From: Ignavibacteriales bacterium
GTDB taxonomy: Bacteria; Bacillota; Sulfobacillia; JABLXB01
Reading direction: 5' to 3'
Length of the DNA: 64,000 bases
Assembly: GCA_050260105.1 (NCBI GenBank)
Contig: JBLNBR010000021.1
Coordinates: 46,245 to 110,244, forward strand
Shown here: positions 1-64,000 of the stretch, piece by piece
Layout of the letters: the number at the start of each line of letters is the position of its first letter
Position numbering within the stretch: the first letter of the stretch is position 1
Program-made: the position numbers and the translations under genes
Notes under the pieces: generated by a model
Databases searched by the model: none
Told to the model about the DNA's origin: nothing
What the model saw: only the letters and a program-made list of their open reading frames with translations

Positions 1-2
1 AG

Positions 3-1049
3 TCCGCCACAACACTGGCTCTGCTGACCATCGTCAAGGCCGGCGACGAATTGCTGGCTGCCAGCAGCCTGTACGGCGGAACATACAACCTCCTGCGCTA
101 TACCTTCCCCGGACTCGGCATCAAGACACACTTCGTGGACCCGGGCGATCCGGAGGACTTCAGGAGGGCCCTGCGGAGTCACCCGAGGATCAAGGCTGTA
201 TATGCCGAGAGTCTCGGCAACCCCAAGCTTGACGTCCTTGACTTCGAGGCGGTGGGCGCGATCAGCCACGAGGCCGGGATCCCGTTGATCATCGATAATA
301 CCATCCCCTCGCCGTACCTGCTGCGCCCCTTCGACCACGGCGCCGACATCGTCGTCCATTCCGCCACTAAGTTCATTGGGGGCCATGGCACATCCATCGG
401 CGGCATTATCGTCGACAGCGGCCGCTTCAACTGGGCGAATGGGCGGTTCCCCCACTTCACGGAGCCCGATCCGTCCTATCACGGCCTCAGATTCTGGGAG
501 ACCTTCAGCAACGTGAACGGGGCCAACGTTGCTTTCATCACCAAGGCTCGCGTCCAGTTCCTGAGAGACGTCGGATCGGCCCTCAGTCCGTTCAATGCGT
601 TCCTCCTTCTCCAAGGACTGGAGACACTGCACCTTCGCATGGAACGTCACAGCGAAAATGCGCTGGCAGTGGCGCGGTTCCTAAAGGATCACAAGCATGT
701 GGCCTGGGTCAACTACCCCGGCCTCCCGGACCACCCAACCCACACCCTGGCCAGGAAGTACTTCTCTCGCGGGTTATACAGCGCGATCCTGGGTTTCGGC
801 ATCGCGGGGGGCCACGAGGCAGGCCGGAAGCTGATCAACAGCGTAAAGATGTTCTCTCACCTGGCCAACATCGGCGACGCCAAGAGCCTGGTCATACACC
901 CGGCCTCCACGACGCATCAGCAACTCTCACCCGAAGAGCAAGTTTCGGCCGGCGTCACCGGCGACTTTGTTCGCCTGTCGATCGGCCTCGAACACATCGA
1001 CGACATCCTTGAAGACTTGGACCAGGCGCTGGAGGCCAGCCAGAAGTGA
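3..1049 (+). CDS. metY: O-acetylhomoserine sulfhydrylase / aminocarboxypropyltransferase (Cys/Met-metabolism PLP enzyme), 5' end outside window
   Basis: Frame-3 translation from the window edge (SATTLALLTIVKAGDELLAASSLYGGTYNLL... HSATKFIGGHGTSIGG...) matches the MetY/OAH sulfhydrylase family. The ORF is open to position 3. Confidence 0.85.
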   Translation, partial: SATTLALLTIVKAGDELLAASSLYGGTYNLLRYTFPGLGIKTHFVDPGDPEDFRRALRSHPRIKAVYAESLGNPKLDVLDFEAVGAISHEAGIPLIIDNTIPSPYLLRPFDHGADIVVHSATKFIGGHGTSIGGIIVDSGRFNWANGRFPHFTEPDPSYHGLRFWETFSNVNGANVAFITKARVQFLRDVGSALSPFNAFLLLQGLETLHLRMERHSENALAVARFLKDHKHVAWVNYPGLPDHPTHTLARKYFSRGLYSAILGFGIAGGHEAGRKLINSVKMFSHLANIGDAKSLVIHPASTTHQQLSPEEQVSAGVTGDFVRLSIGLEHIDDILEDLDQALEASQK

Positions 1050-1497
1050 TGGCAGCGCGCCTCCTCTGCCAGTAGAGCGCCACCCAGGTGGGGATGGCCG
1101 CGGCAGCGAACGGGACAATCCACGTAAACCCCACGGCTATGGCGAACCCAAAGATGCGGGCGATGATGTTTCCTGCGGAGGGGTCCTCCTTAAATCCTGG
1201 GAGGAGGTACACAAGCCAGGCCACGGCCGTAAGGGCTGCAGCGCCCCAGAACTCGATGCCTATGACCGTGTCCAAGCGTTGGTCGGCCACCTGGCACTCC
1301 GGACGGCGGGGGATCACGACGGTTGTCGTCTCGTAGGACACTTGCTCGCCCGAGGTGGTCGGCACCCTGTATATCTCCCTGTGCATCGGAACCACCTTCC
1401 AGGAATCGGGGCCGGCCACGGGCTTGCCGCAGAACCAGCAGTCTCCCCCAGCCCCCGCAACGAGCCGGGCCATCTCCAGCAGGTTCACATCACTCAC
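955..1497 (-). CDS. hypothetical small membrane protein (N-terminal CWFC zinc-ribbon-like motif, two predicted TM helices)
   Basis: 180-aa ORF with hydrophobic helices (AAALTAVAWLVYLL, IFGFAIAVGFTWIVPFAAAAI). Its last ~95 nt overlap the metY 3' end convergently, so it is doubtful. Confidence 0.25.
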   Translation of the reverse strand: MSDVNLLEMARLVAGAGGDCWFCGKPVAGPDSWKVVPMHREIYRVPTTSGEQVSYETTTVVIPRRPECQVADQRLDTVIGIEFWGAAALTAVAWLVYLLPGFKEDPSAGNIIARIFGFAIAVGFTWIVPFAAAAIPTWVALYWQRRRAAITSGWPPAPGPSLQGCRRCVRGRSTGEQSRR

Positions 1498-1610
1498 CCC
1501 GGCGCAGAACCAGACTATGGTCTCCGGGGGAAGACATTCTCCGGCATCCCGGACCCTCCTTCCCCTCCTTTCTCACTTTCTCAATTGTGCGGCAGCAGGG
1601 ACGGGGGCTT

Positions 1611-2066
1611 CTAGTCCAGTCGCTTGCGAAGCCGCCAGACAGCCAGGGTCAGGATCGCGACGGCATGCAGGCTCATGATCGCGGCCTGGCGCCACAGCAC
1701 GTCCATGCCCGCGCCCATCAGGATCACACCTCGGAGCACCTGGAGGAAATGGGTCAGCGGTATGGTGTAGCCGACGAACTGAAGCGCCCTCGGCATCGCC
1801 TCGAACGGGAACACGTACCCCGACAGAAGGATGCTGGGAAGTATGAGCAGGGTGCTCAACTGCGTAGCCTGCATCTGGTTCGAGGAGACCGTGCTGACAA
1901 GAAGGCCCAGTCCCAGGGATCCCAGGAGGAAGATCAGGGCGTTGAGGCCGAGAACGGCGACGCTGCCCACAATGCGCATGCCGAAGTGGAACACCGCGAC
2001 CACCATCACCAGCGCCACGTCGACTATGGAGACGACGACGTACGGCGCCATCTTACCGAGGATCAC
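1611..2066 (-). pseudogene. ABC-2 family transporter permease, C-terminal ~150 aa only (truncated relic)
   Basis: Translation (…TQLSTLLILPSILLSGYVFPFEAMPRALQFVGYTIPLTHFLQVLRGV…) is a typical ABC-2/YadH permease C-terminus. An in-frame stop lies 9 codons upstream of the GTG start and hfq occupies the DNA where the N-terminal half would be. No cognate ATPase is adjacent. Confidence 0.45.
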
Positions 2067-2137
2067 CTCGGAAGGCCGCCCGGCAAGACGGCGTCATGGA
2101 ACCCTATGCGAGCTAATACTGCGCGAGGTAATACAAT

Positions 2138-2159
2138 GAGCCCGGCGGAAGCCGGGCTC
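2138..2159 (-). terminator. stem-loop downstream of hfq (candidate intrinsic terminator)
   Basis: Perfect 9-bp stem GAGCCCGGC/GCCGGGCTC with a 4-nt loop. It is followed on the minus strand by AUUGUAUUACC, a weak U tract. Confidence 0.45.
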
Positions 2160-2200
2160 GACTGGCTCATGCCTCGGGATCCCCGATCACCAGGGCCTCC

Positions 2201-2452
2201 CTACTGTTCCGAATCCCTCTTCGGCTCCGTGATCACCATGCTGACCGGGCGCGACGGCGTTATGGTCGATATCGCGTGTTTGTAGACCAGGAGCTGCTTT
2301 CCATCGCTGTCCATGACAACGGTGAAATTATCGAAGCCCTTCACCAGCCCCTTGATCTGAAACCCGTTAACAAGGTAGAGCGTGACGTGGGTTGAATCCT
2401 TCCGAACCTGATTGAGGAAGCTGTCCTGCAGGTTGATCTGAGGCTTGGTCAT
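2201..2452 (-). CDS. hfq: RNA chaperone Hfq
   Basis: [64 protein letters not shown] is a canonical Sm-like Hfq. It lies downstream of miaA as in many bacteria. Confidence 0.9.
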
Positions 2453-2490
2453 TCGGCTCGCACCCCGTTCCAGACGTCGCTGGATGATTT

Positions 2491-3450
2491 CTACGCTAGA
2501 AACCATTTTCCTTCAATCAGATTACTAATGTCTTCCAAGACGGCTCCCCTTGGGCGATCATGTCCGGCTTGTATCCAGTTTATTCGCGGGTCGTTGCGGA
2601 ACCAGGTGAGTTGCCGTTTCGAGAACCGGCGGGTGTTCCTCTTCAGCAGGCGGATCGCGTCGTCGAGCGTGGAACGCCCGCGCAGGTAATCACCGATCTC
2701 GCGGTATCCGAGGCTGTTCATGGAGAAAAGCCTCTCGTCGTAACCCATGCGGCGGAGCCGCTCCACTTCCTGCACGAGGCCGTCCCGGATCTGCTGTTCA
2801 ACGCGGGCGTCGATCCGCTCGTATAGTTCGTCCCTCGGCATGTCGAGGCCGACCATGAGGACACTGGCGAAGGGCCGGACCGTGCGGGGAAACGCAGACA
2901 AGGGCTTGCCGGTGACGCGGCATACCTCTATTGCGCGTATGAGACGTTTGCGATCGTTGGGGTGTATCCGTGCAGCCGACTGGGGATCGAGCCCCTGGAG
3001 CACCCGGTGCAGCGCACCCACGCCCTCCCGCTCCGCCTGGACGGTGAGGGATCTCCTCAAATCGGGATCCGACGGCGCGTCGGGGAAATAATAATCGTCG
3101 ACCAGGGCGCGAATGTAGAGCGCCGTGCCCCCGACAACCATGGGGAGGCGACCGGCTGAGGATATCGAGTTGATGGCCCGCCTGGCCAGCCGCTGGAAAT
3201 CAGCGACGGAGTAGGTCTCATCGGGATTCAGAATGTCTATGAGGTGGTGTGGCACCCCGCGCCTCTCTTGCATAGAGGGCTTCGCGGTTCCAATGTCCAT
3301 GCCCCTGTACACCTGCATGGAATCGGCGGAGATGATCTCCCCGGCCCACTTCAACGCAAGGTCTATCGAGACGGACGTCTTTCCCGACGCTGTGGCGCCC
3401 GTGAGAACGAGGAAACGGGATTGCGCGCCAGCGGGGCTATCTCCTCCCAA
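2491..3450 (-). CDS. miaA: tRNA dimethylallyltransferase
   Basis: P-loop [13 protein letters not shown], and otherwise MiaA-like along its length. Conserved mutL-miaA-hfq order. Confidence 0.9.
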
Positions 3451-5198
3451 ACCTCTTCTCTATCTCCTCTACTCTGATCTCCACCGCGGTGGGTCTCCCG
3501 TGCGGGCATTGGAGCGGGCGCCGGGTAGCCCCAAGATCGGTGACGAGAGCCGTCATCTCCGCGGGCGACAGCCGCCTGCCTGCCCGGACGGCTGAGTGGC
3601 AGGCCGCCAGGGCGGCCGCCGCGACTTCCACCGGGTTCGAGCCGCGCGGCGCTGACGATGCGGCGCCCAGCGCGGCCATGACCATATCGGAGCAAGCCCC
3701 GGAGTCCAGGCCCGCGGGAACACCCCTGATCAACAGGGTATTGTTTCCAAAAGGCGCCACGTCGAATCCCAGCTGGGAGAGAGCGTCCAGCGCCTCCAGA
3801 GCGCCCTCGAAATCGCGCGGCGCAATCTCGAGGACCTGTGGCGACAACAGGGGTTGCGTGGCGTGGCGGCCGCGCGCTTCGAGGAGGCCTTCATAGCATA
3901 CCCTTTCATGGGCCGCGTGCTGGTCTACCAGCACGAGGCCATCGCGGCTCTCCGCCACCACGTACGAATCGAACACCTGGCCGACCACCCTGACGTCCCT
4001 GAGGCTCAGCCCGGCCCGCGCGGGCGCCGCTCCCGCCTCCCCGCGGGAATCTTCAGCGGTGTAGATTCCAGGCAAGTCGCGCAGGCGGGTCTCCCCTGCG
4101 CCACGGGCCGCCGCGACCGGATGGCCTGTCATGCCTGGGACTTGCCGCTGCGCCGGGGCTGCGGGCGCGGCCGCAGCCGGTGCGGCCTCACCAAGTATCG
4201 CCCGCCTCACGGCCGAATACACCGCGGCGGTGATTTCCCTCTCCCTCAGGAACTTGATCTCAGCCTTCTGCGGGTGGATGTTCACGTCGACCGATTCGAA
4301 CGGAAGAGAAATCTCCAGGAAGAACACCGGGAACCTGCGACCGTGGATGAGGCCCCTGTACGCCTCCTCTACGGCCCCCCTGACGGCGTAGCTCCGGACG
4401 TGCCGGCCGTTTACGAACAGGTACTGCGCCGCGCGCGAAGCCCTGCTTGCCCCCGGCCTGGCTGCGAATCCGGATACGCGTACGGCCGGGACCGGCGCGG
4501 ATTCTCCACTGGCGTCGACGGCCCCGACGGGCAGCATGTCCCTAAGCAGCGCCACCCCGAACAGGGACGCTATGGCGTCCCCCAGTGAGCCGGTACCCTG
4601 CGTACGCACGACGGAGTTGCCGTCGATCTTGAGACTGAAAGACACCCGCGGGTTGCCGAGGGCCATTGAGTATGCCACGTCGGCGATCCTCGCGGCTTCG
4701 GCGGAATCGCCCTTCAGGAACTTCAACCTGGCCGGCATGTTTGAGAATAACCCGCTTACTGTGACGCTGGTTCCTACCGTGGCCGCGCATTCGACCGCCG
4801 AGGGGACACCGCCCCAGGACACCCTGACCAGGGTCCCCGTGGGCGAGCCGGCCATGCGGGTCCTGACCTCGACCGATGCGACAGCTGCTATGCTGGCGAG
4901 GGCCTCACCCCTGAAGCCGAGGGTGGCGACGGACGCCAGATCCTCCGCGCGAGCGAGCTTCGACGTCGCGTGCCGCTCGAAGGCGAGGACGGCATCATCG
5001 GGGTCCATGCCGGTGCCGTTGTCGGTAACCCTTATGAGGCGCTTACCGCCGCCTTCGATCTCGATGTCCACCCTCGTAGCGCCGGCGTCGAGTGAGTTCT
5101 CGATCAGTTCCTTGACCGCTGACGCCGGTCTCTCGATTACCTCGCCCGCCGCTATCTTGGCGGCCGTGGCGGCGTCCAGAACCCTGATCCTGCCCAGT
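3437..5198 (-). CDS. mutL: DNA mismatch repair protein MutL (start codon uncertain, see finding)
   Basis: GHKL ATPase motifs (ENSLDAGA, DNGTGM) and a C-terminal dimerisation/endonuclease region. The conserved N-terminus RIRVLDAATAAKIAAGEVIERPASAVKELIENSLDAGA is encoded in frame upstream of the first canonical start (GTG at 5071). Confidence 0.85.
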
Positions 5199-5267
5199 CA
5201 CAATCCCTCCGATGAAACTTCCTATCCAACCCGGATCCTCACGTACGGAGGCCGTGCGCCCGGCGGG

Positions 5268-7952
5268 TCAGTCCCCGTCCTCGAGCAGCCGCTGGATGTC
5301 CGCCAGCCGCTTCAACGCCTCCATGGGCGTCACGTTGTCGAGATCGAGACCTCGGAGTATGGCAAGGGCCTCGGTCTCCACCGCCGAGAGTCCCTCCCCG
5401 GCATCGCCGCTGCCCGGGTCCCCCGCCGGGTCCGCCTGAGGGCCCGGCACGTCGAACAGCGAACACTGCTGCGGTTTGGAGGGGCTCTGCCTCTCCAGCG
5501 ACTCCAGGATGGATCCCGCGCGTTTCAGCACCTCGCGGGGCAGCCCGGCCATGCGCGCCACGTTGACTCCGTAACTCTTGTCGATGGCCCCGGGCGTGAG
5601 CCTGTAGAGGAAGGTCAGTTGTCCGCCCCGTTCCACGGCGGTGACATGGTAATTCTTGATCGCCGTGAGCCTGCGCTCCACAGCGGCGAGTTCGTGATAG
5701 TGCGTCGTGAAGAGCGCCTTGCACCGCACCCTGTCGTGAAGGTACTCCAGGGTGGCCTGCGCCAGCGCCATGCCGTCGTACGTGCTCGTCCCACGGCCCA
5801 GTTCATCAACCAGGACGAGGCTCTCCGGCGTGGCCGAATTGAGGATCGCGGCGACCTCGGTGAGTTCCACCATGAAGGTGCTGCGTCCCCCCGATAGGTC
5901 CTCGTACGACCCCGTGCGGTAGAAGACACCATCCACAGTGGAGACTTCCGCGGAGGACGCGGGGACGAAAGACCCGATGTGGGCCATGAGGACGATGAGC
6001 GCCGTGGTCGCGAGGATCGTGGACTTCCCCGCCATGTTCGGGCCCGTGATCAGCAACACCCTGGTCGTATCATCGAGGTGGATGTCGTTGGGGATGAACC
6101 GCCCTGGCCCCATCACCCGCTCCAACACGGGGTGCCGTCCTTCCCTGATATGGATCCCGCCGTCCCGCCGGACCAGGGGCCTGCAATACGCCCCTTCGGC
6201 GGCGGCCTCGGCCAGGGAGGCGAGACAGTCCGTCTCCGCGATGGCCCTGGCCCGCTCCTGGATGGCCGGGCAACTGGCGGCGACTTCGCCGCGAATCCTG
6301 CAGAGGATCTCGTACTCGATATCAGCGAGGCTCTGATCCGCGCCGAGCACCTGAGCCTCTTTCTCCTTCAACTCGGGGGTTATGAATCGCTCGGCGTCGG
6401 TCAAGGTCTGTTTCCTTATGTAGTTGGCCGGCACGAGGTGGAGGTTCGGCTTTGTCACCTCGATATAGTAGCCGAATACCTTGTTGTACCCCACCTTCAG
6501 TGACTTGATCCCCGTTGCGGCGCGTTCGGCCTGCTCGAGGCGGGCAATCCACTCCTTACCACCGGAAGACGCGTCGCGAAGGGCATCCACCCTATCGTCA
6601 TAGCCGGCCCTGATCAGCCCACCTTCCCGGATCAAGACAGGCGGGTCGTCGACAATCGCATCGCGGATCAGAGTCGCGACATCCTCGAGCGGGGCAAGAG
6701 ACCCGGCCAGCCGCGAGAGTAACCCGCCGGACGGATTGGCGCCCCCCTCGGGCCAGGCGGCTGCCAGGATGTCCGTGAGGCAGGACCTCACGCCATCCAT
6801 CGCCTCGAGGGACTGGCGCAGCGCGACGAGATCGCGGGCGCCGGCGGTCCCGCAGGAAACACGGCTGATCAACCTCTCCATGTCGTAGACGCCCGACAGG
6901 GCCTCCCTCAGCCGGGCCCTCGACTGCGGGTTACCCTCCAGGGTCTCCACCGCGTTCAGCCTGTCGTTGATGGCCTCCACGTCGCGAAGAGGCCGCTGCA
7001 TCCACGACCGCAGCATCCTGGCGCCCATCGCCGTCACGGTGCGGTCGAGGACCCAGAGCAGCGTGGCCGTTTCGGAACCGTCGGAATTCCTCTTGAACAA
7101 TTCGAGGCTGCGTCGTGTGGATTGGTCCACAGACACGTACTCGGCCGTGCGGTAGGCCCGCAAGGAGGTCATCTGGGCCACTGCCGACTTCTGCGTCTCG
7201 GCCGCGTAACGCAGGAGGGCCCCTGCGGCGCAGACCGCGGCGGGCATCTCCTGGAATCCAAAGGCGTCCACGGATGCGACTCCGAAATGCTCGCCGAGTG
7301 TGGCAGCCGCTTCCCTGAACGAGAACGCGCTTTCCGGATATGGTGTGACGACTGCCCCATGGTCCCTCGCCCTGAATTCACCGATCAGGGCGTGATCCTG
7401 AAGGGTTGGGGGCGCGAGCAACTCCGAGGGTTGTACGCGGAGCAGTTCGGCGAGGCACCCCAGGGGCTCGGGGGTGTCGATCTGTGTTGCGGAGAATTCA
7501 CCCGTGGAGACGTCGGCGAAGGCCAGCCCGGCGCAGGCTTTTCTCCCGCCGCCTGCCCTGAACCAGCACACTGCCCCAATGAAGTTGTTACGCCGGTCTT
7601 GCAGGAAGTCCCCATCCACGACGGTGCCCGGTGTGATTACACGAATCACGTCCCGCTTGACGAGGCCCCTGGCGGACTTGGGGTCCTCCATCTGCTCACA
7701 GATGGCGACCTTGTATCCCTTTCCGATCAGTTTGGATATGTACTGCCCCGCGGAGTGATACGGCACGCCGCACATCGGCGCCCGCTTTCCGGCGCCGGCG
7801 TCCCTGCCCGTGAGAACCAGCTCGAGCTCCCTCGACGCCACTTCCGCATCATCGTAGAACATCTCGTAGAAGTCACCGAGCCGGAAGAACAGCAGCGCAC
7901 CGGGGTGTTCTCGCTTTATTGAGGCATATTGGGCAAGCATTGGGGTCGTCGC
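5268..7952 (-). CDS. mutS: DNA mismatch repair protein MutS
   Basis: TPMLAQYASIKREHPGALLFFRLGDFYEMF N-terminus, Walker A GPNMAGKST and HTH region. The ORF is open to 8009, but the family-typical start is near TTPM (GTG 7952 or ATG 7940). Confidence 0.9.
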   Translation of the reverse strand, partial: ATTPMLAQYASIKREHPGALLFFRLGDFYEMFYDDAEVASRELELVLTGRDAGAGKRAPMCGVPYHSAGQYISKLIGKGYKVAICEQMEDPKSARGLVKRDVIRVITPGTVVDGDFLQDRRNNFIGAVCWFRAGGGRKACAGLAFADVSTGEFSATQIDTPEPLGCLAELLRVQPSELLAPPTLQDHALIGEFRARDHGAVVTPYPESAFSFREAAATLGEHFGVASVDAFGFQEMPAAVCAAGALLRYAAETQKSAVAQMTSLRAYRTAEYVSVDQSTRRSLELFKRNSDGSETATLLWVLDRTVTAMGARMLRSWMQRPLRDVEAINDRLNAVETLEGNPQSRARLREALSGVYDMERLISRVSCGTAGARDLVALRQSLEAMDGVRSCLTDILAAAWPEGGANPSGGLLSRLAGSLAPLEDVATLIRDAIVDDPPVLIREGGLIRAGYDDRVDALRDASSGGKEWIARLEQAERAATGIKSLKVGYNKVFGYYIEVTKPNLHLVPANYIRKQTLTDAERFITPELKEKEAQVLGADQSLADIEYEILCRIRGEVAASCPAIQERARAIAETDCLASLAEAAAEGAYCRPLVRRDGGIHIREGRHPVLERVMGPGRFIPNDIHLDDTTRVLLITGPNMAGKSTILATTALIVLMAHIGSFVPASSAEVSTVDGVFYRTGSYEDLSGGRSTFMVELTEVAAILNSATPESLVLVDELGRGTSTYDGMALAQATLEYLHDRVRCKALFTTHYHELAAVERRLTAIKNYHVTAVERGGQLTFLYRLTPGAIDKSYGVNVARMAGLPREVLKRAGSILESLERQSPSKPQQCSLFDVPGPQADPAGDPGSGDAGEGLSAVETEALAILRGLDLDNVTPMEALKRLADIQRLLEDGD

Positions 7953-8109
7953 TTCCACGATAATCCTCCCGAACCGCTGAATTCGGTCCACCTCGCCAAA
8001 AACCTGCACAGCGGCATGGTCGAAAGGCAGGATTCGTTGCGCCGTCGCAGAATTGGCACAACTCAGAACCTTTCCCTCTTTCCCGAATTCCTACAATGGA
8101 GGTGCGGTC

Positions 8110-9291
8110 ATGGGTATACGGGGGTCACTTAAGGCCGCGGCCTGCGTCGTGGTGTTCGCCGTGTGCGCGTCGGTGGTGGCGGGCTGCGGCGGGGGTGGCG
8201 GCGCGAAGGAAATCAAGATTGGGTGCTTCTACCCGCTCACCGGAGCGAACGCCGCGAAGGGCCAGCTCAACAAGAACGGCACGCTACTGGCGATCGAGGA
8301 CATCAACGCGGCAGGAGGCGTTCTGGGCTGCAATCTCGTTCCGGTGTTCGAGGATACCCAGTCCAAGAAGGAGAACGTCCCCAACGTCGTCCGCAAGCTC
8401 ATCGAGCAGGACAAGGTGGTCGTGCTGATAGGCGAGGTCGCCAGCTCCAACTCCATCGCGGCGGGTCCAGTCGTGAAGCAGCTGAAAGTGCCCGCCATCG
8501 CCCCCACGTCGACCAACCCGAAGGTGGTGCAGGACCCCGAGGATCTCACCAAGCTCAATCCCTACTACTTCCGCGGGTGCTTCATCGACCCGGTCCAGGG
8601 TACCGTGCTCGCCAACTTCGTCTCCAAGAACCTCAACAAGACGAAGGCGGCTCTCCTGTACAACATCGCCCAGGACTACAACAAGGGGCTGGCCGAGTAC
8701 TTCAAGGATAAGTTCCAGAAGAACGGCGGCACAATAGTCGCCGAAGAGACGTACCCAGATCAGACCCAGGACTTCAAGCCCCAACTCACCAAGATCAAGG
8801 AGGCCAATCCCGAGGTAATCATAACGCCCAACACGTACGCCGAGAGCGGCCTGATCTTGAGGCAGGCGAAGGAACTCGGGATCAACGCCATATTCCTCGC
8901 GGGCGACTCGACTCACGCCCCCAAGACGCTCGAGATCGCGGGGGACGCCGCGGAAGGCCTGTACCTCACCACGCTGTACGTTGGCGATGACCCCGATCCC
9001 AAGGCGCAGGCGTTTGCCAAGAAGTACCGCGACAAGTACAAGGAGGAGCCGAACAGCAACGCCTGCTTCTCCTACGAATCCACAATGGTGGTGGCGGAGG
9101 CCATAAAGAAGGCGGGGAAGGCCGATCCCCAGGCCATCCGCGACGCCATGGAGCAAGTCAAGGACCTCGACGTCCCGTCCGGCAAGTTCACGATCGACCC
9201 GGCGACCCACAACCCGCTGAACAAGCCGGTCGTCGTCATACAGGTCAAGGACGGCCAGTACAGGTTCGTCACGAAGGTGACTCCTGAGTGA
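8110..9291 (+). CDS. branched-chain amino acid ABC transporter substrate-binding lipoprotein (LivJ/LivK family)
   Basis: Signal peptide plus lipobox (VVAGC followed by a Gly-rich linker) and a periplasmic-binding-protein type I fold. RBS GGAGGTG lies 9 nt upstream of the ATG. Confidence 0.85.
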   Translation: MGIRGSLKAAACVVVFAVCASVVAGCGGGGGAKEIKIGCFYPLTGANAAKGQLNKNGTLLAIEDINAAGGVLGCNLVPVFEDTQSKKENVPNVVRKLIEQDKVVVLIGEVASSNSIAAGPVVKQLKVPAIAPTSTNPKVVQDPEDLTKLNPYYFRGCFIDPVQGTVLANFVSKNLNKTKAALLYNIAQDYNKGLAEYFKDKFQKNGGTIVAEETYPDQTQDFKPQLTKIKEANPEVIITPNTYAESGLILRQAKELGINAIFLAGDSTHAPKTLEIAGDAAEGLYLTTLYVGDDPDPKAQAFAKKYRDKYKEEPNSNACFSYESTMVVAEAIKKAGKADPQAIRDAMEQVKDLDVPSGKFTIDPATHNPLNKPVVVIQVKDGQYRFVTKVTPE

Positions 9292-9408
9292 CAGCCGCTT
9301 TCATCCCGGGCCCCGGCGTACGGGGCCCGGGATCCTGTTGCAGGGGCGGTTTCGATAGGGACCGCTTGCCGTCGCCTCCCAAGAGAGAACCCAAAGGAGC
9401 CCTGTGAA

Positions 9409-10293
9409 ATGAAGGAGTTCACCCAGCAACTCTTCAACGGCCTCGCCATCGGCAGCGTCTACTCGCTCGTGGCCGTGGGGTATACCCTGGTGTTCGGGGT
9501 CCTGCGGTTCATCAACTTCGCCCACGGAAGCGTGTTAACGTTTGCCGCGTATGTGGGCCTCGTCGCGATGCTGTCGCTGAAGATGCCGTTCCCCGTTGCT
9601 TTCGGTGTCAGCCTCGTCTTGAGCGGCGTGTTTTCCATCATCATCGAAAGGCAGGCGTACCGCCCGCTGAGGCTGCGCAATTCCCCGAACCTCAACCTCC
9701 TCATCTGCTCGATCGGCGTGTCCCTGCTGGTTGAGAACGTCATCATCGTTTTCTACAGCGCGGATTTCCACGTGTTCCCCAGGGTGTTCCCGTCGGGAAC
9801 CGTGTCACTGTTCGGGGCGGCCACCCTACCCCCCATCGACATCCTGCTGACAGCGGTGGCCATCGTCCTGATGGCGGGGCTCTTCGCGTTCGTCAACTTC
9901 AGCAAGACGGGCGTCGCCATTCAGGCCCTGGCGTACGACCGGGACGCCGCGGCCTTGATGGGGATCAACATAAACCTGACCATAGCGTACACGTTCTTCA
10001 TCGCCGGCCTCATGGCCTCGGCCGCCGGCGTCCTCATCGGGATCAAGTTCAACGTCAACCCGTACCTTGGCGGCCTCTTCGGCGTCAAATCGTTCGCCGC
10101 GGCCGTCGTCGGCGGGATCGGCAGCATCCCCGGGTCGTATCTGGGGGGGTACCTCATCGGGATTCTCGAGACCATGGGCGCTGGATATGTCTCGTCCAAC
10201 TATAAGGACGCCATAGCCTTCGTCCTCCTCGTTCTGATACTGCTGTTCAAGCCCAGCGGGCTGCTCGGGCGCGGAATACAGGAAAAGGTGTGA
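9409..10293 (+). CDS. livH: branched-chain amino acid ABC transporter permease
   Basis: LivH-family membrane protein (FNGLAIGSVYSLVAVGYTLVFGVLRFINFAHGS). Confidence 0.85.
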   Translation: MKEFTQQLFNGLAIGSVYSLVAVGYTLVFGVLRFINFAHGSVLTFAAYVGLVAMLSLKMPFPVAFGVSLVLSGVFSIIIERQAYRPLRLRNSPNLNLLICSIGVSLLVENVIIVFYSADFHVFPRVFPSGTVSLFGAATLPPIDILLTAVAIVLMAGLFAFVNFSKTGVAIQALAYDRDAAALMGININLTIAYTFFIAGLMASAAGVLIGIKFNVNPYLGGLFGVKSFAAAVVGGIGSIPGSYLGGYLIGILETMGAGYVSSNYKDAIAFVLLVLILLFKPSGLLGRGIQEKV

Positions 10294-10297
10294 CGTT

Positions 10298-11344
10298 ATG
10301 AGGGGAAAAGACACCGGACCATTCATACGCGGAATGGCCACGTTGGGCGTTTTTTCGGCGGGCCTGTGGCTTCTCGCCGTCGTCCTGCAGGCGAACCTGC
10401 CCAAGTACTTCACGGGCCTCCTGACGGTGGTCTCCATCAACTCAGTGCTGGCGCTGAGCTGGAATCTCGTATCCGGTTTCACCGGGCAGTTCAGCCTCGG
10501 GCACGCCGGTTTCATGGCCATCGGGGGTTACACGTCAGCCATATTGATGGTGAGGTTGAAGTGGCCGTTCTTCGTCTCCTTCATCTGTGGCGGCGTATTC
10601 GCGGGCTTACTCGGGTTCCTGGTAGGGTTCCCTTCCCTGCGCCTCGTGGGCGACTACCTCGCCATTGTCACACTGGGATTCCAATACATCATCCTGGCCG
10701 TGCTCAATAACACGACGAACCTCACCGGAGGTGGCCTGGGCCTCGCGGGGGTGCCCTTCCGGACGTACCTCCCATCGGCGACTCTCACGGTCGTCGTGGT
10801 CCTGTGGCTGCTCGCCAACCTCGTCCGATCGAAGCAGGGGCGCTGTTTCGTCGCGGTCAAGGAGGACGAGATCGCAGCCCAGTCGGTGGGGATCAACACC
10901 ACCTATTACAAGGTACTCGCCTTCATCATCTCGTCTTTCTTCGCCGGCCTCGGTGGGTCGCTGCTCGGCCACTATACGATGTACCTGCACCCCGACATAT
11001 TCAACTACCTGAAGACCATCGAGTCCGTGTCGATGGTCATACTCGGGGGTCTCGGCAGTCTCACGGGATCCCTCGTAGGGGCCCTCTGCATTACGCTGGT
11101 CCCCGAGGTATTCCGGAACCTGGCGACGGTCCTCGCCGGGTTCGGGATGTCGCAGGCGAGCGATTTCTTGCGGAGGGGCTGGATGGTGTTCTACGCCCTG
11201 CTGTTCCTGATGATGATGCTCGCCCGCCCGAAGGGGCTGATGGGCGGCCGCGAGTTGACGTGGGCCGGCATCCGCCAGTCCTGGGGCGGGGCGTTCGCGC
11301 GTAAGGGGGGAAGACGATGGCCGTCCTCGAAGTCCGGAACCTGA
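10298..11344 (+). CDS. livM: branched-chain amino acid ABC transporter permease
   Basis: LivM family (GQFSLGHAGFMAIGGYTSAIL). The 3' end overlaps the livG start. Confidence 0.85.
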   Translation: MRGKDTGPFIRGMATLGVFSAGLWLLAVVLQANLPKYFTGLLTVVSINSVLALSWNLVSGFTGQFSLGHAGFMAIGGYTSAILMVRLKWPFFVSFICGGVFAGLLGFLVGFPSLRLVGDYLAIVTLGFQYIILAVLNNTTNLTGGGLGLAGVPFRTYLPSATLTVVVVLWLLANLVRSKQGRCFVAVKEDEIAAQSVGINTTYYKVLAFIISSFFAGLGGSLLGHYTMYLHPDIFNYLKTIESVSMVILGGLGSLTGSLVGALCITLVPEVFRNLATVLAGFGMSQASDFLRRGWMVFYALLFLMMMLARPKGLMGGRELTWAGIRQSWGGAFARKGGRRWPSSKSGT

Positions 11345-12099
11345 CCATCAAGTTCGGCGGCCTGGTCGCGGTAAACGACGTCTCGCTCGACGTGGACGAG
11401 GGGAAGATCATCGGCCTGATCGGTCCCAACGGCGCGGGCAAGACCACCATATTCAACCTGGTGACGGGGGTCTACAGGCCGACCCGCGGTGAGATCTCCT
11501 ATCGCGGTAGAAGCCTGCTGGGGCTCGCCCCGTACCAGGTGGCGACGCTCGGTGTGGTGCGGACGTTCCAGAACATCAGGCTGTTCAAGAACCTTACCGT
11601 TTACGAGAACGTTCGCACGGCGGCTCACCCCGGCGCCAACTACTCCCTTCTGGACGGGTTCCTCCACACTCCAAGGTACCACAGGCGCGAGGCCACCCTC
11701 GATGAGTGGACGACCCGGCTGCTGAAGCTCTTGAACCTCGACTCGAGGAGGGATGACATTGCCTCGAGCCTCCCATACGGCGTGCAACGGCGACTCGAAA
11801 TAGCCCGGGCGCTGGCGCTGAAACCGGACCTCCTGCTGCTGGACGAACCCGCTGCAGGGATGAATCCCCACGAGTGCAGCGACCTGATATCGTTCATACG
11901 CGAAATCCGGGAGATGTTCGATCTGACCATCTTACTGATCGAACACCACATGGACGTCATAATGAACATATCGGACCGCATGTACGTGCTCAACTTCGGT
12001 GAACTGCTGGCCCAGGGCAGGCCGCACGAGATCCAGAACGACCCGAGGGTGATCGAGGCGTATCTCGGAGAGGAGGAGCAGGATGCTGAAGGTCAATAG
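11317..12099 (+). CDS. livG: branched-chain amino acid ABC transporter ATP-binding protein
   Basis: Walker A GPNGAGKTT, ABC signature and LivG-type C-terminus. Confidence 0.85.
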   Translation: MAVLEVRNLTIKFGGLVAVNDVSLDVDEGKIIGLIGPNGAGKTTIFNLVTGVYRPTRGEISYRGRSLLGLAPYQVATLGVVRTFQNIRLFKNLTVYENVRTAAHPGANYSLLDGFLHTPRYHRREATLDEWTTRLLKLLNLDSRRDDIASSLPYGVQRRLEIARALALKPDLLLLDEPAAGMNPHECSDLISFIREIREMFDLTILLIEHHMDVIMNISDRMYVLNFGELLAQGRPHEIQNDPRVIEAYLGEEEQDAEGQ

Positions 12100-12784
12100 A
12101 CTCAATGTCTTCTACGGTGGCATTCATGCCCTCGACGAGGTTACGCTGGACGTCAGGGAAGGCGAGATCGTCACTATCATCGGGGCGAACGGCGCGGGCA
12201 AGAGTACCCTCCTCCGCACCGTCTCGGGACTGGTCAGGGCGGCATCGGGGGAGATCACGTTCCGCGGCAGGGACATCACGGCTACGCCGTCCCACGAGGT
12301 GGTCGCGCTCGGGATAGCGCACGCTCCGGAAGGCCGCCGCATCTTCGGGAACCTCACGGTGATGCACAACCTGCGTCTCGGGGCGTTCCTGCGCTCGGAC
12401 AGGGAGCGGATCGAGGAGGATCTGGAGCGGGTGTTCCGCCTCTTCCCGAGGTTGAAAGAGAGGGAGAAGCAGCTCGCGGGAACGCTGTCAGGCGGGGAGC
12501 AGCAGATGCTGTGCATGGGGAGGGCGCTGATGTCGTCGCCGAAGCTCCTTCTGCTCGACGAGCCGTCGATGGGCCTCGCGCCGGTACTGGTGCAGGAGAT
12601 CTACCGCGAGATCCGCAACATACGCGAACAGGCCACCATCCTCCTCGTCGAGCAAAACGCGTACCAGGCCTTGCGGGTTGCGGACAGGGGTTACGTACTC
12701 GAAACGGGCAGGATAGTCATGGAAGGGCCGTGTGAACAGCTCAGGAAGGACCCTGTCGTGAAGAAGGCCTACCTCGGGCATTAG
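12083..12784 (+). CDS. livF: branched-chain amino acid ABC transporter ATP-binding protein
   Basis: Walker A GANGAGKST, signature LSGGEQQML. Overlaps livG by 17 nt. Confidence 0.85.
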   Translation: MLKVNRLNVFYGGIHALDEVTLDVREGEIVTIIGANGAGKSTLLRTVSGLVRAASGEITFRGRDITATPSHEVVALGIAHAPEGRRIFGNLTVMHNLRLGAFLRSDRERIEEDLERVFRLFPRLKEREKQLAGTLSGGEQQMLCMGRALMSSPKLLLLDEPSMGLAPVLVQEIYREIRNIREQATILLVEQNAYQALRVADRGYVLETGRIVMEGPCEQLRKDPVVKKAYLGH

Positions 12785-14127
12785 CGACCTTGCGGGAATC
12801 CCTCTTTCGGGAGTTCCCCTTCCAGGGTCCAGGTGCGCGCCCTGGTGATTCTTACGTCGACCAATTCGCCGGCTCGTGGAGAGCCACCGCTGATAAGAAC
12901 GACCTTGTTCGTACGGGTCCTGCCCGTGGCGACGCGGGGGTTTTTTTCACTGGGCCCCTCGACCAGCACCTCTACCGCGTTTCCCACGAGGCGCTCGTTC
13001 AAAGAGAGGGCAATGGGATTGACCTCGCCGGTAAGCGCCGACAAGCGTCTCCTTCGTTCGTCCAGGGGCACCTGCCCCTCCATGGCCGCCGCCCGCGTCC
13101 CTCTCCTCGGGGAGTACATGAACGTATACGCCATATCGAACCTGACCCTGCGGACGAGGTCCAGCGTGTCCACGAAATCGGCCTCAGTTTCCCCGGGAAA
13201 TCCCACGATGAGGTCGGTGGTCACCGATGCCCCCGGAACCGCCTCTCGAACGCGGTCGATGAGGTCCATGTAGTACTCCCTGGTATACCCCCTATTCATG
13301 AGGCGAAGAACCCTGTTGGACCCCGCCTGCACGGGAAGGTGAAAGTGCTCGCAAACGTGTGACGATTCGGCAACCGAGCGGATGATGTCCTCACCGAAAT
13401 CACGCGGATGGGACGTCATGTACCTGATCCTCTCGACGCCGCGGACCCCGTCCACCATGGCGAGCAGCCCGGCGAAACCGGTCCCGCCCTGCACTCCCTT
13501 CCCGTACGAGTTGACGTTCTGGCCGAGCAGCATCACCTCCTTGAACCCGAGGGAAACCGCCTCCTCGACCTCGGCGACAACGGCCCGCGCGTCCCTGCTG
13601 ACCTCACGCCCCCTGACATACGGCACAACGCAGTACGAACAGAAGTTGTTGCAGCCGTACATGACCGTGACGAAAGCCGAAACGCCGGCGGCCCTCCTCG
13701 ACACGACCGGGCCTTCACACCCCCACTCCATCCGGTCGCAGGGGTGCACCTCGAAGAGTCGTCTCTTCCGCGCACGGCTTTCACGAATGAGGTCAGGCAG
13801 CTCGTGGAGGTTGAACGTGCCGAATACGACATCCACGTGGGGGTACGACCTCCTGATCCGGTCGCTCACGCCCTCCTGCTGCGCCATGCAGCCCCCGACG
13901 GCGATCACGAGCGACGGATTGTCCCGCTTGAGCCGCTTCAGATCGCCCAGCCTGCCGAGTATCCGCCGTTCGGCGGTTTCCCTCACGCAGCAGGTGTTCA
14001 CAACGATGACATCCGCCTGTTCAATATCTGTAGCGCGCGCATAGCCGGCCCCCTCCAAAAGGCCCGCTATCACCTCGGAGTCTCGCGCGTTCATCTGACA
14101 ACCGTATGTCAGGATCGAGTAGTTCAC
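12781..14127 (-). CDS. miaB: tRNA-i6A37 methylthiotransferase (radical SAM MTTase)
   Basis: MNYSILTYGCQMNARDSE N-terminus, radical SAM CNNFCSYC and TRAM domain. Its stop codon overlaps the livF stop on the opposite strand. Confidence 0.85.
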   Translation of the reverse strand: MNYSILTYGCQMNARDSEVIAGLLEGAGYARATDIEQADVIVVNTCCVRETAERRILGRLGDLKRLKRDNPSLVIAVGGCMAQQEGVSDRIRRSYPHVDVVFGTFNLHELPDLIRESRARKRRLFEVHPCDRMEWGCEGPVVSRRAAGVSAFVTVMYGCNNFCSYCVVPYVRGREVSRDARAVVAEVEEAVSLGFKEVMLLGQNVNSYGKGVQGGTGFAGLLAMVDGVRGVERIRYMTSHPRDFGEDIIRSVAESSHVCEHFHLPVQAGSNRVLRLMNRGYTREYYMDLIDRVREAVPGASVTTDLIVGFPGETEADFVDTLDLVRRVRFDMAYTFMYSPRRGTRAAAMEGQVPLDERRRRLSALTGEVNPIALSLNERLVGNAVEVLVEGPSEKNPRVATGRTRTNKVVLISGGSPRAGELVDVRITRARTWTLEGELPKEGFPQGR

Positions 14128-14130
14128 GCC

Positions 14131-14712
14131 TCAGCCTCCGCGAGAGCCGCCACCGTGCGACCCGCCGCCACCGCGGTGCATCACGCGGTAGTAGTAGTAC
14201 CCGAGGGAAGCCAGGATGGCGGCAATCAGGGGAGGGATGTCGTCAGTCACCGCCATGTCGGCGTCCATGCCCCACAGAGCGCCTCCCATGCGCCCGTTGA
14301 GCCGCCCGGACTGTATGTGGAACTCGCAGTCGAACCCGACTACGTCTCCCCCGCACCTCCCGGTGACCCTCCCGTCGGGGAGCGCCTCGAGGGTGATGTC
14401 CTGACCGTCCACTAGGCCGCCGAACCTGCCCCCGGCCGTGGCGCCGGAGAGCGCCACATCGACGTCCTTGCCGAGCACCGTTCCTCCGACTCTGCCTTTG
14501 AGTGTGCCGGCGACAGGATCGTACTCGAGGTTTATCGAGCCGCCGCCGATGGCCCCGCCTATCCTGCCCTCCAATATGCCGTCATGCAGCGTACAGCGGA
14601 TGTCGTATCCAGAAATCGCCCCACCTATTCTCCCGGTAACCTCTCCCAATCCCCATTCCTCCATCCACAACCCTGAACGACACCGCTTTCCCGTTTCTAC
14701 CCGGCCAGGCAT
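14131..14712 (-). CDS. hypothetical Gly-rich tandem-repeat protein (six ~22-aa GRxGGxxxGxDxxxxL units, C-terminal TM helix, Tyr/Gly-rich tail)
   Basis: ORF ends 4 nt upstream of the miaB start on the same strand. It carries a strikingly regular internal repeat and ends ...IPPLIAAILASLGYYYYRVMHRGGGGSHGGGSRGG. An alternative ATG is at 14664 (MEEWGLG). Confidence 0.5.
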   Translation of the reverse strand: MPGRVETGKRCRSGLWMEEWGLGEVTGRIGGAISGYDIRCTLHDGILEGRIGGAIGGGSINLEYDPVAGTLKGRVGGTVLGKDVDVALSGATAGGRFGGLVDGQDITLEALPDGRVTGRCGGDVVGFDCEFHIQSGRLNGRMGGALWGMDADMAVTDDIPPLIAAILASLGYYYYRVMHRGGGGSHGGGSRGG

Positions 14713-14772
14713 AACCCCTGCTGAGAGGTAAAGTTGCCGGATGCGAGAACTCTATGTGTGGGGGGCATGCGC

Positions 14773-15495
14773 ATGGACCGCTCGTTCAGGGCCGTGATAA
14801 GGAGGGCGGGAAAGGCCGTTGCTGATCACAGAATGATCGGCGAGGGCGATCGTATAGCCATTGGTCTTTCGGGCGGCAAGGACAGCCTTACCCTTCTCCA
14901 CTGCCTCCTGCACCTGCGGAAGGTTGCACCCATCCGCTTCGAAATCGCCGCCGTCACCATATCGCTGGGCTGGGACACCGATTTCTCACGCATCGCGCGG
15001 CACTGTGGTGAAGCCGGCGTCCCGTTCCACCTGGAGGAAACACAGATCGGCCCCATCGTACTCGAGGCCCGGCGGGAACAGAACCCGTGCTCACTCTGCG
15101 CAAACATGAAGAGGGGCGCCCTTCACGCCGCTGCGGCCAGGCTGGGCTGCAACAAGGTCGCGCTCGCCCACCACCTCGATGACGCGGTTGAGACCCTGTT
15201 GATGAACGTGCTATTCTCAGGGCGCGCCGGCACGTTTTCGCCCGTCACCTACATGTCGCGGCGCGACATCACGGTCATCCGGCCGCTTGTCTATTGCGCG
15301 GAAGGCCTCATACGGGCCGCGGCGGAATCCCTTGGTTTGCCCGTCATCAGTTCGGAGTGCCCCGTCGCGGGCGCGACGTCGAGGGAGACGGTTAAGGGGC
15401 TGCTCAGCGCGGTGAGAGCGAAAAACCCCAGAGTCGACGAGAGCATGCTCTCGGCCATGAAGGGCATCTGGGGGGCGAGGGTCAGCGGCAGGTGA
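14773..15495 (+). CDS. ttcA: tRNA 2-thiocytidine biosynthesis protein TtcA-like PP-loop ATPase
   Basis: PP-loop SGGKDS and CSLCANMKRG Cys motif typical of TtcA. RBS GGGGGG precedes ATG 14773; an alternative ATG is at 14767. Confidence 0.75.
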   Translation: MDRSFRAVIRRAGKAVADHRMIGEGDRIAIGLSGGKDSLTLLHCLLHLRKVAPIRFEIAAVTISLGWDTDFSRIARHCGEAGVPFHLEETQIGPIVLEARREQNPCSLCANMKRGALHAAAARLGCNKVALAHHLDDAVETLLMNVLFSGRAGTFSPVTYMSRRDITVIRPLVYCAEGLIRAAAESLGLPVISSECPVAGATSRETVKGLLSAVRAKNPRVDESMLSAMKGIWGARVSGR

Positions 15496-15524
15496 AACGG
15501 CACCGTAGCAGGGGCGGGCGTCCC

Positions 15525-15995
15525 TCATTCATCCCACGTCTGCCAGGGGCCCGCCACCGGCTCGAAGTGCCAGCAACCCTTTCTGAACGGCGGCCTCCAT
15601 CCGGCGGACGGCAGCTTGCCGTGTTTCTCCATTGCGGCAACAAGGTGTTCCGAGAATGCCTCCATCTGTTCCCTGCTCTTGAAATAGAGGAACATGACGC
15701 GATCGAACTCTCCCTGCGCTCCCGCGGGGAGTGGGTGGACGCTGTACTTCCCCACGAGCGAACGGTCCCGCGCGGCCTCGGACAGCACCATCGAGACCAG
15801 CCAGTCTGGATCGGGGAGCTGTCCAAGCCATAGCTCCAACTTCCAGCAATCCCTCGTTGCCGCGGGGGCACGGCCCGTGGTTGCGAATTCGGCATCACAG
15901 GAGGCGCAATCCCTCTCCTGGCCCTCGCCGTACCCGAAATGGCGCCATACCGGCCCCTCGACTATGAACGGTTTGCGCCGCGGGGACCGCTTCAC
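15525..15995 (-). CDS. hypothetical protein
   Basis: 156-aa ORF with globular-looking composition (…FDRVMFLYFKSREQMEAFSEHLVAAMEKHG…). Its start overlaps the upstream gene's stop by 4 nt (ATGA), implying translational coupling. Confidence 0.45.
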   Translation of the reverse strand: MKRSPRRKPFIVEGPVWRHFGYGEGQERDCASCDAEFATTGRAPAATRDCWKLELWLGQLPDPDWLVSMVLSEAARDRSLVGKYSVHPLPAGAQGEFDRVMFLYFKSREQMEAFSEHLVAAMEKHGKLPSAGWRPPFRKGCWHFEPVAGPWQTWDE

Positions 15996-16633
15996 ACCCC
16001 GAAGAGCCTCGACAGGAACGACTTGTTCTTGCGGGCCTTCCTCGAACTCTGCGCGGCGAGCTCGTTCCGGAGCTGCCGCACCTCCTGGTGAGTCCTCATG
16101 AGCGCCGTGAGCAGCCTGTCGCGGTCCTCGGCGCGCCTCTTCTCAGTTTGCGCGAGTTCCCTGGCGAGCCTCTGAAGGGTCATCTCGACCCTGTCCGCGG
16201 TCCTTCCGGCCTGAGCCCCCGGTGAAAAGGCCTCTCTGACCTCGTCATCGGTCGCGCCTTCGGCCCTCATCTTGAGGATCGTGGCTATGGCGGCCACCGA
16301 ATCCGCAGGTAGCGCCGCCGCTCCCGGCCCACCGGCCGCGAGCGAGTCGCCGGCTTCGCTTGCCGGGCCGGCGCCCTCCATGGCGGCGCCCTCCGGACAG
16401 CCGCCGTCGCCCTCCGGTTGCGGTGATTCGGCCCTCACGCCGGGCCGCCAGTCCTCCTCGAGTAACTCCGTCCACGGGGGGCTTCCATCATCCCGGCCGG
16501 CGCCGGACTCCTCGGCGGTAAGGCCGATGATGTCACCGAATCTTGCGAGGATCTCCCTCAGATGGGCGGGCGTTACGCCCAGGTCCTCACATACCTTCGA
16601 GAGAGTAACGTAGTCTCTCTGTTCCGAATCCAT
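15992..16633 (-). CDS. putative DNA-binding protein: N-terminal MerR/RacA-like HTH, long acidic Gly/Ala-rich linker, C-terminal coiled coil
   Basis: N-terminus YVTLSKVCEDLGVTPAHLREI resembles a MerR-type HTH. The C-terminal ~80 aa (TLQRLARELAQTEKRRAEDRDRLLTALMRTHQEVRQLRNELAAQ) are predicted coiled coil. The gene is divergent from spoIIP. Confidence 0.5.
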   Translation of the reverse strand: MDSEQRDYVTLSKVCEDLGVTPAHLREILARFGDIIGLTAEESGAGRDDGSPPWTELLEEDWRPGVRAESPQPEGDGGCPEGAAMEGAGPASEAGDSLAAGGPGAAALPADSVAAIATILKMRAEGATDDEVREAFSPGAQAGRTADRVEMTLQRLARELAQTEKRRAEDRDRLLTALMRTHQEVRQLRNELAAQSSRKARKNKSFLSRLFGV

Positions 16634-16768
16634 TTCCGGGATCCCCCTCTGGTAGCGAGTGCCAGAACCGCTGCTTCAGTCATTCTACCACGCTGTCCAG
16701 CGTTCCTGCCGCCAGGCTGACGTTTCCGCACGGTATATCCGTGATCCTGCGAACACAACCTAGTACCG

Positions 16769-17710
16769 ATGAGACAATCCCGTCGAAGACCGAATTGGTT
16801 TTTCGCCCTCGCCTCAATCGGCGCGGTTCTGCTGGCGTCCTACACCCTATCCAGGGCGGGATACCTGGGCCCGGCCGCCGAGGCGAGGGGGCGCACCCGC
16901 GCGGTGCTCGATGAACAGGGCGAGGTGCTGTTTCACACGTCCCTTCCCGTGTCGGTGGGGGATCAGTTCATAGGGCGTTCCAACCGCACGTACACCGTGC
17001 GCGAAGTCACCCCATCCACGGCGAGGGCGGTCACCGTGATGTGGGAGCACGACCTCCCCGGCGGCGAGCCCCGCCTCGTTACCCCCGCCACCACGCCCGC
17101 CGGGGTCTCGGCGATGCCACTCGGCCTGGCGAGTAGGGTCGTAGTCATCTACCATACGCACACGGACGAGTCGTACGAACCCACCGAGGGGCGACCATCG
17201 GCCCCGGCGCTGGGCGGTGTGGTGGCGGTCGGCGACGCCTTCCGGCAGGCCCTCGAGGGGATCGGGTACGCGGTCGTGCACGACAAGACGCCCCACACGC
17301 CTCACGATGCACTGGCATACGCGCGCTCGAGGCGTACCGCATACTCTAACCTGAGGTACCGCCCATACATGCTCTTCGATATTCACAGGGACAGCGGCCC
17401 GGCGGAGTCGTACGTGACGAATGTGGAGGGGAAGCCGGCCTCGCAGATAATGCTCGTGGTGGGAAGGCAGAACCCCCTGGTGACTGCGAATCTGGGGGTC
17501 GCCAGGAGGTTGAAGGCGGCCGCCGACGCGGCATATCCCGGTCTCGTGAAGGGAATCTTCCTCGCCCAGGGACACTACAACCAGGACCTGGACCCGGGTG
17601 CACTGCTCCTTGAGGTGGGGACGGATAAGGTCCCCAGGGACCTGGCTGAAAGGGCGATGGCGTTTTTCGCACAGGTTGTCGCGAGGGCTTTCGGCGCCCC
17701 CGGCGTATGA
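16769..17710 (+). CDS. spoIIP: stage II sporulation protein P
   Basis: N-terminal membrane anchor and the SpoIIP signature VVIYHTHTDESYEP. Confidence 0.85.
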   Translation: MRQSRRRPNWFFALASIGAVLLASYTLSRAGYLGPAAEARGRTRAVLDEQGEVLFHTSLPVSVGDQFIGRSNRTYTVREVTPSTARAVTVMWEHDLPGGEPRLVTPATTPAGVSAMPLGLASRVVVIYHTHTDESYEPTEGRPSAPALGGVVAVGDAFRQALEGIGYAVVHDKTPHTPHDALAYARSRRTAYSNLRYRPYMLFDIHRDSGPAESYVTNVEGKPASQIMLVVGRQNPLVTANLGVARRLKAAADAAYPGLVKGIFLAQGHYNQDLDPGALLLEVGTDKVPRDLAERAMAFFAQVVARAFGAPGV

Positions 17711-17897
17711 ATGCTATTGGACTGCGCATGACAGGGGTGATGGGCATGGCACAGGGAAAGGCGGAGAAGCGGGCCGGCGGTGCATGGAGCGGACTGCGCG
17801 CCCGGCGGGGCGTCCCCGCGCGCGCTGGATGGAAGAAGGGGCGTGGGACCCCGTTGTGGGCCGATCACTGGCTGGCCGGCGCCCTTAATGACGAGGT

Positions 17898-18215
17898 CTA
17901 CGACGACGAAGAGTGGCCCGCCGAGGATGTCACGGGCGCGGTGCCGGTCGATTGACCGCCGAGGCGCAGCAGTTGTGCTTCGAGCTCCATGATGCGGTTG
18001 CGGCTTTCGAGGATTGCGTGGGCGTAACGAGCGTTTGCCTGTTGCAGCCGGCGGTTCTCCGACCTCAGCCGCGAAAGGCAGGCCTGCCTGTCAGTGACCT
18101 CCGCATACACTATGTTCATCAGGATCCGCCGACCGAGGCGGAGTGAGCGGACCCTGTCTTCAAGACACTTGACCTGTTCAGCCAGGTCCTCTGCCGCCGG
18201 TTTTGCGTGCCTCAT
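17898..18215 (-). CDS. hypothetical small coiled-coil protein (105 aa)
   Basis: MRHAKPAAEDLAEQVKCLEDRVRSLRLGRR…RLRSENRRLQQANARYAHAILESRNRIMELEAQLL has heptad character. It is preceded by a consensus -10 box. The upstream 200+ codons of the same ORF listed by the ORF track are Arg-rich junk. Confidence 0.35.
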   Translation of the reverse strand: MRHAKPAAEDLAEQVKCLEDRVRSLRLGRRILMNIVYAEVTDRQACLSRLRSENRRLQQANARYAHAILESRNRIMELEAQLLRLGGQSTGTAPVTSSAGHSSSS

Positions 18216-18249
18216 GAGGACTTCCCCCCCCGGTGGCTCGCTCCGGGGT

Positions 18250-18290
18250 GTATTATATCGTGAGTGCTGGTCGGGTATTCCAATTACGGC
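18250..18290 (-). promoter_or_regulatory. candidate promoter for the small coiled-coil ORF
   Basis: The minus strand reads ...AATTGGAATACCCGACCAGCACTCACGATATAATAC. It has a perfect TATAAT but a weak -35 (TTGGAA with a 20-nt spacer). The leader contains the G-rich hairpin CCCCGG…CCGGGGGGG before the ATG. Confidence 0.3.
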
Positions 18291-19141
18291 TTCGCGGCCC
18301 TCAGCTCGGCCACTATCTCGTAAGCGACAGTAATCCTGCCTATCGTGGGTCCCCGGTCGTCCTCTCCGTGTGAGTCGGATCCCCCCGTTGGTATGAGACC
18401 CTCTTTCTTGCAGAGCCCGAGGTACCTCTCTGCGGTGCCGGCATCGTGATCGGGATGGTAGGCCTCGATGCCGCGGAGTCCTGCCGCGATCAGATCGGGT
18501 ATGAGGTCGTCCCGCCTGGCGGATCCGGGATGCGCGAGGACGGGCACCCCTCCCGCAAGGGCTATCTCGCCCACGGCCTCCTGGGGGCTGATCTTGTACC
18601 TTTCCACGTAGCACGGCCGGCCGATGTCCAGGTAGAGGTGGAAGGCTTCCTCGATGGAACGGACCTTCCCCGCCTCTACCATCGCTCTTGCAACGTGCGG
18701 CCTCCCGACTACCCCGCCTCCGGCTATCTCCCTGACCCGGGCGGCCGATATGGCTATGCCGCATTTCTCCAGGCGTCGAACCATCTCGTCGATGCGAACC
18801 TCTCGAGCGGATCTCATCAGTTCGAGGATTCCGGCGAGTCTCGGGGTCAACGGCCAAGCCAGGTACCCCAGGATATGCATCTCCCTGTCGCCGACATCCG
18901 TGTTGATTTCGAGTCCCGGGATCACATCGATGCCCTGTCGTTCCGCAACCGCCATGGCTTCAGCCACACCGGCGCTCGTGTCGTGGTCGGTTATGGCGAT
19001 CGCGGCAAGCCCCATCCTGGTGGCATACTCGACCACGCCACCGGGTGTGATCGTCCCGTCCGAGGCGGTAGTGTGTATGTGCAGGTCGGCCCGCGAATCC
19101 GGACTCACCCCAGTCCCAGGAACCCCCTTGCGTTGTCGCAC
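18284..19141 (-). CDS. PHP-domain metal-dependent phosphoesterase (TrpH/YciV family)
   Basis: DLHIHTTASDG…AIAITDHDT…GGSDSHG are PHP motifs. Confidence 0.8.
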   Translation of the reverse strand: MRQRKGVPGTGVSPDSRADLHIHTTASDGTITPGGVVEYATRMGLAAIAITDHDTSAGVAEAMAVAERQGIDVIPGLEINTDVGDREMHILGYLAWPLTPRLAGILELMRSAREVRIDEMVRRLEKCGIAISAARVREIAGGGVVGRPHVARAMVEAGKVRSIEEAFHLYLDIGRPCYVERYKISPQEAVGEIALAGGVPVLAHPGSARRDDLIPDLIAAGLRGIEAYHPDHDAGTAERYLGLCKKEGLIPTGGSDSHGEDDRGPTIGRITVAYEIVAELRAAKP

Positions 19142-19971
19142 AGTATCCTTTTCACATCCCCTTCGGGGAGGGAGAGACCGTCGAGCTGCCTGAGATACCT
19201 TTCCGGCGAGAGCAGGGGAAAATCGCTGCCGAACAGGACCTTGCCCACGGCCCCTGAGGCTATCATCGTGCGGTATATGCGTGGATCATATAGAAACGGG
19301 CCGGCCGCCGTGTCATAGTACACGTCGCTCATCGCCCTTCGCACCTCCGGCATCAGCTCGTAGAACACGAGTCCTCCACCCCAGTGCGCGAAGCATATCC
19401 GCAATCCGGGGTGGCGCGCCGCGAACGCGTACGCCTCCTCGGCCCCCTGCTTACCCTTCCCTGGATACGTGTGTCCCACCTTCTCGTTGACGTGTACCAG
19501 CAGCGGCAGCCTCGCTTCCCTGCACAGGTTCGCGAGGGGTCCAAGGCCCCCCGATAGGTCGAACCCCTGCCCATCGGGGAGTAGTTCCCCCACTCCCCTC
19601 AGGCCGGCCGAAACACACCTCGACACTTCGCGCTCGACCCCCGCGTCGAGGGGATTGACACACATGAAGCCCACCAGTCTATCAGGATACCGTGCAACCG
19701 ACGCCGCTATGTAATCATTGACCTCCCGGCAGGCCCCCGCGTCGCGGAAGGCGAAACCAAACGTGACGGACATGGAGACGCCTGTCCTGTCCATCTCCAA
19801 GATCAGGTCATCCGCCGTCGCGTACCTGTTCCCCGGGGTCTTGGCCAGATTTCCGAAATGCTCGTCTTTCCCCTGGTACTCTTCAGCCCTCGCGATGATC
19901 TCCGGCGGCAGTATGTGAGTGTGCACGTCAATCACGTCGAACCCACGCCGGCCCAACGACAACACCCCCAA
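19105..19971 (-). CDS. amidohydrolase-2 family metal-dependent hydrolase (TIM barrel)
   Basis: VIDVHTHILPPE N-terminus and HWGGG motifs. Overlaps the downstream PHP gene by 37 nt. Confidence 0.75.
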   Translation of the reverse strand: MGVLSLGRRGFDVIDVHTHILPPEIIARAEEYQGKDEHFGNLAKTPGNRYATADDLILEMDRTGVSMSVTFGFAFRDAGACREVNDYIAASVARYPDRLVGFMCVNPLDAGVEREVSRCVSAGLRGVGELLPDGQGFDLSGGLGPLANLCREARLPLLVHVNEKVGHTYPGKGKQGAEEAYAFAARHPGLRICFAHWGGGLVFYELMPEVRRAMSDVYYDTAAGPFLYDPRIYRTMIASGAVGKVLFGSDFPLLSPERYLRQLDGLSLPEGDVKRILCDNARGFLGLG

Positions 19972-20029
19972 AATGCAAAGCCCGTCCCTCCCCGTTGTTC
20001 CCGGGGAGAACGGGCAGTGCGGACTGGCC

Positions 20030-20290
20030 TTACCTCGGTCCTATGATCAGTTTTATGGCCGTGCGTTCCTCTCCATCTATCTGGATATCGGTGAACGCGG
20101 GCACACAGACAAGATCGATGCCGCTGGGCGCTACGAATCCCCTGGCTATGGCGACGGCCTTTATTGCCTGGTTGATAGCGCCCGCGCCTATCGCCTGCAT
20201 CTCGGCTGAGCCCCGCTCTCTGATGACTCCCGCCAGGGCCCCGGCGACGGCGTTCGGGCTCGACTTGGACGAAACCTTGAGCACTTCAAC
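20030..20290 (-). CDS. spoVS: stage V sporulation protein S
   Basis: VLKVSSKSSPNAVAGALAGVIRERGSAEMQAIGAGAINQAIKAVAIARGFVAPSGIDLVCVPAFTDIQIDGEERTAIKLII is near-identical in pattern to Bacillus SpoVS. A GTG start gives 86 aa. Confidence 0.85.
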   Translation of the reverse strand, partial: VEVLKVSSKSSPNAVAGALAGVIRERGSAEMQAIGAGAINQAIKAVAIARGFVAPSGIDLVCVPAFTDIQIDGEERTAIKLIIGPR

Positions 20291-20430
20291 CACCGATGCT
20301 CTTCCCCCTCTTATAACGAGAACTGCTGGTCTTATGCTTAGGGTTCGGGCCAACGCGCGCACGTCAGATGCCTGAGTTTTATATTACTACCATATTCTGC
20401 ATCTTGCAAGCTCCACGGCCCCGCCGTTCT

Positions 20431-21210
20431 TTATTCCCTTATGAATATCCTCCTGATTTCGCGCGCTTTCCCCGTTTTATGGTCGGCCTCGACCAGGACG
20501 GCCGAAAACTGTCTGGGACCCTTCGCCACCTCGAATTTCGCCGGGATCTGAGTGAGGAACCGGTCGAGTACGACGTCCGTACGTATGCCTATCACCGAGT
20601 GGTAAGGCCCGGTCATTCCCACGTCAGTGATATACGCGGTTCCCCCGGGGAGTATCATCTCGTCCGCCGTCTGGACGTGCGTATGGGTGCCGATGACGGC
20701 GGTCACCCTGCGGTCGAGGTACCACCCCATCGCCACCTTCTCGGACGTCGCCTCAGCGTGGAAGTCCACGATCACGACGGCCGTCTCCCTGTTGAGGATC
20801 TCGATCTCTTCAGAAAGCCGCCTGAACGGGCAATCCAGCAGGATCGTGTTGAACACCCTACCCGAGGCGTTCACCACGCCGACGGGACAACCCTTTACGT
20901 CGACCACGACGGACGGCCTGCCCGGGGGATTTCCGGGGTAGTTGGCCGGCCGGATGACGCGGGGTTCCTGGACGATGTAGTCCGCTATCTCGCGCTTGTC
21001 CCACACGTGGTTTCCCATCGTGATCACGTCCACGCCCGCGGAGAAGATCTCGTCTCCGGTGTCCCGAGTCAGGCCCACCCCGCTAGCGGCGTTCTCGCCG
21101 TTGGCGATGATCAGGTCCGGCCCGTATTCGCGCCCGAGACCGGGCAGGTACTCCGCCAGCATGGAGCGCCCCGGCCTGCCGACGATGTCACCTATGAAAA
21201 GGATCCGCAA
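20431..21210 (-). CDS. ymdB: YmdB-family metallophosphoesterase (2',3'-cyclic-nucleotide phosphodiesterase)
   Basis: MRILFIGDIVGRPGR…GNHVWD…GTHTHVQTAD is typical of TIGR00282 YmdB. It sits in the rny-ymdB-spoVS block. Confidence 0.85.
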   Translation of the reverse strand: MRILFIGDIVGRPGRSMLAEYLPGLGREYGPDLIIANGENAASGVGLTRDTGDEIFSAGVDVITMGNHVWDKREIADYIVQEPRVIRPANYPGNPPGRPSVVVDVKGCPVGVVNASGRVFNTILLDCPFRRLSEEIEILNRETAVVIVDFHAEATSEKVAMGWYLDRRVTAVIGTHTHVQTADEMILPGGTAYITDVGMTGPYHSVIGIRTDVVLDRFLTQIPAKFEVAKGPRQFSAVLVEADHKTGKAREIRRIFIRE

Positions 21211-21285
21211 AGCGCAACCTCATCCTTTCCGGAAGTGGACCCTAAAACGAATAAGACCAGGGGGGTCGCCCCTGGCCCATTCCCG

Positions 21286-21807
21286 TCACTTGTTGAAGAC
21301 CACCACTCTGCCTTCTTCCCTGAACGCGATGATGTTCTTGTCCTGGCGGCAATCCCTGACGTCCTGGAGCATCTCCTCTATTATCTCCTCCTGCACCAGG
21401 AGATCCTCCTCCATGAGGTTGTCGTTCCTGTCCGCCGCCAGCAGGCTGCCGAACTCATCCCTCACGATGTCGATCACCAGGGATATCTCTTCCTGTGTCA
21501 GCGTCTCGACGTCGCGTTGCACCTCTACCACCGTTATGTCGCCGAAATCCGTCCTTGCCATCTCTATCAGCGAGGGCTTTCTGTTCTTGAAGTCGCCGTA
21601 CGCGCCGACGCTCATCCTGAATCGACCCCGGACCCTCTCGAATCTCTCCGGTGCCAACGGCTTGGTCAGGATGAACGTGAACTTCAGTACCCGCCTGTGC
21701 GGGTCGAAGTTCACCGTCGACAGCTCCGGATACCTCACGAGAACCGATATGAGCAAGCCGACGCCCTTCGAATTCTCCGCTTTCTCCCTCTTCCCCAACC
21801 ACGACAC
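21286..21807 (-). CDS. hypothetical acidic protein inserted between rny and ymdB
   Basis: 173-aa ORF with protein-like, non-GC-biased composition (…VLKFTFILTKPLAPERFERV… and an acidic C-terminus EEDLLVQEEIIEEMLQDVRD). Intergenic gaps are 57 and 75 nt. Confidence 0.5.
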   Translation of the reverse strand: MSWLGKREKAENSKGVGLLISVLVRYPELSTVNFDPHRRVLKFTFILTKPLAPERFERVRGRFRMSVGAYGDFKNRKPSLIEMARTDFGDITVVEVQRDVETLTQEEISLVIDIVRDEFGSLLAADRNDNLMEEDLLVQEEIIEEMLQDVRDCRQDKNIIAFREEGRVVVFNK

Positions 21808-21864
21808 CTCTCTAGGCAGGTGATAAGGGGTGATTCTTCGGGTGCCTCCGCAATACCTCCCGTG

Positions 21865-23403
21865 CTACTTGGCATAATCCACGGCGCGAGTCTCCCGGAT
21901 CACCGTCACCTTGATCTGTCCCGGGTATTCAAGTTCACCCTCAATCTTCTTAACGATGTCCCTTGCGAGTTTGCTTGCGGTGAGGTCGTCGATCCTTTCC
22001 GGCTTGACCATGATCCTGATCTCGCGGCCGGCCTGGATGGCATATGCCTTATCCACGCCATCGAACGAATCGGCTATCTCCTCGAGCTTCTCCAGCCGCT
22101 TGATATACGCCTCCAGCGTCTCGCGCCTGGCCCCCGGCCTCGCCGCTGACACGGCGTCGGCGGCGGTCACCAGGAACGCCTCGACGGACTTCGCCTCCAC
22201 GTCTCCGTGGTGCGCTTCCATCGCCTGTATGACGTCGTTGTTCTCCTTATACTTCTTCAACAGGTTAATCCCGATCGCCACGTGCGACCCCTCGACCTCG
22301 TGGTCCACGGCCTTGCCTATGTCGTGGAGCAGGCCGGCACGCTTCGCTACAGCAACGTCGCACCCGAGTTCCGCCGCCATGGCGCCGGCCAGGTGCGCGA
22401 CCTCGATGGAGTGTTTCAGGACGTTCTGCCCGTAGCTCGTGCGGAATTTCAGGCGTCCCAGGAGCTTGACGATCTCAGGGTGAAGCCCGTGAACCCCTGC
22501 CTCGATGCCTGCTTCCTCACCCGCCTCGCGGATCTGGGCGTCGACTTCCTTCTCGGCCTTGTCAACCATTTCCTCGATTCGTGCGGGGTGGATCCTCCCA
22601 TCGGCGATGAGCTTCTCGAGAGCCAGCCTGGCCACCTCACGCCTGATTGGGTTGAAGCCCGAGAGAATGACGGCCTCGGGGGTGTCGTCGATGATCAGGT
22701 CTACCCCTGTGAGGGTCTCGAGGGTCCGTATGTTCCTGCCCTCGCGGCCGATTATTCTGCCTTTCATCTCATCGTTCGGCAGTTCGACGACGGACACGGT
22801 CGCTTCGGCTACGTGGTCGGCGGCGCATCTCTGTACGGCAAGCGAGATGATATCCTTGGCCCTCTTCTCCGCCTCCTCCTTGGCCTGCGACTCGATGTCC
22901 CTTATCATCGCAGCCGCTTCCTGGCGGATCTCCTCCTCGGTCCTCTTGAGCAGGGCGTCCTTTGCTTGATCACTGGTCATGCCCGAGATCTTCTCGAGCT
23001 CGGCGATCTGCCTCTGCTTCAATTCGGCCACATGTTCTTGCGATTTCTCGAGTTCCTTCTCGCGCCTGCCAATCTGCTCTTCCTTGCGTTCGATGCTCTC
23101 TGTCTTCCTGTCCAGGACTTCTTCCTTCTGCATCAACCTGCGCTCGAGCCTCTGGAGTTCCGCGCGCCGCTCGCGCGTGTCCCTCTCAAAATCGCTCCGC
23201 AGGCGGTGTACCTCTTCCTTGGCCTCGACAACAGCCTCTCTCTTGCGCCCCTCCGCTTCCTTCCTCGCCTCGTCCAGTATCTTCCTGGCCGCTTCCTCCG
23301 CGGAAGCGATCTTCGCCTCGGCCAACATCTTCCTGAATAGATAACCGATCAGTATGCCGGCCACAGCACTGGCCAGGGCTATGAGCATCACATTGAACGG
23401 CAT
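21865..23403 (-). CDS. rny: ribonuclease Y
   Basis: N-terminal TM helix, coiled coil, KH domain ([15 protein letters not shown]) and HD domain (HDIGK…HH). Start at MPFNVM, preceded by SD GGGGGAGG. Confidence 0.9.
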
Positions 23404-23419
23404 CGGCGCCTTCACCTCC

Positions 23420-23455
23420 CCCATAAAAGGTCCAGCCGAGTCGGGCAGACTCGGC
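23420..23455 (-). promoter_or_regulatory. rny 5'-leader hairpin adjacent to the RBS
   Basis: Perfect 8-bp stem GCCGAGUC-ugccc-GACUCGGC followed by UGGACCUUUUAU, then SD GGGGGAGG and the start codon. It is attenuator- or terminator-like and sits in a ~170-nt leader. Confidence 0.35.
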
Positions 23456-23574
23456 GCGAATACTCAAATACATTGGTTGTCCAAAATCCGGCCATTGCCC
23501 GCCGGACAACCGCACGAATCCAGCGACAGCATATAGCAGGGTCGTAACGACCAAACCGAGAAACACCCCGACAC

Positions 23575-23603
23575 ATTTTAGCCTTACGAACTGGGAGTGT
23601 CAA
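23575..23603 (-). promoter_or_regulatory. sigmaA-type promoter of rny
   Basis: The minus strand reads TTGACA-17 nt-TAAAAT (CTTGACACTCCCAGTTCGTAAGGCTAAAATG). The -35 overlaps the recX stop codon. Confidence 0.55.
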
Positions 23604-24100
23604 GTTTCTACCATATCCTGATCGTCCAGTCCGAGGGCCTTTGCGATAACCCGCGCGCGGAACCCTCTCCTGGCAAGATAAGACCAGAGGCGCCTCTGTC
23701 GCGCCTCCGGCTCCAGATGCGTGTAACAAACAGCCCTCCGCGCCGCAAGCTCTGTGGCCGCGCGGAGTTCCTGCTCTTCCGTCATGACCTCATCCACCAC
23801 GTCCGCCGCAATGCGTGGTTCAATACCCCTTCGTATGAGCCCCGACTTGAGACCCTCTCTGCCCAGGCGCCTCGAGCCACGGTGCTCACACCTCAGAGAC
23901 GCCCATTCAGTGGCGAATCTCCTGTCGTCTATGTAGCCGATCCCTTCCAGACGTCTAACTACTTCCGCCGTTTCGGCGGGATCCACTCCCTTGCGCCTGA
24001 GCATGCGGGCGACCTCCAGCGATGATGCCGCCCGGCCCGTCAGGTACCTCAGAGCGATCTCAAAGCCCTTCCCTGCCGCTCCATTATACGCCTCAGGCAT
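23600..24100 (-). CDS. recX: recombination regulator RecX
   Basis: Three-helix-repeat RecX-like sequence ([23 protein letters not shown]…). Immediately downstream of recA with an 8-nt overlap. Confidence 0.85.
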
Positions 24101-25127
24101 CCTGTGTGGCCTCGTCGGTGGAGGACGCCGCCTTCACGGTCCCGAGTTTGAGCTGTTCCCTGACCCGCCCCTCTATTTCCGCAAGAACCTCCGGGTGTTG
24201 CTTCAGGTAATCCCTGGCGTTGTCCCTACCCTGTCCGAGTCTCGTATCCCCGAAAGAATACCAGGTCCCCGTGCGGACCAGTATTCCATGTTCGCAGGCG
24301 ACGTCGACCACGCAACCCTCCCTGGAGATCCCCTCGCCGTAAATGATGTCGAAATCCGCCTGCTTGAAGGGTGGCGCCACCTTGTTCTTGACCACCTTCA
24401 CCCTTGTCCTGGTGCCAACGGTTTCGGTGCCCTGCTTCAGGGTTTCTATCTTCCTGACGTCCATCCTGAGGGAGGCGTAGAATTTGAGAGCGCGTCCGCC
24501 GGGAGTCACTTCCGGGTTCCCGAACATCACCCCAACCTTCTCCCTGATCTGGTTGATGAAGATCGCCGTAGTCTTCGACTTGGAGATCGCCCCGGTCAAC
24601 TTCCGCAAGGCCTGCGACATGAGGCGCGCCTGTAGCCCCATGTGCGCATCGCCCATCTCGCCCTCGATCTCTGCGCGCGGCACCAGGGCCGCCACCGAGT
24701 CTATTACCACCACGTCAACCGCGCCGCTCCTCACCAAGGCCTCCGCGATTTCCAGCGCCTGTTCCCCGGTATCCGGTTGCGATATGAGAAGGTTGTCCAC
24801 ATCCACCCCAACCTTCTTCGAATAGGAGGGATCGAGCGCGTGCTCCGCGTCTATGAACGCGGCCACACCGCCCGCGCGCTGTGCCTCAGCGATGATATGG
24901 AGGGCCACCGTGGTCTTTCCGGACGCCTCCGGGCCGAATATCTCCACCACTCTTCCCCTTGGGACCCCACCGACCCCCAGGGCGATGTCCAGGGTGAGCG
25001 CCCCGGTGGGTATGATCTCCACCTGCATCCTGGCGGAGGCCTCGCCGAGCTTCATGATGGAGCCCTTTCCGAACTGTTTCTCTATGTGCATGAGGGCCAT
25101 CTCGAGAGCCTTATCCTTTTCTATCAC
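24093..25127 (-). CDS. recA: recombinase RecA
   Basis: Canonical RecA ([18 protein letters not shown]1/L2 loops). Confidence 0.95.
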
Positions 25128-25175
25128 CAGTTACCCTCCTAAGGCCTACCGGCTGGGAAGCCCTTCCTAGTTCAT

Positions 25176-25205
25176 AAGTATATACTTGCCCGAAGCGTCC
25201 GACAA
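25176..25205 (-). promoter_or_regulatory. recA promoter with overlapping 12-bp AT palindrome (candidate SOS operator)
   Basis: The minus strand reads TTGTCG-N16-17-TATACT. The perfect palindrome AAGTATATACTT (25176-25187) overlaps the -10, about 40 nt upstream of the recA ATG. Confidence 0.4.
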
Positions 25206-25218
25206 CGTCCAGCCACGG

Positions 25219-25833
25219 TCACCCTTGAAGGTTCCACTCCTCGATAGGGCTGTAGACCGGGCCCTCCGGCGTGAGACGGCTCATCATGAGGGACACCTGG
25301 TCGACTTCCATGGCGCCGAAGTCCGTCTCGCGGAGTCGCTCCACTCCGGCCTTCAGCGATCCTGACCCGGCGGGGTTCCTGACTCGACCAAGGGTAAGAT
25401 GGGGCGTGAACGCCCTTCTCTCCCCCGGGAACCCCTCCCGCGCGAGCTCCTTCTCGACGCGCGCCGCGAGGCCCGCCAGGGCATCAATCCCGTGGCTCAG
25501 GCCCACCCATACCACTCTCGGCGGGCCGCTCGACGGGAAACACCCCGCTCCCCTCAGCGACAACGTGAAGGGCGCCGCGCCCGAGACAGCCCGGCCGACT
25601 CCCCTACGGGCCGCCTCCACCCTGGGTTCAGGGATCTCACCGAGGAACTTGAGTGTGAAGTGAAGGTTCTCAATCTCCACCCATTTCACAGCCGCTGCAG
25701 ACGCCCTGAGCGCCGAAGTCCCCGATACGACCGCCGCGGCCAGCCGCGGCTCGAGAGGCACGGCCGCGAAGCACCTTATCCCCCTGTCTGCGGCGCTCAC
25801 CTGGCGCCCTCCGCGGGGGCAAGGTAGCGCCAT
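25219..25833 (-). CDS. thpR: RNA 2',3'-cyclic phosphodiesterase (2H phosphoesterase, ThpR/LigT)
   Basis: Two H-x-T/S-x motifs (HFTLKFLGE, HLTLGR). The start is either ATG 25833 or GTG 25800. Confidence 0.75.
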   Translation of the reverse strand: MALPCPRGGRQVSAADRGIRCFAAVPLEPRLAAAVVSGTSALRASAAAVKWVEIENLHFTLKFLGEIPEPRVEAARRGVGRAVSGAAPFTLSLRGAGCFPSSGPPRVVWVGLSHGIDALAGLAARVEKELAREGFPGERRAFTPHLTLGRVRNPAGSGSLKAGVERLRETDFGAMEVDQVSLMMSRLTPEGPVYSPIEEWNLQG

Positions 25834-27050
25834 AGCATCGCCAGGGCCTCCTGGGACGTTCGCCACTTGATGTTCTCTCTCGAACCCCACAGCCTGAGCA
25901 GCCTGTGCAGGCCGCCGCGGGGTCCCGCTATCGCCACGTGCACCGTCCCGACCGGCTTGTCGGTAGTGCCCCCGGAGGGGCCCGCTATCCCCGTCACGCC
26001 GATTCCGATGTCGCTGCCCGCGAAAACGCGCGCTCCCTCGGCCATCTCAGAGGCCGTCTCCTCGCTGACAGCCCCGTAACGCCGCAGTGTCGCCGGCTTC
26101 ACGCCCAGAGCCCTCATCTTCACCTCATTGCTGTATGCCATGACCCCGCCGGAGAAGTAATCAGAGCTGCCGGGTACCTGGGTGAGCCTGTGTCCTATGA
26201 GCCCGCCGGTACACGATTCCCCGAGACCCACGGTCAGGCCCAGGGACCGGAGCCTCCGCCCGGCGGCCGACTCTATGGTCTCGTCATCCGATCCAAAAAC
26301 GTAGTCGCCCACGACATCGCGGATGCGCTTTTCGGCCGGGCCTATCAGCGCCTGCGCCGCGCCGACGGACCCCGCTCTCGCCGTGAGCCGCAGGTGAACC
26401 TCGCCCGGATAGGCGTAGGGCGCCACCGTGGGGTTTGGGCCCATCGTCATGAGGTCCCTCAGCCGGTCTTCCACGGCGGATTCACCGAGCATGCACACCT
26501 TGAGTATCTTTGAATGAATGATCTCCCGGCCAGCCCCGAGATCGCGCAGGTAATCCGCGACGAACCGTTCGAACATTGGGATGAGTTCCGCCGGCGGCCC
26601 GGGAAGCATCACCACCGACTTACCGTCATGGGGGATAATCAGGCCTGGGGCGGTTCCGTTGGGGTTATCCAGCACGCGAGAACCCTCGACCACGTATGCC
26701 TGTCTCCTGTTATTGGGCGTGGGGGACCTCCCCACCCTCTGGAAGAATCCCTCTATGTCCCGCCACACCCGCTCGTCGAACACCAGGTCTCTGCCGACCG
26801 CGGCCGCGACTCCCTCCCGCGTAAGATCATCCGCGGTGGGACCGAGACCCCCCGTGGTGATCACCACGTCCGATCTGGCCAGGGCCTGTCCCAGCGCGTC
26901 CACCAGGCGGCTCTGGTTATCGCCCACGACGACCTGATGGTAAACGTTGACCCCAAGTTCCGCCAGGGCCTTGCCCAGAAACTGGGCGTTGGTGTTGGCG
27001 ATCTGCCCGAGCAACAATTCCGTTCCCACGGACACGATTTCGGCGATCAT
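25797..27050 (-). CDS. cinA: competence/damage-inducible protein CinA (MocF-like N-terminus plus nicotinamide-nucleotide amidase domain)
   Basis: MIAEIVSVGTELLLGQIANTNAQFL N-terminus and a C-terminal CinA domain. Gene order is cinA-thpR-recA. The ORF is open to 27065. Confidence 0.85.
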   Translation of the reverse strand: MIAEIVSVGTELLLGQIANTNAQFLGKALAELGVNVYHQVVVGDNQSRLVDALGQALARSDVVITTGGLGPTADDLTREGVAAAVGRDLVFDERVWRDIEGFFQRVGRSPTPNNRRQAYVVEGSRVLDNPNGTAPGLIIPHDGKSVVMLPGPPAELIPMFERFVADYLRDLGAGREIIHSKILKVCMLGESAVEDRLRDLMTMGPNPTVAPYAYPGEVHLRLTARAGSVGAAQALIGPAEKRIRDVVGDYVFGSDDETIESAAGRRLRSLGLTVGLGESCTGGLIGHRLTQVPGSSDYFSGGVMAYSNEVKMRALGVKPATLRRYGAVSEETASEMAEGARVFAGSDIGIGVTGIAGPSGGTTDKPVGTVHVAIAGPRGGLHRLLRLWGSRENIKWRTSQEALAMLWRYLAPAEGAR

Positions 27051-27175
27051 TTCCCGGATACGCACCCTCCAGGCGCGTGGGCTGACTTGCCCGCGCCCCC
27101 ATCAGGCATATCGTTTCGCGGCCCCGTGGCCTTATTCCTCTACCGCAGGGCGACCCGGCCCTGGAAAGCCCGGGG

Positions 27176-28723
27176 TCAGCCCGCCTTGAGCCGCCTGCCG
27201 CGTCTCACGCGAAGCCTCTGCAGGACCGCCGGCGGCAACGAACTCTCCTTCGCGGCCGTTCTCCCTGTTATCGCGGCGAGCGCCGCCGAATCCATCCTCT
27301 CGTTCCTGAGGAGGCACTCGCTCACGGCGTCTACCTGCCGCGCGCGAGCGGCCAGCAATCCCTTCACTCGCTTCTCTTGATCCGCTACTGTCTGGGCGAT
27401 CGCCCGCGCGAGTATATCGCCTGGAAGCGAGTGGGGATCCACGATGCCCAGCGGCGACATTCCCGACAGCACTATCTTGCGCGCAATCTCGACAGCCCTG
27501 TCGAAATCCTCCGCTGCGCCTGTACTGCGGGAGCCGCATACCATCTCCTCCGCCAGCGCCCCCGCTATGAGTGATGCGATCTCGTCCTCGAGATGCTCCT
27601 TCGCGTAGATGTATTGCTCGCTCTTCGGGGTGCTGCGCACGTAGCCCAGCGCTCCCCCTCTCGGTGAAATGGTTATCGAAGCCACGGAGCCGGGCCTCAG
27701 GCATTCGCCGACGATCGCGTGCCCCGCCTCGTGTACCGCTATCCTCCGGAGATCCTCATTTGACGGCCTGCGCTCGATCTTCTCCCCTAGGATGACCTTT
27801 TCGATCGCGTCCTCGAGGTGGCGTTGCTCGATCTCGTGCACGCCCTCCCTCATGGCAAGGATCGCTGCCTCGTTGGCGAGGCTCTCGAGGTGCGCGCCGG
27901 TGAACCCGAACGTTCCGCGCGCTATCCGGTCGAGGTCCACGCCCTTCGCCAGGGGCTTGTTTCTGGTGTGCAGTTCGAGGATTTGCAGGCGCGCCTCCCT
28001 GTCGGGCACCTCCACGCGGACCACCCTGTCGAACCGGCCGGGCCTCGTGAGGGCGGGATCGAGCAGGTCAGCCCTGTTTGTGGCCGCTATCACGAGGATC
28101 CGCACATCGTCCCCCACCGAAAGCCCGTCCATCTCCACGAGCAGCTGGTTTATGGTCTGATCGTACTCGAGATGACCGACATTGTGCCCTCGCCTGCCGC
28201 CGAGCACCTCGATCTCGTCAATGAAGATGATGGCCCCCTTCTTGCCGGAGTTCTTGGCCATCTCCCGGGCGTTCCTGAACAATTCACGCACCCGCTGCGC
28301 TCCCACGCCGGCGTACACCTCTACGAACTCACTCCCGCTGGTGGCCACGAACACCGAATCTACGTAGTTTGCGGCCGCCTTGGCGAGCATGGTCTTCCCC
28401 GTGCCGGGCGGGCCCGTGAGCAGAAGTCCCTTGAGCGGCCGTATGCCGAGCCTGGTCATCGCCTGCCTTAGCTTGATGAAGTCGAGCGCTTCGAGCAGTT
28501 CCTTCTTGGCTGATGACTGGCCGCCGATATCCTTGAAGGTCACCGGCGACACGCTCCCCGGGGTCACCGGCGCGAACCGCTTCGTGAGACCTCTCAGGCC
28601 TGATGTCTGGACCAGCACATATGCGAGGGCGCCGAGGAACACGACGGGAAGCACGTTCACCCCGGCGATGGCCAGGTATATCAGTGCGCCGGCCAGGGTT
28701 CCAATGGCTATCTCCTTCCACAT
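27176..28723 (-). CDS. short-form FtsH-like AAA+ zinc metalloprotease (two closely spaced TM helices, no periplasmic domain)
   Basis: Walker A GPPGTGKT, second region of homology, and HEAGHAIV zinc site with a downstream AEDFDRA. At 515 aa it is ~100 aa shorter than canonical FtsH. Confidence 0.8.
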   Translation of the reverse strand: MWKEIAIGTLAGALIYLAIAGVNVLPVVFLGALAYVLVQTSGLRGLTKRFAPVTPGSVSPVTFKDIGGQSSAKKELLEALDFIKLRQAMTRLGIRPLKGLLLTGPPGTGKTMLAKAAANYVDSVFVATSGSEFVEVYAGVGAQRVRELFRNAREMAKNSGKKGAIIFIDEIEVLGGRRGHNVGHLEYDQTINQLLVEMDGLSVGDDVRILVIAATNRADLLDPALTRPGRFDRVVRVEVPDREARLQILELHTRNKPLAKGVDLDRIARGTFGFTGAHLESLANEAAILAMREGVHEIEQRHLEDAIEKVILGEKIERRPSNEDLRRIAVHEAGHAIVGECLRPGSVASITISPRGGALGYVRSTPKSEQYIYAKEHLEDEIASLIAGALAEEMVCGSRSTGAAEDFDRAVEIARKIVLSGMSPLGIVDPHSLPGDILARAIAQTVADQEKRVKGLLAARARQVDAVSECLLRNERMDSAALAAITGRTAAKESSLPPAVLQRLRVRRGRRLKAG

Positions 28724-28729
28724 GTCAGA

Positions 28730-29305
28730 TCACACCCCCGTTGGGCTACCGCGGTACTCTGCCGGCCTTGGCAGGACCTCGTAGAGATAATGCCCGTTGA
28801 GATGCAGTTGGACGTAGACACTGCTATCGCCAACGAACACCCTATGGCGATCCAGCCCCGCCTCCTTGGCGAGTCGCGCCACCTCGGCGGACATGCCGGA
28901 GAACCTTCCCGTGACAAGCGCCTCCTGGATATGGAAGTGCATCGAATAGTACGCGTCCGAGAGCGCCTCGTCCCGAGAGTCTTCGACGACGACCTTGACA
29001 TCCTGGCCCTTTAAGACTTCTTCCGCGCTGTCCTCAAGGCCGCTGACCGTCTCGTGCAGATCCGGCACGTCTCCCAGCTTCACCCGGACGACTGTGACGG
29101 GCTTCCTCTTCAGCACGGTATAAGAGAGGACGGACGGTGATTGCCTGAACACCTTGTCCAGGGGCTCGCCGACCGTGAACCTGCCGTAGAGCAGGTTGCC
29201 CAGGTACAGCACGGCGAAACTGACTGCTATGCTGGCCACCACCGCGGCCACCTGTCTTGGATTGGGTCTCACCCTCACACCAGCTCCACGCAATGGCATA
29301 GTCAA
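28730..29305 (-). CDS. hypothetical membrane-anchored protein (N-terminal TM helix, ~150-aa extracytoplasmic domain)
   Basis: VAAVVASIAVSFAVLYLGNLLY is a TM helix followed by a charged globular region. The ORF ends 7 nt before the FtsH-like start. The likely start is an internal GTG/ATG a few codons in. Confidence 0.5.
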   Translation of the reverse strand: MTMPLRGAGVRVRPNPRQVAAVVASIAVSFAVLYLGNLLYGRFTVGEPLDKVFRQSPSVLSYTVLKRKPVTVVRVKLGDVPDLHETVSGLEDSAEEVLKGQDVKVVVEDSRDEALSDAYYSMHFHIQEALVTGRFSGMSAEVARLAKEAGLDRHRVFVGDSSVYVQLHLNGHYLYEVLPRPAEYRGSPTGV

Positions 29306-29338
29306 AAGAAATCAACAGTCCAGAACACAGACTGTTGA
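29301..29338 (-). terminator. intrinsic-terminator-like hairpin between rimO and the downstream membrane-protein gene
   Basis: On the minus strand: UCAACAGUC-uguguucug-GACUGUUGA (9-bp perfect stem) followed by UUUCUUUUG. It lies in a ~95-nt AT-rich island. Confidence 0.5.
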
Positions 29339-29399
29339 CATAAGTATATCAGAGTGGATTATTTATGGACACCCGCAACCCCCAGGCAATCCCTGGCGG

Positions 29400-30719
29400 T
29401 CAGGCCAGCGTAGCCCAGAGATCGTACGCTGAAACGCGCGTCACGAGGCCGGTGACGAAACACCCCGGCGCCAGGCCTTCCCCCCTGACCCTCACGACAC
29501 CATCCACCCCGGGGGCGTCCCTGTACGTGCGGCCGACCCACCGGCTTCTCCCGGCCCGCCCCTCGATGAGGATCTCGATCTTCGAGCCGATTAGTCCCTG
29601 GTTGATCTCCCTCGATATCCCCTTCTGCAGCTCCATCGCCCTGCGAAACCTTTCCCTCTTCACCCGAGGAGGCACCTGTGGCTTCATGGCCGACGCCGGC
29701 GTGCCTTCCTCGCTCGAATAGGCGAATACGCCGGCCCTGTCGAACCGTGCCGCCATCATGAACGCCAGCAGTTCCTCGAAATCCCCTTCTCCCTCACCCG
29801 GGAATCCCACCATGAAGGTGGTCCTGATCGCGATGCCCGGGACCGCCGCTCTGAGATTCCGCACCGCGCGCAGGGCGGCGGCCGAGTCGTGGGACCTGTT
29901 CATGCCGCGGAGAATCCTATCGGAGGCGTGCTGGACCGGCATGTCTATGTACCGGCAGACCCGCGGCTCGGACGCCATCACGTCGATCAGCTCGTCGGAT
30001 ATCCTCGAAGGGTAACAGTACATCAGCCTGATCCACCGCAGGCCGCCGGCGCTCGAGATCATCTTTATCAGAGCGGGCAGCCGGGCCTCCCCATACAGGT
30101 CCATCCCGTATGCGGTGGAATCCTGAGCCACCAGCACCACTTCTCTGACCCCGGACGTCGCCAGTCTCTCTGATTCCCTCACGAGTTCCTCCAGCGGCCT
30201 CGATCGGAGGGCCCCTCGTATTGCGGGGATCGCGCAGTATGAACACCTGTTGGAACATCCGTCGGCTATCCGCAGATACGCGGTATGTGGCATGGTAAGG
30301 GGGAATCTGGGGAGCGGCCGGGCCGCCGGATCCCCTGTGGACCAGCGTGGCGGCCTCGAGAACCGCGCCAGGCGTTCGCCGCGGAGGGTGCGGTCCACTA
30401 CGTCCACGATGTTGACGACTTCGCCGATCCCGATCATACTGTCTATCTCCGGCATGTGCCGGAGGAGTTCTTCCCGGTATCTCTCGGACAGGCACCCGGC
30501 CACTATCAACGCACGGCACCTGCCCGTCGCCTTATGCTCAGCCATCTCCAGTATGGTGTCGATCGACTCTCGCTTCGCAGCCTCGATGAAACCGCAGGTG
30601 TTTATCAGCAACGCGTCAGCCTCCGCGGCCTCCGCGGTTATTTCGTATCCGGCTTCCGCCAGTAGCCCGAGCATGTTTTCCGAGTCAACGAGGTTCTTGG
30701 AGCACCCCAGGGACGCCAT
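29400..30719 (-). CDS. rimO: ribosomal protein S12 methylthiotransferase
   Basis: MASLGCSKNLVDSE N-terminus, radical SAM CSNRCSYC and TRAM domain. The ORF is open to 30779. Confidence 0.85.
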   Translation of the reverse strand: MASLGCSKNLVDSENMLGLLAEAGYEITAEAAEADALLINTCGFIEAAKRESIDTILEMAEHKATGRCRALIVAGCLSERYREELLRHMPEIDSMIGIGEVVNIVDVVDRTLRGERLARFSRPPRWSTGDPAARPLPRFPLTMPHTAYLRIADGCSNRCSYCAIPAIRGALRSRPLEELVRESERLATSGVREVVLVAQDSTAYGMDLYGEARLPALIKMISSAGGLRWIRLMYCYPSRISDELIDVMASEPRVCRYIDMPVQHASDRILRGMNRSHDSAAALRAVRNLRAAVPGIAIRTTFMVGFPGEGEGDFEELLAFMMAARFDRAGVFAYSSEEGTPASAMKPQVPPRVKRERFRRAMELQKGISREINQGLIGSKIEILIEGRAGRSRWVGRTYRDAPGVDGVVRVRGEGLAPGCFVTGLVTRVSAYDLWATLA

Positions 30720-30929
30720 TCCCACTTTCGCCAAGTCTTCATCCACCCCCGTGCGCCTGACCGCGGGATCATTACCCACAGATCATATTGCCGGAATACG
30801 CGCGTGTAAAGGGAGCACCCTGCGCGGAGGAGGGATTCACCGGTAACCGGATAATGGATACTGTGCCGGGACAGTCCGCCGGCTCAATGACTCAATACAT
30901 CCTGCTTCACGGGGGTTAGGGGTGGGACC

Positions 30930-32114
30930 ATGGTAAGCGCCGCCGAGTTCGAGTCCTTGCAGCGCGACATAGTCGAGTGGAGGAGGGAGGTGCACCGCAG
31001 GCCCGAGACGGGGATGCATCTCCCGGAGACTACGGCGTTCGTCAAGCGCGTGATGTCCGAGATCGGTGTGAGGGATCTCGGGGCACGCACGGGGGTGGTC
31101 GGCCTCATCGAGGGGGCCCGGCAGGGGAAATGCATAGCAATACGGGCGGACATGGATGCGCTTCCGGTTCAGGAGGACACCGGCCTCCCGTTCGCCTCGG
31201 AGAAACCGGGCGCCATGCATGCCTGCGGCCACGACGCTCACGTGGCGATGGCGCTCGGCGCCGCGAAAATACTCGCCGGTCGCAGCGAGACCCTGGCCGG
31301 TTCGGTCAAGTTCATATTCGAGCCGGACGAGGAGGTCTCCGGTGGCGCCCTCCCCATGATCCGCGAGGGAGTGCTCGAGAACCCGGCCGTGGGCGCCATC
31401 CTGGCATGCCATGTCGGGAACATCTGGCCGGAAGCGAGGACGTCCGGCGCCATCGGGGTCCGGTTTGGGACAATGATGGCCTCTTGCGACGACCTCACGA
31501 TCAGGATCAGGGGCAAGGGCGGTCACGGCGCCATGCCCCATCTCGCGGTGGATCCGGTGCTCGTCGCGGGCCATGTGATCACCGCTCTGCAGAGCATCGT
31601 CAGCCGCGAGGTCAAACCGACCGCCTCTGGTGTCGTCACCATCGGAAAGATCAGCGGCGGCTTCGCGAGGAACGTAATAGCCCCGGAGGTGCTCATGGAG
31701 GGGACGATCCGCGCCCTGGACCCCACCACCCGGGACCTGCTCTGCAACCGTACGGGAGAGATAGCCAGGTCAGTGGCCGCTGCGCTGAGGGCCGAGGCCG
31801 ATGCCAAAGTCAACAGGGGCTACCCGCCGGCGATCAACGACCACGGCTTCACTGGATTCTTCCAGGGGGTGGCTGAGAGGCTCTTTGGGGGCGACTTCGT
31901 TCGCGAAATCCCGGAGTCTTCCATGGGCGCCGAGAGCATGGCGTACTTCCTGGAAAGGGTGCCGGGAACCCTCTTCGGCCTCGGGACCCAATCGGACGAC
32001 GTCCGCACGGCCTATCCCCACCACAACCCGAGATTCGACATTGACGAAGGGGTGCTCTGGAAGGGCGCAGTGGCGATGGCAGAGACCGCAGTAGCCTGGC
32101 TCGCGGAGGCATGA
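30930..32114 (+). CDS. M20D-family amidohydrolase (N-acyl-L-amino acid amidohydrolase / hippurate hydrolase type)
   Basis: HACGHDAH metal site and typical M20D length and motifs. Confidence 0.8.
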   Translation: MVSAAEFESLQRDIVEWRREVHRRPETGMHLPETTAFVKRVMSEIGVRDLGARTGVVGLIEGARQGKCIAIRADMDALPVQEDTGLPFASEKPGAMHACGHDAHVAMALGAAKILAGRSETLAGSVKFIFEPDEEVSGGALPMIREGVLENPAVGAILACHVGNIWPEARTSGAIGVRFGTMMASCDDLTIRIRGKGGHGAMPHLAVDPVLVAGHVITALQSIVSREVKPTASGVVTIGKISGGFARNVIAPEVLMEGTIRALDPTTRDLLCNRTGEIARSVAAALRAEADAKVNRGYPPAINDHGFTGFFQGVAERLFGGDFVREIPESSMGAESMAYFLERVPGTLFGLGTQSDDVRTAYPHHNPRFDIDEGVLWKGAVAMAETAVAWLAEA

Positions 32115-32198
32115 CGCACCGGGAGACAGGGGCGGCGGGGAGAGACTTCCGGGACGCGACCCGCGGGGCCCGGCGCTGAGCCGGGCCTCCGCTTCCCC

Positions 32199-33503
32199 CT
32201 AACCTATCAGCGCCAGCACAGAATCCAGGAGGACTTGTACCCCACGCTCCACGTCCCCGGGAGTGGTGTACTCCTCCGGGCAGTGGCTCCGCCCCTTGAC
32301 ACTGGGTACGAACACCATACCGACCGGTGCGATCATCGCGAGCATGCATGAATCGTGCACCGCTCCGCTATACATATCCATCCACGAGAACCCGCGCCGC
32401 TGCGCCGCATCCCGTATTGTAGAGGTGAACTCCCCGGAGCAGGACACGGGATCGCTCGCCGAGCGGGGCGATATCTTCGCCTCCAGGCCGCGCCCCCCGG
32501 CGATTTCACGAATGAGTCCCTCCACTCTCTCGAGGTGGCGTGGAAGGTGCTCTCCGCAGGGGTCCCTGAGGTCGACGGTGAACCGTACCATCCCCGGAAT
32601 TACGTTTGGCACGTTCGGGGACACGGAAACCCATCCCAGCGTTAGGACGGTAGCGGGCCCCATCTCTCGCTTCGCCGTGTGCTCGAGCCGGACGGCCGCC
32701 TCCGCCATGCAGGCCAGCGCGTCTCTCCGCCCCTGCATGGGGGTCGCCCCCGCGTGGTTCGCGGTCCCCCGGATCTCGACGTCGATCTGGCGTATGCCTG
32801 CTATCCCTTCGACAACGCCTATCGAGACCCCGGCGCCGTCGAGAACGGTTCCCTGCTCGATGTGGAGTTGCAGCATCCCGAGGATCGCCCCCGTCTCCAG
32901 GCGCCCTGGCAGCAGTCTCTCCCCCTCCGTGACGTTCCGCAGGGCCTCCCCGTATGTGATCCCGTCGCTGTCCCTCAGGGACAGCAGCTCGGCCTCTTTC
33001 GCCCGGCCGCTCAGCCCGCAGCTCCCGACCGTCCCGGCGCCGAATCTGAAGCCTTCCTCCTCCGCGAAAATGACCACCTCTAGCGACCTCGCAATCCGGA
33101 TGCCGGCCTCGTGGATGCACCTGGCCGCCTCTATCGCGCCGATTGAACCCACGACGCCGTCGAAAGCGCCGCCATGGGGCACCGAGTCTATGTGAGATCC
33201 GGCGACTAGAGGCGGAAGACCCGGTTCGCGCCCCTCCAGGCTGCCGTGGATGTTGCCCCACTGGTCGGTGACCACCCTCAGCCCGGCCTCCCTCATCCTC
33301 GCGGCCACGTAGCGGCGAGCCATGACGTCCTCTCTTGAGAAGGTCAGTCTCGTCACTCCGGCCCCCGGAGTGGCTGTGTATCCCGCCAGGGTCTGTATGT
33401 CGTTCCAGATCCTCTCTCCATTGACGCGCACGTCGAGCACTTCGCGCACCTCTCCTCGAAGAATCGTCCCGGACCCCGCCCCCGGGGCGTAGGCCCGCCA
33501 CAT
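32199..33503 (-). CDS. Zn-dependent N-carbamoyl-L-amino-acid hydrolase / allantoate amidohydrolase family (M20, AmaB-like)
   Basis: GSHIDSVPHGGAFDG, EEEGFRFG and HAG motifs of the AmaB/AllC family. Start at MWRAY (33503); the ORF is open to 33572. Confidence 0.8.
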   Translation of the reverse strand: MWRAYAPGAGSGTILRGEVREVLDVRVNGERIWNDIQTLAGYTATPGAGVTRLTFSREDVMARRYVAARMREAGLRVVTDQWGNIHGSLEGREPGLPPLVAGSHIDSVPHGGAFDGVVGSIGAIEAARCIHEAGIRIARSLEVVIFAEEEGFRFGAGTVGSCGLSGRAKEAELLSLRDSDGITYGEALRNVTEGERLLPGRLETGAILGMLQLHIEQGTVLDGAGVSIGVVEGIAGIRQIDVEIRGTANHAGATPMQGRRDALACMAEAAVRLEHTAKREMGPATVLTLGWVSVSPNVPNVIPGMVRFTVDLRDPCGEHLPRHLERVEGLIREIAGGRGLEAKISPRSASDPVSCSGEFTSTIRDAAQRRGFSWMDMYSGAVHDSCMLAMIAPVGMVFVPSVKGRSHCPEEYTTPGDVERGVQVLLDSVLALIG

Positions 33504-33511
33504 CTGCCTTG

Positions 33512-34906
33512 CTAGCGCTGTCTCGCTACCGCGCGGCCGGGCAACCTCCCCGTCACGTTGCCCTTCCAGCATACCACCTCGCCGGCGGCCATGACCCCGG
33601 TGAGGCCGTGCGGCGGGCGCCCCGGTTCGTCGTAGGTGGCCGCATCGGTGAGTGTCCCGGGGTCGATCAGCAGCAGGTCGGCGTCCGCTCCTTCCATCAC
33701 TCTGCCCTTGCGAGTGAGGCCCAGTCTTCGCGCCGGAACCGAGGTCATCTTCGCTAGAGCCTCAACGAATCCGAGTAGGCCGTCCCTTACGAACCTGCCC
33801 AGCACGCGCGGGAACGTCCCGGAAGTCCGGGGATGCCCCCTCCCCTCCCGCATCAGGCCGTCACTCCCGACCATGACCAGTGGATGCCGGAGAGCGAGTG
33901 TCACCTCGTCTTCACGCATGACGAACGCCACAACGAGCGAGTCAGGATGATCCCGGCGGGTTTCCTCGAAGGTCTCCCGCGTGCACCTCGTGCCGGCGTG
34001 AGGACCACCAGCCAGGAGCAGGGAGTCGTACCCCACGCCCCACCTTTCGAGGCATCCGGGATCGAACACGGCTGAGCCGATGAAGGTGCAGAAGGCCTCG
34101 TACGGATAGCAGTCGGCCATCACGTCCACGCCGGCGGCCTGTGCCTCCTCCAGCACAGCCAGTGCAGCCGCCATGTTCCCAAAGGCCGCGCAGCTGTTGA
34201 TGTGAGACACCTGGAACGGCACACCCGTCTCGCGCCCGACCTCCACGAGTTCCCGGACGGCCTCTACGGCCCTGTCGCAGTCGTACCGGTAGTGCGCGGC
34301 GAGGAGTGACCCGGGGTACCCCGACACTACACTCGCCACCGCGATCATCTCCTCCGTGGTGGCGCCGGGGGTGTATTCGAGGCCGAACGATACCCCCAAC
34401 GCGCCAGCGTCCATGGCCCTCCTCACCATGTCGCGCATCCGCGCAATCTCAGCGGGCGATGCGGGGCCGTACACGTCGGCGACCCCAGCCGCCTCGCGCA
34501 GCCTGCCGTGTGCGGCGAGCATGCCGTAGTTGAGGGGGGCCCCGTGTTTCCCGATCCAGCCGAGGAACGAGGGGACGTCCTCGCCGATGCCGCAGTTGCC
34601 GCCGATTGCCGTGGTTACCCCCATCCTGGCGTAGTTGTACGCGGAATCCCATTTCACCCCTGCCGAGGGGTCAACAGGGTCCTCGTGGGCGTGAATGTCC
34701 ACGAAACCGGGGACGAGGGTCAGCCCATCGCCCACCAGCAGCTCGCGGCTGGGCGGCTTCGGCTCACCAATGTAAGCGATGGAACCCCGTTCAATCCCGA
34801 CGTTCCGCACCCCGAGCGGCCCTGTCTCCGGGTCCACCACGTGAACGCCCGTTATCAGGGTATCCAGCAAATGACTTCCCCCTCTCGTGATAGAGACCTG
34901 GTGCAC
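33512..34906 (-). CDS. N-acyl-D-amino-acid deacylase (D-aminoacylase, amidohydrolase superfamily)
   Basis: DIHAHED metal motif and the D-aminoacylase hallmark HPRTSGTFPRVLGRFVRD. The N-terminus is uncertain: the ORF is open to 35056, and a GTG near 34906 fits family length. Confidence 0.75.
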   Translation of the reverse strand: MHQVSITRGGSHLLDTLITGVHVVDPETGPLGVRNVGIERGSIAYIGEPKPPSRELLVGDGLTLVPGFVDIHAHEDPVDPSAGVKWDSAYNYARMGVTTAIGGNCGIGEDVPSFLGWIGKHGAPLNYGMLAAHGRLREAAGVADVYGPASPAEIARMRDMVRRAMDAGALGVSFGLEYTPGATTEEMIAVASVVSGYPGSLLAAHYRYDCDRAVEAVRELVEVGRETGVPFQVSHINSCAAFGNMAAALAVLEEAQAAGVDVMADCYPYEAFCTFIGSAVFDPGCLERWGVGYDSLLLAGGPHAGTRCTRETFEETRRDHPDSLVVAFVMREDEVTLALRHPLVMVGSDGLMREGRGHPRTSGTFPRVLGRFVRDGLLGFVEALAKMTSVPARRLGLTRKGRVMEGADADLLLIDPGTLTDAATYDEPGRPPHGLTGVMAAGEVVCWKGNVTGRLPGRAVARQR

Positions 34907-34965
34907 ACGGATTCCCGTGTGCACCAGGGGTTTTTGCGAGACAGCGATCCGCTCCGGCACACCGG

Positions 34966-36423
34966 TTAGGCGTAGCCGATCGCCACGGCGATTACGGTTG
35001 AGGCTATGGCGATCGCCACCCACACCAGCAGCAGGCGCCAGAAGAACTTGACCCACTTCGGCCAGGGCACACCGGCCAGCGCAAGGCCTGCCATGAAGTA
35101 CCCGGACGTCGGCTCGAATATGTTCGTGAAGCCGTCGCCGAACTGGTAGGCAAGGACCGCCGTCTGGCGGGTGATCCCGGTCACGTCGGCGAGGGGCGCC
35201 ATAATTGGTATCGTGGCTGCAGCCTGGCCGCTGCCTGACGGTATCAGGAACTCAATGACCGCCTGGGCGATGTATTGCGCCGCGCCCCGGAGGATCGTGG
35301 GGAAGTAATACACGATCGAAGCCATGCCGAACACGACCGTGTCGATGACCTTCCCCTCCGTGAGGACCACGGCTACCGCGCGCCCGACCCCGACGAGGAG
35401 GGCGCCCGAGAGGAGTTCCTTACACCCGAAGATGAACTCGTCACATATCTTGTCGACGCTCAACCCGCCGACGAGGCCGCCGATGACGGCCAGCGCGGTG
35501 AATATCGCCGACATCTCGGTGAAATACCATCCGAATTTCAGGACGCCGTACACGAACATCGCCATGGTGGCGGCAAACAACAAGAGTACGGCGACGTGCT
35601 TCCCGGTCATCTGCGGAACCGAGTCGAGGTCGAACCCCTTCTCGGTCCTCTGCCTGTCCAGATCGTACATGGGGCTCAGATCGGGCTTCTTCTCAACTCT
35701 CTTGGCCCAGTTGTACACCCACCATGTGGACAGGATGGTGATGACCACCCAGATGACGACCCTGTAGCCCATGCCCGAGAACAGCGGGAGGCCCGCGATG
35801 CCGTGGGCGACGCCGACGGTGAACGGGTTCATGAATGCCGCGGAGAATCCCGCGTTCATGCCCGCCATCACTATCGCCAGCCCCGTCAGCGAGTCCCACC
35901 CGAGCGAGAGCGCGAGCGGGACGAACACGGGGATGAATATAAGGCCCTCCTCCGCCCAGCCGAGGGTCGCTCCCCCGAGGGAGAAGATGACCATGAAGAG
36001 CGGGATGAGCAGTTTCTCCCTGCCCTTGAGCACTCTTAACAAAGATAGTATTCCGACGTTGATTGCCTGCGTCGCTTTCAATACCTGGAACACGCCGCGG
36101 ATGATGAATACGAAGAATATGATCTCTGCCGCATCCATCATCCCCTTGAAGGTGTCAACGAATAACCCCCACGGGGAGACGGGATTGCGGTCCACCAAGT
36201 GGTACGTCCCCGCCACCGCCAGCATCCTGCCTGTCTTTGCGTCCTTCTGCCTGTCGAATTCGCCGGCTGGCAGCACCCAGGTCATCACCACCGCGACGCA
36301 CACCACCAGGAACAACAGGGCCAGCGCGTTCGGGAGCCTGAGCGACCACTTACGTCCGGACACACAACATACTTTACTACGGTCTGGCACACCCTTGGCA
36401 CAATGAATGCCGCCATCGCTCAC
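34966..36423 (-). CDS. YfcC-family (C4-dicarboxylate anaerobic carrier-like) membrane transporter
   Basis: About 12 TM segments and YfcC/DcuC-like signature regions. A likely GTG start is near 36363. Confidence 0.8.
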   Translation of the reverse strand: MSDGGIHCAKGVPDRSKVCCVSGRKWSLRLPNALALLFLVVCVAVVMTWVLPAGEFDRQKDAKTGRMLAVAGTYHLVDRNPVSPWGLFVDTFKGMMDAAEIIFFVFIIRGVFQVLKATQAINVGILSLLRVLKGREKLLIPLFMVIFSLGGATLGWAEEGLIFIPVFVPLALSLGWDSLTGLAIVMAGMNAGFSAAFMNPFTVGVAHGIAGLPLFSGMGYRVVIWVVITILSTWWVYNWAKRVEKKPDLSPMYDLDRQRTEKGFDLDSVPQMTGKHVAVLLLFAATMAMFVYGVLKFGWYFTEMSAIFTALAVIGGLVGGLSVDKICDEFIFGCKELLSGALLVGVGRAVAVVLTEGKVIDTVVFGMASIVYYFPTILRGAAQYIAQAVIEFLIPSGSGQAAATIPIMAPLADVTGITRQTAVLAYQFGDGFTNIFEPTSGYFMAGLALAGVPWPKWVKFFWRLLLVWVAIAIASTVIAVAIGYA

Positions 36424-36443
36424 GGAGTCATTTCCCTTCGCCG

Positions 36444-37670
36444 CTACTCACCCCCTTCGCAGAAAAGGCCCGCGGTCAGGGCGTACACCCTTGACGCGGC
36501 CACCAGCTGCTCCACGTCCACCCATTCGACCCGGGAATGGGCGCATCCGAGGGATCCGGGCCCGAACACAACAGTTGGAATGCCGGCGTGGACTGCGAGG
36601 AATCCCCCGTCGCTCCACGCCGGGAACGCCACGACCGGCGGTTTCGAGCCAGTCACCTCCCCCGCGGCCCTCGACAGGCACGTAACGACGGGGTCATCCA
36701 GGGGCGTCGCGAACGCGAGGTGATCCATCGTCGCCTGACTCGAGGGGATCCTGGCGATGTCCGCCGAGAAATCTGGGTCTTCCTCGGACAGGCGCCTGAA
36801 TATGTCGCGGAAATCGCCCCAGATGGTCTCGCTGGTTTCCGCCGGGGTGGACCGGCGGTCAATCTGAATGCGGCATTCGCCGGCGACTGTGCTGGGTTGG
36901 GTCCCCCCGTCGATCACACCGAAATTCAGCCTCGGGTGACCCAGCAGCTGGTGACCCCTTGACTCAAACCGCGGCACGATTTCCTCCTCGACGGCCCGGA
37001 TGAACTTCGCGGCCTTGGAGATCGCGTTAATCCCCTTTTCCATCTCCCCACTGTGCGCCGCCCTACCCCTAATGGTGACCTCCAGCCAGTCTAGGCCCCG
37101 GTGCCCCGCAGCGAGCCTCAAGTCCGTGGGCTCGCCGACCACGGCGCCATCCGCCTGGATACCCTGCCTGATCACGTGTTCGGTACCCTCACCGCGGAAC
37201 TCTTCATCTATGACGGCGGTGAGTACGATATCGCCGGCCAGCCGGACTCTGGAACGCTTGACGGCGACCATCGCAACCATCATAGCGGCCAGGGCCCCCT
37301 TCATGTCCACCGATCCACGGCCGTAGAGTCTTCCCTCTCTGACCTCGCCGCCGAAGGGATCGATGTCCATCTCGTACGGGGGCACGGTGTCCATGTGGCC
37401 GTTGAACATGAGGGTGCGCCCGCCACCGGAACCCGTGAGCCGGCAAACGACATTGGGCCGTCCATCCGCGGTCACGGGGTCCAGGAAGGTCTCGAACCCC
37501 TCACCCGCCATGAACGCGTTGATGAAGTGAGCGACTTCGGTTTCCACCCCCGGATAGCCGGGATGGCTGGGGATCCTTACGAGGTCGCGGGTAAGCGTGA
37601 CGAGCATGTCTTCGTTTACGAACCGGGCCACGAACTCGGCCGGTCGTCCACTCTCGCGGCCTTCAGTCAT
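36444..37670 (-). CDS. M20-family metallopeptidase (ArgE/DapE/acetylornithine deacetylase-like)
   Basis: NGHMDTVPP, GRGSVDMKG and EE metal-binding pattern. Confidence 0.8.
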   Translation of the reverse strand: MTEGRESGRPAEFVARFVNEDMLVTLTRDLVRIPSHPGYPGVETEVAHFINAFMAGEGFETFLDPVTADGRPNVVCRLTGSGGGRTLMFNGHMDTVPPYEMDIDPFGGEVREGRLYGRGSVDMKGALAAMMVAMVAVKRSRVRLAGDIVLTAVIDEEFRGEGTEHVIRQGIQADGAVVGEPTDLRLAAGHRGLDWLEVTIRGRAAHSGEMEKGINAISKAAKFIRAVEEEIVPRFESRGHQLLGHPRLNFGVIDGGTQPSTVAGECRIQIDRRSTPAETSETIWGDFRDIFRRLSEEDPDFSADIARIPSSQATMDHLAFATPLDDPVVTCLSRAAGEVTGSKPPVVAFPAWSDGGFLAVHAGIPTVVFGPGSLGCAHSRVEWVDVEQLVAASRVYALTAGLFCEGGE

Positions 37671-37705
37671 CCGGCATGGCTCCCTCCCATTTAGGGCGCA
37701 TCACA

Positions 37706-37733
37706 TTAGCACGGAGGATTCTATCTGTATAGT
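37706..37733 (+). promoter_or_regulatory. candidate sigmaA promoter upstream of glcT
   Basis: TTAGCA-16 nt-TATAGT, about 110 nt upstream of the glcT ATG. Confidence 0.35.
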
Positions 37734-37845
37734 TCATCTCCTCTTCGCGCCGCGATCCGGACATCCCGCAGGGGCAGGATCTTCCTGCCTCCTATCGAAA
37801 CAGGTTCCAGGGTTGCCAAAGCCGCCCCCGAGCGAGGGTCCGACC

Positions 37846-38703
37846 ATGGGATTGAGACTGGTGAGGCCTCTGAACAACAACGTGGTGCTCGCCACGGACG
37901 TCGGTTCCGGCCACGAGGTAGTCGCCGTTGGGAAGGGCCTCGGGTACGAGCGGCGCGGAGCGACGGTCGCCGGCGCGGGGGGCTTGCTGGACGAGGACCG
38001 GATCGAGAAGGTCTTCTTCTTCGTGACCGAAGCCAAGAGGAGGCAGTACGCCCAGCTCCTCGAGATCATCGACGAGGAAGTCATCGGCGTCTGCGAAGAA
38101 ATCATCGGGCTGGCGGCCACGAGACTGGGGGGCGAGTTGAACGAGCACATCCACATCGCCCTCCCGGACCACATTGGGTTCGCGATCGAACGACTCAACC
38201 GGGGATTCGAGATTCCCAACCCCTTTCTTCCGGAGATCCAGGCGCTCTACCCCGGCGAATACGACGTGGCCGGCGAGGCCGTGCGGCTCGTCTCCGAACG
38301 GCTGGGGGTCACCCTGCCGGACGAGGAACGCGGCTTTCTCGCGCTCCACTTCCATGCCGCGAGGAGGGATCAGTCGCCGAAGTCGGTGATGAGGCATACC
38401 CTCCTGATACGCGAGATGGTGGAACGAATACAGGCCGCACTGGGCCGCGTCTTCGAGGAGCAGGACCTGGCCTACGTGCGCCTTGTGACTCACTTGAAGT
38501 TCGCCCTCGAATTCATGGAGACGGGAAGAAGGATTTTGAATCCCCTCCTCGAAAGGATTCGTTCAGAGTTCCCAGAATCTTACGAGCTGGCCGCGAACGT
38601 GATACGTGAGGTCTCCCCGTACCCTGTGAGCGAGGATGAAATCGGATACCTTGCGCTGCATCTCCAGAAGATCAAGGGCATTAAACGGCCGGTTGATAAG
38701 TAG
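37846..38703 (+). CDS. glcT: BglG/LicT/GlcT-family PTS-dependent transcriptional antiterminator
   Basis: CAT RNA-binding domain (MGLRLVRPLNNNVVLA…) followed by two PRD domains with conserved His residues. The ORF track extension to 37597 is not credible. Confidence 0.85.
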   Translation: MGLRLVRPLNNNVVLATDVGSGHEVVAVGKGLGYERRGATVAGAGGLLDEDRIEKVFFFVTEAKRRQYAQLLEIIDEEVIGVCEEIIGLAATRLGGELNEHIHIALPDHIGFAIERLNRGFEIPNPFLPEIQALYPGEYDVAGEAVRLVSERLGVTLPDEERGFLALHFHAARRDQSPKSVMRHTLLIREMVERIQAALGRVFEEQDLAYVRLVTHLKFALEFMETGRRILNPLLERIRSEFPESYELAANVIREVSPYPVSEDEIGYLALHLQKIKGIKRPVDK

Positions 38704-38804
38704 ATATTAGCGGACCGTGCTAGCGTGTTACCGCCAGCCTGGCGGGCATGAGCTGGAGCGCCGGAATCCCGGCGCGTCTGGCTCATTTTGATCTATGGGG
38801 GTGG

Positions 38805-38865
38805 TTACCGGACAAACGCGACGTCCCGAACGAGCGGGGATCGGGTTCCGGGTTTCGCTGGGACG
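38805..38865 (+). promoter_or_regulatory. RAT-like element plus GC-rich hairpin in the glcT-ptsG intergenic region
   Basis: GGGTGGTTACCGGACAAACGCG resembles the 5' half of Bacillus RAT sequences (GGaTTGTTACTG…). It is followed by a GUCCC…GGGAC stem region and then SD GAAGGAGG. The match is partial. Confidence 0.3.
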
Positions 38866-38888
38866 AGACGAAAGAAGGAGGTCATCCC

Positions 38889-40052
38889 ATGAACACTCTC
38901 GGGTCCCTGCAGAAGGTCGGAAAGGCGCTGATGACACCGGTTGCGGTACTACCCGCGGCCGCCCTGCTGCTCCGCTTCGGGCAGCCCGATCTTCTCAACC
39001 TCAAGCCGATGGCCGAGGCAGGAGGCGCTGTATTCTCGAACCTCCCCCTCCTGTTCGCCATCGGGGTCGCCATCGGCCTTGCCGATCAGGCCGGCGTCGC
39101 CGGCATGTCTGCGATGGTCGGGTACTTCGTCTTCACCAAAGTGTTGGTGGTGATCAACAAGGACATCAATATGGGGGTACTCGCGGGCATCCTGACCGGC
39201 GCCCTCGCGGCGGCTCTCTACAACAGGTACCACAACATCAGACTCCCTGAATACCTGGGCTTCTTTGGGGGCCGCAGATTCGTCCCCATCGTGACAGCGT
39301 TCTGGTCTCTCGTATTCGGCATCATATTCGGTTACGTGTGGCCGCCCGTGCAGCAGGTCATCAACGGCGTCGGCCTCTGGCTCGTCGGGGCCGGGGTGAT
39401 CGGCGTGTTCGTTTTCGGCGTGCTCAATAGGCTCCTCATCGCATTCGGCCTGCACCACATCCTCAACAGCCTCGTGTGGTTCGTTTTCGGCGAGTACACC
39501 AAGGCCGACGGCACCAAGGTACACGGTGACCTGAGCCGCTTTTTCGCCGGTGACGTCACAGCGGGTGACTTCATGGCGGGGTGGTATCCCGTGATGATGT
39601 TCGGGCTGGTGGCCGTCGCCCTGGCCATGTATCACGAAGCGAAGCCGGGCCAGAAGAGGGCCGTCGGAGGCATACTCTTTAGCTCCGCTCTGACGTCCTT
39701 CCTCACCGGGATTACGGAGCCGATCGAGTTCGCGTTCATGTTCCTCACTCCGGTGCTGTACGTCATCCACGCCCTCCTGTCGGGCCTTGCGATGTCGGTG
39801 TGCACCGCGCTCGGGATCAAACACGGCTTCGGCTCCTCGGCCGGGTTCATCGACTATGTCCTGAACTACGGCCTGTCGACGAAGCCGCTACTATTGATAC
39901 CGGTGGGGCTGGCGTTCGCGGCCTTGTACTATCTGGTTTTCCGGGCGGTCATACGCGCGTTCAACCTCCCGACTCCGGGCCGCCTCGACGAGGAAGGAAC
40001 GATAACGGCAACGGCAGAATCGACTCGGGCAACGACCGTCGCAAGCCGGTAG
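38889..40052 (+). CDS. ptsG: PTS glucose/GlcNAc-family transporter, EIIC domain only
   Basis: Multi-TM EIIC with the GITEPIEF motif and no fused B or A domains. RBS GAAGGAGG. Confidence 0.85.
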   Translation: MNTLGSLQKVGKALMTPVAVLPAAALLLRFGQPDLLNLKPMAEAGGAVFSNLPLLFAIGVAIGLADQAGVAGMSAMVGYFVFTKVLVVINKDINMGVLAGILTGALAAALYNRYHNIRLPEYLGFFGGRRFVPIVTAFWSLVFGIIFGYVWPPVQQVINGVGLWLVGAGVIGVFVFGVLNRLLIAFGLHHILNSLVWFVFGEYTKADGTKVHGDLSRFFAGDVTAGDFMAGWYPVMMFGLVAVALAMYHEAKPGQKRAVGGILFSSALTSFLTGITEPIEFAFMFLTPVLYVIHALLSGLAMSVCTALGIKHGFGSSAGFIDYVLNYGLSTKPLLLIPVGLAFAALYYLVFRAVIRAFNLPTPGRLDEEGTITATAESTRATTVASR

Positions 40053-40121
40053 AGCCGCACGGCGGTAGGGGAAGCCCTCGCTTCCCCTACCCAGCGGATC
40101 CGGCAGGGGTGGGAATAGAGA

Positions 40122-40370
40122 ATGTCAGACAGAGACAGAGCGGAGCGCATCATCGAGGCGCTCGGCGGGAAGGCGAACATCACAGCGCTGGACTCCTGCA
40201 TCACACGCCTCCGCCTGGTCCTGCGCGACCCCGGCGCGGTGGATGAGAAGAGACTGAAGGCGCTCGGCGCGATCGGCGTGATCAGACTCGCAAGCTCGGT
40301 GCAGGTGATAATGGGCACGGCGTCCGAGCTCATCGAATCCGAGATGAAAGCCGTTATGCAGCCGAAATGA
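40122..40370 (+). CDS. PTS glucose-type EIIB component (stand-alone)
   Basis: 82 aa with active-site Cys in NITALDSCITRLRL. Confidence 0.8.
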   Translation: MSDRDRAERIIEALGGKANITALDSCITRLRLVLRDPGAVDEKRLKALGAIGVIRLASSVQVIMGTASELIESEMKAVMQPK

Positions 40371-40921
40371 GCAAGACCGGCCGTACGCCGCGGGTAATCA
40401 CGGTCAAAGCCCCGCTCACCGGCAACCTGATGCCCATCGAGGAGGTTCCCGACCAGGTGTTCGCGAGAAAACTGGTGGGCGACGGGGTTGCGGTTGACCC
40501 GTCCGAGGGGCTGGTCGTGGCCCCGGTCGCCGCTCGCGTGGAGACCGTGTTCCCCTCCGGTCACGCAGTGGTCCTGCGCCCCGATCCAGGGGTGGCGGTC
40601 CTCATCCACGTGGGAATCGGCACCGTGAGGCTGGCCCGCGCCTTCGAGAAGGTCGTCCAGGCGGGGATCCACGTTAGAGAGGGGGATGTCCTCCTGAGGT
40701 TCGACCTGGATATCGTCCGGAGGGAGGCCGAGTCCGCAGTTTCACCGGTAGTCATCCTCAACCCGCCCGCCGGCTTGTGCCTGCGCCACTGCCGCCCCCG
40801 GCCGGTGAGGGCGGGCGAAGACGCCATACTGTCCATCCTCTTGCCGGACCTTGGGCGCGTGGGGATGGATATCTATCTCGATCGAAGGGAGGGAGCGCCG
40901 CGTGGGCCTGCGCATTCTTGA
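40367..40921 (+). CDS. PTS glucose-type EIIA component (stand-alone, with C-terminal extension)
   Basis: EIIA-Glc motifs (FPSGHAVVL…LIHVGIGTV). Overlaps the EIIB stop by 4 nt. About 30 extra C-terminal residues may be ORF run-on. Confidence 0.8.
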   Translation: MSKTGRTPRVITVKAPLTGNLMPIEEVPDQVFARKLVGDGVAVDPSEGLVVAPVAARVETVFPSGHAVVLRPDPGVAVLIHVGIGTVRLARAFEKVVQAGIHVREGDVLLRFDLDIVRREAESAVSPVVILNPPAGLCLRHCRPRPVRAGEDAILSILLPDLGRVGMDIYLDRREGAPRGPAHS

Positions 40922-40967
40922 CTTGTGGCCGAGGTGGCCTGCTCGGCGCCGCCCCTCGTGGACGGCG

Positions 40968-41843
40968 TCAGCGACCGCCCAGGTACTCCACGATTCCCAC
41001 AAGGAGGCCCTTCGCCGCCTGCGTGCGGAACTGGGACGAGGACAGCGCCTTCTCGTCCTCACTGTTGGTCATGAACCCGATCTCAACAAGCGTCGCCGGC
41101 ACGGGACTGTGCCTCAGGACGAAGAAGCCGGCCCACTCGACGCCGACGGGCGCGAGTCCGGTCTGGCTGCTGATTCCTTCCAGCAGACTCCCTGCCAGCC
41201 TGCGGCTCTCGCCATCCCCGTTGTAGAAGGTCATGGCCCCGGAAACGCCTGGATCCTTCTCGTATGCGTTGTTATGTATTGAAATGAACAAGTCGGCGCC
41301 GGTCCGCTCCGCCACGGCGACCCTTGCGCCGAGTTCCTCGGCGTCGGTCGAATAGGGTCCGGTGAGCTCCCTGTCGGTACGCCTCGTCATGGCGACTCGC
41401 CCACCGAGCTGCTTGAGCATCCGCTCCAATTCGAGCGCTATCGCCAGTACGTTGTCGGCCTCCCGCGTTCCCGCCGGCCCCACAGCCCCGGAGTTCGTGC
41501 CCCCGTGCCCCGGGTCGAGCGCGATTGTCTTGCCTGCCAGCAGCCGCCGCGCCCTGCTGTTGAAATCCGAGCGGAGGGCCTCCGCTGTTTCGGGCCCCAC
41601 CCTGCCGTCCACCGTGAGACCCATCTTGGCCTGGAATGACCTCACCGCCTTCTCCGTCGCGGGGCCGAATACACCGTCCAACCCACCGGGGTCGAAACCC
41701 CTCGACTTGAGCGTCTTCTGCAGTTCCAGGACCGCCTCGCCGGAAGAGCCCATCCCCATCACGGGGGCCGCCGCATGCGCGCCTCCGGCCGTGAGCGCCA
41801 GCGTGATGGCTGCTACTGTAACCAATGCGAACAACCGTCTCAT
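40968..41843 (-). CDS. N-acetylmuramoyl-L-alanine amidase (Amidase_3) with N-terminal signal peptide and PG_binding_1 domain
   Basis: Signal peptide MRRLFALVTVAAITLALTAGGAHA, peptidoglycan-binding repeat (LQKTLKSRGFDPGGLDGVFGPATEKAVRSFQ) and amidase_3 core (ALDPGHGG…SIHNNA). Strong RBS AGGAGG. Confidence 0.8.
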   Translation of the reverse strand: MRRLFALVTVAAITLALTAGGAHAAAPVMGMGSSGEAVLELQKTLKSRGFDPGGLDGVFGPATEKAVRSFQAKMGLTVDGRVGPETAEALRSDFNSRARRLLAGKTIALDPGHGGTNSGAVGPAGTREADNVLAIALELERMLKQLGGRVAMTRRTDRELTGPYSTDAEELGARVAVAERTGADLFISIHNNAYEKDPGVSGAMTFYNGDGESRRLAGSLLEGISSQTGLAPVGVEWAGFFVLRHSPVPATLVEIGFMTNSEDEKALSSSQFRTQAAKGLLVGIVEYLGGR

Positions 41844-42111
41844 ACGATTCCTCCTTGCCTCCGGGGTTAGTTGACGGGTTCGGCCGGAGAGGCCTGCCGC
41901 GCGAGCGGGTTCACCCCAAGCATAGTCCCCCGTACCCAGTGGGATTCGGCGCGATGGCACGGTTAAAGTACACATCCAATTGTAGTTAACTTACCCAGAG
42001 CAGTCAGCCGCCGTATTCCCTGCTCAAGGGGTGTAGGAGCGGATTAGCGGCCTGAAGGCTTTATGTAATCCTCATTCGTCGCAGGCTTTCTGGGGGATGG
42101 AAACGGACGCC

Positions 42112-43431
42112 TTACTGCTCCTCGAACCCAAGCCTCCACAACGCCACCCCGCGAAGGCCGTATTTCCTGGCGAGACCCACCCGGAGCGCGGCCGCGGTCC
42201 TGTCCAGGAACCTGACGGTGCGCGGGGCGCCGCCCGAATCGTACACGTAGAACGGCTCCATGCTGGCGGAATCCCACTGGATACGCGCGCCCTGCGCCTC
42301 CGCCCTCATCACCGCCCCCGCGGAGGGGAGGTACTCCGGCTTCCCCGCGCCGGGAACGGTGGGCCAGTCGTACCCGTAGAGGCCGACACCCAGTGACATC
42401 TTCGAGACGGGGATCAGTCTGGCCGTGCGCCGGATCGCGGCGTCGACCCAGCCGAGTGGCGCCACGGGCCCCTCGCCGCTCCCGGCCCAGTGCCTGTCAT
42501 ACGCCATCAATACGACGCTGTCGGCGACTTTCCCCAGCGCGGAGTAGTCGTACGCGCCGCTTATCTCGGCGGACATTTCCGTATCGGGGAAGACAGAGAC
42601 TACGAAGAGTCTGCCCCTGTCCTTCATCGCCACGGACAGGGCGGTCGCGAATTCGGTCAACCTCCTCTTGTACTCGGGCGGGACCAGCTCGAAAGAGAGG
42701 TTCAGCCCGTCGTATCCGTTCACCTCGACCTCCGACGCAAGGGTCTGCACCGCCCTGCGCATGGCGGCCGGGTCTTTCAGTACCCCGGAATTATCCCCTC
42801 CCGGGATTTTCGTGTTGGTGACGACGGGTATTACCGCTATGCCCCTGGACCGGCAATAAGCCAGCACGTCGGACGAAGCGGCCGACTCCACCGTTCCCCC
42901 GGGCATCACGGTGTGCCAGACGGGGTATATGACGTCCACACCTCGACCCCCGCCCGTCTCAGCCAGCCTTTTCAGAGCCGGAAACGAGCTCGGGAATACC
43001 CCTCCCCAGCCGTTTTCGAAGAATGCGGCGGTTTCGATGCTCCGTGCGGGAACGAGTTCCGTGGGCGGGAGGCTGGCAAGAGAGCGTCCAAGAAACGCAA
43101 ACGCCACAGCAGCGACGGCGATGGCAGCCCTCTCCTGCCGGGAAAGCGACATCGCCCAGCGCTGGGCCGATTCAAGTCTGGGGTCCAACCACGCGGCGCC
43201 CCGGTCCAGCAGTCCCAGGAAGCGCCCAATGTACTCGCCTGCGGCCGACTTCTCGAGCCTCCGTTCGAAGGTCTCCGTCCCCCTGCGAAGGGCCGGATTG
43301 CTTCTCGCTCTTTCCAGGAGGTCGGAGGCTACACGCCCGTATCTGAGGAAGTCCCTCCTGAAGCCCCTGACTACCTCCAAGGCCACCGTCTCCACCCGGG
43401 CGGCCGCGCGGGAGAATCGGTCCCAACCCAC
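42112..43431 (-). CDS. glycoside hydrolase family 18 (spore-peptidoglycan hydrolase-like), membrane-anchored
   Basis: GH18 catalytic motif DGLNLSFE and YDW. A TM/signal anchor is at residues ~100-120. An alternative start at M94 (43152) would make it a classic signal-anchored enzyme. Confidence 0.75.
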   Translation of the reverse strand: MGWDRFSRAAARVETVALEVVRGFRRDFLRYGRVASDLLERARSNPALRRGTETFERRLEKSAAGEYIGRFLGLLDRGAAWLDPRLESAQRWAMSLSRQERAAIAVAAVAFAFLGRSLASLPPTELVPARSIETAAFFENGWGGVFPSSFPALKRLAETGGGRGVDVIYPVWHTVMPGGTVESAASSDVLAYCRSRGIAVIPVVTNTKIPGGDNSGVLKDPAAMRRAVQTLASEVEVNGYDGLNLSFELVPPEYKRRLTEFATALSVAMKDRGRLFVVSVFPDTEMSAEISGAYDYSALGKVADSVVLMAYDRHWAGSGEGPVAPLGWVDAAIRRTARLIPVSKMSLGVGLYGYDWPTVPGAGKPEYLPSAGAVMRAEAQGARIQWDSASMEPFYVYDSGGAPRTVRFLDRTAAALRVGLARKYGLRGVALWRLGFEEQ

Positions 43432-43521
43432 TCCCCAACCACCTCGGGAGTATTATCCCCAGGCAGCGGCCACCGATAGCCGCCGGAGGAGTTGGTCTCG
43501 TTTCGAAGAATGTGTGGACTC

Positions 43522-45843
43522 ATGGAGCCCACCCGACTATCCCGGTTAATCCTCCTCGACCCAAAATACAGGCAGTGCGTTACGGCAGTGCGCGAATTGC
43601 CTGCTCGCGAGGCGGAGTACGCGCCGCTTCCGGACGGGCTCGACCCGCTGCTCGTACAGTCGCTCGCCGCGAACGGCATAACGAGGCTGTATTCGCACCA
43701 GGCGCGGGCGTTCGAACACGTGGCGGCAGGCAGGCACATAGCCGTGGTAACGCCGACCGCGTCCGGGAAGACCCTGTGCTACAATCTCCCGGTCGTGAAC
43801 TCCATCCTTAAGGACCCCACCTCCCGGGCGATATACCTGTTCCCCACGAAGGCGCTGTCGCAGGACCAGGTCGCGCAGCTGTTGGCGCTCACTCAACCCA
43901 CTCGCATCGACATCAAGGCCTACACGTATGACGGCGATACCCCTGTATCCGCCAGGAAGGCGATACGCAGCGCGGGGCACATCGTCGTCACGAACCCCGA
44001 CATGCTCCATACGGGGATACTCCCCCACCACACCAAGTGGCTTAGACTATTCCAGAACCTCAAGTACGTCGTCGTCGACGAACTGCACACATACAGGGGT
44101 GTGTTCGGCAGCCACGTCGCCAACGTCCTCAGGAGGCTGAAGAGGGTCGCAAGGTTCTACGGGTCCGATCCGCAGTTCATCTGCTGTTCGGCGACGATCG
44201 CCAACCCCGTGGAACTCGCGGAGAGGCTGACGGGCGAGCCCGTTGATCTGGTGGACGAGAATGGCGCGCCTTCCGGCAAGAAGACGTTCATCATATACAA
44301 CCCGCCTGTCGTGAACCGCGAATTGGGTATCAGAAAGAGCTCCCTCCTGGAGGCCAAGAACCTGGCCGCCAGGCTCATCTCTGAGAACATCCAGACCATT
44401 GTGTTCGCGCGATCCAGGCTGTCGGTGGAGGTGCTGGTGACCTACCTCAAGGACGCCGCGTTCAGGGGGCCGGTTGACGATGGAAGAGTGAGGGGGTACA
44501 GGGGCGGCTACCTCCCCGCCCAGCGGCGGGCCATAGAACGGGGCCTCCGCGACGGCAGCGTGACGTGCGTGGTCGCCACGGACGCCCTTGAACTGGGCGT
44601 AGACATCGGGCAGATGCAGGCCACGATCATGGCCGGCTACCCCGGTACTGTGGCTTCCGCGTGGCAGCAGGCAGGCCGCGCGGGTAGGCGGTCCGGCGAA
44701 TCGCTCGCCGTGATGGTCATGTCCAGCGCCCCCGTGGACCAATTCATAGCCCAGAACCCGTCCTACTTCTTCGGCAAGCCGCCTGAGCACGGCCACCTCA
44801 ATCCGGATAATCTCTATATACTTCTTTCCCATCTCAAGTGCGCGGCCTTCGAGCTCCCGTTCGAGGACGGCGAGGCCTTCGGGTCCGTGGCGCCCGCGAC
44901 CACCGCGAGCGCCCTCGAATACCTCGGGGAACAGAACATCCTCCACCATTCAAGGAACAAGTGGTTCTGGATGGACGATTCGTTCCCCGCCGAGGAGATC
45001 AGCCTCCGCTCGGCCTCCTCCGAGAATTTCGTCGTGGTGGACACAACGGAGGCGCCGGCGTCCCCAAGGGTCATCGCCGAGGTCGACAGGTTCAGCGCGC
45101 CGATGTTGATACACGACGATGCCATCTACATTCACGAAGGACAGCAGTATCACGTGGATAGGCTGGACTTCGACGAGCAGAAGGCCTACGTCACGAAGGT
45201 CAACGTGGACTACTACACGGATGCGAACCTCGCTGTGAGTGTGCGTGTAATCCGCGAAGACTCAAGCGGTGGCGTCCCCACCCCTTCCAAGTTCCTGGGG
45301 GAAGTCGTGGTCACCGCCATCGCAACCATGTTCAAGAAAATCAGGCTCTACACCCACGAAAACGTCGGGTCGGGCAGGATTCACCTTCCCGAGCAACAGA
45401 TGCAGACTGCGGCGTACTGGTTCATCGTCCCGCCCACATGCGCCGGGGGCCTTTCGCCAGCGGACCTCCAGTCGGCCCTCTTGGGCATGTCGAACGCCAT
45501 CGCAAACGTCGCGCCGCTTCACCTCATGTGTTCGCCGCGCGACATAGGTGTGGTCAGCGAGGTGCGATCGCCACACACCCATCTTCCCACCGTCTACCTG
45601 TATGACTCCTACCCGGGTGGGATAGGCCTGGCCGAAAAGGCCTACGAGATCCACAGCGAGATACTCGCCGCGTCGCTCGAACTCATCTCGGGCTGCCCCT
45701 GCGCCGACGGTTGCCCGTCCTGCGTCGGCCCCACGATCGAAGTCGGGGCCGAGGGAAAGAAACTGAGCATAGCGATACTTCACAACCTCCTCGACGCGGC
45801 CGGGACGGGGCCTTGCCCGGTTGATTCCGGCCATGGACCTTAA
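43522..45843 (+). CDS. mrfA: DEXH-box helicase with C-terminal DUF1998 Zn-finger (mitomycin repair factor MrfA/YprA)
   Basis: Walker A TPTASGKTLCYNLP, DELH, helicase C and CPCADGCPSCVG four-Cys motif. Collinear with B. subtilis YprA over its whole length. Confidence 0.85.
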   Translation: MEPTRLSRLILLDPKYRQCVTAVRELPAREAEYAPLPDGLDPLLVQSLAANGITRLYSHQARAFEHVAAGRHIAVVTPTASGKTLCYNLPVVNSILKDPTSRAIYLFPTKALSQDQVAQLLALTQPTRIDIKAYTYDGDTPVSARKAIRSAGHIVVTNPDMLHTGILPHHTKWLRLFQNLKYVVVDELHTYRGVFGSHVANVLRRLKRVARFYGSDPQFICCSATIANPVELAERLTGEPVDLVDENGAPSGKKTFIIYNPPVVNRELGIRKSSLLEAKNLAARLISENIQTIVFARSRLSVEVLVTYLKDAAFRGPVDDGRVRGYRGGYLPAQRRAIERGLRDGSVTCVVATDALELGVDIGQMQATIMAGYPGTVASAWQQAGRAGRRSGESLAVMVMSSAPVDQFIAQNPSYFFGKPPEHGHLNPDNLYILLSHLKCAAFELPFEDGEAFGSVAPATTASALEYLGEQNILHHSRNKWFWMDDSFPAEEISLRSASSENFVVVDTTEAPASPRVIAEVDRFSAPMLIHDDAIYIHEGQQYHVDRLDFDEQKAYVTKVNVDYYTDANLAVSVRVIREDSSGGVPTPSKFLGEVVVTAIATMFKKIRLYTHENVGSGRIHLPEQQMQTAAYWFIVPPTCAGGLSPADLQSALLGMSNAIANVAPLHLMCSPRDIGVVSEVRSPHTHLPTVYLYDSYPGGIGLAEKAYEIHSEILAASLELISGCPCADGCPSCVGPTIEVGAEGKKLSIAILHNLLDAAGTGPCPVDSGHGP

Positions 45844-47095
45844 GGATCGAATAGAATCGCTGCGCAGGATGGTCGAAGAGGTGTCACGCCGGGAGCGCGG
45901 GCGCAAGGAGGCCGGCGCCGCGGGCCACGGCGCGGCGGGGTCCTGCTCTCAGGGCGCCGGCAGGCCGGTCACCCTGACGGCAGAGGCCGGCGTCACGGTC
46001 ACGCGGTCGGCGTATCCGCTCGATCATCTCCATGGACAATCGCGGTTGGGTTCCGCCCTATCCACGCCACTCCGCCTGGTTCAGGTCATAGCGCGGGATT
46101 TCCGCCCGTTTCCCGGCTTTGAGTCCACGGCGTTCCTGGATGTCGAAACCACCGGGCTGGCGGGTGGCGCCGGAACCCTTGCCTTCCTGGTGGGAATCGG
46201 CAGATTCGAATCCTCCTCGTTCCACGTTACCCAGGTCTTCCTCCACGATCCGGCAGCCGAGGACGAGCTCCTGAAGGAAACGACGGCCGCCCTGGAGGGG
46301 ACCGGGGCCATCGTGACGTTCAACGGCAAGGCGTTCGACGTACCCCTGCTGGAAACCAGGTACGCCATGAACAGGGCCGGGTTCCCCCTGGCTGATCCGC
46401 TTCACGTGGACCTCCTCTCCCCGTCCCGGAGGATATGGTCCCCCGTACTCTCGTCATGTTCGCTCGCAAGCCTCGAGGAGGCCGTGCTGGGCCTTCGCCG
46501 GGATGGGGATATCCCGGGCTGGCTCATCCCCAGTGTCTACGCCGGATATCTCCGCAGCGGCGACCCCGGGGCGATCGATCCGGTCATGGTCCACAACCGG
46601 CTGGACATCCTGTCCCTTGCCGCGCTGCTCGCAAGGCTCGCCATCTGCTTCGAGGAACCCACGGGCCGCCCCGCGCGCAGGGACGGCGTCGAGGCGCTCG
46701 GGGCGGCCTTGCACTACGAGTCGCTCGGCCTCAAACACGAGGCGCTCCGCCTCTACGAAGAGTCTATCGACTCCGGACTCCCCGGGGACCTCCTCACGCG
46801 GGCGTTGTGGGGCGCCCTGCGCCTCTCCAGGAGTGAGAGGAACTGGGATTGCTGCCTGGACCGCGCGCGGGCCCTGGCCGCCTCCGGCGGGGACTACAGG
46901 GCCTGGATCGAGATAGCCAAACACCACGAACACAGGAGCAAGGACTACGCGGCCGCGCTGTCGGCCGCGCAGACCGCCCTCAGCCGGTTGTCCGCCGACC
47001 GGTCGCTGCCCCCGTCCTCGCGCTCCCGGGCAAGGGATGAAATCAACCACAGGATCCGCCGCCTGGAACGGAGACTCGGTCGCGACCGCGCCTAA
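45821..47095 (+). CDS. mrfB: DnaQ-like DEDD 3'-5' exonuclease with C-terminal TPR-like region (MrfB/YprB)
   Basis: Exo I motif FLDVETTGL and downstream Exo II/III-like residues. Overlaps the mrfA stop by 23 nt. Paired with MrfA as in Bacillus. Confidence 0.75.
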   Translation: MIPAMDLKDRIESLRRMVEEVSRRERGRKEAGAAGHGAAGSCSQGAGRPVTLTAEAGVTVTRSAYPLDHLHGQSRLGSALSTPLRLVQVIARDFRPFPGFESTAFLDVETTGLAGGAGTLAFLVGIGRFESSSFHVTQVFLHDPAAEDELLKETTAALEGTGAIVTFNGKAFDVPLLETRYAMNRAGFPLADPLHVDLLSPSRRIWSPVLSSCSLASLEEAVLGLRRDGDIPGWLIPSVYAGYLRSGDPGAIDPVMVHNRLDILSLAALLARLAICFEEPTGRPARRDGVEALGAALHYESLGLKHEALRLYEESIDSGLPGDLLTRALWGALRLSRSERNWDCCLDRARALAASGGDYRAWIEIAKHHEHRSKDYAAALSAAQTALSRLSADRSLPPSSRSRARDEINHRIRRLERRLGRDRA

Positions 47096-47166
47096 CCACG
47101 CCCGGCATAGGCCGCTCCCTCAGGGAATAGCGATATACCGTCCATCCTCGAAGGGGGGCCGGCCAG

Positions 47167-47934
47167 GTGATCCTGATTGTCGTCCGCAGGAGCGCCCGCC
47201 TCTGGGCGCTCGTGGTGGTCGCGCTCATCGCCATCGTCGCGGGAGCCGCTCTCGCGGGGCGCCCCTACGGCGTGCCCGTCTCGGGCAAAGTACTGCCCAT
47301 ATATAGGGTGATCACCCCCAATAAGGCCGTGGCGCTCACTTTCGACATCGGCTGGGGTGAGGTGTGCCCGGGCCTCGTTCTCGACGTTCTCAAACAGAAG
47401 GGCCTATCGTGCACGTTCTTCTTGTCAGGTCCCTGGGCCGCGTCTCACCCGGATATTGTGAGGAGGATCGCCGCGGATGGCCACGAGGTGGGCTCCCACG
47501 GCTGGTGGCACGACAACCTCAGCCAGTGTTCAAGGGAGCGAATCGTCGAAAGCCTGCGGAAGACGCGGGAGACGATAACCAACCTGGCCGGCCGCGAGGC
47601 GAAGCTGTTCCGGCCGCCAAACGGGGACTACGACGACGAAGTGGTTCTCACCGCCATGGAGGAGGGATACCACACGATCATCTGGAGCCTGGACTCGCTC
47701 GACTGGAAGAACCCCGGTGTCGACTACATGATAGATAGGCTCCTGACCAGGGCGCAGGCCGGGGACATCATCCTCTGCCACGCCTCCGATAGCGCCAGGG
47801 AGACGTACCTGGCTCTTCCACCGGTCATCGACGGTCTGAGAGCGAACGGCTTCCGCCTGCTGAGACTCTCCGAGTTACTGGCGCTCGCCGGCAACAGGTA
47901 CATCATCCAGCCGCCAAGAGACCTGATACGGTAG
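47167..47934 (+). CDS. polysaccharide deacetylase (NodB homology, PdaA/PdaB-like)
   Basis: ALTFDIGWG…HGWWHDN…LFRPPNGDYD are NodB motifs. N-terminal membrane anchor. Confidence 0.8.
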   Translation: MILIVVRRSARLWALVVVALIAIVAGAALAGRPYGVPVSGKVLPIYRVITPNKAVALTFDIGWGEVCPGLVLDVLKQKGLSCTFFLSGPWAASHPDIVRRIAADGHEVGSHGWWHDNLSQCSRERIVESLRKTRETITNLAGREAKLFRPPNGDYDDEVVLTAMEEGYHTIIWSLDSLDWKNPGVDYMIDRLLTRAQAGDIILCHASDSARETYLALPPVIDGLRANGFRLLRLSELLALAGNRYIIQPPRDLIR

Positions 47935-47945
47935 GGCCGCCGGGC

Positions 47946-49124
47946 CTAGCCGACCCCGAGGCGGCTCAGCATTCTCAAGGCGGGCGTGTACGCCGCCGCC
48001 AGGGCCCGGAAGAGGGTGCGCTCCTCGATGTCTGCGGCCGCCACCACGTCGGCCGAGGCCACGATCGTATCGCCCGCCCAGAGGCTTAACGATCCAAGCC
48101 GCTGCCCCCGGCTCACCGGGGCCCGCACGGGTTTCTCCACGTCAATGTTCATCCTCAACGTCCCGCCCGCGCCCCGTGCGATCACGCCTGACAGATCGGA
48201 AGCGGCGACGGCCTCCACCGCCGGCCTCATGCCCCGCACAACCGGTACTTCGCAGACACTCTCCCCCTTCTCGTATGACCTCACGGCCTCGAAGCTGTTG
48301 AAGGCATATTCGAGGAGGGTTTCCGAATCCGCCCACCTGGAGTCGGCGTGCAACACCACGGCTATGACCCTCATCCCATCCCTCGTCGCCGACGCGCAGA
48401 GGCACTCCCCGGCCGCAGACGTGGTGCCCGTTTTCACCCCGTCGGCCCCCTGGAAACCCCAGAGGAGCCTGTTCGTATTCGCGAGCGGCACATCCCGCAT
48501 CTTGTCGAGTCTCCAAGCGTCCCTCTCCCTTGTGGAAACCAGCGTGGCGAAGTACGGGATCGAGAGGCCGTACCGAGCTATGAGCGCAAGGTCGTATGCC
48601 GTCGTGAGATGGCCCGGCTCGCTGATGCCGTGGGAGTTCACGAATGTCGTGCGCAGAGCGCCGATCTTTCTCGCTTTCTCGTTCATTACCGCGACAAAGG
48701 CCTGTTCACTTTCCGCGAGATGCTCCGCGATGGCCACCGCCGCGTCGTTGCCCGATACTATCATCAAACCTGCAAGGAGGTCCTCCAGCAAGTAGCGGCT
48801 CCCCGGGGACAGCCCCATCGATGAACCCGGAGTATATGCCGCGTTTTGGCTCACCGTGACGACGTCGCCGAGGTAGCCTCGCTCGAGGGCGATGATCGCC
48901 GTCATCATCTTCGTTATGCTCGCGGGGTGCATGGGCCGGTGAGCCCGCTTCTCGTAGAGGACCGCGCCGGACTTGAAGTCCATCACCACGGCCGCGTCGG
49001 CGCTTATGCGGGGGGGCGGCGCGGCCGGGGGGCCCCCGCCACCAGGAGAAGCCGCCGCCACCGGGGCGGCCGCGGCGCCAAAACAAAACGCGGCCACAAC
49101 AACAGCCGCACCGGCCTTCCACAT
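47946..49124 (-). CDS. D-alanyl-D-alanine carboxypeptidase (S11, PBP5/DacF type)
   Basis: Signal peptide, then active-site SITKMMT, SGN and KTG motifs. Confidence 0.85.
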   Translation of the reverse strand: MWKAGAAVVVAAFCFGAAAAPVAAASPGGGGPPAAPPPRISADAAVVMDFKSGAVLYEKRAHRPMHPASITKMMTAIIALERGYLGDVVTVSQNAAYTPGSSMGLSPGSRYLLEDLLAGLMIVSGNDAAVAIAEHLAESEQAFVAVMNEKARKIGALRTTFVNSHGISEPGHLTTAYDLALIARYGLSIPYFATLVSTRERDAWRLDKMRDVPLANTNRLLWGFQGADGVKTGTTSAAGECLCASATRDGMRVIAVVLHADSRWADSETLLEYAFNSFEAVRSYEKGESVCEVPVVRGMRPAVEAVAASDLSGVIARGAGGTLRMNIDVEKPVRAPVSRGQRLGSLSLWAGDTIVASADVVAAADIEERTLFRALAAAYTPALRMLSRLGVG

Positions 49125-49229
49125 CCGAGCACCACCCCGAGCCCTGTCAGCGACTCACCCGCGCCTTCACCAGATCATATTTCCCGCGAGTCCGCTTTAT
49201 TAGGCGCTGGACACAGGGCCGGGGAGGCT

Positions 49230-50243
49230 CTATTCTGTTCTCGAGATCTCCAGGTCCTTGGCGGGACCACCCTCCCGGCCGGCAATGCCGAGGTCGACGC
49301 CGTTGAGGCTCAAGCTCATGGTCCATGGGGCGCCAACGCGGATCACCAGCCGGTCGGTCGCCCGCCATGCCCTCCGCGCCCCGGGTTCGAGGAGCTCCTC
49401 GGCGATCACCTTGCCGTCGGCCTCCACCCTCACCCAGCACGGGCCGTCCTTCACGGAGGCCGAGAGGTCGAGCGCCTCCGCCTTGATGCCGATCACAGTA
49501 AGATACTCGGACCTGTCCTCTCTGGCTATTTCCGGTTCCGCCTCTGCGGGTGGCGCTGGCGGTGGAGCCTGTTGCTCGGGACTGGCCGGCGGGTTTGTTC
49601 CGGGTGGCGGGGCGGGTTGAGACTGCGCTTCCACCGGTGCAGGGGGTCCCGCCGCCGGCGGCGGGACCATGTCGTTCATGATGCGCGTGCTCATTACCAA
49701 CGCAAGGATGGCGGTCAGGAACAGCACGAACGGCAGCCTCCACACCCGGGCGGGCGATCGCGGACGCCGGCGCGCGGGGCTCGGCGCCGGGGCCTCCTGC
49801 GGGGCCGGCGCAGCCTCTACCGGAGCGGCGTCCCGGGGTGGAACGGCCTCTCCAGCGGTGGGAGCGGGGCTTACCGTCGCGGGCGGCTCCGGGGGGGTCT
49901 TCGCCGCCTTGTATTGCCGGACGAGCGCCTGGCCGTCAAGTCCGAGGAAATCCCCGTAGATTTTCAGGAATCCCCGGAAATAAACGTCGCCGGGCGATGA
50001 TGTATCCTCACCGGCTTCCAGCGCTTGGAGATACCTCTTCCGTATCTTGGTTGCAGCCTGGACATCGTCGAGCGACAGGCGGCGGCTCTCACGCCTCGAG
50101 CGGAGGAGGCCTCCGATTTCGGCCGGTCCCCACGGTGCCCCCACGCACTGCTCTGCAGGCGTCTCCCGTCCGGACTCCACCGTCTCGGACGCGCCGTCCG
50201 GGATTATCGTGCCAATCCCCCTGCCTAACCCCCGCTTCGACAT
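49230..50243 (-). CDS. rodZ: cytoskeleton protein RodZ (HTH_XRE, TM, Pro-rich linker, DUF4115)
   Basis: LSLDDVQAATKIRKRYLQALE HTH, TM helix VWRLPFVLFLTAILALVM, Pro/Ala-rich linker and a C-terminal beta domain. The N-terminal start is uncertain. Confidence 0.7.
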   Translation of the reverse strand: MSKRGLGRGIGTIIPDGASETVESGRETPAEQCVGAPWGPAEIGGLLRSRRESRRLSLDDVQAATKIRKRYLQALEAGEDTSSPGDVYFRGFLKIYGDFLGLDGQALVRQYKAAKTPPEPPATVSPAPTAGEAVPPRDAAPVEAAPAPQEAPAPSPARRRPRSPARVWRLPFVLFLTAILALVMSTRIMNDMVPPPAAGPPAPVEAQSQPAPPPGTNPPASPEQQAPPPAPPAEAEPEIAREDRSEYLTVIGIKAEALDLSASVKDGPCWVRVEADGKVIAEELLEPGARRAWRATDRLVIRVGAPWTMSLSLNGVDLGIAGREGGPAKDLEISRTE

Positions 50244-50370
50244 GGCATGTCACTTCCTTCGGCACACTGCTTCGCTTGTGGGATGCCACATTCCTCCCAG
50301 AATTGACGCATTTCGACCCCCGTCCGTTCCAGTCAGGCCCGGTCCATGTGTTGCCGGCCCGGCGCCGGCC

Positions 50371-51702
50371 CTACGGGTAGACCCTGTACAGCATCCGTGG
50401 GAAGGCTATGGTCTCCCTCACGTGCTCGAGCTTGCAGACCCAGGCCACTGTCCTCTCGATTCCCAACCCGAACCCCGAATGCGGCGTCGAACCGAACCTC
50501 CTCAGATCCGCATACCACTTGTATGTCTCCTCTGGCAGGTTATGCTCCTTCATCCGGCGTTCTATCGTCGCCAGATCGTCTATCCTTTCCCCGCCCCCGA
50601 TTATCTCGCCGTACCCTTCGGGCGCGAGCAGGTCCGCCCCGAGCACCACTTCCGGCCTGCGTGGGTCGGGCTTCATGTAGAACGCCTTCATCCCGGCGGG
50701 GAAGTGCGTGACGAACACCGGCTTCTCGAACTGCTCGGATATCGCGGTCTCGTCGGCCGCCCCCAGATCGTCTCCCCACTTGATCTCATGCCCGGCCTTC
50801 CTGAGACGGTCTATTGCCTCGTCGTAGGTTATCCGCGGGAACGGCGGGTCCACCTTCTCGAGCTGTTTCGTGTCCCGCCCCACGGACTCGAGGTCCGCCC
50901 TGTTGTTCGCCAGTACGCTTCTGACAATGTGCGTGATGAGGCCCTCCTGGATCCGCATGTTCTCCTCGAAGTCGCAGAAGGCGGCCTCCGGCTCCACCAT
51001 CCAGAACTCGATGAGGTGCCTCCTCGTCTTCGATTTCTCGGCGCGAAAGGCCGGGCCGAAGCAATAGACCCTGCCCAGGGCCGCTATCGTCGCCTCGTTG
51101 TACAACTGCCCGCTCTGCGCCAGGTACGCCTTCTCATCGAAGTAATTCGTCTCGAAAAGGTTGGTTGTGCCCTCACACGCCGCGGGCGTTAGCACGGGCG
51201 TGTCCACGTTGACGAACTCGTTGGTATCCAGGTACTCGCGGATTGCGCGTATGACTTCCGCCCTGATGCGGAGGATTGCCTGCTGCCTGGGGGCCCTGAT
51301 CCAGAGGTGCCTGTGGTCCATGAGGAAATCAACACCGTGCTCCTTGAGCTTGATGGGATAGTCCTCGGCCATCTGGACGATCTGAAGGCGCTTCAGTTCC
51401 AGTTCATACCCGCCCGGCGCCCTCGACTCCTCCCGCACCAGGCCCCGGACGATAATCGACGATTCCTGCGTCACCTTGTCGCACAGGTTGAAGTCCTCTT
51501 CCGCGACCTGCCCGCGCACCGCCACGGCCTGGGCGAGGCCGCTACCGTCCCTCACGATCAGGAAGTGTATCTTCCCGCTGGACCTCTTGTTGTAGAGCCA
51601 GCCCCTCAGTTCCACCTCTTGGCCCACGTGTTCGTTCAGACGGCGTATCAGCGTTTGCTCCACGCTACGCACCTCCGCTACTTCTCCTTCATCTTCTTCC
51701 AC
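50371..51702 (-). CDS. asnS: asparagine--tRNA ligase
   Basis: N-terminal OB fold ([22 protein letters not shown]) and class II motifs ([14 protein letters not shown]). The ORF track N-terminal 90 codons are Arg/Gly-rich junk. Start at GTG 51702, overlapping the end of the regulator gene. Confidence 0.85.
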
Positions 51703-53576
51703 AGGGTGGTCCTGCTTATCCCAAGCCGCCGCGCCACCTCCGACCTGTTCCCCGCGCACGCTCGATCGTATTGGCCTATGATGTCCATGATCATATCGTC
51801 GAGTGAACCCGCCGTGACGGTTACCTCGGTCAAGGGCCTCTCCTCCGCCTCTCCCTGTGGCGCGATCTCCTCCAATACCATGCGCTCGACGGCGTCCGCC
51901 GGAACGAGCGGCATCGAGCGTATCGCCGCCACAAGGCGCTTTATCAGACCCTCCAGCTCCCGGACGTTCCCGGGCCAATGGTATCTCTTCAGCCTCGCGA
52001 GAGACACGGCGGAAAGCGTAACCTGCTTGGCGCCCCCGAGCAGCCTGCCCGCAATCACATCAAAGAGGGCGGGGATATCGTCCTGGCGTTCCCTCAACGG
52101 CGGGACGTTCAAGCGCATGTCCGCAAGTCTCCAGTAGAGGGCCTCGGAGAATTGAGCCGAGGCGACCATCTGTTTCAAATCCCTGGAACTGGAGGCGATT
52201 ACCCTGGCATCAACGGGCCTGGGCTCCGTCCCCCCGACCCTCCACACAGTCCGGTGCTCTATCGCCGCGGCCACCCTGGTCTGCAACTCTTGCGGCAGGG
52301 CCCATACCTCTTCCAGGAAGACCGTGCCGCCGTGGCATATTTCGAATACGCCGGGGCTCGACTTGCGGGCCGCCGGAAACGCGCCCTTCTCGAAGCCGAA
52401 CAGGCGCCTTTCGAGGGCGTCGGCGGCCAGCCCCTCGCATGAGACGCGGCCGAACGCCCCGGACCGCCTTATGCCCGCGTGGTGGATGGACTGCGCGAGG
52501 ACCTCTTTGCCCGTTCCCCTCTCTCCGCAAATGAGGACGGGGGCGTCCCCCAGGGCGTATCGCTTGGCCCGCTCAACGGCTTTCCTCATGGCGCCGCCCG
52601 TGGCGGGGATATCATCGAATGTGTACACCACCGGTTCCTGTTCGGCGCCTTCCGGAGAAGAGAGCTGGTCCACGAGGCGTTCCGCGGCGCTCACGTCGTA
52701 CAGCACACACACGACGCCCGCATTCTGGCCCTCAGCCTTCCACGGCACAGCCTCTATGCCGACGCGCGACTCTCCCAGCCTGGCTATTCGCAGGCCTGTG
52801 CCCTGCTCGCCCTTCAGTGAGGGGAGCGCAGGGGAGCCGCTGAGGGCTTCCGACGCCGGGCGCCCCACGTCCGCGGGCGTGGCGGCCCCCATGGCCGCCG
52901 CCGCCCGGTTGCACAACCTTATAGTGCCCCTGGGATCGGTGGCGATCACCCCGACCGGCAGCCCGTCGAGCACCTCGGAGTAGTTCACCCTCCGCTCTCC
53001 TGTGTCCCGGCATACCTTCACGAGCTCGTGGCAGTTCTCTATCGCCTGCCTCACCGAGGCCTTCCCCATGCCGATCGCCACGCCCTTCAGGCCCTGGGAC
53101 CTTGCCATGTCCACGGTAACCTGTCCGCCGACCACGACTTCGTATCCGGCCTCCTTGACCTCCGCGAGGACGCGGCGTACCTCCTGCGGCGTGCGCCCGG
53201 GGGTGAACTCCTGGAGTTCGATGTCCATGGATGCGCCAAGCACAGCGGGGTCGAGCACCGAGCCGCCGAAGTGCAGCAGGGCAACGCGTTTCCCAAGTCT
53301 GCGGGCGCCGGCTATGGCCGTCACCACGTCAAGCGGGCCCGGATTGCACACCACGACTGGAAGCGATGTCACGGAGCGCACAGCGTCGGCGAGGAATCCC
53401 CTTGCGATGATCGCCTCAGCGCCCGTCGATTCCGCCTTCCGTACCGCGTGTAACACTTCCTCCGCGCCGGCCTGCAGGACCATGACATCCTCCTGCATCT
53501 CCCGCGCCGTGTCAGATATCAGCGAAAAGAGCGGCCCATCGGGAACAATCGCCGCCAGCCTGGCCACTCGGACCAC
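51678..53576 (-). CDS. sigma54-dependent transcriptional activator with PrpR-type N-terminal domain (PrpR_N-PAS-AAA+-HTH)
   Basis: PrpR_N-like N-terminus, GERGTGKE Walker A, GAFTGA-equivalent EKGAFPAA and a C-terminal Fis-type HTH ([16 protein letters not shown]). Confidence 0.85.
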
Positions 53577-53606
53577 CCCCCGTAGCCTTCCTGTCGTTCC
53601 ATTTCT

Positions 53607-54440
53607 TCACACATCCGCCGTTGACCTGCACAACAGGGAGACATCACGGGGCGGTAGAAATCGCTCCACGGCCTCCATTACGCCCGCGGCGTGCGGGTTG
53701 CGCGTGACGTACCTCACCCGCTCCTTCAACTCGGGGCGCGCGTTCGACACCAGGACGCCCGCCCCCGCCACCTGGAGCATGTCCATGTCCGACTCGCTAT
53801 CTCCAACTGCAACGACATCACCGGTGGATACCGATAGCATCCGGCACAGGGTCTTCAGAGCGTTTCCCTTTGAGACGAGGGGGTTCACGAATTCGACGAG
53901 GTGCGGGAGGGTGCGCATCACCCTGGCAATCCCCCGGGAGGCCGCCGAGTACTCCTTCACCGCGCGGGCGGCTTCCTCCGGGGACATCCGGAGGACAATG
54001 TGGGTCGCGTCGCCGCCGCTCACGTGCGAATTCAGGTTTTCAACCACGGTTACGGGGACCCCGAGGGCCCGCGAGTACTTCTCCACGTGTTCGCCCGGGG
54101 TGTCCGTGAGGATGCTGTCGTTCACGAACAGATACCTGCAGTGGTCCCTTCCAACCATCCGGAGTACCGCCCGGGCGGCCTCGGTCCCGAGGGCTAGCCT
54201 GTCAAGGACGGCGCCGCCCGGTGTGCCGATGATCGCGCCACCACCGGCGATGATCGCGCAATCGACCCCTGCCTCCAGGGCCACCCTCCTCGCCGAGGCG
54301 AAGATCCTCCCGGTGGCGATGGAGAACAGGGCGCCCCGTTCCCTTACGGTAGCCACAACTCGCCTCACCGTCTCATCAACGCAGTGCCTGTCGTCCAGCA
54401 GCGTTCCATCAAGGTCTACAATGACGAGTCTCCCTTGCAA
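53607..54440 (-). CDS. Cof-type HAD-IIB phosphatase
   Basis: LVIVDLDGTLL motif I and a C-terminal GDSESDMDML motif. Start at TTG 54440. The ORF track fuses it to ~300 junk codons read antisense to the NlpC/P60 gene. Confidence 0.75.
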   Translation of the reverse strand: MQGRLVIVDLDGTLLDDRHCVDETVRRVVATVRERGALFSIATGRIFASARRVALEAGVDCAIIAGGGAIIGTPGGAVLDRLALGTEAARAVLRMVGRDHCRYLFVNDSILTDTPGEHVEKYSRALGVPVTVVENLNSHVSGGDATHIVLRMSPEEAARAVKEYSAASRGIARVMRTLPHLVEFVNPLVSKGNALKTLCRMLSVSTGDVVAVGDSESDMDMLQVAGAGVLVSNARPELKERVRYVTRNPHAAGVMEAVERFLPPRDVSLLCRSTADV

Positions 54441-54569
54441 GGCCTCTTGCCTCCCATCGAGGCGCAACGCGCCACAACGCCCGAATACCCTGCGTGCTGG
54501 CAGGCAGCATATAGCATTGCAGGATTCTGCCAGGTTCCGTCGAAGACGGGGCTTGTCAGGGGGTGTGTG

Positions 54570-55259
54570 ATGAACACCAGGCGTTTCCTGCTCACAGTGG
54601 CATTCGCCGTTGCCATCGCGGGTTCCTCGCGGACCGCGGGCGCGGCGCCCGCATCCACCGTGCTGAAAAACGGTTCGCGCGGTCCGGCCGTCGTTTCCCT
54701 CCAGGAGGTACTCGCCGGAAAGGGCTATTACGCAGGCAAGGCGGATGGAGTGTTCGGCGCGCGGACAAAGGCGGCGGTCATTGCGTTCCAGAAGGACGCG
54801 GGCCTGGCGCCCGATGGGATTGCGGGACCCCGCACCCTCGAGGCCCTGCGCGGACCGGCGGAACCAAGCAGGGGCCTTCCCTCCGCCGCGATCTCCCGCC
54901 TGATAGAGACGGCCAAAGGCTTCCTCGGCACCAGATATGTGTGGGGTGGTACCACCCCCCGGGGCTTCGACTGCTCGGGGTTTGTATATCACGTGCTGAA
55001 TCTTTGTGGAATCGAGATCCCCCGCGCACTGGAGGACCAGTTCACGCAGGGGGCGGCCGTTCCCCGGAAGGACCTGCGCCCGGGGGACCTCGTGTTCTTC
55101 TCGACCTACAAACCAGGGCCGTCGCACGTCGGGATATACCTCGGCGACGGCACCTTCATCCACGCGAGCTCCGCCCGCAAACAGGTCACCACCACACCCA
55201 TAGACAAATCGTACTACGTCAAGAACTGGGTAGGCGCGCGGCGGCTCGCCCCTAGTTGA
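54570..55259 (+). CDS. NlpC/P60-family peptidoglycan endopeptidase with PG_binding_1 domain
   Basis: Signal peptide MNTRRFLLTVAFAVAIAG, PG-binding repeat, and catalytic Cys/His (FDCSGFVYHV…HVGIY). Confidence 0.8.
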   Translation: MNTRRFLLTVAFAVAIAGSSRTAGAAPASTVLKNGSRGPAVVSLQEVLAGKGYYAGKADGVFGARTKAAVIAFQKDAGLAPDGIAGPRTLEALRGPAEPSRGLPSAAISRLIETAKGFLGTRYVWGGTTPRGFDCSGFVYHVLNLCGIEIPRALEDQFTQGAAVPRKDLRPGDLVFFSTYKPGPSHVGIYLGDGTFIHASSARKQVTTTPIDKSYYVKNWVGARRLAPS

Positions 55260-55284
55260 CCTAATCCGTGTTACGTATACCTCA

Positions 55285-55325
55285 CCCTCCGCGGGCCGGT
55301 CCGGGCCGTGGCGGCCGGCGGAGGG
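55285..55325. terminator. GC-rich hairpin between convergent NlpC/P60 and cobO (possible bidirectional terminator)
   Basis: 8-bp stem CCCTCCGC…GCGGAGGG with a structured ~25-nt loop. There is no U tract on either side. Confidence 0.3.
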
Positions 55326-55339
55326 CATCATTGCGCCGG

Positions 55340-55888
55340 TCAGAATTCGATACCCTCGCGCGCGGGCACACCCTTCCTGTAGTGGTGTTTCACCTCTTTG
55401 ACCTCGCTGATCAGGTCGGCAATCTCCGTGATGGGTTCGGGGGCGCCCCTGCCGGTCAATACAATGTCGACGTGCGCGGGCCGGGACTTGATGAGTTCGA
55501 TCACGTCTTCCACCTTTACCAGCCCGTAGTCGATCGCCACGTTCACCTCGTCGAGGATGACCAACCCGTGACGGCCGCGCCTGACTATTTCCCTCGCGAG
55601 GTCCATTCCCCTGGCCGCGAGGTTCATATCAGCCTCCGACGGGTTCTTCCTGTTCACGAACTCGTCGCGGCCGGAGGGTACTATCGTCAGCTCCTTGAGG
55701 TATTCGCGCGCCGCCTTGCGCTCGCCGTATTCGTTCCCAGGCCCCTTCATGAACTGGATCATGTACACTTCCTTGCCGTGCCCGATGGCGCGCAGCGCGA
55801 GGCCCAGCGCCGCGGTCGTCTTACCCTTACCGTTCCCCGTGTACACGAGGACGAGGCCCCTCTCCTCACTATCCCCGCTCTTCTCCAT
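55340..55888 (-). CDS. cobO: cob(I)yrinic acid a,c-diamide adenosyltransferase (CobO/BtuR family)
   Basis: P-loop TGNGKGKTTAALG and CobO-family length and motifs. Confidence 0.8.
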   Translation of the reverse strand: MEKSGDSEERGLVLVYTGNGKGKTTAALGLALRAIGHGKEVYMIQFMKGPGNEYGERKAAREYLKELTIVPSGRDEFVNRKNPSEADMNLAARGMDLAREIVRRGRHGLVILDEVNVAIDYGLVKVEDVIELIKSRPAHVDIVLTGRGAPEPITEIADLISEVKEVKHHYRKGVPAREGIEF

Positions 55889-55901
55889 CTCCCAGCGCCC
55901 C

Positions 55902-57071
55902 CTAGCTCCTGAAATCCCGCTTCACTCTCTCCATGAACGAACTATCTGCTATCAGGTCGAGGCATGTCATTGCCATCGCCTTCGCCGCCGCCAGCATCGC
56001 CAGGTGGGCCCGCTCCGTGCCCGCGGCCCTGGCGAATTCCTCCGTGTGCCCCGGAATGTCCCCGGATGTGATCGCCACGTACGGGTGTATGGCGGGGAGT
56101 TCCTGGCTGACGTTACCGATGTCCGAAGAGCCGAGCCCGCCCTTGAGCGCCAGCCCGTCGTCCGGCTTCATCCCCAATTCGGTTATGTATTTCCCGAACC
56201 TTCCCGACATGGTGGGGTTGTCCTTGCGTTCGGCGTAGACGAGGCCCAATTCCACCGCCGGCTTGGCGCCGGTCATCATGCCCGCTCCCTGCACACAACG
56301 GCGCACCTTTTCCACCACTTCGTCCAGGCCGGCGCGGTTCTTCGCCCTGACGAGTATCTCAGCCTCGGTATAGTCGGGAACCACGTTGGGCGCCGAGCCA
56401 CCCTTGGTGATGATCCCGTGTATTCTCACGTCTTCCCTCAGGTGTTGCCTGAGTGAGTTTATCCCCGTGAACGTCAGGATCATGGCTTCCAGCGCGTTGA
56501 TCCCCTCGTGAGGCGCTCCCGCCGCGTGCGCCGCCCTCCCTTTGAACGTCACGTAGAGGGAAACAGCAGCCAGCGACGGCCGGAATACCATCGTCCTCGA
56601 GGAAGGATGGACCATCATAGCCGCGTCGATCCCCTTGAATTGACCGTTCTCCAGCATGGTGATCTTACCGCCCGCCGACTCCTCCCCCGGCGTGCCCATC
56701 ACCACAATCGTGCCTGGATGGCTCTCAAGCGCAGCCTTCACGGCCACCCCGGCCCCCACGCCCATCGCGGCGATCAGGTTGTGGCCACATCCGTGCCCCA
56801 CGCCGGGCAGGGCGTCGTACTCACAAAGGACGGCGACGGCCGGCGATCCCCTTCCGTAGGTCGCCTTGAAGGCGGTGGGCATGCCGCCCACACCCTTCTC
56901 CACGCCGAATCCCCTGCTTTCGAGGAACCCGGTCAGCCACTCCACCGCGTTGTGCTCCTCCAGGGAGACCTCGGGATTGTGAAGGATGCGTTCCGACAGC
57001 GCCGTCAATTCCCCCGCCATCGATTCGACGGCTTGAGCCGCGGTTTTCCTCATCTTCTCCAGGTCCGCCAA
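55902..57071 (-). CDS. M20-family amidohydrolase (AbgB / aminobenzoyl-glutamate utilisation-like)
   Basis: GHGCGHN metal site. The start is 13 nt downstream of the preceding stalk-domain ORF. Confidence 0.8.
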   Translation of the reverse strand: MADLEKMRKTAAQAVESMAGELTALSERILHNPEVSLEEHNAVEWLTGFLESRGFGVEKGVGGMPTAFKATYGRGSPAVAVLCEYDALPGVGHGCGHNLIAAMGVGAGVAVKAALESHPGTIVVMGTPGEESAGGKITMLENGQFKGIDAAMMVHPSSRTMVFRPSLAAVSLYVTFKGRAAHAAGAPHEGINALEAMILTFTGINSLRQHLREDVRIHGIITKGGSAPNVVPDYTEAEILVRAKNRAGLDEVVEKVRRCVQGAGMMTGAKPAVELGLVYAERKDNPTMSGRFGKYITELGMKPDDGLALKGGLGSSDIGNVSQELPAIHPYVAITSGDIPGHTEEFARAAGTERAHLAMLAAAKAMAMTCLDLIADSSFMERVKRDFRS

Positions 57072-57083
57072 GCCATTACCACC

Positions 57084-57326
57084 TCACTCGCCGCCTGGGT
57101 CTTCACAGAACCGGACATGGACATTGTACTTCACCGGATCCCATTCGATACCCCCGCCGAGCGCGGCGACAACGGCCGCCGGCTGGACCATCACGCGGTC
57201 GCACACGATGCGCAGGGGCGCGCCCAACGGGATCTCCCTCCCGTTGACGAGGGCCACCGGCGAATCGGCGGCCATGACGACCGACACACCGTCCCTCGTG
57301 CACGACACGCTCCTCGACGCGCCGTC
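57084..57326 (-). pseudogene. in-frame continuation of the PQQ-propeller gene after the amber codon (second stalk domain)
   Basis: Reading through TAG 57327-57329 continues in frame: …GFKVA*DGASRSVSCTRDGVSVVMAADSPVALVNGREIPLGAPLRIVCDRVMVQPAAVVAALGGGIEWDPVKYNVHVRF. This completes the first stalk domain and gives a second one. Confidence 0.5.
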
Positions 57327-58664
57327 CTAGGCCACCTTGAACCCCGCTGCTTCGAACAACGCCCTGCAGGGCGCCCACGTCCTTCCCTCAATTATGACCG
57401 GACTGACGTCCTCAAACTGGACGTTCTTGCCGTTCACTATCAGAGCGACGGGTGACCACGCCTCCAACTCCCCGCCGGTTCCCCCGACGATCAGGCCCCT
57501 CCGTCCTCCCACAGGTCCCGACCCAACCCGCCACGGGATCTCGTTTCTCCACAACTCCTCGCCCGTGACCGCTGAGAGTACGTAGATCGCGTCCGGGCCC
57601 GGCACTTCGAAATACGTGCCTGTGTACAGCCTCCCGCCGGACACCACAGGGGGCCTGACCAGGGCATCGTGCTGATAGGTACGCTTTCCTGACTCCCTCG
57701 TGACGACGGGGGCCTTCCACTGCCATCTTATGGCGCCCGTTTCGAGGTCCACCGCGTACAGCCACCCCGTGTTGCCCGCGTAGATGGTGTCGCCGGATAC
57801 CGCCGGGCCCGACCACTGGTTGCTTGCCCCCCTTACCGGTCCCCACAGCACCGTCCCCGATTGCGCGTCGAGCGCGTACAGGCCGCCCGTCTTGAACCCC
57901 GTCGCCGCGACGACCACCCTCCCGCCGCTGAAAACCACGCTGTTCCCGAGCCAGCCCTGCAGGGGGGTTTTCCACTTGACAGCGCCCGTGGCCTCGTCCA
58001 GCGCGTAGACTGCCCCACCGCCCTCCCCCGTTCCGAGGGCGGCCACGAACACGAGCCCCCCGCCCACCGCAGGCGAGGCGGAGATCAGGTCTCCCGGAAT
58101 CACGAAATCCCACAGGAGTCGCCCATCAGCCAGGGAGAGGCTGCATATCCGGCCGTCATACGCGGCTACAACCGCCCGCCCGCCGGCCACCGCTGTTGAA
58201 GAGGTAACGGACAGCCCCGCCCGGAACCTCCACTTCTCCACTCCCGACTCCCGGTCAATCCCGAACACGTAGCCGTCGGCGGCGGCAGTCACGACCACGC
58301 CCTCTCCCACGGCCGGCCCGGAGCGTATCCTGGCGCCGTTCTCGGGCTCAAATCGCCAGCGCTGCACGCCTGTGTCCAGGTCAAGCGCGTACACGCACCC
58401 ATCGTCACAGCCCACGTACAGGCAATCGCCGGAAATCGCCGCCGGCGAGTGCGCCGCCCCCGGCAATACCGTGCCCCACCTGCGGTACAGAGCCAGCCCA
58501 TACGGGCCGTCCGCCTCGTGGGTCCTGGCCGCCCCGCCACCATACTGATCCCATCCGGCGTCCATGGCGACAACCACGTGAGGAAGCGCGGCCGGTATGA
58601 ACATCCCCAAAACGATCCCCGCCGCGATCCCCGCCAGGGTCTCGCGCCGCAACATCCCTCGCAT
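57327..58664 (-). CDS. secreted PQQ-like beta-propeller repeat protein with C-terminal copper-amine-oxidase-N1-type stalk domain (terminated by in-frame TAG)
   Basis: N-terminal TM/signal, then repeated …DGxVYALDxxTGxxxW… propeller blades. The C-terminus VALIVNGKNVQFEDVSPVIIEGRTWAPCRALFEAAGFKVA* stops exactly at the conserved Trp position of the stalk domain. Confidence 0.75.
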   Translation of the reverse strand: MRGMLRRETLAGIAAGIVLGMFIPAALPHVVVAMDAGWDQYGGGAARTHEADGPYGLALYRRWGTVLPGAAHSPAAISGDCLYVGCDDGCVYALDLDTGVQRWRFEPENGARIRSGPAVGEGVVVTAAADGYVFGIDRESGVEKWRFRAGLSVTSSTAVAGGRAVVAAYDGRICSLSLADGRLLWDFVIPGDLISASPAVGGGLVFVAALGTGEGGGAVYALDEATGAVKWKTPLQGWLGNSVVFSGGRVVVAATGFKTGGLYALDAQSGTVLWGPVRGASNQWSGPAVSGDTIYAGNTGWLYAVDLETGAIRWQWKAPVVTRESGKRTYQHDALVRPPVVSGGRLYTGTYFEVPGPDAIYVLSAVTGEELWRNEIPWRVGSGPVGGRRGLIVGGTGGELEAWSPVALIVNGKNVQFEDVSPVIIEGRTWAPCRALFEAAGFKVA

Positions 58665-58726
58665 GTGTATACCTCCGTCTCAACGCCAGGTTTCGTCACA
58701 TACAATGTGTCGAGGAGGGGATTCGG

Positions 58727-59326
58727 ATGCCGCATGTTCCCCAATACCTGGCGCAGTATGTGGGTCAGGCGCGTATCACCATCGACGTCTCGTCAATCAC
58801 CCTCGCCCTTCAGGTCAACGGCCGTCACCACGCGACTTATCCCTGCGCGGTCGGCAAGCCCAGCACCCCGTCACCGATCGGTTCTTGGCAGATAGCCATC
58901 AAGACCGTGAACCCGTCGTGGGAGGTCCTCGGAACCCGTTGGATGGGCCTCAACGTCCCATGGGGCAACTACGGGATCCACGGCACCAACGCCCCCTGGT
59001 CCATAGGGAGACAGATATCTAACGGTTGCATACGCATGTACAACGAGAACGCCGAAGAGGTATTCGACCTGGTGGCCATAGGAACGCCGGTGGATATCAC
59101 CGGTTCCTACGGCGCCTCCTCCGGCGCCCTGAGGCTCGGCGCCACCGGCCAGGCCGTGGTGGAACTGCAGAACCGGCTCATCGCCCTCGGGTACCTCACC
59201 GGCTTCGCAGACGGTGTCTTCGGCCCTACCACGGACACCGCCCTCAAACGCTTCCAGGTTCACAACGGCCTTGCGCCGGACGGGATCGCGGGACCGTTGA
59301 CCCGAAGGGCCCTGGGCATGTGGTAG
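58727..59326 (+). CDS. L,D-transpeptidase (YkuD domain) with C-terminal PG_binding_1 domain
   Basis: Catalytic HGT…SNGCIRM motif and a C-terminal peptidoglycan-binding repeat. RBS GAGGAGGGG. Confidence 0.85.
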   Translation: MPHVPQYLAQYVGQARITIDVSSITLALQVNGRHHATYPCAVGKPSTPSPIGSWQIAIKTVNPSWEVLGTRWMGLNVPWGNYGIHGTNAPWSIGRQISNGCIRMYNENAEEVFDLVAIGTPVDITGSYGASSGALRLGATGQAVVELQNRLIALGYLTGFADGVFGPTTDTALKRFQVHNGLAPDGIAGPLTRRALGMW

Positions 59327-59332
59327 GGCGGC

Positions 59333-61609
59333 TCACACGCCGTCCTGGCCGAAAATGCGCTGGTATTCCTGGAATGTCAGGCGTACCTCGCGGGGCTTCG
59401 AACCCTCGTACGGGCCGACGAAACCCCTCTCCTCCATCGCGTCTATGAGCCTTGCGGCGCGGGCGTAGCCTATCGGCAGTTTTCGCTGCAGAAGGGACAC
59501 GGACGCCTGGCCCGCCTCAACGACGATCTTGACTGCCTGCGGGAAGAGATCGTCGGCCCCTTCCTGCCGGTTGCCCGATTCCTGCTCCGGCTCGGTCACT
59601 ATCTCCTCGTACCTCGGTCCGCCCTGCTCCCGCACGAAGTTTACCACTCGCTCGACCTCGCGCTCGTTTATGTAGGCCCCCTGCGCGCGCACCGCCTTTG
59701 TGGCGCCCACGGGGAAGAACAGCATGTCCCCTTTGCCCACGAGCTTCTCAGCGCCGGCCGCGTCGAGTATGGTCCTCGAATCTATCTGGCTCGAAACGGT
59801 GAACGCTATCCTCGACGGGATGTTGGCCTTGATTGTGCCCGTCACCACGTCGACGGAAGGCCTCTGCGTGGCCACCACGAGGTGTATCCCCGACGCGCGG
59901 GCCATCTGGGCGAGCCTGAATATGGCGTCCTCCACGTCCACGGGCGCGACCATCATGAGGTCACTCAGCTCGTCTATCACGACAACGATGAAAGGCAGCC
60001 GCTCCTCCCCGAGCGCCGCGGCCGCCTGATTATACTTGGCGATGTCCCTGACGCCCGCGCTGACGAACGTCTGGTACCGCTTCTCCATTTCCCTCACGAC
60101 CCACCGGAGGGCGCCCGCCGCCTTCTTCGGGTCGGTAACGACGGGGGCAACCAGGTGGGGTATCCCGTCGTACACGCTGAGTTCCACCATCTTGGGGTCA
60201 ACGAGAAGCATCTTGACCTCATCCGGCTTGGACTTGAACAGGATGCTGGTGATTATGGAGTTGATGCACACGCTCTTGCCGGAACCCGTGGCCCCCGCGA
60301 TGAGCACGTGGAGCATCTTCTCGAGCGTGGAGACTATGGGTCTCCCGGCGATGTCCTTGCCCAGGGCCACCGTCAGGTTGGAGGGTGACTCCTTGAATTC
60401 CTTCGTGTCGAGCACATCCCTGAGGTGGACCAGGGTGACTTCTGTGTTGGGGACCTCGATCCCCACCGCCGATTTCCCGGGAATCGGGGCCTCTATCCTC
60501 ACGTCCTGGGCCGCCAGGTTCAGCGCTATGTCGTTGGCAAGGCTGGTGATGCTGGCAACCTTGACACCGGGGCCCGGCTGGAGTTCGAATCTGGTCACGG
60601 CGGGACCGCGGCTCACCTGAACTACCTTCGCTTGCACCCCGAAGCTCTGGAGGGTCTCTTCAAGGGTCTTCGCCCTGTCCTCGATGTCCCTGTCCGGCCT
60701 CAAGGCTTTCGGCCTTCCCTGCTGCCTGTCCAGGAGCGAAAGCGGCGGGATCTCATAGGGGCCGTGCGTGCTGAGGGTCAATTGCTCGGGCGCAGCCGCG
60801 CCACCCTCGCCCCCGGTCGCCCTTGCCTGCCTGGACGCCCTCCTCGATGCCCTTGACAGCGGGATAACGACTCCGGCGCCGTCTCCAGGACGCGTCTCCG
60901 CCGCCGCATCCACACAGGGGGGTTGGCCGCCACCGGTCTGCACGGCCGCCGGGGCCACTGCCGGAGCCTTCTCAACCGCATCACCCACGGTGCACGCCGC
61001 TTCGCCCTCATCAGACAGGTCCGCCGCTTCGTAGAAGAAATCCTCCATGGACCGCTTCAAAGAGGTGACGCACAACCTGATCCCCTTCACCACGGCCCCC
61101 GCGATCTTCCCCGGCGACGCGTTGGCCACCAGGCTCACCGCGACGACCCCCGCAATAACGGCGGCGACCCACAGCCCCGACTGCCCGAAGCCCTTCCTCA
61201 GCAGGACCGCGAGAACCGCACCGATCACGCCGCCGCCGTACCCCCTTCCAGCGTTCACGTACTCCGTCCCAGGCTCGATCGAGGAGTGAAGCACCAGGGC
61301 CGCGTCCAGAACGGCGACGATCGCGCCCGCCGTCCTCGGGGTAAACGGCGGCAACCTCCTGCGGACCATGATGAATACACCCAGAGCCGCCGGGCCCGCG
61401 GGGATGAGCGGGGCCATGTCCCCAAGCAGGACCCTGCACGACCTCACGAGGGCATCGCTCACGATGCCGCTGGCCTCGCCCAGAAACGACATTACCAGCA
61501 ACACACCGAGGCCGACCAGGGCCAGCCCGGCGGCCTCGTATTTCAAATCCCGCTGTACCTTCCCAAGGAATTCGCGCAACGGCGCCACCTCACGAGAAGC
61601 CCGGCTCAT
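59333..61609 (-). CDS. ftsK: DNA translocase FtsK/SpoIIIE
   Basis: Four N-terminal TM helices, a long Pro/Ala linker, motor domain (Walker A GATGSGKS) and a gamma wHTH. Convergent with ldt with only a 6-nt gap. Confidence 0.9.
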
Positions 61610-61670
61610 CCGCGCCTTACGCTGGCGCTTACCATCTACCGGGTTCGCCACGCGGGGGTGAACTCCTCCC

Positions 61671-62519
61671 TCACCTGGCATACATTCCCATCCACAGCGC
61701 GACCGCCCCCGCCGCCCAGCAGTAGTACGCGAAGGATTTCAGCCCGCCCTTCCGCAGCAGGCCGATCAGGTACCGGAGGGCGACGGTGCCCGATACGAAC
61801 GCCACGATCGCCACGATCGCGAGCGCGGCAAGCGGCGCTTCCTCCGTTCCGGCGGCCCCGGTGATATCCACGGCTGCGTTCAGGTAATCCCGCACGCCGA
61901 GGAGGGCGGCGCCGGCGGTCGCGGGGATCGAGAGGAGGAACGAGAAGCGCGCCGCCTCCTCGCCGCGTAACCCCGAGGCCAGACCCGCGGAGATGGTCAT
62001 GCCGGATCGGGACACACCGGGCGCGATGGCCAGGGCCTGCGACACGCCCACGATAAATGCCCTCCCCGGGCCCATCTCACTCGTGGAAAGCCCCCTCGCC
62101 TGCCGCCTCCCCCCACTTCCCCGTCCGGACACGAACAGCACGAAACCGGTGAGGAGCAGCCCCAGGCCGGCGAACACGGGGCTCTCGAACATCCTTTCGA
62201 ACGCGTCTTTCCACACGATGCCGGCCACCCCAGCCGGGATTGAGCCCAACAGCACGAAGGCAGCCGCCCTGAACCCGGGGCGCCGCCTCCCCCCGGCGCT
62301 GACAAGGCCCGACAGGAAACCCACGGCAAGGCTTATCGCATCCCCGCCGTATACTGTCAGGACGGCCGCGAGCGTGCCGAGGTGAGCCGCGACCTCGATC
62401 CCTATTCCCGCGGAATGCAGGTTGAAGAGACCCTGCGCGATCACGAGGTGGCCCGAACTCGACACGGGGAGGAACTCGGTGATCCCCTGCACGAGTCCAA
62501 GGACAATCCAGCTGATCAA
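61671..62519 (-). CDS. uppP: undecaprenyl-diphosphatase
   Basis: BacA N-terminus [27 protein letters not shown] start 10 nt after RBS AAGGAGG. The ORF track 5' extension is junk. Confidence 0.85.
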
Positions 62520-62577
62520 CGATCCCCTGCCTCCTTTTCCAACGACCTGTGGTTCGACGGAGGAGGCCGCCGACCCT

Positions 62578-63531
62578 TCAGTCGCGCGGGCCGGGAACCG
62601 CCCTTTCGACGGCGGACGCGACGGCGTCGACAAACGGGAGCGCCAGCAGGGTCCCCACCACGTTGAACAGGGAGTGCGCATTAGCCAGCTGTGAGGCGAT
62701 GGAGGCGCTCGTGCAGGACACAACCGCCACGAACGGCTGGAGCAGGGCCATGAACAGGCCGGCACAGGCCGAATTGAACAGGAGGTGGGCGGCCGCCGCC
62801 CGCCTGGCGTACACGGTCGACCAGGCGCCGGCGATGATCGCCGTCACGCAGGTACCCATGTTGGCGCCGATGATGACGGGCACCGCCCCCGCCAGGTCGA
62901 GGCGGCCGTTCGTACACGCGGAGATCGTTGCCGCTATGGTGACGCTGGACGACTGGACGGCGGCGCTGATCGCGGCCCCACCGATCAGGCCGAGAATGGG
63001 GCGCCGGCCGAGTACGCGAGCGACTGCGGCGAATCGCTCCCCCGACGCGAGGGGACCGGTCGCGCCGCCTATCAGGCGCAGCCCCAGGAACAACAGGCCG
63101 ACCCCCACGGTTGTCCAACCCACACGCCGGATGGTCACGGCGCGGGCCGGCCGGCCCCTCGCCAACAACAAAACAAACAGGCCCGCCAGCACCACCGCCT
63201 GGGCGTGGCGGTGCACGCTGAAGGCGAGCATCTGGACGGTCACTGTGGCGCCGATGTTCGCTCCCAGGATCAGTCCGATCGCCTCGCGAAGGGATATCGC
63301 CCGGGCCCCGGCCAGGGCCACGATGAGGGTCGTGGTCACCCCTGACGACTGGACCAGGCCGGTGACCGCCCCTCCCAGGATCACGCCCCGGCCTGGAGTG
63401 CCCGCGAGGAACCGCAACGCCCCGCGCAGTCCCGTCTCGGCCAACCCCTCCAGTCCTGAGCGGACTATCCGGACGCCTGCGAGAAACAGCCCGAATCCGG
63501 CGCCGAGCCGGCACACGATCGCGACGTACAC
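62578..63531 (-). CDS. Na+/phosphate cotransporter family protein (NptA-like, transporter domain only)
   Basis: Duplicated GANIGTTVT / GANMGTCVT motifs, 317 aa. Confidence 0.8.
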   Translation of the reverse strand: MYVAIVCRLGAGFGLFLAGVRIVRSGLEGLAETGLRGALRFLAGTPGRGVILGGAVTGLVQSSGVTTTLIVALAGARAISLREAIGLILGANIGATVTVQMLAFSVHRHAQAVVLAGLFVLLLARGRPARAVTIRRVGWTTVGVGLLFLGLRLIGGATGPLASGERFAAVARVLGRRPILGLIGGAAISAAVQSSSVTIAATISACTNGRLDLAGAVPVIIGANMGTCVTAIIAGAWSTVYARRAAAAHLLFNSACAGLFMALLQPFVAVVSCTSASIASQLANAHSLFNVVGTLLALPFVDAVASAVERAVPGPRD

Positions 63532-63620
63532 AGGAGTATCCCCTCCGCGCCCGCGTAGTACGACTGGCGGCCCAACGGCGCACCCAAGTAATGCTATATC
63601 GCGCGGCGCGGTTTATGCCG

Positions 63621-63839
63621 TCAGGAGGCCCCTCCCCAGAGGCTGACGAGGCTTCCAGGCTGCGTCGCGGGGTCCAGGAAATCCTGGGGGTCCGTGGAGA
63701 TCACCCGAACCACCCGCCCCTCGGTCGGCGACACGGGTTCCACCTGGATGATCCTGCCTCGCACCCTGATCTCGATGGTCCGGCGCTTCTCGTCCTGCTG
63801 CATGACCTCTTCAACGGGCATCACCGTGTAAAGGATCAA
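63621..63839 (-). CDS. ylzJ: YlzJ-like small protein
   Basis: MILYTVMPVEEV… N-terminus typical of the YlzJ family. The position relative to tepA (upstream) and ftsK (downstream, two genes further on) resembles the B. subtilis tepA-ylzJ-spoIIIE order. TTG start overlaps the tepA stop (TTGA). Confidence 0.55.
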   Translation of the reverse strand: MILYTVMPVEEVMQQDEKRRTIEIRVRGRIIQVEPVSPTEGRVVRVISTDPQDFLDPATQPGSLVSLWGGAS

Positions 63840-64000
63840 TGGCTCAGGCTGACCCCCTCTCGCCCGGCGGCCAACTGCCTCACCTTGGCGACGGCCGCGG
63901 AGATACCTCCCACCTCGTCGATCAGCCCCACGCTCACGGCGTCGCGCCCAACGAGGACGGTCCCGATGTCGCGCGCGAGTTCGCCCGTCCTGAACATCAG
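63836..64000 (-). CDS. tepA: ClpP/SppA-like translocation-enhancing protein TepA, 3' end (5' outside window)
   Basis: Frame translation …ELARDIGTVLVGRDAVSVGLIDEVGGISAAV… matches the C-terminus of the ClpP/TepA family. Confidence 0.5.
   Translation of the reverse strand: MMFRTGELARDIGTVLVGRDAVSVGLIDEVGGISAAVAKVRQLAAGREGVSLSH

Follow-up and report, generated by a model that had tools for sequence, protein, structure and literature searches.

Beta-flowers, a fold recognised only in 2023 and only from AlphaFold models, are shallow symmetric barrels in which 8, 10 or 12 short strands are contributed by four, five or six hairpin 'petals', the loops on one side being longer than those on the other (9 vs. 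4 residues in A0A494VZL1) (Durairaj et al., 2023, Nature 622:646; PMC10584680). Many of them enclose a C-terminal hydrophobic helix, and the fold, which is mostly bacterial, is reminiscent of Tubby, although the entry point and the direction of the helix differ from those in Tubby (PMC10584680). The families have been deposited as PF21784-PF21786 in clan CL0395, and some of the published beta-flowers carry the annotation 'MORN repeat variant' (PMC10584680). A text search of the literature found no experimental structure or function reported for beta-flowers, and the supplements of the original paper (PMC10584680) provide accession numbers only, with no sequences. Bateman (2009; PMC2639001) argued that the 'TM helix' of the scramblases, which had long been taken as transmembrane, forms the buried core of such a barrel.

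The analyzed stretch of DNA (64,000 nucleotides, hereafter the window) contains a gene for a Gly-rich repeat protein which most likely represents, judging from its predicted structure, an uncatalogued sequence family of this recently described and functionally uncharacterised fold. The preliminary description of the locus had presented the product as a novel membrane protein co-transcribed with miaB. Its novelty holds for the sequence family and not for the architecture, which agrees with that of the beta-flower / Tubby-like fold described in 2023 (PMC10584680).

The repeat gene and its family

The open reading frame at 14131..14712 (minus strand) is present in the window, and its translation is identical to the sequence quoted in the preliminary description. 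It carries six GRxGG motifs, at residues 27, 49, 73, 95, 118 and 140 (193-aa numbering), spaced by 22, 24, 22, 23 and 22 residues, while five or more copies occurred in 0 of 100,000 composition-preserving shuffles of the protein. Thus, the six Gly-rich units of about 22 residues described previously are borne out with a period of 22-24 residues, and the hydrophobic helix and the basic Gly-rich tail said to follow them are likewise in place, both segments (IPPLIAAILASLGYYYY and RVMHRGGGGSHGGGSRGG) being found in the translation. No tandem repeat was detected in the gene at the DNA level, which indicates that the repeat is old and has been kept at the protein level; no second copy of the gene was found in the window.

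Translation probably starts at TTG 14649, giving a product of 172 aa, rather than at ATG 14712, and the first 21 codons of the longest frame (14650..14712) are probably untranslated, because the homologues begin at the first repeat, a Shine-Dalgarno sequence precedes TTG 14649, the closest relative (L008, 67% identity) has a TTG at the same position (preceded by GGGAGG), and the NCBI gene call uses this start. The sequence 5' of the TTG in that relative is unrelated to the 5' extension in the window, and the extension is unconserved in the closest relative P0002. Identical DNA in two other assemblies has been called as 172 aa (TTG; NCBI record, contig L012) in one case and as 177 aa (ATG 14664) in the other, and a start at ATG 14712 would leave just 21 nt to the divergent ttcA-like gene. 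None of the 193-, 177- and 172-aa forms had an exact-sequence match in the indexed collections. The features of the gene are listed below, the residue numbers of units, strands, helix and tail referring to the 172-aa form and the strands and helix being those predicted by AlphaFold2 (AF2).

14131..14649, minus strand: most likely coding sequence, 172 aa, with TTG start and TGA stop (14133-14131)
14650..14712, minus strand: 5' extension of 21 codons, MPGRVETGKRCRSGLWMEEWG, probably an untranslated leader; includes ATG 14664
14657..14662, minus strand: Shine-Dalgarno sequence GGAGGA, 7-8 nt 5' of TTG 14649, located by inspection
14581..14646, minus strand: predicted hairpin unit 1, aa 2-23, GEVTGRIGGAISGYDIRCTLHD, with GRxGG; AF2 strands 2-9 and 14-22
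14509..14580, minus strand: predicted hairpin unit 2, aa 24-47, GILEGRIGGAIGGGSINLEYDPVA, with GRxGG; AF2 strands 25-31 and 36-44
14437..14508, minus strand: predicted hairpin unit 3, aa 48-71, GTLKGRVGGTVLGKDVDVALSGAT, with GRxGG; AF2 strands 49-55 and 61-68
14374..14436, minus strand: predicted hairpin unit 4, aa 72-92, AGGRFGGLVDGQDITLEALPD, with GRxGG; AF2 strands 71-76 and 83-89
14308..14373, minus strand: predicted hairpin unit 5, aa 93-114, GRVTGRCGGDVVGFDCEFHIQS, with GRxGG; AF2 strands 94-100 and 105-113
14239..14307, minus strand: predicted hairpin unit 6, aa 115-137, GRLNGRMGGALWGMDADMAVTDD, with GRxGG; AF2 strands 116-121 and 128-134
14188..14238, minus strand: C-terminal hydrophobic Ala-rich helix, aa 138-154, IPPLIAAILASLGYYYY; AF2 helix 140-163
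14134..14187, minus strand: Gly/Ser-rich basic tail, aa 155-172, RVMHRGGGGSHGGGSRGG, predicted to be disordered (pLDDT 59-65)

An exhaustive profile search of 1.84 billion proteins retrieved 110 cluster representatives of the family at E<=1e-3 (66 at E<=1e-10), as compared with a single relative found by a word-index search with one sequence, and scans of genomes and metagenomes added 14 family loci. The family was encountered in no model organism; its named sources comprise Bacillota MAGs, Deinococcus radiophilus and Meiothermus (a MAG), and relatives from these sources are all annotated as 'hypothetical protein', and the precomputed Pfam field was empty for 40 of 40 matches. No relatives of the repeat protein were found in the viral contigs searched. 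Three matches of the profile search, P0085 (1857 aa), P0094 and P0110, look like unrelated low-complexity or repeat matches, and one relative, P0033, bears an unrelated N-terminal DUF7662.

The preliminary description had named a spurious, GC-driven reading frame as the alternative that a lack of conservation in related genomes would indicate, and the 64% GC of the window, together with long antisense ORFs overlapping the region, would be compatible with such an origin. The frame is conserved across 39-64% GC, however: the same six units, helix and polar tail are kept in relatives whose contigs have 39-52% GC. The dN/dS ratio is 0.18 between the repeat gene and its closest relative and 0.09 within another clade of the family, which also argues against a spurious ORF, as do the GC3 of 0.79, equal to that of the flanking miaB and ttcA-like genes, and the fact that two independent gene callers report the ORF. 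We conclude that the repeat ORF is a genuine and conserved gene, and the probability that it is an artefact of base composition, a reading refuted by this conservation, is negligible.

The anatomy of the repeat was derived from a logo of 233 units, with positions counted from the G of GRxGG. Four glycines (positions 0, +3, +4 and +8) are 89-100% conserved, R+1 is Arg in 95% and D+10 is Asp in 62% of the units. Hydrophobic (aliphatic or aromatic) residues occupy positions -2, +2, +11, +13 and +15 in 69-99% of cases with 0.7-2.1 bits of information (four of the five at 1.4-2.1), and loop position +6 is hydrophobic in 74% of the units. The positions alternating with these are 77-88% polar and variable (0.6-0.8 bits), R+1 and D+10 being the exceptions; at -3, -1, +12, +14 and +16 the polar share is 77-81%. 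The resulting family signature is h-x-G-R-h-G-G-x-h-x-G-x-D-h-x-h-x-h. From this pattern, R+1 and D+10 would be cross-strand neighbours on the polar face of a hairpin closed by the G+3...G+8 loop. The conserved apolar and the variable charged faces fit the expectation for a soluble barrel with an apolar interior. A [DNEQ]xxG motif is present at +5..+8 in 22% of the units and in the other turn in 25%, with only two occurrences (EVTG and DVVG) in the window protein.

The family could not be assigned to any curated one by sequence, and the HMMER comparison with Pfam and PDB proposed in the preliminary description placed neither the window protein nor its relatives. Searches of Pfam, NCBIfam and PDB sequences with the window protein gave no match, and a Pfam scan at E<=10 of 35 relatives and 10 divergent relatives gave no relevant family match. 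The Pfam models of beta-flower, Tubby and MORN had no match among 45 proteins; specifically, PF21784, PF21785 and PF21786 were not matched in hmmscan by the window protein at E<=1 or by 45 relatives at E<=10. The family profile compared with PDB sequences returned LRR-type noise only (E>0.2). Tub, Scramblase and LOR (Pfam clan CL0395) were not matched by sequence or by profile, and no strong structural match to 2FIM or 1ZXU was obtained.

Predicted barrel and its C-terminal helix

The AlphaFold prediction that the preliminary description had suggested as a check yielded, with 30 sequences, a closed barrel of 12 strands arranged in hairpins, followed by a C-terminal helix (pLDDT 92.3, pTM 0.88, five of five models at 90 or above), and the same topology was obtained with 2 sequences at a pLDDT of 82.8. 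The strands of the model are antiparallel, 6-9 residues long and two per repeat, so that it is six beta-hairpins that close into the predicted barrel, and the helix extends over residues 140-163; the linker and the first helix turns (residues 131-150) have a pLDDT of 98. DSSP analysis of the model and the repeat logo place the GG-x-h-x-G loops, of 4-6 residues, opposite to the DG-type turns of 2-4 residues at the other end of the barrel. On the strength of this model we consider a closed 12-stranded barrel very likely, and it is probable that the protein as a whole forms a six-hairpin closed barrel around its own C-terminal helix, of the beta-flower / Tubby-like type.

A beta-helix or beta-solenoid, by loose analogy with bactofilin or DUF4097, had been the first guess for this sequence, and a Gly-rich repeat of regular period, in which small residues alternate with hydrophobic ones, is indeed what such a polymer-forming protein would display. 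The high-confidence model has two antiparallel strands per unit in a closed 12-stranded meander instead of a solenoid, and bactofilin, DUF4097 and LiaF gave no Pfam match at E<=1-10 (nor was there a match in NCBIfam). Because the predicted topology is that of an antiparallel hairpin barrel, we rule out the solenoid reading, including any beta-helix of the LiaF type, as extremely improbable.

A Foldseek search against PDB was uninformative, with only weak FABP-type matches (TM of ~0.35). Structural matches to the model include NanC, a designed 12-stranded barrel, and the beta-domains of autotransporters and intimin, with ~133 residues aligned at 2.5-3.1 A; intimin alone among them aligns 142-151 residues. 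In intimin the segment that traverses the pore comes after the last strand, like the helix in the repeat protein. These matches raise the question of a membrane-embedded beta-barrel pore related to the 12-stranded outer-membrane porins, with its hydrophobic face outward and its lumen lined by Arg and Asp, and the strictly amphipathic strands seen in the repeat logo are what a membrane barrel would have. Against such a pore, most family members have no signal peptide or lipobox and begin at the first hairpin, and the strands comprise merely 6-9 residues as compared with ~10 or more for lipid-facing outer-membrane strands. Membrane barrels usually show lower conservation at their lipid-facing residues, whereas the hydrophobic positions of this repeat are the better conserved, as in a protein core. 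Furthermore, the long loops of the predicted barrel have hydrophobic tips, and the top outer-membrane barrel matches share 1-9% identity with the protein and no sequence-level match. Overall, we regard the pore as highly improbable, and the predicted barrel as one whose apolar side probably faces inward.

The main rival to the enclosed helix is a tail-anchored inner-membrane protein, in which a cytoplasmic six-hairpin domain would be attached by a C-terminal helix spanning the membrane, in line with the earlier designation as a membrane protein. Some observations speak for it. In the clade of the window protein the apolar stretch of 16-17 residues is followed by a Tyr-rich and basic segment, YYYYRVMHR, as at a membrane interface; a few relatives (P0010, P0017) have an additional N-terminal hydrophobic segment (KD 2.7-2.8) suggestive of membrane association; and a hollow 12-stranded barrel binding a ligand is conceivable. 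The helix itself is a poor candidate for a span, for which the criterion is ~19-20 residues with an insertion energy near or below 0. The uncharged stretch is 17 residues long in the window protein and 10-24 residues across the family (17 or fewer in 47 of 52 members, median ~14), and the KD-19 maximum of the window protein is 1.37, below the usual transmembrane threshold of 1.6. For the best 19-residue segment the additive Hessa sum reaches +7.9 kcal/mol in the window protein, and none of the 52 members scored falls below +2.7; these plain sums follow the biological scale (Hessa et al., 2005) and take no account of position dependence.

Throughout the family only residues 142-151 are apolar, a core of ~10-11 residues with 29% Ala (60-74% Ala at positions 143, 144 and 147), which is short for a tail anchor, and it is bordered by position 141, Glu in 20% of the members, and position 152, Lys in 37%. 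Beyond the helix, the clade of the window protein has a basic, Gly-rich flank and another large clade an acidic one (EDD...); the flank therefore carries no consistent topology signal, and the acidic flank argues against a tail anchor. A pLDDT of 98 for linker and helix would also be unusual for a free-hanging anchor. The designation as a membrane protein is thus not sustained, the helix being too short, Ala-rich and weakly hydrophobic in the entire set of 52, and a membrane span appears unlikely.

Burial of the helix is supported from the side of the barrel as well. Standard n/S geometry gives a Cα radius of ~10-11 A for a 12-stranded barrel, which side chains alone cannot fill, and an aliphatic-lined barrel of this size requires filling. 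An Ala-rich helix of 10-15 residues fits the height of a barrel made of strands of 6-9 residues. We infer from these arguments the position of the C-terminal helix, which is probably the buried core of the barrel, and from the repeat pattern the orientation of the strand faces.

Genomic neighbourhood

The repeat gene is located between miaB, on the same strand, and a divergent gene for a PP-loop protein.

12781..14127, minus strand: miaB (TIGR01574, 506.6 bits), GTG start at 14127, 3 nt past the stop of the repeat gene
14135..14139, minus strand: Shine-Dalgarno sequence GGAGG of miaB, within the 3'-terminal codons of the repeat gene (cgc gga ggc tga ggc GTG)
14734..15495, divergent from the repeat gene: gene for a TtcA-like PP-loop protein (189.8 bits)

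The PP-loop protein is closest to TtcA, with a score below the NCBIfam TtcA cut-off (189.8 vs. 272 bits). Adjacency to miaB on the same strand agrees with what had been described, except that the gap is 3 nt and not 4. No sigma-70-like promoter was found at the locus, terminator-like sites were not above those in shuffles, and Rfam and tRNA scans returned nothing near the repeat gene.

The short gap and the overlapping Shine-Dalgarno sequence make co-transcription or translational coupling of the repeat gene with miaB plausible in this genome, and this part of the previous description stands. They might also suggest, along with the ttcA-like gene on the other side, that the repeat protein is an accessory factor of tRNA thiolation by MiaB and TtcA. 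A tblastn search of 22 homologue loci (172 kb) found relatives of miaB or ttcA at none of them, which answers in the negative whether the repeat gene always accompanies miaB and does not support a functional link. The closest relative is flanked instead by a HEPN/nucleotidyltransferase pair on one side and small unrelated ORFs on the other. Neighbours of other homologues include genes for an M24 peptidase (pepP), topoisomerase I (topA), an ADP-ribosylglycohydrolase, an aldo-keto reductase and acetyltransferases, as well as a dcw-like cluster headed by an ORF with a resemblance to MraZ at the sequence level only. Clustering of the flanking ORFs revealed common neighbours only within one closely related lineage, and no neighbour gene was conserved across lineages among the homologue loci. 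The absence of miaB from these 22 loci and the variation of neighbours by lineage indicate that the juxtaposition with miaB is local; the arrangement is seen only in this genome, the repeat gene is probably not functionally tied to miaB, and we consider a role in tRNA thiolation very unlikely.

Proposed role and comparison with known folds

The protein of ~172 aa has no signal peptide and is therefore presumably cytoplasmic. In the proposed model, each unit of 22-24 residues would make one hairpin, and the twelve strands would close a shallow, pseudo-sixfold barrel, in which the conserved aliphatic positions and two glycines would face inward and the variable polar positions outward, as suggested by the sequence pattern. 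The GRxGG arginine and the GxD aspartate may pair across strands on the polar face, forming a belt of six ion pairs, while one end of the barrel would carry the GG-x-h-x-G segments as its longer 'petal' loops. The Ala-rich C-terminal helix would run back through the lumen as its core, as in the six-petal beta-flower, Tubby, scramblase and LURP1. Such a protein could bind lipid or attach peripherally to the membrane from its cytoplasmic side. We put forward this peripheral membrane or lipid binding tentatively, as a possibility suggested by the analogy with Tubby and by the hydrophobic loop tips, Arg belt, Tyr cluster and basic tail, all of which would be placed at one end of the barrel. A bolder and rather doubtful proposal is that the protein is a bacterial counterpart of Tubby and scramblase with almost perfect sixfold symmetry, whose core helix is able to come out of the barrel and insert in the membrane. 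If this were true, it would be a switchable lipid-binding or lipid-handling protein, as well as an extant illustration of the origin of 12-stranded Tubby-like barrels by amplification of a single hairpin.

The family, which Pfam does not cover, would add unusually regular repeats to the beta-flower fold, and its size of ~170 aa without a signal peptide makes it readily accessible to a first structure determination and to assays of lipid binding. It also holds a lesson for annotation similar to that from the eukaryotic scramblases, namely that what is taken for a 'transmembrane helix' at the C-terminus may instead form the buried core of a barrel. The repeat protein offers no new insight on miaB, does not open a long-standing question and is not a new kind of system.

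Among the folds considered for comparison, the KdgM/NanC porins and the beta-domains of autotransporters and intimin (1-9% identity in the top matches) resemble the repeat protein in shape and not as a family, and outer-membrane barrels differ from it by its lack of a signal peptide, its short strands, its conserved hydrophobic face and its host lineage (Bacillota). MORN proteins share Gly-rich repeats of ~22-23 residues that each form one beta-hairpin, but the repeat family has no Pfam MORN match at E<=10 and is devoid of the YxGxW / GKxHG pattern.

The repeat protein differs from the Tubby superfamily in several respects: it has no sequence similarity to it, its strands and loops are much shorter, its repeats show far greater regularity, and a phosphoinositide- or Ca2+-binding site was not identified in it. 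With its predicted 12-stranded barrel, which probably encloses the C-terminal hydrophobic helix, it shares the architecture of Tubby, scramblase and LURP1 (DUF567), and with the scramblases the same ambiguity between a transmembrane and a buried helix (PMC2639001).

The comparison with the beta-flowers shows several differences: the repeat family is unmatched by PF21784-PF21786 (45 proteins, E<=10), has its own signature in which an Arg is invariant and an Asp conserved, contains the [DNEQ]xxG motif published for the hairpin tip in no more than ~22-25% of its units, and is without a lipoprotein signal. On the other hand, the AF2 model of the repeat protein has 12 short antiparallel strands in six hairpin repeats, forming a shallow symmetric barrel, with loops longer on one side (although the difference is smaller than in A0A494VZL1). 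It also has a C-terminal hydrophobic helix, which the barrel probably encloses, and it shares with the beta-flowers a mostly bacterial distribution and the lack of a known function.

Taxonomic assignment of the window

The taxonomic label of this DNA is called into question by the stretch 11317-14127 as well as by the window as a whole. The identical MiaB sequence is filed under metagenome-assembled genome (MAG) records of two labels, "Ignavibacteriales bacterium" and "Bacillota bacterium", and the second ABC ATPase (233 aa) belongs to an "Ignavibacteriales" record, while a "Bacillota" record, also of 233 aa, shares its 90% cluster. Two further features bear on the assignment:

16769..17710, SpoIIP gene (contig L011, identical in sequence, carries a Pfam SpoIIP match here)
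41841-41961, minus strand, c-di-AMP riboswitch (ydaO/yuaA leader, RF00379; Rfam, 69.5 bits, E 4.6e-14), the only Rfam match in the 64-kb window

Because the SpoIIP gene and this riboswitch are present, the window looks like Bacillota DNA; a binning error is the probable source of the Ignavibacteriales label.

Genes on the ttcA-like side of the family gene

The following genes lie between the family gene and spoIIP:

14734-15495, plus strand, divergent PP-loop ATPase, nearest to TtcA
15525-15995, minus strand, 156-aa ORF
15992-16633, minus strand, 213-aa ORF, the two ORFs having an overlapping stop

The PP-loop ATPase scores 189.8 bits, short of the NCBIfam TtcA cut-off of 272, and is best described as TtcA-like rather than as a confirmed TtcA; its start may lie further downstream, at an ATG near 14768. 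The 156-aa and 213-aa ORFs, located between the ttcA-like gene and spoIIP, are present as gene calls on the identical contig L011 and have no Pfam match there.

Variation and neighbours of the six-hairpin family

Among the protein relatives, P0033 carries a DUF7662 domain (PF24698, E 3e-15) N-terminal to the six hairpins, and P0010 and P0017 have a strongly hydrophobic segment at the N-terminus before the hairpins (KD 2.7-2.8), as does P0090 (judged by eye). These hydrophobic segments suggest that some versions of the family are membrane-tethered. In two other relatives, P0020 and P0120, an insertion of ~40 residues rich in Gly, Glu and Arg separates hairpins 5 and 6, with the repeats intact on either side; in the predicted barrel, this junction would be a natural site for a loop insertion.

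Finally, two loci unrelated to each other each have a DUF4097-like gene (weak Pfam matches) at a distance of 3-5 kb from the family gene:

L010, 1914-2732, DUF4097-like gene
L015, 1-199, DUF4097-like gene

This proximity is probably a coincidence. DUF4097 is the same family to which the preliminary description had likened the repeat protein.

Follow-up and report, generated by a model that had tools for sequence, protein, structure and literature searches.

The window analyzed here is a 64-kb stretch of DNA with a GC content of ~64%, in which two adjacent minus-strand genes encode predicted membrane proteins. The upstream gene (28730..29278, minus strand) specifies a single-pass membrane protein of 182 aa, hereafter the partner, as judged from its open reading frame, the choice of start codon, family comparisons, a structure model and the charge bias around its transmembrane helix. 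The downstream gene (27176..28723, minus strand) encodes a 515-aa membrane AAA+ zinc metalloprotease, a short paralog of FtsH, on the basis of its open reading frame, Pfam and NCBIfam matches, alignment and an AF2 model. Both open reading frames are present as the first-pass annotation had given them, but the intergenic spacer, reported there as 7 nt, measures 6 nt (28729..28724) and is in frame. Gene order on the minus strand is rimO (30779..29400), partner, protease, cinA (27065..25797), a LigT/ThpR-like gene, recA, recX, rny (23463..21865) and, further downstream, spoVS (20383..20030), with ftsK (61738..59333, minus strand) upstream of rimO. This neighborhood is the classical Bacillota ftsK...rimO-(pgsA)-cinA-recA-rny-spoVS arrangement, which marks the source as a high-GC Bacillota genome, even though a database entry identical to the protease carries the label 'Ignavibacteriales'.

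The 515-aa protein matches AAA (127 bits), AAA_lid_3 and Peptidase_M41 (99.6 bits; cut-off 29.9) in Pfam, in that order on a single chain, which is the broad architecture of M41/AAA proteases. It scores 426.1 bits against the NCBIfam model TIGR01241 (FtsH_fam) and 286 bits against NF008004, for which the cut-off is 1008. Because the TIGR01241 score falls below the 600-bit equivalog cut-off, we regard the protein as a paralog and not as the housekeeping FtsH. The AAA+ module plus lid (residues 100-304; 27812..28426, minus strand), delimited by Pfam and alignment, carries Walker A (GPPGTGKT), Walker B (IFIDEIE), the pore loop (VYAG), the SRH ATNRADLLDPALTRPGRFDR and a family-specific motif, H.EYDQT.NQ. 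The M41 protease domain (residues 321-486; 27266..27763, minus strand), recognized by Pfam, alignment, AF2 and superposition, contains HEAGH at 27733..27719 (minus strand), and its third zinc ligand is the Asp of AAEDFDR. When 24 family members with 56-74% identity to the window protein were aligned, GPPGTGKT, the Walker B residues DEIE, the pore-loop Tyr (Y137-A-G), ATNR...RPGRFDR, the arginine fingers and the zinc-protease residues H331, E332, H335 and D406 were all invariant, which bears out the earlier claim that the catalytic motifs of FtsH (GPPGTGKT, HEAGH and the Asp of AEDFDR) are all kept. In the AF2 model (pLDDT 80.7), a disordered linker follows the membrane hairpin and leads into a complete AAA+/M41 body, which superposes with TM values of 0.83-0.87 on the solved cytosolic regions of FtsH from T. 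maritima and A. aeolicus; sequence identity to the solved regions is 39-43%. From motifs and model together, the protein is directly predicted to be a catalytically competent FtsH-type AAA+ zinc protease.

The protease begins with a transmembrane hairpin (residues 2-39; 28607..28720, minus strand), assigned from the alignment, N-termini and the AF2 model. Two predicted helices (residues 2-19 and 25-39; pLDDT 83-87) are joined via a 5-residue loop. The turn, G-x-N/D-x-x-P, spans ~5 residues, and G8, G21 and P26 are invariant in the 24-member alignment. It forms part of a conserved N-terminal arrangement that runs from M-x-K-E through a hydrophobic helix, the turn and a second helix to an Arg-rich stretch. 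The ~70-100-aa extracytoplasmic domain that lies between the two transmembrane helices in FtsH is absent, and Pfam gives no FtsH_ext match in the protein. With phmmer, residue 16 aligns with residue 111 of full-length T. maritima FtsH, and the protease is therefore ~95 aa shorter at its N-terminal end. These results agree with what had been noted from inspection, namely two adjacent transmembrane helices without a periplasmic domain and a length ~100 aa below that of canonical FtsH. A tight hairpin is directly predicted by the model to anchor the protease, with almost nothing exposed outside the cell.

With canonical FtsH (TIGR01241; E. coli, T. maritima, B. subtilis), the protease shares a membrane-anchored, hexameric-type AAA+ plus M41 organization, all catalytic motifs and, at the TM values and identities given above, the fold. 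It differs in having no extracytoplasmic domain between its transmembrane helices, in the ~95 residues missing from its N terminus, and in carrying H.EYDQT.NQ at the place where canonical FtsH has the motif EREQT. The context also differs, being rimO/pgsA-cinA in contrast to the tilS-hprT-ftsH context of the canonical gene.

Two start codons were considered for the partner gene. The mechanically called open reading frame begins at TTG 29305 and would encode the 191-aa protein of the first-pass annotation; that frame exists, but the alternative, GTG 29278 (182 aa, MRVRPNPRQ...), is preferred because a ribosome-binding site, GGAG (29284..29287, minus strand), lies 5 nt upstream of it, the GGAGCTGGTGTG block is invariant in three relatives, and homologs begin there. 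The product is most likely 182 aa long, with a basic N-terminal tail, a transmembrane helix at approximately residues 10-32, an alpha/beta domain of ~140 aa and a Gly-rich tail. Four diverse members of the family gave no Pfam or NCBIfam match down to E = 0.1-1, and neither PADLOC nor a profile search of PDB sequences returned a match for the partner. These searches accord with the initial remark that it has no recognizable motifs, and they connect it to no known family, whether or not related to proteolysis. Only five close relatives came up in a word-indexed search; when 1.84 billion representatives were searched with a profile, 647 cluster representatives were recovered at E <= 0.001, essentially all of them 165-200 aa in length. 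Conserved across this family are the basic N-tail, the single transmembrane helix, a small-residue motif, a juxtamembrane P-L and the Gly-rich tail. The motifs D-x-R...L..AYY..HF..QEA.ATG.F and YLYEV.PR are kept, and residues D100, R102, E119, G124 and R171 of the domain are invariant.

Flank charges in 42 partner homologs are +3.1/-0.3 on the N-terminal side of the helix and +2.1/-1.5 on the C-terminal side. Read by the positive-inside rule, the one criterion used for topology, this bias favors an N-in/C-out (type II) orientation, with a cytoplasmic tail of ~8-10 residues and the domain outside the cytoplasm. A single-pass protein with an extracytoplasmic globular domain, as first described, is thus what the sequences predict. 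AF2 gave a confident model of the partner (pLDDT 88.5) that consists of a long transmembrane helix, a beta-beta-alpha-beta unit, two helices and a three-stranded sheet. Foldseek returned nothing for it at E <= 0.001, and the predicted structure has no convincing structural relative among the candidates. Scores against ring-building-motif and ferredoxin-like ectodomains (SpoIIIAH, EscJ/PrgK, YhcN) and against the C-terminal domains of CDF transporters fall within the range of generic fold resemblance, with identities of 9-17%, and many unrelated ferredoxin-like domains score alike. The possibility that the partner is the first transmembrane helix and periplasmic domain of FtsH, detached by gene fission, found no support, the partner having no resemblance to the N-terminal part of FtsH.

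Upstream of the partner gene, we identified an extended -10 (-16 region) element of the sigma-A type, TGATATACT (29343..29351, minus strand). The corresponding pattern, T(A/G)TGnTATA(A/C)T, precedes the partner gene at 86/102 loci and is also conserved in close relatives. In a k-mer analysis, TG(A/T/C)TATA(A/C)T was strongly enriched upstream of the 102 partner genes, with the three TGNTATA variants occurring 34, 35 and 17 times as compared with ~1-2 expected for each. The preferred context of the -10, T(A/G)TG, is the Gram-positive sigma-A '-16 region', and the distance from the element to the partner start codon is 30-120 nt. Judged by this conservation, the pair appears to have its own sigma-A-type promoter, TRTGnTATAAT. 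A sporulation-sigma promoter was rejected, the k-mer and position analyses having yielded the sigma-A -16/-10 element only. Abutting the -10 is a box, TTATGTCAAC (the TTATGTNAAC box; 29334..29343, minus strand), which is unique in the window and invariant in L003 and L126, the two closest relatives. Its general form, TTATGT[ACT]AAC, occurs at 15/102 loci (1.1 expected). Of 13 measured distances, 11 place it 1-21 nt downstream of the -10 and the other 2 upstream; 3 of the 15 box loci have no strict -10 from which to measure. The box may serve as an operator or belong to the sequence that is transcribed first.

An intrinsic-terminator-like hairpin (11 bp, 7-nt loop) with a T-tract (29301..29339, minus strand) separates the promoter from the start codon. 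The stem-loop proper (29339..29311) has a calculated dG of -14.2 kcal/mol and a z of -3.1; hairpin and T-tract are conserved in L126 and only partly in L003. Since the hairpin starts ~4 nt after the -10, we assign it to the pair's own transcript leader, and its position downstream of the pair's own conserved -10 argues that it is not simply a barrier between rimO and the pair. It would also be able to stop read-through from rimO. The pair had been described as sitting downstream of rimO behind a terminator-like hairpin; the hairpin is real, but 'behind' is misleading for an element in, or at the start of, the leader of the pair. Rfam gave no match to the leader. An apparently conserved block, T.CCA / ATTTC, lies ~24-36 nt before the TG and may be the 3′ terminus of the coding sequence that precedes it.

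A degenerate DNA pattern for H.EYDQT.NQ.L.EMDG was used to survey the distribution of the pair in a single genome of each GTDB species and yielded at least 120 loci. Six-frame open reading frames of the 120 that were listed were then searched with HMMs of the partner and protease families. Sequence ended within 100 nt of the protease reading frame at 8/120 listed loci, which were uninformative. At each of the remaining 112 loci, all from different Bacillota species, the partner gene lies immediately upstream of the protease gene on the same strand (112/112 informative loci; HMM E-values 5e-9 to 2e-59), and this constitutes a further difference from canonical FtsH. Nine context look-ups, begun from the protease or from the partner, gave the same result in 9/9 cases. 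Desulfoscipio gibsoniae, a MAG and Symbiobacterium each have a Pfam-less gene encoding 181-188 aa directly upstream of the protease homolog, and look-ups from partner proteins found the protease downstream each time. The co-occurrence of the partner with short FtsH genes, which the first-pass annotation had put forward as a check, is therefore complete at the informative loci, and related genomes have the pairing. At ~60% of loci the stop and start codons of the two genes overlap, the commonest junctions being -8 nt (26), -4 nt (23) and -1 nt (5) among 108 loci, and these overlaps indicate translational coupling. Partner-protease gene fusions were found at none of the 112 loci, as expected if the C terminus of the partner is outside and the N terminus of the protease inside.

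A rimO/pgsA ... cinA/recA neighborhood surrounds the pair at 72/120 listed loci. In Paenibacillaceae and Alicyclobacillaceae, a gene for a TseB/PepSY-like membrane protein precedes it, dnaD follows it at the Paenibacillus locus examined, a relA-like gene adjoins it in another arrangement, and in Symbiobacterium its flanks are unrelated. The pair stays together although the flanking genes change. Given that the two genes are always adjacent in many Bacillota, the two proteins almost certainly work together, and a dedicated partnership, proposed at first from the window alone, is strongly supported. We also compared pairwise distance matrices for the partner and the protease, with rimO and cinA as controls. 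Partner and protease distances correlate with r = 0.73-0.78, and the partial correlation, controlling for rimO or cinA, is 0.53-0.64; that between the partner and either control, given the protease, is 0.10-0.21. In 500 permutations the observed value was never reached. Partner-protease co-variation exceeds that with rimO or cinA; this is soft evidence, but it agrees with the adjacency of the genes. Shared rate variation or saturation can inflate such correlations, and mean p-distance is 0.76 for the partner (0.45 for the protease).

Proteases of the FtsH type with dedicated single-pass membrane proteins are represented by FtsH-HflK/HflC, with its SPFH cage, and by the mitochondrial m-AAA-prohibitin complexes. 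The bulk of HflK/HflC and prohibitin sits on the membrane's far side, and it modulates substrate access. In contrast to HflK/HflC, the partner has no SPFH/Band-7 domain (no Pfam or NCBIfam match in the four diverse members) and is ~180 aa long, as compared with 330-420 aa, and hflKC is not known to be translationally coupled to ftsH. By analogy only, separate membrane-anchored adaptors of membrane AAA proteases can be compared, namely Mgr1/Mgr3 of Yme1 (i-AAA) and LapB (YciM) of E. coli FtsH. In Yme1 the membrane part and ectodomain are likewise reduced. The partner has no sequence or fold relationship to these adaptors, which, unlike the partner in its predicted placement, work on the side of the membrane where the catalytic domains lie. 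A role in anti-phage defense (Iet and similar systems) was rejected, the partner having no PADLOC match and the context consisting of housekeeping genes; the PADLOC similarity of the protease to IetA (102 bits) is generic to AAA proteins and far under its FtsH scores.

On balance we lean toward a stable hetero-oligomer, in which the two genes would encode two subunits of one membrane protease and the partner would dock by transmembrane packing and add an extracytoplasmic module. Both proteins are predicted to be made from one sigma-A-driven transcript, usually with translational coupling. Binding of the partner through transmembrane helix packing would fit, because the protease hairpin has conserved Gly and Pro residues and the partner has a small-residue motif and the juxtamembrane P-L. 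Any sizeable extracytoplasmic part of the complex would come from the partner alone, and this domain could act as an assembly, regulatory or substrate-selecting element in the degradation of membrane proteins. That it would literally replace the FtsH periplasmic domain in trans, as first suggested, is topologically attractive, but the homology search with the FtsH N-terminal region was negative. A bolder version, which we offer tentatively as a possibility, is an ancient, Bacillota-wide two-component FtsH machine in which the extracytoplasmic module, detached at some stage or separate from the outset, would be a fast-evolving subunit with a new fold and form a ring above a hexamer that has no periplasmic domain, gating or selecting substrates from outside, possibly during envelope remodeling in differentiation. 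Obligate synteny, tight operon coupling and co-expression fit equally well with the partner as a dedicated substrate or antagonist, whose regulated degradation, or whose binding, would control how active the protease is or pass on a signal from outside the cytoplasm; SpoVM and YccA act on canonical FtsH as regulators of this type. The much faster evolution of the partner and the possibility of signal sensing by its extracytoplasmic domain would suit such a role. Its N-tail is very short, however, and would be poor for initiating degradation, for which E. coli FtsH needs ~20 residues of a membrane substrate, and the uniform architecture and length of the 647 representatives, with their conserved folded domain, are more like those of a structural partner than of a degron carrier. 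Neither point is decisive, and we consider a substrate or antagonist unlikely. The two proteins could also serve the same pathway without contact, with the partner handling, for example, a component of the envelope and the protease degrading that component's membrane enzymes, as physical contact is not required for operons to be conserved. We regard this as quite improbable in view of the frequent start/stop overlap, adjacency at every informative locus despite changing flanks, co-variation specific beyond neighboring genes, and complementary architectures, one without and one with an ectodomain.

The physiological role may lie in envelope maintenance or in sporulation, and a sporulation-specific protease would be compatible with the two-subunit model. 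Firmicutes-specific FtsH paralogs, FtsH(P1) and FtsH(P2), have been recognized by phylogenomics (Garcia et al. 2021; PMC8136486), and for FtsH(P2), whose history resembles that of SpoIID, a sporulation protease was hypothesized from phyletic profiles. The remark on FtsH(P1/P2) in that study is the sole literature link that we found, and its main text mentions no upstream partner protein, pgsA or cinA. The window protease family may correspond to one of these two subfamilies, FtsH(P2) being the candidate considered here. The named hosts among the 120 listed loci all come from Bacillota lineages that form endospores (Thermoanaerobacterales, Desulfotomaculia, Desulfosporosinus, Moorella, Sulfobacillus, Symbiobacterium, Limnochordales, Paenibacillaceae, Alicyclobacillaceae and Thermoactinomycetaceae), and spoVS lies nearby in the window; both observations, like the published phyletic argument, speak for sporulation. 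Against it, the conserved promoter is of the housekeeping sigma-A -16/-10 type and not of the sigma-E, -F, -G or -K type, and Syntrophomonas, Thermosyntropha and Tepidanaerobacter, several of them described as unable to sporulate, are also among the hosts. The species-rich genera Bacillus and Clostridium are missing among the 120 matches listed, which would place the pair outside the universal sporulation core, although this is only suggestive. Weighing these points, we find a sporulation-specific function doubtful. If the link to spore formers holds, the pair would be a new candidate for the poorly known non-Bacillus sporulation and envelope toolkit.

FtsH is, to our knowledge, the sole AAA+ protease that bacteria anchor in the membrane, and how its substrate choice is controlled by the extracytoplasmic part and by accessory proteins is debated. 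Full-text literature searches turned up no description of the pair, and we propose that here an FtsH-type protease has an ectodomain subunit of its own, encoded by a separate gene and of unassigned fold. The pair would be a naturally "split" module, in which the catalytic chain has no ectodomain and a strictly co-inherited membrane protein carries one, and it is conserved from Thermoanaerobacterales to Paenibacillus. Comprising two genes and a single promoter, it provides a genetically simple setting for studying what an ectodomain contributes to an FtsH-type protease. The proposal also provides a working hypothesis for several hundred members of the partner family; database entries for the protease read 'AAA family ATPase' or 'FtsH', those for the partner 'hypothetical protein'.

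The gene pair of partner and short FtsH-paralog protease has a promoter of its own. Upstream of the partner gene lies T(A/G)TGnTATA(A/C)T (window 29343-29351, minus strand), which by its sequence is a sigma-A "−16/−10" element of the Gram-positive type. Across 102 related loci (L006-L125), among the matches listed, it is kept in ~85%, including very distant Bacillota. No canonical −35 accompanies the pair's "−16/−10" element at 17 nt. For a gene of unknown function, so strongly conserved a promoter is unusual.

In the window, the −10 is directly abutted by a box, TTATGT[ACT]AAC(T) (29334-29343, minus strand), which occurs only once within the 64 kb. The same box is found in the window's close relatives L003 (5390-5400) and L126, and in 15 of the 102 loci, among the matches listed; most carriers have it 1-21 nt downstream of the −10. 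It is enriched ~13-fold over shuffles across the 102 loci, and in two of them (L077 and L081) it is doubled as a direct repeat with 13-nt spacing. The box may be an operator. Between the pair's promoter and its start codon there is also a terminator-like hairpin (window 29301-29339, minus strand). L126 keeps the hairpin together with its T-tract; in L003 the hairpin is reduced to a 5-bp remnant and the T-tract is absent. Rather than serving only as the terminator of rimO, this structure could be a 5′-terminal stabilizing stem-loop or a leader attenuator for the pair.

Partner and protease share a reading frame and are separated only by TGA and two codons (window 28724-28732, minus strand), such that one stop-codon change would suffice to fuse them. 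Nonetheless, no partner-protease fusion was found in 112 related loci, among the matches listed, an absence consistent with incompatible membrane topologies of the two proteins. In pair-bearing Bacilli (Paenibacillaceae/Alicyclobacillaceae loci), the gene immediately before that of the partner encodes another small membrane protein with a single transmembrane pass (L013 2066-2569; L022 1947-2522; L008 6501-7025, minus strand; and others), which may be a lineage-specific third component. This protein matches TseB-like proteins in one locus and PepSY, below threshold, in another; in a third Bacilli locus it had no match. Two loci have SurE farther upstream, and dnaD comes after the protease in the Paenibacillus locus that was examined.

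The MAGs carrying P0006 (a protease 100% identical to that of the window), L071 and L081 are labeled "Ignavibacteriales", "Chloroflexota" and "Desulfovibrio sp.". Their contigs are Bacillota-typical in gene content and synteny, and the MAGs are therefore probably mis-binned or mislabeled.

If translation is taken to begin at the first available start codon, the LigT/ThpR-like ORF (25890..25219) shares 94 nt with the 3′ end of cinA (window 25797-25890, minus strand). Its best-matched Pfam stretch begins at residue 61, and the true start is probably farther downstream. Just upstream of rimO is a cluster of three M20/M28-family peptidase or amidohydrolase genes with a DcuC-type carrier (window 30930-33761 and 36444-37700); in L003 and L126, rimO is flanked by a similar M20 gene and by an amidase/GH18 pair.

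Follow-up and report, generated by a model that had tools for sequence, protein, structure and literature searches.

The 64-kb window (the whole stretch of 64,000 nucleotides analyzed here) contains a gene for a probably exported beta-propeller protein, the reading frame of which is interrupted by an amber codon at a position where its orthologs encode tryptophan. We consider it probable, at roughly three chances in four, that a real nonsense mutation, very young on the evolutionary scale, has occurred here, in which the TGG codon of the conserved Trp-446 became TAG by a G-to-A change at position 57328. Such an event is ordinary and of a known type, and we do not regard the stop as a recoding signal. 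The features of the locus are collected in Table 1.

The interrupted reading frame

From its ATG, the gene runs for 445 codons on the minus strand (58664..57327) to a TAG terminator (57329..57327). Beyond it, the same frame stays open for 80 further sense codons (57326..57087) before it reaches a TGA (57086..57084). Around the stop, the minus-strand letters read GGG TTC AAG GTG GCC TAG GAC GGC GCG TCG. The first possible start codon of the open frame past the TAG is the GTG at 57308, from which a second listed open reading frame (ORF; 57084..57308) begins. A preliminary description of this DNA had taken the two ORFs as lying in the same frame and parted by the TAG, and both its coordinates and its reading were correct. 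Among the same-frame adjacent ORF pairs in the window, this is the only one across which a domain continues, and therefore the juxtaposition is not due to chance. The other four pairs (with stops at 9289, 14131, 21865, and 28730) were considered as split genes and rejected, each of them consisting of separate complete genes.

Table 1. Features of the interrupted propeller gene and its surroundings (window coordinates)
Feature	Coordinates	Strand	Content or basis
Truncated ORF, 445 codons plus TAG	57327..58664	-	Signal peptide, 8-bladed BamB-like/PQQ_2 beta-propeller, first third of Cu_amine_oxidN1
Shine-Dalgarno GGAGG, 7 nt upstream of ATG 58664	58672..58676	-	Sequence reading
Probable Sec signal peptide, residues 1 to ~34	58563..58664	-	Hydrophobicity, ortholog N termini; inferred
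Beta-propeller region, residues ~38-405	57450..58553	-	Pfam PQQ_2 and Beta-prop_ACSF4; model of ortholog P0004 versus BamB
Single Cu_amine_oxidN1 domain, read-through residues 410-516, interrupted by the stop	57117..57437	-	Pfam PF07833
Amber TAG in frame, TGG (Trp) in orthologs; mutated base 57328 (G to A, coding strand)	57327..57329	-	
Orphaned, still intact tail: 80 sense codons plus TGA, last two thirds of Cu_amine_oxidN1	57084..57326	-	Pfam, GC, dN/dS
GAGGAG, 1 nt, GTG 57308: possible but poorly spaced internal restart site	57306..57315	-	Sequence reading
M20 peptidase/amidohydrolase, 389 aa, TTG start	55902..57071	-	Pfam Peptidase_M20 and M20_dimer

Domains of the encoded protein

With the tryptophan restored, the product has 526 aa and consists of a signal peptide, a PQQ_2 propeller, and one Cu_amine_oxidN1 domain. 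A basic N terminus (MRGMLRRE) is followed by a hydrophobic stretch with a Kyte-Doolittle peak of 2.3 over residues 10 to 27, and this core is followed by VVA and then MD, with the presumed cleavage between the two. The N termini of the orthologs have the same basic-then-hydrophobic shape, with low pLDDT values in the ortholog model. From hydrophobicity and these N termini, we infer a probable Sec signal peptide and thereby export of the protein. A lipobox cysteine is absent, the N terminus (MRGMLRRETLAGIAAGIVLGMFIPAALPHVVVAMDAG) being without any cysteine.

The propeller scored 143.4 bits against Pfam PQQ_2 (PF13360), well above the gathering threshold of 27.6. Against the propeller of PQQ-dependent dehydrogenases (PF01011), there was no full-length match, only short ones at the level of single repeats (best stretch, profile positions 55 to 87 of 595). 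We used the AlphaFold model of the full-length ortholog with 61% identity (P0004; mean pLDDT of 89) for structural comparison. Its propeller resembled BamB structures (Foldseek E value of ~1e-21 and TM-score on target of ~0.8, at 16 to 19% sequence identity), and both have the 8-bladed PQQ_2-type fold. However, BamB, which is a lipoprotein of the outer membrane and belongs to the BAM complex, has no extra C-terminal domain, while the protein described here has no lipobox cysteine and its gene neighbors are YkuD and NlpC/P60 rather than BAM genes. The likeness is one of fold only, and the protein is not a BamB ortholog.

The stop falls about one third into the Cu_amine_oxidN1 domain (PF07833). 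When the two pieces were fused with Trp in place of the stop, they gave a single match of 89.0 bits over residues 410 to 516, covering profile positions 2 to 107 of 108 (threshold, 24.2), in keeping with the earlier proposal that a read-through translation with Trp fits the stalk-domain consensus. Unfused, the upstream piece scored 31.5 bits (profile positions 1 to 35, covered by the last 42 residues of the truncated ORF) and the downstream piece 42.9 bits (positions 38 to 107). The domain is made up of two internal repeats of ~50 aa that are 33% identical, each ending in G-x-x-[VI]-x-W-D, and the residue replaced by the stop is the Trp of repeat 1. In the P0004 model, the equivalent Trp436 lies in a beta-strand (433 to 437) directly past the alpha-helix of the repeat, and repeat 2 has a matching Trp and arrangement. 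What had been described as a second intact stalk domain ending 13 nt before the M20 gene is indeed intact, but it corresponds to repeat 2 of a single Pfam domain, and the spacer measures 12 nt (57083..57072).

A related accessory module of an exported protein is found in the CuZnSOD of Paenibacillus lautus (PaSOD; PDB 8IMD). The motif ...GRTxVPxRxxxExxGxxVxWD... is common to both (E value of 0.072 to 8imd_A). There, the module sits at the N terminus and is responsible for homodimerization (PMC10432803), whereas here it follows a propeller, consists of two repeats, and may serve in dimerization, wall association, or some other role. An anchoring role for Cu_amine_oxidN1, as given in the preliminary description, is an assumption; in the literature found on the function of this domain, no such role is documented, and the only experimental datum was the dimerization of PaSOD.

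Orthologs and the ancestral codon

A search of 5.8 billion proteins returned only six clusters with the combination of signal peptide, PQQ_2 propeller, and Cu_amine_oxidN1. One (P0001) is the exact 445-aa product, called on a Logan contig (L001) from run SRR24035586, and the other five are orthologs with identities of 82, 72, 61, 52 to 55, and 47 to 48%. The family, encoded beside YkuD and M20 genes, is rare and uncharacterized. Homologs that consist of the propeller only, with ~430 to 440 aa and no C-terminal domain, were abundant in the protein search.

All five orthologs (P0002 to P0006) have Trp at the column of the stop and read on through this position, and the codon is TGG in the DNA of each of the loci L002, L003, L004, and L005. 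The change was therefore a single G-to-A transition at 57328. This bears out the preliminary description, which had postulated one TGG-to-TAG transition at a conserved Trp and had expected TGG in the orthologs, none of which ends at the position of the stop. With a stop one base away from the sense codon of the orthologs and homology that continues in frame past it, the gene would appear, by sequence comparison, to have been disrupted by a nonsense mutation.

Closer relatives or conspecifics were sought by scanning genome and metagenome contigs, which gave only relatives of 71 to 72%. When exact matches were looked up, neither the tail ORF (74 aa) nor the M20 protein in a version of 382 aa gave any, and the 389-aa M20 protein gave one only in run SRR24035586.

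State of the sequence beyond the stop

The 80 codons downstream of the TAG contain neither an indel nor a second stop. Their GC content by codon position (0.70/0.50/0.86) is typical of genes in the window. Amino acid identity to the closest ortholog (L002) was 80% downstream and 83% upstream of the stop, and the tail was also 80% identical to P0003. Relative to L002, the tail had a dN/dS ratio of 0.35; on the other side of the stop, the ratio was 0.16 over the entire upstream part and 0.27 over the 40 codons just before the stop, which belong to the same domain. When substitutions were polarized by lineage with L003 and L004 as outgroups, amino acid changes private to the window lineage numbered 12 upstream (315 codons) and 3 downstream (74 codons; V>I, M>V, and L>F), all of them conservative. 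Relaxed selection on the tail is thus not evident in the window lineage.

A tail without decay means that the stop is either very young in evolutionary terms or not real. The missing decay is equally expected from a sequence error and from continued translation across the stop, so that on this point a gene that is in fact intact, with a tail evolving like the rest of it, or a gene that is still read through, with a tail that still looks selected, would fit as well.

Real allele or artifact

We compared the window with a second assembly, that of run SRR24035586 in Logan. One Logan contig matches 57138..64000 of the window at 100% identity, TAG included, and the adjoining contig continues at 100%, so that the two tile 49902..64000 (~14 kb) without a difference. 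Most likely, this run is also the source of the window, and hence the match is not independent sequencing. The same TAG from a second assembler does mean that the base is not peculiar to one assembler. The two contigs overlap by exactly 30 nt at 57138-57167, inside the tail, where the assembly graph branches 160 to 190 nt downstream of the TAG; the branch is possibly a strain variant or a shared k-mer.

These observations bear on the view that the true or majority codon is TGG and that the A at 57328 is a base-call or polishing error or a minority strain allele, which would leave an intact gene of 526 aa. Apart from the window, the TAG is present in sequence from one run only, which probably represents the same data, and a systematic base-call error or a nonconsensus allele would show up in both assemblies. 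The graph break nearby hints at local strain variation. Furthermore, some sequencing platforms are known to make methylation-dependent base-calling errors at the motif CCTGG, the inferred original sequence here. Nevertheless, no such systematic error is visible in the window, in which 334 intact CCWGG sites stand against 7 CCTAG and 5 CTAGG, and two different assemblers arrived at the same base. Among the ~45 genes in the 64 kb, no other in-frame interruption occurs, which speaks against a generally poor assembly. In short-read or HiFi assemblies, wrong substitutions in the consensus are also far less common than genuine nonsense mutations, by which about 1% of bacterial genes are affected. 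Taking both sides into account, an artifact seems to us unlikely, though it deserves to be kept in mind.

Read-through, reassignment, and restart

The preliminary description had left the choice among a nonsense mutation, a sequencing error, and programmed read-through. The first of these, in its very recent form, fits best given the undecayed tail and the use of TAG as a normal terminator. Programmed read-through found no support: the orthologs lack the stop, an RNA signal is missing, and terminators in the window commonly have the context of this stop. The 45 coding-like ORFs of the window end in TAG (18), TGA (21), or TAA (6), and G is the base that most often follows TAG, in seven cases including this one. 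Within the window, TAG is a normal stop. As a side observation, the tetranucleotide CTAG is strongly underrepresented in the whole window (19 observed versus ~50 expected under a Markov model), despite the large share of ORFs that end in TAG.

Functional read-through, by a suppressor tRNA, pyrrolysine, or a leaky context, would yield both a propeller-only and a full-length form. In its favor, the stop lies within a domain that decoding would restore to completeness, and some Bacillota encode pyrrolysine. Pyrrolysine is specified by in-frame TAG codons in methylamine methyltransferase genes, also of Bacillota, and to this extent the situation is alike. However, the gene family here is a different and unrelated one, and pyrrolysine sites are not known to be exchanged for Trp, which is what the orthologs have at this column. 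The window contains no pyl genes, and no tRNA gene was found within its 64 kb. A programmed signal would be expected to be conserved, but no ortholog has a stop at the site. In the region 56900..57600, no Rfam family matched at E values up to 1, and the 106 nt from the stop onward (57335..57230) folded no better than shuffled sequences (MFE z score of 0.11). The frequent use of TAG as a terminator in the window, the Trp of the orthologs, and the lack of a tRNA gene in the window argue against reassignment of TAG, including pyrrolysine; a read-through signal was rejected because of the missing Rfam match and the unremarkable downstream structure. Overall, we regard functional read-through as very improbable. 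Even less can be said for a special form of it, in which a real amber allele would be maintained by low-level suppression at TAG-G (near-cognate decoding or a suppressor tRNA encoded elsewhere in the genome), so that the cell would secrete the propeller in free form and also make a small amount of a full-length isoform with the Cu_amine_oxidN1 domain. If this long shot were true, it would be a case of newly arisen functional read-through in a bacterium.

Alternatively, ribosomes might terminate at the TAG and restart at the GTG at 57308, which would make this a split gene with a separate 74-aa polypeptide that comprises most of the Cu_amine_oxidN1 domain. The motif GAGGAG precedes this GTG, which is only 21 nt past the stop. 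Against such a restart, only 1 nt separates the Shine-Dalgarno-like motif from the GTG instead of the usual 5 to 9 nt. Unlike its exported partner, the fragment would have no signal peptide, the first third of the domain would be missing from it, and no ortholog is organized as two genes. Judging by the spacing and the missing signal peptide, a restart is unlikely, and we give this arrangement hardly any credence.

Sequence context of the mutation

The inferred ancestral GCC-TGG contains CCTGG, a CCWGG or Dcm-type site (window positions 57325-57331, minus strand). On the other strand, the mutated G faces the inner cytosine of CCAGG, which Dcm-type enzymes methylate, and one may speculate that deamination of 5-methylcytosine took place here, as it would give exactly TGG to TAG. 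Transitions from G:C to A:T are, in any case, the commonest spontaneous change. Reportedly, Coulondre and Miller described in 1978 amber hotspots at CCWGG (Dcm) sites of the Escherichia coli lacI gene that arise from 5-methylcytosine deamination. The CCTGG context is what the two cases share. They differ in that CCWGG is not depleted here (334 observed versus ~342 expected in the window) and in that a CCWGG methyltransferase of this organism would be hypothetical.

Likely consequences of the truncation

If the nonsense mutation is real, the G-to-A change in this exported propeller gene of an uncultured Bacillota bacterium would end translation at residue 445. The product would keep the signal peptide, the whole propeller, and a stub of 36 to 40 residues of Cu_amine_oxidN1 that is predicted to be unable to fold. 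The remaining two thirds of the C-terminal domain would be lost, including the Trp-bearing strand and the whole second repeat, and the 80-codon tail would be an untranslated relic that has had no time yet to decay. Since propeller-only homologs of 430 to 440 aa are common, the propeller may still function as a protein of this kind. The locus would then be a snapshot of domain loss in progress, with the Cu_amine_oxidN1 module just lost.

In these respects, the gene resembles ordinary bacterial nonsense pseudogenes (annotated by PGAP as "internal stop"), in which a one-base change at a conserved sense codon leaves a recognizable frame downstream and intact neighbors. Nothing essential differs; the stop comes late (codon 446 of 526), and only a C-terminal accessory domain is lost. 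For annotation, the locus is best treated as one gene with an internal stop (a pseudogene or truncated allele) rather than as two, with no protein call for the 74-aa ORF downstream.

The M20 gene has a Shine-Dalgarno sequence (GAGGTGG, 57085..57079) that shares bases with the TGA at the end of the tail, and 12 nt lie between this TGA and the TTG start. The same 12-nt spacing precedes M20 in the ortholog L002. From this layout, the M20 gene was probably translationally coupled to the full-length propeller gene. Ribosomes that stop 243 nt early would probably weaken this coupling, a polar effect by which the mutation, if real, may affect expression of the M20 peptidase gene.

Gene neighborhood

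The gene order is conserved and consists of a divergent YkuD L,D-transpeptidase gene, the propeller gene, the M20 peptidase gene, and the gene for a CobO adenosyltransferase. In the window (55340-59326) as well as in L002, L003, and L004, the propeller architecture always lies between the divergent YkuD (with PG_binding_1) on one side and M20 and CobO on the other, with NlpC/P60 near. The group is a small, uncharacterized, cell-wall-flavored cluster of uncultured Bacillota. The ortholog with 61% identity came from anaerobic digester sludge.

Elsewhere in the window, an FtsH-like gene (27176-28723, minus strand) encodes a protein of 515 aa with AAA and Peptidase_M41 domains, in which the membrane segment at the N terminus is short and an extracytoplasmic domain is missing. 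The gene begins 7 nt past the TGA of a same-frame ORF of 191 aa (28730-29305, minus strand). The pair was considered as a second split gene and rejected, as these are two separate genes.
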